UHGV virus genome: UHGV-1736226
Source: a virus
Length of the DNA: 13,328 nucleotides
Reading direction: 5' to 3' (one strand)
Shown piece by piece: positions 1 through 13,328 of this stretch. The position numbers and the translations under genes are program-made. The notes beneath the pieces are model-generated. The model was given only the letters and a program-made list of their open reading frames with translations, did no database searches and was not told the DNA's origin. Position 1 is the stretch's first letter. The number at the start of each line of letters is the position of its first letter.

Positions 1-48
1 GCCTAAAGTTGTTCGCAAGATGCATGTTTAAAACATTCTGGAGCGGGT

Positions 49-543
49 ATGGATCGAGAGTTGAAAAATCTGACGCTGAATATCAGTCAACTGGCGGCAC
101 TGTCAGGTGTACATCGCCAGACTGCTGCGGCAAGGCTGCAAAATCTACCCGTTGCAGGGGGGCATGAAAGCAACCTCAAGCTTTATCGGGTGGTTGATAT
201 TGTGTCGGCATTTCTGGCATTACCACCGCCGGTTGCAGAAGGCGAAATGGACGCGCATGAGCGCAAAGCCTGGTATCAGTCTGAACGTGAGCGTCTTAAG
301 TTCGAACAGGAAACGGCACAACTCATTCCGGCCAGTGATGTCAGACGGGAGTTTGCCATCTGGGCAAAAGCGGTCGTGCAGGTGCTGGAGACATTACCGG
401 ATATTCTGGAACGTGACTGCGGCCTGCAGCCTGCCGCTGTGAGCCGTGTTCAGTCCATTATTGATGATCTGCGCGATCAGATAGCCCTGCGGGTGACCGA
501 AGCAGGTGCGGATGATGAGGAGGAATTACAGCAGGAGGAGTAA
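49..543 (+). CDS. Phage terminase small subunit (lambda Nu1-like), N-terminal HTH DNA-binding region and acidic C-terminus
   Basis: 164-aa ORF directly upstream of, and overlapping by TAATG, the large terminase; N-terminal helix-turn-helix-like segment (NISQLAALSGVHRQTAAARL); acidic tail DDEEELQQEE; GGAG RBS 5 nt before the ATG at 49. Position and architecture match Nu1-type small terminases. Confidence 0.8.
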   Translation: MDRELKNLTLNISQLAALSGVHRQTAAARLQNLPVAGGHESNLKLYRVVDIVSAFLALPPPVAEGEMDAHERKAWYQSERERLKFEQETAQLIPASDVRREFAIWAKAVVQVLETLPDILERDCGLQPAAVSRVQSIIDDLRDQIALRVTEAGADDEEELQQEE

Positions 544-2645
544 TGCTGAATCAGGAAACCGCAAAGGCAGCACGAACCGATTCAGGTTATATCCTTCGCG
601 CACCGAGACGAATGCGGGTTGCTGATGCCGTTGCTCAGTATATGCGGGTGCCCATGGGGGCCGGGAACTCAGTCCCGTGGGATCCGCTGGTGGCACCGTA
701 TGTTATTGAGCCGATGAACTGCCTGGCCTCGCGTGAATACGACGCAGTGATATTTGTTGGCCCGGCACGAACTGGCAAGACTATCGGCCTGATTGACGGC
801 TGGGTGATTTACAACGTGATTTGCGATCCTGCTGATATGCTGATCATTCAGATGACGGAGGAAAAAGCCCGCGAACACTCCAAAAAACGACTCGCCAGAA
901 CGTTTCGCGTCAGCCCGGAAGTGGTCAGTCGCCTGAGTCCGAACAAAAATGACAACAACGTTTATGACAGAACATTCCTTGCTGGCAACTACCTGAAAAT
1001 CGGCTGGCCGTCAGTCAATATCATGTCCTCATCAGATTATAAATGCGTGGCGCTGACGGATTATGACCGTTTTCCGGAAGATATTGATGGCGAGGGGGAT
1101 GCCTTCTCTCTTGCCTCAAAACGTACCACCACATTTATGTCCAGTGGTATGACGCTGGTGGAGAGTTCCCCCGGCAGGGATGTGAAGGATGTGAAATGGC
1201 GACGGACTTCACCGCATGAGGCTCCACCAACCACGGGGATACTGTCGCTCTATAACCGTGGCGATCGCCGTCGCTGGTACTGGCCCTGTCCACACTGTGG
1301 TGAGTATTTTCAGCCCTGCGGCGATGTGGTTGCTGGTTTCCGTGATATTGCCGATCCCGTGCTGGCAAGTGAGGCGGCTTATATTCAGTGTCCTTCCTGT
1401 TCAGGACGGATTATGCCTGAACAAAAACGTGAGCTGAACGGACGTGGGGTCTGGTTGCGGGATGGTGAATCCATCAATGCGGATGGCAGTCGTTATGGTG
1501 ATCCCCGACGCTCACGTATTGCGTCATTCTGGATGGAGGGTCCGGCAGCTGCTTACCAGACACTCTCGCAACTCGTTTACAAACTGCTTGCTGCAGAACA
1601 GGAATACGAGACAACCGGAAGTGAAGAAACACTCAAGACGGTTATCAATACCGACTGGGGATTACCTTATCTTCCCCGTGCCAGCATGGAGCAACGAAAA
1701 AGTGAACTGCTTGAGCAGCGGGCAGAGCCAGTTCCTTCCCGCAGTGTGCCGGATGGCGTTAATTTCCTGGTGGCGACAGTTGATGTGCAGGCGGGACGTC
1801 ATCGCCGTTTTGTGGTTCAGGTAACGGGCTATGGCAGCCGTGGCGAACGCTGGATTATTGATCGTTACAACATCACGCAGTCATTGCGCGGTGACAGCGA
1901 CGGGGAGAGCCAGCGAATTGATCCGGCCAGCTATCCGGAAGACTGGGATGTCCTGCTGACGGATGTTTTTCATAAAAGCTGGCCGCTGGCCTCCGATCCT
2001 TCTCAACAAATGCGACTGATGGCAATGGCGGTGGACTCCGGCGGTGAAGACGGAGTCACTGATAATGCCTATAAATTCTGGCGTCGTTGCCGTCGTGATG
2101 GCCTTGGTAAACGTATTTACCTGTTTAAGGGCGACAGCATCCGGCGCGCAAAACTGATCACCCGTACATTCCCTGATAACACCGGACGAACGGGCCGACG
2201 GGCGCAGGCCGCAGGTGATGTACCGCTCTGGCTTCTTCAGACGGATGCCCTGAAAGACCGGGTGAATAACGCGTTATGGCGTGACTCGCCAGGTCCCGGC
2301 TATGTGCATTTCCCTGACTGGCTGGGGAGCTGGTTTTACGACGAACTGACGTATGAAGAGCGGAGCAGTGACGGGAAATGGAGTAAGCCGGGTCGCGGTG
2401 CCAACGAAGCTTTTGACCTGATGGTGTATGCCGAGGCTCTGGTCATTCTGCATGGATACGAAAAGATCCGCTGGCCGGATGCACCGGAGTGGGCGAGCCG
2501 GGAAACCTGGCTGGAGTGTGTCCCGGACAGTACCGAACCGTCACCCACACCGGAACCGGTATCCACGCCTGTTAAAAAACAAAAACGGAAGAAAACAGTA
2601 ACTGACGATGTTAACCCCTGGCTGACTTCCGGAGGATGGTTATGA
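543..2645 (+). CDS. Phage terminase large subunit (lambda gpA family), ATPase + nuclease
   Basis: 700-aa ORF; Walker A-like motif VGPARTGKT at nt 759-782; size and position (after small terminase, before W/portal) as in lambda gpA; start overlaps the upstream stop (TAATG). Confidence 0.92.
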   Translation: MLNQETAKAARTDSGYILRAPRRMRVADAVAQYMRVPMGAGNSVPWDPLVAPYVIEPMNCLASREYDAVIFVGPARTGKTIGLIDGWVIYNVICDPADMLIIQMTEEKAREHSKKRLARTFRVSPEVVSRLSPNKNDNNVYDRTFLAGNYLKIGWPSVNIMSSSDYKCVALTDYDRFPEDIDGEGDAFSLASKRTTTFMSSGMTLVESSPGRDVKDVKWRRTSPHEAPPTTGILSLYNRGDRRRWYWPCPHCGEYFQPCGDVVAGFRDIADPVLASEAAYIQCPSCSGRIMPEQKRELNGRGVWLRDGESINADGSRYGDPRRSRIASFWMEGPAAAYQTLSQLVYKLLAAEQEYETTGSEETLKTVINTDWGLPYLPRASMEQRKSELLEQRAEPVPSRSVPDGVNFLVATVDVQAGRHRRFVVQVTGYGSRGERWIIDRYNITQSLRGDSDGESQRIDPASYPEDWDVLLTDVFHKSWPLASDPSQQMRLMAMAVDSGGEDGVTDNAYKFWRRCRRDGLGKRIYLFKGDSIRRAKLITRTFPDNTGRTGRRAQAAGDVPLWLLQTDALKDRVNNALWRDSPGPGYVHFPDWLGSWFYDELTYEERSSDGKWSKPGRGANEAFDLMVYAEALVILHGYEKIRWPDAPEWASRETWLECVPDSTEPSPTPEPVSTPVKKQKRKKTVTDDVNPWLTSGGWL

Positions 2646-2854
2646 ACCAGAATGATATCGAAGCCATGATTCAGCGTTATACGGAAGCTGAAATGGCGGT
2701 GCTGGACGGAAAATCCGTCACCTTTAATGGTCAGCAGATGACCATGGAAAACTTATCTGAGATCCGGCAGGGACGGCAGGAGTGGGAGCGCCGCCTTGCG
2801 GCTCTGATTACACGACGACGGGGGCATCCCGGGTACCGGCTGGCGAGGTTCTGA
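2642..2854 (+). CDS. W: Head-tail connector / head completion protein, lambda gpW-like
   Basis: About 70 aa; C-terminus RRRGHPGYRLARF resembles the lambda gpW C-terminus (RRRGPAGFYV); ATG at 2642 overlaps the terminase stop (ATGA) with GGAGG 6 nt upstream; an alternative in-frame ATG lies at 2636. Confidence 0.8.
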   Translation: MNQNDIEAMIQRYTEAEMAVLDGKSVTFNGQQMTMENLSEIRQGRQEWERRLAALITRRRGHPGYRLARF

Positions 2855-4362
2855 TGGCAATTCTTGATGATGTGATTGGCGTTTTTTCACCAGGATGGAA
2901 AGCGGCAAGGCTGCGTTCCCGTGCGGTGATCCAGGCTTATGAGGCCGTAAAAACGACGCGGACACACAAAGCCCGGCGGGAAAACCGAACTGCCGACCAG
3001 TTAAGCCAGTACGGGGCCGTGTCGTTACGTGAGCAGGCCCGTTACCTTGATAACAACCACGATCTGGTTATTGGTGTATTTGACAAGCTGGAAGAACGGG
3101 TGGTGGGGAAAAACGGGATTATTGTCGAGCCACATCCGGTATTACGCAATGGGGCCATTGCCCGTGATCTGGCAGCGGAGATACGCACCCGATGGAGTGA
3201 ATGGTCTGTCAGTCCGGAAGTCACCGGGCAGTTTACCCGTCCGATGCTGGAACGTCTGATGTTGCGTACCTGGCTGCGCGATGGTGAGGTGTTTGCCCAG
3301 ATGGTTTCCGGGCGCATAAACAGCCTGACGCCTTCTGCCGGTGTTCATTTCTGGCTGGAGGCGCTCGAGCCGGACTTTATTCCCATGACCAGTGATGAGA
3401 GCAACAGGCTGAATCAGGGCGTGTTTGTTGATGACTGGGGGCGTCCCGAAAAATATCTGGTGTATAAAAGCCGTCCCGTATCCGGACGGCAGATGGAAAC
3501 CAAAGAAGTGGATGCAGAGCGAATGCTGCATCTTAAATTTGTTCGCCGTCTGCACCAGATGCGCGGGACGTCTTTGTTGTCCGGTGTGCTGATCCGCCTC
3601 AGTGCCCTGAAAGAGTATGAAGATTCTGAGCTGACTGCAGCAAGGATCGCCGCTGCTCTGGGGATGTACATCCGCAAAGGCGACGGGCAGAGCTATGAAC
3701 CGGATGGTAATGGCAGCAAGGATAAGGAACGCGAGCTTACCATTCAGCCAGGCATTATTTACGACGATCTGAAACCCGGCGAAGAAATCGGAATGGTGAA
3801 GTCGGATCGTCCCAATCCTAACCTTGAAACTTTTCGTAATGGTCAGTTGCGTGCCGTGGCGGCGGGCAGTCGTCTGAGTTTTTCCAGTACAGCGCGCAAC
3901 TATAACGGCACTTACAGCGCCCAGCGTCAGGAGCTGGTTGAATCCACTGATGGCTACCTGATCCTGCAGGACTGGTTTATTGGTGCCGTCACCCGCCCGA
4001 TGTATCGTGCCTGGCTGAAACAGGCTGTGGCATCCGGTGTTATCAGGCTACCCCGCGATCTTGATCGTTCTTCACTGTATACCGCGGTGTATTCCGGACC
4101 GGTGATGCCGTGGATTGACCCTGTTAAGGAGGCTGAGGCCTGGAAAATTCAGATTCGTGGTGGAGCGGCGACAGAATCAGACTGGGTACGTGCAGGTGGT
4201 CGTAATCCAGATGATGTCAAACGTCGGCGCAAGGCCGAAATTGATGAAAACCGCAAGCTGGATCTGGTATTTGATACCGATCCGGCCAGTGATAAAGGAG
4301 GCAGCAGTGCCGCAACGAAACGACAGGAGCCGCAGCATACCGACGACCAGTCCGAAGAATAA
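2854..4362 (+). CDS. Phage portal protein (lambda gpB-type position)
   Basis: 502-aa ORF whose ATG at 2854 overlaps the gpW stop (TGATG); lies between W and the protease/capsid gene; size typical of lambda-family portals. The ORF-track extension back to 2782 overlaps W and is judged not translated. Confidence 0.8.
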   Translation: MAILDDVIGVFSPGWKAARLRSRAVIQAYEAVKTTRTHKARRENRTADQLSQYGAVSLREQARYLDNNHDLVIGVFDKLEERVVGKNGIIVEPHPVLRNGAIARDLAAEIRTRWSEWSVSPEVTGQFTRPMLERLMLRTWLRDGEVFAQMVSGRINSLTPSAGVHFWLEALEPDFIPMTSDESNRLNQGVFVDDWGRPEKYLVYKSRPVSGRQMETKEVDAERMLHLKFVRRLHQMRGTSLLSGVLIRLSALKEYEDSELTAARIAAALGMYIRKGDGQSYEPDGNGSKDKERELTIQPGIIYDDLKPGEEIGMVKSDRPNPNLETFRNGQLRAVAAGSRLSFSSTARNYNGTYSAQRQELVESTDGYLILQDWFIGAVTRPMYRAWLKQAVASGVIRLPRDLDRSSLYTAVYSGPVMPWIDPVKEAEAWKIQIRGGAATESDWVRAGGRNPDDVKRRRKAEIDENRKLDLVFDTDPASDKGGSSAATKRQEPQHTDDQSEE

Positions 4363-4375
4363 TTCCTGGTTCAGG

Positions 4376-6334
4376 ATGCAGGCAGGTCACCAGAGTGACG
4401 CGGATATTTATATTTATGACGAGATTGGTTTCTGGGGTGTTACGGCGAAGCAGTTTATCAGTGATCTGAATGCACTGGGCGATATCACCCACATTAATCT
4501 CCATATTAATTCACCGGGTGGCGATGTCTTTGAAGGCATCGCCATTTTTAATGCGCTGAAAACACATGGTGCGTCCATTACCGTTTATGTCGACGGTGTG
4601 GCGGCGTCAATGGCGTCGGTCATTGCGATGGTGGGAAACCCGGTCATTATGCCGGAAAACTCCTTCATGATGATTCATAAACCATTTGGCTTTACGGGCG
4701 GTGATGCGGAGGACATGCGCACCTATGCCGACCTGCTCGATAAGGTTGAGGCGGTTCTGTTACCCGCTTATGCACAGAAAACCGGGAAAACCACCGATGA
4801 AATTGCTGCCATGCTGGCGGATGAGACCTGGATGTCCGGTGCCGAATGTCTGGCACAGGGATTTGCTGATCAGGTGACACCAGCCGTTAAGGCAATGGCA
4901 TGTATTCAGTCAAAACGTACAGAGGAATTTAAAAAGATGCCGGAATCCATTCGAAATATGATTACTCCGCCACGCAACAGTGCTCCACGCGTACAGGATG
5001 ATGGACCTGCAGCCTCCCGGACGCCAGTGCAGGCAGCAGCACCCGTGGTGGATGAAAACAGCATCCGTGCGCAGGTCCTGGCAGAGCAAAAAGCGCGTGT
5101 AAACGGTATTAATGATCTGTTTGCCATGTTTGGCGGGCGTTATCAGTCGTTGCAGGCTCAGTGTCTTGCCGATCCTGAATGTTCGCTGGAGCAGGCCCGC
5201 GAAAAGCTGTTGAACGAGATGGGGCGCGAGTCCACGCCATCCAATAAAAATACCCCGGCTCATATTTATGCCGGTAACGGTAATTTTGTGGGGGACGGGA
5301 TCCGCCAGGCGCTGATGGCGCGCGCCGGGTTTGAAAAAACTGAACGTGATAATGTCTACAACGGGATGACCCTGCGTGAATATGCCCGTATGTCACTGAC
5401 TGAACGTGGTATTGGTGTTTCCAGTTATAACCCGATGCAGATGGTCGGTGCGGCGTTCACACACAGTACGTCTGACTTCGGTAATATTCTGCTGGATGTT
5501 GCGAACAAAGCCATTCTGCAGGGCTGGGAAGATGCCCCTGAAACCTATGAACAGTGGACGCGGAAAGGTCAGTTGTCTGATTTTAAAATTGCCCATCGTG
5601 TGGGTATGGGGGGCTTCAGTGCTCTGCGTCAGGTGCGTGAAGGGGCAGAATATAAATACGTCACCACCGGAGATAAACAGGCCACTATTGCACTGGCGAC
5701 CTATGGCGAGCTGTTCAGTATCACCCGTCAGGCCATTATCAATGATGATCTGAATATGCTGACCGATGTCCCGATGAAGCTGGGCCGTGCGGCGAAATCC
5801 ACTATTGCCGATCTGGTTTATGCCATTCTGACGTCTAACCCGAAAATCTCCACAGATAATGTAAGTCTGTTCGATAAAGCGAAACATGCAAACGTACTGG
5901 AGAGCGCTGCAATGGACGTGGCATCGCTGGATAAAGCCCGCCAGTTGATGCGCGTTCAGAAAGAGGGTGAGCGTCATCTGAATATTCGTCCTGCGTTCGT
6001 ACTGGTACCGACGGCGATGGAGTCTGTTGCTAACCAGGTCATTCGCTCCTCAAGTGTCAAGGGGGCTGACATTAACGCCGGTATTATTAACCCGGTGAAA
6101 GATTTTGCGACCGTTATTGCAGAGCCTCGTCTTGATGATAACAGCCAGACCACCTTCTACCTGGCTGCGTCCAAAGGCTCCGATACGATTGAAGTGGCTT
6201 ATCTCAACGGTGTGGATACGCCATATATTGATCAGATGGAGGGCTTCAGTGTGGATGGCGTGACAACGAAAGTGCGTATTGACGCCGGTGTCGCGCCAGT
6301 TGATCACCGCGGTCTGGTGAAATGTACGGCGTAA
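4376..6334 (+). CDS. Tripartite capsid polyprotein: N-terminal ClpP-like prohead protease, central scaffold-like region, C-terminal major capsid protein
   Basis: 652 aa from the ATG at 4376, 13 nt after the portal stop. N-terminal ~180 aa align to the ClpP core (VDGVAASMASVIAMVG with Ser codon at 4607-4609; MMIHKP His motif). The C-terminal ~370 aa are assigned as major capsid by size and position. The arrangement matches the published Gifsy-2 tripartite capsid gene. The ORF-track start at 4115 overlaps the portal and is rejected. Confidence 0.85.
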   Translation: MQAGHQSDADIYIYDEIGFWGVTAKQFISDLNALGDITHINLHINSPGGDVFEGIAIFNALKTHGASITVYVDGVAASMASVIAMVGNPVIMPENSFMMIHKPFGFTGGDAEDMRTYADLLDKVEAVLLPAYAQKTGKTTDEIAAMLADETWMSGAECLAQGFADQVTPAVKAMACIQSKRTEEFKKMPESIRNMITPPRNSAPRVQDDGPAASRTPVQAAAPVVDENSIRAQVLAEQKARVNGINDLFAMFGGRYQSLQAQCLADPECSLEQAREKLLNEMGRESTPSNKNTPAHIYAGNGNFVGDGIRQALMARAGFEKTERDNVYNGMTLREYARMSLTERGIGVSSYNPMQMVGAAFTHSTSDFGNILLDVANKAILQGWEDAPETYEQWTRKGQLSDFKIAHRVGMGGFSALRQVREGAEYKYVTTGDKQATIALATYGELFSITRQAIINDDLNMLTDVPMKLGRAAKSTIADLVYAILTSNPKISTDNVSLFDKAKHANVLESAAMDVASLDKARQLMRVQKEGERHLNIRPAFVLVPTAMESVANQVIRSSSVKGADINAGIINPVKDFATVIAEPRLDDNSQTTFYLAASKGSDTIEVAYLNGVDTPYIDQMEGFSVDGVTTKVRIDAGVAPVDHRGLVKCTA

Positions 6335-6354
6335 ACGTCGCAGACAACAACTCT

Positions 6355-6378
6355 GATGGCCCGTAAGGGCTTTTTTTG
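6355..6378 (+). terminator. Putative rho-independent terminator/attenuator downstream of the capsid gene
   Basis: Short GC stem (GGCCC-GTAA-GGGC) followed by a T7 run at 6371-6377, 20 nt after the capsid stop. Confidence 0.4.
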
Positions 6379-6388
6379 TACCTGAAAT

Positions 6389-6407
6389 CAGCCCCTGAAC
6401 GGGGCTG
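6389..6407 (+). promoter_or_regulatory. Perfect 7-bp stem-loop (CAGCCCC-TGAAC-GGGGCTG) immediately upstream of the decoration-gene RBS
   Basis: Inverted repeat read directly from the sequence; no T-run follows; GGAG RBS at 6410-6413 and ATG at 6421. Confidence 0.35.
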
Positions 6408-6420
6408 TGCGGAGACAGTT

Positions 6421-6744
6421 ATGGCAAAGAATTTTGTAGAAGAAGGAAAAACGGTGGCGATTGTTGCCAGTGCAGCCATCAGCAGCGGAGATCTGGTGCA
6501 GGTGGGGGATGTTTTTGCGGTGGCGCTGACCGATATTCCACAGGGAGAAACAGGCGACGGCATGACCGAAGGTGTGTTTATGCTGCCTAAGCTGAAAACG
6601 GATGACATGAAAACGGGTAAGAAGGTTTATCTGAAGTCCGGAAAAGTTCAGCTGACTAACAGCGGCTCTGAGCCGCTGGTCGGGGTTGTCTGGGCAGATG
6701 CCGGAACCAGTGCAGAAGAAGTGCCGGTAAAACTCAATGTCTGA
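6421..6744 (+). CDS. Small capsid accessory protein, putative head decoration protein (DUF2190-like)
   Basis: 107 aa; strong RBS (GGAG, 7-nt spacing); lies immediately after the major capsid gene where decoration proteins sit in lambda/Gifsy-type modules; Gly/Val-rich, beta-rich composition. Functional call is by position plus recalled family resemblance. Confidence 0.55.
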   Translation: MAKNFVEEGKTVAIVASAAISSGDLVQVGDVFAVALTDIPQGETGDGMTEGVFMLPKLKTDDMKTGKKVYLKSGKVQLTNSGSEPLVGVVWADAGTSAEEVPVKLNV

Positions 6745-7012
6745 TCCCTTTTCCCGGCTGGCAGCGCGTATGGATGCGATCACGGTCAGAAAGATGGGAA
6801 AGACAGCCTCGATTAATGATGTCGATATGACTGTGATCCCGGGAGAAACACTGGCAGAGCTGAATGCTCTGTCCGGACCTGCGGTCTCTCTGGTGGTGTT
6901 TTCTTCGGGATACCGCCCACGGCGCGGGGATCGCGTTGTTTATGACGGACAACAATGGACGGTCACACGGCATGAACGTTTTAACGGTAAGCCAATGATC
7001 TTTATTGAGTAA
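6737..7012 (+). CDS. Head-tail joining protein, lambda gpFII-like
   Basis: 91 aa; start overlaps the upstream stop (ATGTCTGA); recalled similarity to lambda FII (FSRLAARMDAITVRKMG vs FDAAIARADETIRGYMG; RRGDRVVYDGQQWTV vs RRGDTLTIGEENFWV). Confidence 0.6.
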   Translation: MSDPFSRLAARMDAITVRKMGKTASINDVDMTVIPGETLAELNALSGPAVSLVVFSSGYRPRRGDRVVYDGQQWTVTRHERFNGKPMIFIE

Positions 7013-7023
7013 AGAGGTGTGGG

Positions 7024-7602
7024 ATGAAGGGGCTTGAGAATGCCATCCGCAATCTGAACAGCCTTGATACCCGTATGGTGCCACAGGCCAGCGCATGGGC
7101 GATAAACCGTGTGGCACAGAAAGCGGTCTCGGTTGCCACCCGGCAGGTTGCCGGGAATACCGTTGCGGGAGATAACCAGGTGAAAGGGATCCCCCTGAAA
7201 CTGGTACGTCAGCGTGTCCGGGTGTTTAAAGCCAGTCCGTCAGGAAAAATGACGGTCAGGATCCGCGTTAACCGGGGCAATCTGCCCGCCATTAAGCTGG
7301 GGACAGCCCGGGTCAGACTGGCCCGGCGTGGTGGAAAACTGCAGTACCGTGGCAGTGTGCTGAAGGTGGGTAAATATCTTTTCCGGGATGCGTTTATTCA
7401 GCAACTGGCGAATGGTCGCTGGCATGTGATGCGACGTATTGATGGCAAAAATCGTTACCCCATTGATGTGGTGAAAATCCCGCTGTCCGGACCGCTGACA
7501 CAGGCATTTGAAGATGCCCGCGACCGCATCATTGCTGCGGAAATGCCGAAACAGCTGGGGTATGCACTGAAACAACAACTGAGGTTATGGCTGACCCGAT
7601 GA
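7024..7602 (+). CDS. Z: Minor tail protein / tail completion protein, lambda gpZ homolog
   Basis: 192 aa, same length as lambda Z; conserved block FIQQLANGRWHVMRRIDGKNRYPIDVVKIPLSGPLT matches lambda Z (FIQQLKNGRWHVMQRVAGKNRYPIDVVKIPMAVPLT); RBS AGAGGTG. Confidence 0.9.
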   Translation: MKGLENAIRNLNSLDTRMVPQASAWAINRVAQKAVSVATRQVAGNTVAGDNQVKGIPLKLVRQRVRVFKASPSGKMTVRIRVNRGNLPAIKLGTARVRLARRGGKLQYRGSVLKVGKYLFRDAFIQQLANGRWHVMRRIDGKNRYPIDVVKIPLSGPLTQAFEDARDRIIAAEMPKQLGYALKQQLRLWLTR

Positions 7603-8000
7603 ACCGACATACACAAATCCGCCAGGCCGTACTGGCACGCCTTCGGGAACAGTGTGGAGACAGCGCCACGTTTTTTGACGGGCTTCCGGCATTTATTGAT
7701 GCGCAGGAACTGCCTGCCGTGGTGGTGTGGCTGAGTGATGCTCAGTACACCGGAAAAATGACGGATGAAGATGACTGGCAGGCTGTTCTGCATATTGCCG
7801 TCTTCATCCGGGCACAGGCACCGGATTCAGAGCTGGATATGTGGATGGAGAGCACCATTTTCCCTGCCCTGAATGATATACCGGCACTTTCCGGACTCAT
7901 CGACACCCTGATCCCACTCGGTTTTAACTATCAACGTGATAATGAGATGGCCACCTGGGCGATGGCGGAAATCACGTACCAGATCACGTACACGAATTAA
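7599..8000 (+). CDS. U: Tail terminator protein, lambda gpU homolog
   Basis: 133 aa from the ATG at 7599 (ATGA overlap with the Z stop); matches lambda U in ATFFDG, PAVVVWL, AEYTG-like, PDSELDMWMES and IPALS motifs. An alternative ATG at 7587 would add 4 codons. Confidence 0.88.
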   Translation: MNRHTQIRQAVLARLREQCGDSATFFDGLPAFIDAQELPAVVVWLSDAQYTGKMTDEDDWQAVLHIAVFIRAQAPDSELDMWMESTIFPALNDIPALSGLIDTLIPLGFNYQRDNEMATWAMAEITYQITYTN

Positions 8001-8010
8001 GGAGGTGGTA

Positions 8011-8754
8011 ATGACCACACCAAATCCACTGGCAAAGACGAAAGGTGCGGGGACGACGTTCTGGATGTATACCGGCAACGGCGACGCATTTGCGAACCCT
8101 TTGTCGGACACTGACTGGCTGCGTCTTGCGATGGTGAAGGATCTGCAACCTGGCGAAATGACCGCTGATGCAGAAGATGACACTTATCTCGATGATGAAG
8201 ATGCAGACTGGAAAACGACAACCCAGGGGCAGAAATCCGTTGGTGATACTTCGGCGACGCTGGCCTGGCGTCCGGGTGACAGCGGGCAGAAAAAACTGGT
8301 TCAGTTGTTCGACTCCGGTGAAGTCTGCGCGTTTCGTATCAAATATCCCAACGGCACTGTTGATGTTTTCCGTGGCTGGCTGAGCTCACTGGGTAAAACC
8401 ATTGCCTCAAAAGACGTGATGACCCGCACTGTGAAAATCAGCGGTGTGGGGCGTCCGTATCTGGCAGAGGAAGGCACTGAAACCGTGAGCGTTACCGGGC
8501 TGACAGTATCACCGGCGTCTGCCAGTGTAAAAGTGGGAGCAACCACCACGCTGACCTTTACAGTAAAACCTGACGGAGCCAGTGACAAAGCGATCAGTGT
8601 GCATTCGTCAGATCCACAGACTGCCACGGTGACCCTGAACGGGCTTGTAGCCACGGTGAAAGGCGTGAAGCAGGGCAGTGTCAGCATTGTGGGCATGACC
8701 GCTGACGGGAATTTTGTGGCTGTGACTGCGGTGACTGTCAGCGCAGCAGGTTAA
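8011..8754 (+). CDS. V: Major tail protein, lambda gpV homolog with C-terminal Ig-like domain
   Basis: 247 aa; strong RBS AAGGAGGTGG; extensive identity to lambda V (KGAGTT.W.Y.G.GD..ANPLSD.DW.RLA.VKDL.PGE.TA; YLDDEDADW; FPNGTVDVFRGW.SS.GK; RTVK...VGRP); C-terminal T/V/S-rich Ig-like region. Confidence 0.95.
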   Translation: MTTPNPLAKTKGAGTTFWMYTGNGDAFANPLSDTDWLRLAMVKDLQPGEMTADAEDDTYLDDEDADWKTTTQGQKSVGDTSATLAWRPGDSGQKKLVQLFDSGEVCAFRIKYPNGTVDVFRGWLSSLGKTIASKDVMTRTVKISGVGRPYLAEEGTETVSVTGLTVSPASASVKVGATTTLTFTVKPDGASDKAISVHSSDPQTATVTLNGLVATVKGVKQGSVSIVGMTADGNFVAVTAVTVSAAG

Positions 8755-8774
8755 CAGGACGATACTCATCATTT

Positions 8775-8798
8775 GCCCCGGTTATCCGGGGCTTTTTT
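8775..8798 (+). terminator. Putative rho-independent terminator/attenuator after the major tail gene
   Basis: GCCCCGG-TTAT-CCGGGGC stem-loop followed by TTTTTT, 20 nt after the V stop. Confidence 0.55.
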
Positions 8799-8811
8799 GC
8801 AGGTGGAGAAC

Positions 8812-9201
8812 ATGATGTTTCTGAAACAGGGCACGTTTAATTATGAAAAACAGTCCGTGGTGCTCAGTGAGCTGTCCGGGCTGCAGAGAATTGAATATCT
8901 GGCGTTTGTTCAGCAGCGAACGGCAAAGTTTGATGCCGGGGAGGGAGAACTGCCGGAGGCTGAACGACAGATTGCTTTTCTGCGGATGGGGATGGATATC
9001 AATGCCTGGCTGGTTTCCCGCTCACTGTGGAATGCGGATCAGTCTAAGGATGTAGAGACGCTTTGCGCATCCGTTATTACAACATGGTCGTATGATGCCC
9101 TGGGTGCGGGGGCGGAGATGGTTCTGTCGCTGAGCGGTATGGGGGCCATTGATAATGCCGGGGATGATGAGCATGAGGCGCTGACGCCGGAAAAGTCCTG
9201 A
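8812..9201 (+). CDS. G: Tail assembly chaperone, lambda gpG homolog
   Basis: About 129 aa; matches lambda G (MFLK start, VVLSELSGLQRIEYLAF vs VTLSELSALQRIEHLAL, SLW, VLSLSGM vs VLRLSGM); GGTGGAG RBS. Start could be ATG 8812 or 8815. Confidence 0.85.
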   Translation: MMFLKQGTFNYEKQSVVLSELSGLQRIEYLAFVQQRTAKFDAGEGELPEAERQIAFLRMGMDINAWLVSRSLWNADQSKDVETLCASVITTWSYDALGAGAEMVLSLSGMGAIDNAGDDEHEALTPEKS

Positions 9202-9539
9202 CGCGGGAAATGCAGTTTGTCATGCGGCTTGCCCGGGAGTTCCGGCGGGCAGACTGGCGGCGGATGCTGTCGGAAATGTCGGCCACTGAGCTTGGTGAGT
9301 GGGGCGATTATTTCCGGATGCAGAGCTTCAGTGATGTGTGGATGGATGCGCAGTTTGCCTCGCTGAAGGCATTGATCGTGAGAATGGTGTCCGGCAGCAG
9401 TGATGCTGCGGTGGCTGATTTCAGCCTTTTACCGGAAGAGAACGGGATACCGGAGCGAACGGACGAAGAACTGATGCATCTTGGGGAAGGTATTTCCGGA
9501 GGTGTGCGTTATGGACCAGATAGCCAACCTGGTCATTGA
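8812..9539 (+). CDS. Tail assembly chaperone G-T fusion made by programmed -1 ribosomal frameshift near 9189-9195
   Basis: The -1 frame relative to G is open from 9171 to the TGA at 9537-9539 and has no credible RBS of its own. A slippery-like heptamer G GAA AAG sits at 9189-9195 just before the G stop. The G then T arrangement directly upstream of the tape measure is conserved in lambda-type tails. Confidence 0.65.
9189..9195 (+). other. Candidate -1 frameshift slippery heptamer G GAA AAG for G-T synthesis
   Basis: Heptamer in the G frame (codons GAA-AAG at 9190-9195). A -1 shift gives A-site AAA (Lys) and P-site GGA (G-C, G-U, A-U pairing with tRNA-Glu); the -1 frame is open from 9171. Confidence 0.5.
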
Positions 9540-12500
9540 TTTGGGGATTGATGCGGCAGAGTTTAAAAATGAAATCCCCCGTATCAAAAACCTTCTGAAT
9601 GGTGCAGCCAGCGATGCAGAACGGTCTTCTGCCCGTATGCAGCGTTTTATGGAGCGTCAGACTCAGGCCGCCCGGCAGACAACGCAGGCAGCTTCTTCGG
9701 CTGCAACAGCCGCATCCGTCCATGCGCAGACGGTGGAGAAGAACGCACAGGCTCATGAACGCATGGCCCGCGAGGTGGAGAAAACCCGCCAGCGCATGGA
9801 GGCACTGAGCCAGAAAATGCGCGAGGAACAGGCGCAGGCCATGGCTCTGGCGGAGGCTCAGGATAAAGCGGCTGCTGCGTTTTATCGTCAGATTGACAGT
9901 GTGAAACAGGCCAGTGCGGGGCTGCAGGAATTACAGCGTATTCAGCAGCAGATCCGACAGGCCAGAAACAGTGGCGGGATTGGTCAGCAGGATTATCTGG
10001 CGCTGATTTCTGAGGTTACTGCGAAAACCCGTGTTCTTACACAGGCTGAGGAAGAGGCTACCCGACAGAAAGTGGCGTTTATCCGTCAGCTTAAAGAGCA
10101 GGCAACCCGCCTGAATCTTTCATCTTCTGAGTTGCTTCGTGCTAAGGCAGCCCAGCTGGGGGTAAGCAGTGCTGCAGAAGTGTATATCCGCAAAATGGAG
10201 CAGGCAGGAAAAGCCACGCATTCGCTGGGTCTGAAAAGTGCAGCAGCCCGCCAGGAGATAGGCGTTCTGATAGGTGAACTGGCCCGCGGCAATTTAGGGG
10301 CGCTGAGGGGATCCGGGATAACGCTGGCTAACCGTGCCGGATGGATAGACACACTGATGTCACCGAAAGGCATGATGCTTGGCGGGGTTATTGGCGGTAT
10401 TGCCGCGGCCGTCTATGGTCTGGGTAAAGCCTGGTATGACGGTCAGAAGGAGGGGGAAGAATTTAACCGCCAGTTGTCGCTGACGGGGCATTATGCCGGA
10501 GTCACTGCCGGGCAGCTGTGGACGCTCAGTCGTGCTATTTCCGGGAATGGTATCACGCAACATGCTGCAGCCGGTGCGCTGGCTCAGGTGGTGGGGAGTG
10601 GTGCATTTCGTGGAAACGATATCGGTATGGTGGCGAGAGTTGCCGCACAGATGGAGCGATCGGTTGGCCAGTCGGTCAGCGATACCATAAATCAGTTTAA
10701 GCGGCTGAAGGATGATCCTGTAAATGCCGCGAAGGCTCTGGACAATGAGCTGCATTTTCTTACTGCCACTCAGCTTGAGCAGATACGCGTCCTTGGGGAG
10801 CAGGGGCGGTCCAGTGATGCTGCACGGATAGCCATGTCTGCACTGGCAGAGGAAACCGGTCGGCGTACTGCGGATATTGATAATAACCTCAATGCGCTTG
10901 GCAGTACGCTGAAGTATCTGTCTGATTTGTGGAGTCGTTTCTGGGATGCGGCCATGAATATTGGTCGTGAAGACTCGCTGGATGAACAGATTTCCGCTTT
11001 ACAGGAGAAAGTGTCGCGGGCGAAAAGACTCCCCTGGATGGCATCATCTTCTCAGGTTGAGTACGATCAGCAGCGTCTTAACGAGCTTCAGGAGAAAAAA
11101 CGCCAGAAGGATTTGCAGGATGCAAAAGAGCAGGCAGAGCGGAATTATCAGGAGCAACAGAAACGCCGTAATGCTGAAAATGCTGCACTGAACCGGATGA
11201 ATGAAACGGAAGCAGCACGACATCAGCGTGAAATTGCGCGTATTAATGCCATGCAGTACGCCGATCAGGCTGTCAGGGATGCGGCGATACAACGTGAAAA
11301 TGAACGTTACGAGAAAGCCCTGGCATCCGGTAAGAAAAAAACACGCGAAACCCGTAATGATGAGGCCACCCGGTTATTGCTGCAGTACAGTCAGCAACAG
11401 GCACAGGTGGAAGGACAGATTGCTGCTGCCAGACAGTCAGCAGGCATTGCCACGGAAAGGATGACAGAAGCGCATAAACAGCTTCTGGCTCTGCAGCAGC
11501 GCATCAGCGACCTGGACGGGAAAAAACTGACGGCAGATGAAAAGAGTGTGCTGGCCCGTAAAGATGAACTGATTCAGGCACTGACGCTGCTGGATGTAAA
11601 ACAGCAGGAGCTTCAGAAACAGACGGCACTCAACGAGCTGAAGAAAAAAACAATTCAGCTGACCAGTCAACTGGCTGAAGAAGAGCGCGCTCAGCGTCAG
11701 CAACATGACCTGGATATCGCCACGGTGGGTATGGGTGATCAGCAGCGACAGCGATATCAGGTACAACTGAGTCTTCGCCAGAAATACCAGCAACAGCTGG
11801 AGCAGTTGAGGCGGGATAGTGAGCAGAAAGGGACATATAACACGGATGACTACAGAAAGTCCGAGCAGGCGCTGACGGAGAGCCTGAACCGACAACTGAA
11901 TGAGAATCGCCGTTACTGGCAACAGCTTGAAGTTGTGCAGGGTAACTGGAAAAACGGAGTCCTGCGTGCATTTCAGGATTTTACCGTGGATGCAGATAAT
12001 ACGGCAGAAACAGCAGAACAGGTGTTCTCGTCAGCCTTCAGCAACATGGGAAATGGCCTGGCAACTTTTGTCACTACCGGCAAACTCAATTTCAAATCCT
12101 TCACCTCTTCTGTGCTGTCAGATATGGCGAAAATCCTGGCGCAGGCAACCATGATGAAATCGATAAAAGGGATTGGCAGTGTACTGGGATTTGATCTCAG
12201 CAGCCTTTCCCTGAATGCCAATGGGGGGATTTATCAGTCTGCTGATTTGAGTCGTTACAGTGGCACGGTGGTTAACCGTCCGACGTTTTTTGCTTTTGCA
12301 AAAGGCGCGGGTGTGATGGGGGAAGCGGGACCTGAAGCCATTCTGCCATTGCGTCGTGGTGCTGACGGTAAGCTGGGGGTTGTGGCGGACATTGGTGGTT
12401 CAGGTATGGCGATGTTTGCCCCGCAGTACAACATCGAGATCAATAACGATGGCACGAACGGGCAGATAGGTCCGGCTGCCCTGAAGGCGGTTTATGACCT

Positions 12501-12575
12501 CGGGAAAAAAGCGGCAGCGGACTTTATGCAACAGCAGGCCCGTGATGGTGGTCGGTTAAGTGGAGCATATCGGTA

Positions 12576-12576
<1 letters not shown>
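9511..12576 (+). CDS. H: Tail tape measure protein, lambda gpH homolog
   Basis: 1021 aa from the ATG at 9511 (GGAGGTG RBS); N-terminus LVIDLGIDAAEF matches lambda H DLVVDLSLDAARF; C-terminus INNDGTNGQIGPAALKAVYD...RDGG nearly identical to the lambda H C-terminus; long Q/E/A/R-rich coiled-coil middle. Confidence 0.95.

Positions 12577-13328
<752 letters not shown>

Follow-up and report, generated by a model that had tools for sequence, protein, structure and literature searches.

The viral genome analyzed here (UHGV-1736226, a stretch of 13,328 nucleotides hereafter called the window) carries an already known Gifsy-2-type head gene, essentially that of phage mEp460. A ClpP-like protease, a helical scaffold-like module and an HK97-fold major capsid protein are read in a single frame of this gene (Table 1). 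The explanation that best accounts for the whole, and that is considered fairly probable from the signals in the DNA, is that this tripartite gene yields two nested products. Thus, the gene would probably encode a pair composed of a protease-bearing protein of 73 kDa and a scaffold–capsid protein of 51 kDa that starts at an internal ATG. This pair is held to be probable because the internal ATG and its Shine-Dalgarno (SD) sequence are conserved, synonymous diversity is low and mRNA structure weak at this place, and starts of this kind are enriched family-wide in a frame-specific manner.

The DNA of the window is that of an mEp460-like lambdoid phage, with a nucleotide identity to mEp460 of 99.5-99.7%, and the protein of the fusion gene is 100% identical to the mEp460_ev081 entry. 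On the NCBIfam model NF045540 ([quoted passage not shown]), this protein scores 984 bits (cutoff 475) over positions 2-651 of the 652 in the model, and the Gifsy-2 protein (STM1034.3n.Gifsy2, NC_010393) reaches 950 bits (949.6). Both proteins align over their whole length with 70% identity and 84% similarity, unbroken over all junctions, and the kinship with the Gifsy-2 arrangement proposed by a sequence-only reading of this DNA is therefore confirmed from end to end. The match to PHROG 133 also spans the full length. Four features expected of an NF045540 member were found together, namely the score, a ClpP-fold protease, an HK97-fold capsid domain in the same frame and a head-module context.

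Table 1. Features of the fusion gene and of its neighbors in the window (residues in 675-aa numbering unless indicated otherwise).
Feature	Coordinates	Strand	Remarks
Lambda-type portal gene	2854..4362	+	Pfam Phage_portal_2, 5.7e-82; last 56 nt overlap start of fusion gene
Shine-Dalgarno AAGGAGG	4295..4301	+	5 nt 5' of GTG 4307; within 3' end of portal gene
Full-length gene (ClpP-like protease, helical scaffold-like module, HK97-fold MCP)	4307..6334	+	675 aa, 73.4 kDa
ClpP-like (S14-type) prohead protease domain	4373..4879	+	Residues 23-191
Gly-Gly of SPGG motif (oxyanion-hole region in ClpP)	4517..4522	+	G48, G49 in 93/93 aligned relatives
Catalytic Ser codon TCA (AASMA)	4607..4609	+	Ser78 (652-aa)/Ser101 (675-aa); aligned to ClpP catalytic Ser; 93/93 relatives
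Catalytic His codon (MMIHKP)	4676..4678	+	His101 (652-aa)/His124 (675-aa); ClpP alignment; 93/93 relatives
Glu at ClpP third-triad (Asp) position	4823..4825	+	Glu150 (652-aa)/Glu173 (675-aa); aligns with Asp of "RDNWMS", ClpP 1y7o
Zone of lowest synonymous diversity in gene	4898..4936	+	Directly 5' of internal ATG
Internal SD-like GAGGA (AGGA core)	4922..4926	+	10 nt 5' of ATG 4937
Peptide motif F-x-x-(M)-P	4928..4942	+	Just past protease fold; family consensus D-L-S-x-F/Y-x-N-x-P
Proposed nested product, protease-free scaffold-like module + capsid protein	4937..6334	+	ATG = Met211 (675-aa)/Met188 (652-aa); 465 aa, 50.6 kDa
Disordered hypervariable Pro/Ala-rich spacer	4985..5038	+	227-244; pLDDT <50
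Three-helix module, scaffold/delta-domain-like	5054..5227	+	250-307
Flexible loop, candidate maturation-cleavage region (by inference only)	5228..5284	+	308-326; pLDDT 53-73; indels vs Gifsy-2
Further helices between helical module and HK97 core	5285..5434	+	327-376; helices 327-339, 356-366
HK97-fold major capsid protein core	5435..6322	+	354-649 (652-aa numbering)
Terminator-like hairpin + T-run	6358..6381	+	Just 3' of fusion gene; rho-independent terminator in mEp460 annotation
Cement/decoration protein gene, capsid partner	6421..6744	+	Pfam Phage_cement_2, 8.9e-21

The arrangement had been called rare, which turned out to be wrong. Indeed, 37% of the complete E. coli genomes (2002 of 5426) carry the fusion gene, over 100 distinct clusters at 50% identity are represented among the top 150 representatives of the family, and analogous fusions are reported in several actinobacteriophage clusters. 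The gene is uninterrupted in 28 phage records and, among 33 long loci taken from different species, in 32; the intact genes pooled over all loci number 342. As the same intact gene recurs in phage records, in E. coli genomes and in interspecies loci, the fusion is real and not an assembly artefact. A sequencing or assembly error removing a stop or a frameshift, which the sequence-only reading had itself raised, is thus so improbable that it can be set aside: a stop or frameshift was looked for in independent sequences of this phage and not found, the population data refute such an error, and the homology with Gifsy-2 crosses the junctions without a break. No support for such an error was found, even if isolated chimeric or frameshifted entries exist (L004 and the portal-fusion chimeras P0033 and P0034). 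Two protease-less relatives were considered as natural splits and rejected. The first one (P0165/L004) proved to be the fusion gene of a rearranged prophage, contiguous but interrupted by a frameshift, and the second one (P0224/L005) lies on a 1.5-kb contig devoid of upstream sequence. When viral contigs were searched with the distant protein P0190, nearly all the matches were partial and mostly protease-only. Alignment-anchored scans largely led back to enterobacterial contigs found before, adding at least ~18 new divergent ones.

The stop-free frame of 652 codons described at 4376-6334 (+) is correct, and no internal stop appears on translation. Its start is not: the protein counts 675 residues rather than 652 because the open frame extends upstream to a conserved GTG at 4307. 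An AAGGAG sequence followed by GTG or ATG at this position is kept in 24 of 26 orthologs, and 4307 is also the start retained by RefSeq/PGAP. Gifsy-2 and four further orthologs have ATC, CTG, ATT or CTT in place of the ATG at 4376, and the N-S-W-F/Y residues just before it are conserved as protein. The succession of portal, fusion and cement genes is common to the window, Gifsy-2 and distant relatives.

The N-terminal part of the protein is matched by Pfam CLP_protease over residues 23-168 (4.6e-36) and by NF045542 ("head maturation protease, ClpP-related") with 217 bits for a cutoff of 120. The AlphaFold model of this domain has a pLDDT above 90, and a Foldseek comparison of the predicted fold with solved ClpP structures gives a TM-score to the target of about 0.8 with an rmsd of about 2-3 Å. 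The catalytic Ser and His had been located by the sequence-only reading in AASMA (4607-4609) and MMIHKP, respectively, and the positions, the Pfam match and the predicted fold all agree with this assignment. The third position of the triad is acidic in 89 of 93 relatives, with 81 Glu and 8 Asp. The model for cellular ClpP (TIGR00493) gives only 60 bits for a cutoff of 308.6, and the other ClpP equivalog or subfamily models also stay far under their cutoffs. The protease is ClpP-related by fold and is not cellular ClpP.

Between protease and capsid, a low-complexity linker of about 150-200 aa had been proposed, of which only about 20-30 residues stand. Low sequence entropy is limited to residues ~196-225 and predicted disorder to residues 204-221 (652-aa numbering), whereas the remainder is conserved and predicted to be helical. 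The Pro/Ala-rich spacer is the least conserved and most indel-rich part of a 93-sequence alignment, with an identity to Gifsy-2 of 18% compared to 87% in the capsid core. The following module is predicted to form three helices (250-273, 280-288 and 294-307, with pLDDT of ~89-98) and is common to the sister family NF045541, whose N-terminal module differs. Searched alone, the middle segment has no significant Pfam family (best E-value 0.038), and its PHROG matches are confined to the fusion families themselves. Alignments in BFVD to delta-bearing precursors of the HK97 family extend over 390-516 columns but with a high rmsd, and from these models the helical module may be described as delta-domain-like or scaffold-like, i.e., as a putative scaffold. 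Further downstream, the segment 327-376 displays moderate conservation (0.41-0.46) and lies outside the ~290-column Foldseek matches to HK97-fold shells. It could be either an N-arm extension or a part of the scaffold region.

The capsid domain announced at the C-terminal end of the same frame is borne out by Pfam Phage_capsid_4 (6e-55 over residues 354-649 in 652-aa numbering), with Mu-like_gpT as a second match (3.7e-08). AlphaFold models have a pLDDT of 88 and 92, the model of the capsid domain reaching 92. Foldseek gives a probability of 1.00 for the HK97 fold, with encapsulins and phage capsids including HK97 Head II (2ft1) among the matches, in addition to viral capsid proteins. That the mature capsid protein would be freed by autoproteolysis, as supposed by the sequence-only reading, is a reasonable expectation by analogy with the work on Gifsy-2.

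The signals attributed to an internal start are first those found in the clade of the window. The ATG at 4937 is kept in 47 of 47 gamma-proteobacterial orthologs, down to 53% identity, and so is the AGGA core in front of it, through six different amino-acid contexts (EE, ED, KD, QD, QE and GD). The third base of the first SD codon is a G in 26/26 sequences and represents the sole invariant third base among 15 columns entirely made of E, K or Q. Among 11 conserved ATG columns, the one at 4937 is also the only one preceded by an SD-like motif in all 26 sequences. Synonymous diversity drops to 0.39, compared to a gene mean of 0.71, in the ten codons starting at residue 198 (rank 1 of 571), and the stretches starting at residues 199-203 occupy ranks 3-7 of 571. 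The 15 least structured mRNA positions out of 655 are those of codons 205-220. A/T-rich Lys, Glu and Phe codons account partly for this low structure near 4937.

The same place is marked at the protein level by a F-x-x-(M)-P motif in which the Pro is found in 85 and the aromatic residue in 80 of 93 relatives. The Met at 4937 is located within this conserved F-x-x-x-P motif, so that protein function could explain part of its conservation. A -1 frameshift at TTT AAA AAG (4928-4936) was considered and rejected, the heptamer not being conserved in orthologs. Neither the canonical lambda G/T slippery heptamer nor an enrichment in Chi sites gave anything notable.

Across the whole family, an in-frame start preceded by an SD motif (dG <=-5.4) occurs in the interdomain region of 34 of 36 divergent representatives compared to 30% of 1659 control windows, with the reserve that these representatives are mutually related and that p-values overstate their independence. 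With a stricter threshold (dG <=-8), the proportions are 25% of the representatives versus 4.3% of the control windows. This combination of SD and start is specific to the frame, with 34/36, 4/36 and 0/36 occurrences in the three frames. The z-score of mRNA structure at the internal starts of the family averages +1.67, and their median rank falls among the 4% least structured positions of their respective genes. In distant clades, the start is shifted 20-30 residues downstream and is often accompanied by a canonical SD, as illustrated by AAGGAGG-N5-ATG in L207 (dG -12.2) and L208 (dG -11.6). At the column of Met188, the wider family displays V, A, P, I, T or L, and L203 has a GTG without SD. 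A family-wide start at one fixed column was therefore rejected. Phage S1, which belongs to the sister family NF045541 and has an unrelated N-terminal module, carries AGGAG-N6-ATG at the homologous "M-P". These computational signatures suggest what characterizes a nested gene, i.e., an in-frame start with a ribosome-binding site located 3' of the protease domain.

Another reading, which is possible although rather unlikely, is that of a single polyprotein. Every subunit would be full-length and trimmed autoproteolytically, and the ATG and SD would be either the relic of an ancestral boundary or a by-product of protein conservation. Such a scheme would involve ~415 proteases per procapsid. It takes the gene structure at face value, with a frame uninterrupted in hundreds of genes, and it agrees with PMC12315714, in which Gifsy-2 is described as having fused protease and coat genes. 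It also fits with a Met lying inside a conserved peptide motif and with an SD that is only moderate in the clade of the window (dG ~-6, ~5th-7th percentile of gene positions, with a longish 10-nt gap). However, a relic would not last, over identities of 36-100%, where the protein varies most, nor would it shift its position yet keep both frame and SD. It would not impose the strongest synonymous constraint of the gene either, nor fall where the mRNA is least structured. As for a by-product of protein conservation, the other residues accepted at this position in the wider family indicate that the protein itself does not need the Met.

The SD-like sequence could also act without any initiation, as a translational pause helping co-translational folding after the protease domain or as another RNA element, but this is very improbable. 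The motif is indeed placed exactly at a domain boundary, and synonymous constraint reaches ~13 codons upstream, beyond the needs of an SD alone. A pause, in contrast, needs no in-frame ATG at 5-10 nt on the 3' side, whereas such a codon is found in 36 of 36 representatives (GTG once) and in a frame-specific manner. Moreover, the region is unusually unstructured instead of structured.

With two nested products, head assembly could proceed as follows. By homology with Gifsy-2, the capsid part is expected to assemble into a T=7 procapsid that encloses the N-terminal parts. The 73-kDa product from GTG 4307 would be an integral capsid subunit bringing the protease into the shell, whereas the protease-free 51-kDa product from ATG 4937 would be the bulk building block. 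Next, the protease would excise itself along with the scaffold part, the cuts being predicted in the flexible segments 4985-5038 and/or 5228-5284. Expansion of the shell would follow, and then the binding of the neighboring cement protein. In this scheme, we infer the two products, their ratio and the cleavage sites. Its extension to the entire family is more tentative and, from the same signatures, would make the short form the main shell subunit and the full-length form a minority subunit delivering the protease by co-polymerizing. A nested gene would explain how the protease is dosed where the gene seems to force a 1:1 ratio. Two products are unreported among the sources searched on Gifsy-2-type fusions, and the 2010 Gifsy-2 paper might discuss or exclude an internal start.

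The fused gene itself is already known and curated and is very common in prophages, and re-identifying it alone changes nothing. Its value for annotation lies in the many records, including the mEp460 RefSeq entry, in which the gene is only named "head maturation protease", "Nu3" or "putative protease". Such records list no major capsid protein and begin the gene 23 codons too late. The internal start, if true, would mean that the protease is dosed by translational nesting and not carried by every subunit, and would change the understanding of a widespread head-assembly module. It would also offer a simple evolutionary route, with in-frame fusion of proteases to a delta–capsid gene of the HK97 style, which kept its own start, and would provide a bacterial case of nesting running through the capsid protein itself. 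Were the family-wide reading true, these genes would merge the nesting of lambda C/Nu3 with the delta-fusion strategy of HK97.

Gifsy-2 is one of the closest known systems. Effantin et al. (2010) reportedly modelled its capsid with the HK97 capsid protein and lambda gpD, and are said to report a proteolytic maturation to a capsid-only subunit. Gifsy-2 and the window share the order small terminase, large terminase, small protein, lambda-type portal, fusion gene, cement protein and tail genes, as well as the same internal ATG and GAGGAG. They differ in their host, Salmonella for Gifsy-2 and E. coli for the window, in the poorly conserved spacer and in indels of the 285-303 loop. The Gifsy-2 record has a longer annotated N-terminus (696 aa), and nothing functional sets its gene apart from that of the window. 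PMC8538268 and PMC8814770 describe a trimeric decoration protein and a T=7 capsid for this phage.

Nested protease/scaffold genes are known for lambda (C/Nu3), HSV-1 (UL26/UL26.5) and HFTV1 (gp17/gp17.5) (bioRxiv 10.64898/2026.09.13.751334). The proposed pair would resemble all three, as an in-frame internal start would give an N-terminally truncated, protease-free assembly protein sharing its C-terminus with the protease. With lambda, the window also shares the lambdoid context and a lambda-type portal and terminase. However, the capsid gene E of lambda is separate, whereas in the window the capsid protein is fused on too, and the protease is ClpP-like, whereas lambda gpC is SppA-like (S49-type). 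In addition, the nested product is here a putative one. None of the S49 families matches the fusion protein significantly, the SppA domain TIGR00706 giving 21.8 bits for a cutoff of 155, and for this reason the protein is not a member of the lambda gpC family by descent. By analogy, the gene may work like C/Nu3 without being of the C/Nu3 family.

Compared to gp5 of HK97, in which a delta scaffolding domain is fused to the capsid protein, the proposed 465-aa product would have the same succession of an N-terminal helical module, as predicted by modelling, and an HK97 fold. In HK97, the gp4 protease is encoded by a separate gene and has a different fold family, whereas the protease of the window stands upstream in the same frame. 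The capsid protein of the window is of the Phage_capsid_4/Mu-gpT-like type and is accompanied by a cement gene, whereas that of HK97 belongs to the Phage_capsid family.

The NF045541 family ("prohead protease/major capsid protein fusion protein"), represented by gp8 of Stenotrophomonas phage S1, has a homologous middle module and capsid (model ~198-649), a decoration gene downstream and an in-frame ATG with AGGAG at the "M-P" boundary. Its N-terminal module of ~190 aa is unrelated and is devoid of any Pfam match. The protein of the window scores 399 bits on this model, below the cutoff of 525. Finally, fusions are described in actinobacteriophages, including Microbacterium cluster EE, Arthrobacter clusters AN, AX and FE, and Gordonia clusters CW and DM (PMC7302621). 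As described there, protease, scaffold and capsid functions are gathered in one gene, as in the window, but hosts are different and genomes are small. These fusions are probably of independent origin.

The fusion gene of the window (4307-6334, + strand) is read without a stop over 4376-6334, in agreement with the single ORF of the sequence-only reading, which had also placed the catalytic residues correctly: codon 4607-4609 encodes Ser78 of AASMA and codon 4676-4678 His101 of MMIHKP (652-aa numbering, counted from ATG 4376). The start at ATG 4376, giving 652 aa, has to be abandoned for GTG 4307. The frame is open upstream from 4115, and AAGGAGG (4295-4301) lies 5 nt before GTG 4307, whose equivalent is GTG or ATG in 24/26 orthologs with AAGGAG upstream (GTG as full-length start codon in 20/26), whereas the equivalent of ATG 4376 is ATC, CTG, ATT or CTT in Gifsy-2 and four other orthologs. 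As PGAP also sets the gene start at 4307, the protein is one of 675 aa (73.4 kDa), with residue numbers 23 higher than in the 652-aa form. The residues N-S-W-F/Y directly before ATG 4376 are conserved as protein in the 26 orthologs, and the first 56 nt of the gene overlap the end of the portal gene. Names in public records are inconsistent ("head maturation protease", "Major head protein", "head-tail preconnector protein Nu3", "putative protease"), and the mEp460 RefSeq record starts the CDS at the equivalent of 4376 and has no gene named major capsid protein.

The proposed ClpP-like N-terminus is borne out by Pfam CLP_protease (residues 23-168, 4.6e-36). In the AlphaFold model, built from a 98-sequence alignment with a mean pLDDT of 88, this domain spans residues 23-191 (675-aa numbering), and in Foldseek it matches solved ClpP with a TM-score, normalised to the target, of about 0.8. 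All 93 relatives keep the catalytic Ser, the His and the Gly-Gly of SPGG; at the position of the ClpP triad Asp, 81 of them have Glu and 8 have Asp. On this computational showing, the protease is predicted to be catalytically intact. It scores 60 bits on the cellular ClpP model TIGR00493, so far below the cutoff of 308.6 that the fusion protein is not a cellular ClpP. Instead, it reaches 984 bits (cutoff 475) on NCBIfam NF045540, [quoted passage not shown], and the PHROG 133 match spans its full length.

The C-terminus carries the expected HK97-fold capsid domain, with Pfam Phage_capsid_4 at 354-649 (6e-55, 652-aa numbering). A second AlphaFold model, of residues 245-675 (pLDDT 92), matches HK97-fold shells in Foldseek with probability 1.00 (encapsulins, HK97 Head II 2ft1, phage D3 and others), none of them above 14% identity, so that there is no close relative with an atomic structure. 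The region between the two domains, described earlier as a low-complexity linker of about 150-200 aa, is a composite in which the spacer is disordered and the rest is mostly helical. Among the 93 relatives, conservation is lowest and indels most frequent at 178-237, moderate at 238-357 (652-aa numbering) and high in the capsid core. The middle module alone matches no Pfam family. In a comparison with predicted viral structures, alignments of the model to HK97-family capsid precursors (400-480 aa, with N-terminal helical extensions) span 390-516 columns, at high rmsd. A delta-domain-like scaffold role would fit the modelled module.

Features of the fusion protein and of the window, with the basis or remark for each
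Feature	Position	Basis or remark
Two short helices	203-219 (675-aa numbering)	AlphaFold
Disordered Pro/Ala spacer	227-244 (675-aa numbering)	pLDDT below 50
Three-helix module, confident	250-307 (675-aa numbering)	AlphaFold
Flexible loop	308-326 (675-aa numbering)	AlphaFold
Further helices	327-409 (675-aa numbering)	AlphaFold
Beta-rich capsid fold, long spine helix	483-510 (spine helix; 675-aa numbering)	AlphaFold
SD-like GAGGA	4922-4926	10 nt upstream of ATG 4937
In-frame internal ATG	4937-4939	Met188 (652-aa) / Met211 (675-aa), just past the ClpP fold
Terminator-like hairpin + T-run	6358-6381	between capsid gene and cement-protein gene
Cement protein gene (Phage_cement_2)	6421-6744	downstream of fusion gene
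Two tail-chaperone ORFs	8773-9201 and 9210-9539	

That the fusion is an artefact joining separate genes, through a sequencing error for instance, has a negligible probability and is refuted by population data. The gene is uninterrupted in 28 phage records and in all but one of 33 long loci taken from different bacterial species, and 342 intact copies were pooled from all fetched loci. Of 5426 complete E. coli genomes, 2002 carry it, annotated in RefSeq under the NF045540 name. The arrangement can thus no longer be called rare. Among representatives of 50%-identity clusters, more than 100 of the best 150 show full-length alignment at 36-54% identity, and a score below 1e-30 is reached by 6843. 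Several actinobacteriophage clusters also have protease–scaffold–capsid fusions (PMC7302621).

Some loci deviate. The sole long locus with an internal stop is L039 (Pseudomonas sp. A-RE-19). L004:2411-4386 (GCA_000755365.1), considered as a separate protease and scaffold–capsid pair, is a frameshift within a contiguous fusion gene of a rearranged prophage remnant; in the gene calls, the second ORF restarts precisely at the Met that corresponds to window ATG 4937. In three loci from Enterobacter vonholyi, Kluyvera and Rahnella (L029, L030, L032), whose open frames span 583-614 aa, the match to the window protein does not begin before residue 104-121, and the N-terminal half of the protease domain may be replaced or truncated. 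In six database proteins of 800-1135 aa (P0033, P0034, P0063, P0006, P0068, P0061), the fusion is joined to Pfam domains of portal, terminase or tail proteins. These are probably chimeras due to frameshifts or assembly errors, which would arise easily given the overlap of portal and fusion genes.

The suggested likeness to Gifsy-2 holds: its protein (L002:22471-24558) is 70% identical and 84% similar end to end, and scores 950 bits on NF045540. By part, identity is highest in the capsid core (87%), followed by the protease (63%) and the helical module (51%), and falls to 18% in the spacer. The Gifsy-2 capsid was reportedly modelled in 2010 by Effantin with the HK97 capsid protein and lambda gpD. 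The sister family NF045541, exemplified by gp8 of Stenotrophomonas phage S1 (621 bits, cutoff 525), shares the middle and capsid parts (model positions ~198-649), whereas its N-terminal module is unrelated to the ClpP-like domain and has no Pfam match. Middle plus capsid is thus a conserved unit on which the N-terminal module is exchangeable. The fusion of Gifsy-2 protease and coat genes is given as known (PMC12315714), and its capsid and decoration protein are described as T=7 and trimeric, respectively (PMC8814770, PMC8538268).

Computationally, initiation-site signatures are found not only at 4307 but also at 4937, making the latter a candidate second start. ATG 4937 is kept in 26/26 orthologs (56-72% nucleotide identity to the window), all with xAG GAx at codons -5 and -4. 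In a further 21 loci, down to 53% identity, both the ATG and the SD-like motif are kept, two of them with Gly-Asp (ACA GGA GAT) still spelling AGGAG. Among 15 all-Glu/Lys/Gln columns, the third base is invariant only in the first codon of the motif (G in 26/26), and of 11 conserved ATG columns only the internal one has an SD-like motif in 26/26 sequences (0-4 elsewhere). Synonymous diversity reaches its minimum for the gene in the 10-codon window directly upstream (0.39, with a mean of 0.71; rank 1/571), and the 15 positions with the least mRNA structure out of 655 all fall at codons 205-220 (centred 50-nt windows, mean of 19 orthologs). That the SD-like motif is a translational pause signal is very improbable, since this would leave the ATG unexplained. 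A family-wide peptide motif, D-L-S-x-F/Y-x-N-x-P (window 4928-4942, residues 208-212 in 675-aa numbering), directly follows the ClpP fold, with Pro in 85/93 and an aromatic residue in 80/93 relatives; it may serve for docking or as a cleavage site.

A fixed Met column was rejected as the start for the whole family, since the column holds V, A, P, I, T or L in more distant relatives, which makes Met dispensable at the protein level. Those relatives carry an SD-preceded in-frame ATG 20-30 residues further downstream, before the helical module, such as AAGGAGG-N5-ATG (dG -12.2) or AAGGAG-N6-ATG (dG -8.7). All loci were pooled into 36 representatives below 75% identity, and the interdomain region was defined by the columns of window residues 192-250. 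There, each of the 36 has an in-frame start with an SD-like motif (ATG in 35, GTG in 1). A dG of -5.4 or lower is found in 34/36 versus 30% of 1659 control windows of equal length from the same genes, and -8 or lower in 25% versus 4.3%. By frame, the count is 34/36 in frame versus 4/36 and 0/36 in the other two. The nominal p-values (3e-5 and 2.6e-13) overstate independence, as the representatives are related. The mRNA at these starts has a median rank in the 4% least structured positions per gene (z above 1 in 89%). Phage S1 has AGGAG-N6-ATG at the homologous "H-T-M-P". The internal start occupies at least two different positions among clades and recurs in this sister family with a different protease. 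A single polyprotein, with the internal site as a relic, is the plain reading of the gene, and yet it appears unlikely, as it does not account for a site that is kept in frame within the most variable stretch and moves between clades, nor for the synonymous constraint or the open mRNA. The internal start at 4937 is probably real.

We infer that two products are made. A 73-kDa full-length form would start at the GTG codon and a 51-kDa form (residues 211-675) at the ATG codon, and both would co-assemble through the same capsid domain, so that the protease would be brought into the procapsid within a subunit, with the Pro/Ala spacer as its tether. Once assembly is complete, the protease would cut the scaffold parts, probably at the flexible spacer and/or the flexible loop, and degrade itself; shell expansion and binding of the cement protein would follow. 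This would combine the nesting logic of lambda C/Nu3 with the delta-fusion logic of HK97, and suggests an origin in which a delta–capsid gene acquired protease genes by in-frame fusion and retained its own ribosome-binding site. Nesting is also seen in HSV-1 UL26/UL26.5 and HFTV1 gp17/gp17.5 (bioRxiv 10.64898/2026.09.13.751334). The fusion gene as first described is already known, given an identical protein in databases, a curated family and a characterised ortholog; only the nested start might be new. No report of it or of two products was found in the searchable literature, and that the start is both real and unreported has somewhat less than an even chance.

By sequence, the window belongs to a lambdoid phage, essentially mEp460, and corresponds to the left arm with its genes for DNA packaging, head and tail. 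The mEp460 records are 99.5-99.7% identical in nucleotides to the 1959-base query; the mEp460_ev081 protein is 100% identical to the window fusion protein. Small terminase (DUF1441), gpA-type large terminase, a 72-aa protein and a lambda-type portal precede the fusion gene; the cement protein, a PF13856 protein, gpZ, gpU, the major tail protein, G/T chaperones and the tape measure follow it. The hairpin behind the capsid gene, annotated in mEp460 as a rho-independent terminator, could leave the genes behind it less strongly expressed than the capsid gene. At the tail-chaperone junction (9150-9230), the lambda-type G/T slippery heptamer GGGAAAG is missing, so that a frameshift site, if any, must differ. 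Two Chi sites (GCTGGTGG) at 686-693 and 1154-1161, both inside the large terminase gene, are no enrichment over chance (at least 2 in 26/200 shuffles). The 91-aa product of 6737-7012 matches Pfam PF13856 "Gifsy-2", whose description, "ATP-binding sugar transporter from pro-phage", fits oddly with a position among head–tail joining genes, and records name it either "minor tail protein" or "DNA breaking-rejoining protein".

What the first reader, a model, noticed from the sequence alone, without database searches (positions are those of the whole stretch)
9171..9539. G-T tail chaperone frameshift appears to use a non-canonical slippery site G GAA AAG rather than lambda's G GGA AAG
The -1 frame downstream of G is open only from 9171, so the shift must occur within 9171-9198. 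The only slippery-like sequence there is GGAAAAG (9189-9195). P-site re-pairing would need a G-U wobble at the middle position. If functional, this is a variant recoding signal that could tune the G:GT ratio needed for tail assembly.
Basis: partly seen in the sequence, partly recalled or inferred. Interest (0 to 1): 0.5.

Follow-up and report, generated by a model that had tools for sequence, protein, structure and literature searches.

The report
Known variant G-T tail-chaperone frameshift site
The phage tail-chaperone genes G and T here are almost certainly joined by a -1 ribosomal slip at GGAAAAG, a one-base variant of lambda's GGGAAAG that is strongly conserved, very common in E. coli prophages and already annotated as the slip site in phage N15, so it is real but ordinary.

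Summary
The -1 frame is open from 9177, not 9171, because a further TGA lies at 9174-9176. G (8815-9201, PF06894) is followed by a -1 frame extension carrying the T domain (PF06223). The only slip-prone sequence in the 22-nt window is G_GAA_AAG (9189-9195). It lies at exactly the position of lambda's G_GGA_AAG, and the Lys|Val junction is the same.

It is under nucleotide-level selection. In 39 representatives less than 95% identical, the Lys codon is AAG 39/39, the Glu codon GAA 30/30, and the preceding codon ends in G 37/39, in Pro, Ala and Leu contexts.

The heptamer is not new. The N15 RefSeq record annotates GGAAAAG as the "slippery sequence for -1 translational frameshift". HK225, mEp213 and Fels-1 carry it too. 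It was the commonest heptamer in my admittedly biased sample (154 of 182 unique G-T sequences). This G-T module occurs in 1846 of 5426 complete E. coli genomes.

In vitro work has used G_GAA_AAG as a "less slippery" control, so the GT yield may be low or may need help. An SD-like GAGG 10 nt upstream is a candidate stimulator, untested. I found no conserved downstream structure.

The parts
8815..9201 (+). Gene G, tail assembly chaperone, 128 aa. An alternative ATG lies at 8812. The 0-frame stop TGA is at 9199-9201.
   Evidence: Translation. Pfam PF06894 Phage_TAC_2, E=1.8e-39. RefSeq neighbours are annotated 'gpG: phage tail assembly chaperone G'.
9177..9198 (+). The stretch where the -1 frame is open while G is still being read, so the shift must occur here (22 nt).
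   Evidence: The -1 frame translation shows a stop at 9174-9176 and then an open frame. In relatives this window ranges from 16 to 43 nt and always contains the heptamer.
9189..9195 (+). Slip heptamer G_GAA_AAG. GAA (Glu) is in the P site and AAG (Lys) in the A site. After the -1 shift the tRNAs face GGA and AAA.
   Evidence: Sequence. Homologous to lambda G_GGA_AAG. AAG 39/39, GAA 30/30 and first G 37/39 in diverged representatives. The identical heptamer is annotated as the slippery sequence in N15 NC_001901.
9195..9539 (+). T part of the GT fusion, read in the -1 frame: 114 codons, VLTREMQF...SQPGH, then the TGA stop at 9537-9539. The predicted GT is 241 aa.
   Evidence: Pfam PF06223 Phage_tail_T, E=2e-14, on the fusion. 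tblastn of the fusion matches G and T of lambda, N15 and Fels-1 as two pieces each.
9175..9178 (+). SD-like GAGG 10 nt upstream of the heptamer. Candidate dnaX-type 5' stimulator (inferred, not shown).
   Evidence: Seven of 8 representatives of this clade carry GAGG, GGAG or AGGA 10-13 nt upstream, against about 9% of positions in G as background. None of 15 representatives of the N15-like clades do. The published spacing range for -1 stimulation is 9-14 nt (PMC5009743).
9511..12576 (+). Tape measure gene H, directly downstream and overlapping the end of T. It defines the synteny of the module.
   Evidence: Pfam TMP_2, Tape_meas_lam_C and TMP_4 on the ORF 9481-12576. The start is placed by the mEp460 annotation, offset 24 nt.

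Best explanation
This is the lambda-type G/GT tail assembly chaperone recoding signal. Most ribosomes read G to the UGA at 9199 and make gpG (128 aa). A small fraction slip back one base with tRNA-Glu on GAA and tRNA-Lys on AAG. tRNA-Lys re-pairs perfectly with AAA. tRNA-Glu re-pairs with GGA as G:C, G.U, A:U. Decoding then continues from GUC at 9195, giving a 241-aa gpGT whose T domain recruits the tail tube protein to the chaperone-coated tape measure.

Shown:
- the gene identities;
- the frame relationship;
- the positional homology to lambda's experimentally proven site;
- nucleotide-level conservation of all seven bases.

Inferred:
- that shifting occurs at all;
- that both tRNAs slip together;
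- the efficiency, which is probably lower than lambda's few percent unless the upstream SD-like GAGG helps.
For: 1. G matches PF06894 and the -1 extension matches PF06223. The pair lies between the tail tube gene (PF16461) and the tape measure gene.
2. The -1 frame is open for only 22 nt before the G stop, and GGAAAAG is the only slip motif there.
3. In the protein alignment the slip Lys is an invariant column from lambda to this phage, and the junction K|V(A) is in the same register.
4. The 21 distinct 3' ends of this clade all keep CCGGAAAAG despite divergent flanks. The window narrows to 16 nt in L092.
5. Among 39 representatives less than 95% identical, the Lys codon is AAG 39/39, whereas another invariant Lys column is AAA 29 / AAG 10. 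The Glu codon is GAA 30/30, whereas other Glu columns are about 50:50. The preceding codon ends in G 37/39. That G is kept in three amino-acid contexts: CCG, GCG and CTG.
6. N15 RefSeq annotates GGAAAAG as the slippery sequence. The HK225 record calls its product 'GT'.
7. A_AAG is the most shift-prone tetramer in E. coli (PMC4066793). Re-pairing of the GAA-reading tRNA to GGA through G:U has been proposed for many annotated mycobacteriophage chaperone frameshifts (PMC10885494).
Against: There is no experimental demonstration of GT from this heptamer in any phage that I could find.

In a reconstituted E. coli system, AUG GAA AAG gave mainly 0-frame product and was described as unfavourable for slippage (PMC6924986).

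A_AAG without a stimulator is barely above background in vivo (PMC4066793).

I found no conserved downstream structure and no Rfam element.

No deposited annotation of the close relatives joins G and T.
Confidence: 0.85

Rival explanations
1. The shift happens here but is a single-tRNA event. Only tRNA-Lys slips, on the A_AAG tetramer (the NNA_AAG hexanucleotide class). tRNA-Glu does not need to re-pair with GGA, so the 'heptamer' is really a tetramer.
For: A_AAG alone can direct -1 shifting in E. coli and is used by IS1222 at G_CGA_AAG (PMC5009743; PMC4066793). One relative, L247, has G_GCA_AAG, where the P-site tRNA could not re-pair. A middle-position G.U is regarded as a mismatch by Peng et al..
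Against: The base before GAA is G in every GGAAAAG-type representative, across Pro, Ala and Leu codons. Another Ala column uses GCG only 39% of the time. That constraint is expected only if the P-site tRNA re-pairs. GAA is never GAG (30/30), but both models predict that. L247 is a single metagenomic contig.
Confidence: 0.12
2. T is made on its own from the ATG at 9210, as most database annotations draw it, and no frameshift is needed.
For: An ATG-initiated 109-aa ORF exists at 9210-9539. The mEp460, PhiR47_1 and RefSeq E. coli records annotate it as a separate CDS.
Against: The ATG is not conserved. Relatives have ATT, CTG or other codons at that position, and no other start is shared. The only purine run upstream (GGGAA) sits 2 nt from the ATG, too close for a ribosome binding site. 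The frozen synonymous sites in the last three sense codons of G have no explanation under this model. In lambda the homologous T is made only as GT (Levin et al. 1993 and Xu et al. 2013, as cited in PMC5009743).
Confidence: 0.02
3. The A-run causes RNA polymerase (transcriptional) slippage rather than ribosomal slippage.
For: The sequence contains a short homopolymer (AAAA).
Against: Four A residues are far shorter than the runs known to give productive transcriptional slippage (general knowledge; topic reviewed in PMC5009743). The conserved features (G at position 1, G at position 7, and the reading frame of the motif) are codon-anticodon features, not homopolymer-length features.
Confidence: 0.01

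Closest known systems
Phage N15 genes 14/15 (and HK225, mEp213/phi80-like phages, Eeyore, Enterobacter phage MStein-2023a)
   Same: Identical heptamer G_GAA_AAG at the homologous position of a gpG homologue, followed by a -1 frame T domain. N15's record labels it 'slippery sequence for -1 translational frameshift'.
   Different: G is only about 34% identical to the window's G. The preceding codon is GCG (Ala), not CCG (Pro). The 0-frame stop lies 5 codons after the heptamer rather than 1. There is no SD-like motif upstream.
Phage lambda G/GT, slip site G_GGA_AAG
   Same: Same gene order V-G-T-H, same Pfam families, same slip position and the same Lys|Val junction. No downstream structure is evident.
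   Different: One base differs (GGA to GAA, Gly to Glu). P-site re-pairing is therefore near-cognate (middle G.U) instead of cognate. Lambda's site is experimentally proven; this one is not.
Salmonella phage Fels-1, E. coli phages mEp460, cdtI, Tritos, Ayreon
   Same: Same clade. G-T DNA is 97.5-99.5% identical in mEp460, cdtI, Tritos and Ayreon, and the protein is about 60% identical in Fels-1. All have CCGGAAAAG followed by the stop one codon later.
   Different: Essentially none. The window is a member of this group.
A_AAG / NNA_AAG low-efficiency -1 shift sites (IS1222 G_CGA_AAG, Bacillus cdd A_CGA_AAG) and the dnaX SD-stimulated site
   Same: An A-site Lys AAG to AAA slip by the single E. 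coli tRNA-Lys. There is a possible upstream SD-like stimulator at dnaX-like spacing of 10 nt.
   Different: Here the P-site tRNA can also re-pair, through G.U. There is no downstream hairpin or pseudoknot. The gene family is different.

Membership tests
Lambda-type G/GT tail assembly chaperone frameshift (Levin 1993; Xu, Hendrix & Duda 2004) | Two overlapping ORFs located between the major tail (tube) gene and the tape measure gene | tested here: met
   V-like gene 7936-8754 (PF16461), G 8815-9201, T frame to 9539, H 9511-12576 (PF06791, PF09718)
Lambda-type G/GT tail assembly chaperone frameshift (Levin 1993; Xu, Hendrix & Duda 2004) | The upstream ORF is a gpG homologue and the downstream part is a gpT homologue | tested here: met
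   PF06894 E=1.8e-39; PF06223 E=2e-14; tblastn to lambda G and T
Lambda-type G/GT tail assembly chaperone frameshift (Levin 1993; Xu, Hendrix & Duda 2004) | The downstream ORF is in the -1 frame, open across the end of G, with no conserved start of its own | tested here: met
   -1 frame open from 9177; ATG 9210 not conserved in relatives
Lambda-type G/GT tail assembly chaperone frameshift (Levin 1993; Xu, Hendrix & Duda 2004) | A conserved slippery sequence inside the overlap | tested here: met
   GGAAAAG invariant in the clade and frozen at synonymous sites
Lambda-type G/GT tail assembly chaperone frameshift (Levin 1993; Xu, Hendrix & Duda 2004) | The GT fusion protein is actually produced at a low fixed ratio to G | not testable with these tools
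   Needs a reporter assay, Western blot or mass spectrometry
Canonical X_XXY_YYZ simultaneous-slippage heptamer | Positions 1-3 identical and positions 4-6 identical, so that both tRNAs re-pair with only wobble-position changes | tested here: not met
   Positions 1-3 are G, G, A. P-site re-pairing of tRNA-Glu to GGA needs a middle-position G.U. PMC6924986 calls this a second-position mismatch.
Z_ZZN tetramer / NNA_AAG hexamer -1 shift sites of E. coli | In-frame A_AAG decoded by the single tRNA-Lys (mnm5s2U34) | tested here: met
   GA A_AAG in the G frame; motif class described in PMC4066793 and PMC5009743
dnaX-type stimulated -1 frameshift | An internal Shine-Dalgarno-like sequence 9-14 nt upstream of the shift site | tested here: inconclusive
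   GAGG at 9175-9178 with a 10-nt spacer. Present in 7/8 representatives of this clade, against about 9% background, but absent from the other GGAAAAG clades. Function not tested.
dnaX-type stimulated -1 frameshift | A stable stem-loop or pseudoknot 5-9 nt downstream of the shift site | tested here: not met
   Fold z-scores from -1.5 to +1.5 in all but one of 24 folds (the exception is L185 at +120 nt, z = -2.8). No consensus structure across clades. The only local hairpin (9196-9208) abuts the heptamer and is not conserved.

The most novel reading that the evidence does not exclude
Phages of this clade pair an intrinsically weak heptamer with a clade-specific upstream SD-like stimulator (GAGG/GGAGG, 10 nt upstream) and a stop codon one codon downstream. 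In vitro work treats G_GAA_AAG as 'less slippery'. The G:GT ratio would then be set by a dnaX-like anti-SD interaction rather than by the heptamer alone. On this reading the commonest G-T slip site in E. coli prophages works by a partly different stimulation logic from lambda's stimulator-independent site.
Probability: 0.25. Interest if true: 0.35.

Novelty: already known. Interest (0 to 1): 0.2.

Why it matters
The practical value is for annotation. This G-T module sits in about a third of complete E. coli genomes (1846 of 5426). The close relatives I inspected, and the RefSeq E. coli annotations listed over the match, show G and T as two separate genes with no frameshift join. The reason is probably that the heptamer fails the X_XXY_YYZ rule used by motif searches. 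The systematic enterobacterial search of Sharma et al. considered only canonical heptamers.

There is also a modest mechanistic point. A sequence that biochemists use as a poorly slippery control is the one that natural selection holds fixed at a site where a low, fixed frameshift rate is needed. It would therefore make a convenient natural test case for how near-cognate P-site re-pairing sets frameshift efficiency.

None of this changes what is known about tail assembly.

Tried and rejected
- **Downstream stimulatory RNA.** I folded +7..+67, +97 and +127 nt for 8 representatives. Fold z-scores lay between -1.5 and +1.5 in all but one of the 24 folds; the exception was L185 at +120 nt (z = -2.8). 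RNAalifold over 29 sequences found nothing shared. The N15-like clade alone gives a long-range stem, which is absent from the window's clade. Rejected for this window.
- **Rfam scan of 8600-9800.** It returned only a chance lncRNA hit, E=0.68.
- **Independent T start.** The ATG at 9210 is not conserved and has no usable SD.
- **Transcriptional slippage.** The A-run is only 4 nt.
- **Database proteins carrying both Pfam domains (P0026, P0044).** I checked whether they are annotated GT fusions. They are internal-deletion fusions with other junctions, and not informative.
- **Genome-contig scan with the single fusion protein.** Diversity had to come from four viral-contig scans seeded with different first sequences and from GenBank phages.
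- **Literature.** No open-access paper discusses GGAAAAG as a phage slip site. Xu et al. 2004 and Licznar et al. 2003 could not be opened. Whether they list or measure this heptamer is therefore unverified.
- **An automated anti-SD duplex score.** It picked inconsistent positions, and I replaced it with an explicit motif-and-spacing count.

Full report
**What is in the sequence.** The window is the late-gene region of a lambdoid siphovirus. Bases 8700-9700 are 97.5-99.5% identical to phages mEp460, cdtI, Tritos, Ayreon and others. The G-T segment is found in 1846 of 5426 complete E. coli genomes.

- ORF 8815-9201 encodes a 128-aa protein that matches Pfam PF06894 (lambda gpG tail assembly chaperone, E=1.8e-39).
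- It lies between a tail tube gene (7936-8754, PF16461) and a tape measure gene (PF06791, PF09718).
- Its last codons are CCG GAA AAG TCC TGA.
- The -1 frame carries stops at 9165-67, 9168-70 and 9174-76. It is then open to the TGA at 9537-39.
- A fusion made by shifting at the heptamer is 241 aa, and its C-terminal part matches PF06223 (minor tail protein T, E=2e-14).

That is 9177, not 9171, which leaves a 22-nt window.

**Is the heptamer more than chance?** The bare 7-mer occurs 5 times in the window against about 2 expected, so occurrence alone is not informative. Position and conservation are.

- I gathered 300 related loci from four IMG/VR scans, one scan of genome contigs and 13 GenBank phages.
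- In the window's own clade (G 57-100% identical) all 21 distinct gene ends keep CCGGAAAAG. The 30 nt immediately upstream are heavily diverged. The open -1 stretch is as short as 16 nt.
- In a codon alignment of 39 representatives less than 95% identical, covering the whole gpG family sampled, the Lys codon is AAG 39/39. Another invariant Lys column is AAA 29 / AAG 10.
- The Glu codon before it is GAA 30/30. Two other conserved Glu columns are about 50:50.
- The codon before that ends in G in 37/39. The two exceptions belong to canonical A_AAA_AAG sites.
- That first G is preserved in three different amino-acid contexts: Pro CCG, Ala GCG and Leu CTG. This argues that the nucleotide, not the residue, is selected.
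- These counts are not phylogenetically independent, but the pattern is unique to these three codons within the gene.

**Relation to lambda and other phages.** Lambda's G ends ...GCG GGA AAG TGT TCG ACG GTG AGC TGA. The -1 frame continues GK|VFDGELSFALKLAREMGRPDWR. The window gives EK|VLTREMQFVMRLAREFRRADWR. The slip Lys is an invariant alignment column, and the T frames align without gaps from the junction. At this one homologous position the family uses four heptamers:

- G_GGA_AAG in lambda, Turner and some Stx2a phages;
- A_AAA_AAG in other Stx phages;
- G_GAA_AAG in this clade, Fels-1, N15, HK225, mEp213, Eeyore and MStein-2023a;
- G_GCA_AAG in a single contig.

Among 182 unique G-T DNA sequences, 154 had GGAAAAG, 24 GGGAAAG, 3 AAAAAAG and 1 GGCAAAG. 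The sample is biased, because three of the four scans were seeded from GGAAAAG clades. Even so, the variant is clearly common rather than exceptional.

The N15 RefSeq record carries a misc_feature 'slippery sequence for -1 translational frameshift' at 10027-10033. That sequence reads GGAAAAG. The variant heptamer has thus been recognised by annotators.

**Mechanism.** From established knowledge of E. coli tRNAs, the single tRNA-Lys (mnm5s2U34) reads AAG poorly and AAA well. This makes A_AAG the most shift-prone tetramer: 5.6% with a strong pseudoknot, but near background without one (PMC4066793).

The conserved first G supports participation of the P-site tRNA, that is a near-cognate tandem slip (inference). 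The same GAA-to-GGA G:U re-pairing has been proposed for the GGGGGAA motif of many mycobacteriophage chaperone frameshifts (PMC10885494).

Against high efficiency, Peng et al. used AUG GAA AAG as their unfavourable 'less slippery' mRNA and saw mainly 0-frame product in vitro (PMC6924986). The expected outcome is a low GT yield. That is what the system needs: the lambda ratio is about 30:1 (PMC5009743).

**Stimulators.**

- I found no conserved downstream structure. Fold z-scores lay between -1.5 and +1.5 in all but one of the 24 folds. The exception was L185 at +120 nt (z = -2.8). There was no consensus across clades. A 5-bp hairpin at 9196-9208 abuts the heptamer and is not conserved. There was no Rfam hit either.
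- Upstream, GAGG at 9175-9178 lies 10 nt from the heptamer, within the 9-14 nt range reported for SD stimulation of -1 shifts (PMC5009743).
- Seven of 8 representatives of this clade have GAGG, GGAG or AGGA at 10-13 nt, against about 9% background. None of 15 representatives of the N15-like clades do.
- This is a candidate clade-specific stimulator. It is confounded by shared ancestry and by an acidic, GA-rich linker, so I treat it as a hypothesis.

**Rivals.**

- Independent initiation of T at ATG 9210 is what several deposited annotations draw. However, the ATG is not conserved, it has no usable ribosome binding site, and this model leaves the frozen synonymous sites unexplained.
- A tRNA-Lys-only slip is a mechanistic nuance that only mutagenesis can separate from the tandem slip.
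- Transcriptional slippage on four A residues is implausible.

**Verdict.** It is a widespread, already annotated variant of a textbook recoding signal. Novelty: already known. Interest is low (0.2). The residual value is in correcting genome annotation, and in offering a natural test case for near-cognate P-site re-pairing and a possible SD-like helper.

Noticed in passing
window 8775-8798 (+): A strong intrinsic-terminator-like hairpin, GCCCCGG-TTAT-CCGGGGC followed by TTTTTT, lies in the 60-nt gap between the tail tube gene and G. The homologous sites are annotated as rho-independent terminators in mEp460, Ayreon and N15. It probably lowers expression of G/T/H relative to the tube protein.
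   Followed up: partly
window 9175-9178 (+): SD-like GAGG 10 nt upstream of the slip heptamer. It is enriched in this clade (7/8 representatives against about 9% background) and absent from N15-like clades that use the same heptamer. It is a possible dnaX-like stimulator.
   Followed up: partly
L247 (IMGVR_UViG_3300048929_000058), heptamer at the homologous position: A single N15-like contig has G_GCA_AAG (Ala-Lys) instead of G_GAA_AAG. The P-site tRNA could not re-pair there, so the site would rely on A_AAG alone. Otherwise the contig carries a sequencing error or a defective phage.
   Followed up: no
L216-L257 (N15-like clade), +6 to +78 nt after the heptamer: RNAalifold predicts a long-range stem (GCCAGU...GCUGGC) enclosing a GC-rich hairpin in the N15-like clade only (-29 kcal/mol consensus). 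Many sequences are near-identical, so covariation was not assessed. The stem is absent from the window's clade.
   Followed up: no
window 9199-9201 versus relatives: In the window's clade the 0-frame stop follows the heptamer after a single codon (AAG UCC UGA). In lambda- and N15-like phages it follows after five codons. Whether a terminating ribosome so close to the slip site affects shifting is unknown.
   Followed up: no
mEp460 record, equivalent to window ~9413-9430: The mEp460 GenBank record annotates a second 'rho-independent terminator' inside gene T. My terminator scan of 8600-9800 did not find it, so it is probably an over-prediction.
   Followed up: partly
proteins P0026, P0044, P0001, P0002: Database variants of this G protein include in-frame G-T fusions created by internal deletions, a tandem partial duplication, and a read-through form. 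They are probably decayed prophages or assembly errors.
   Followed up: partly
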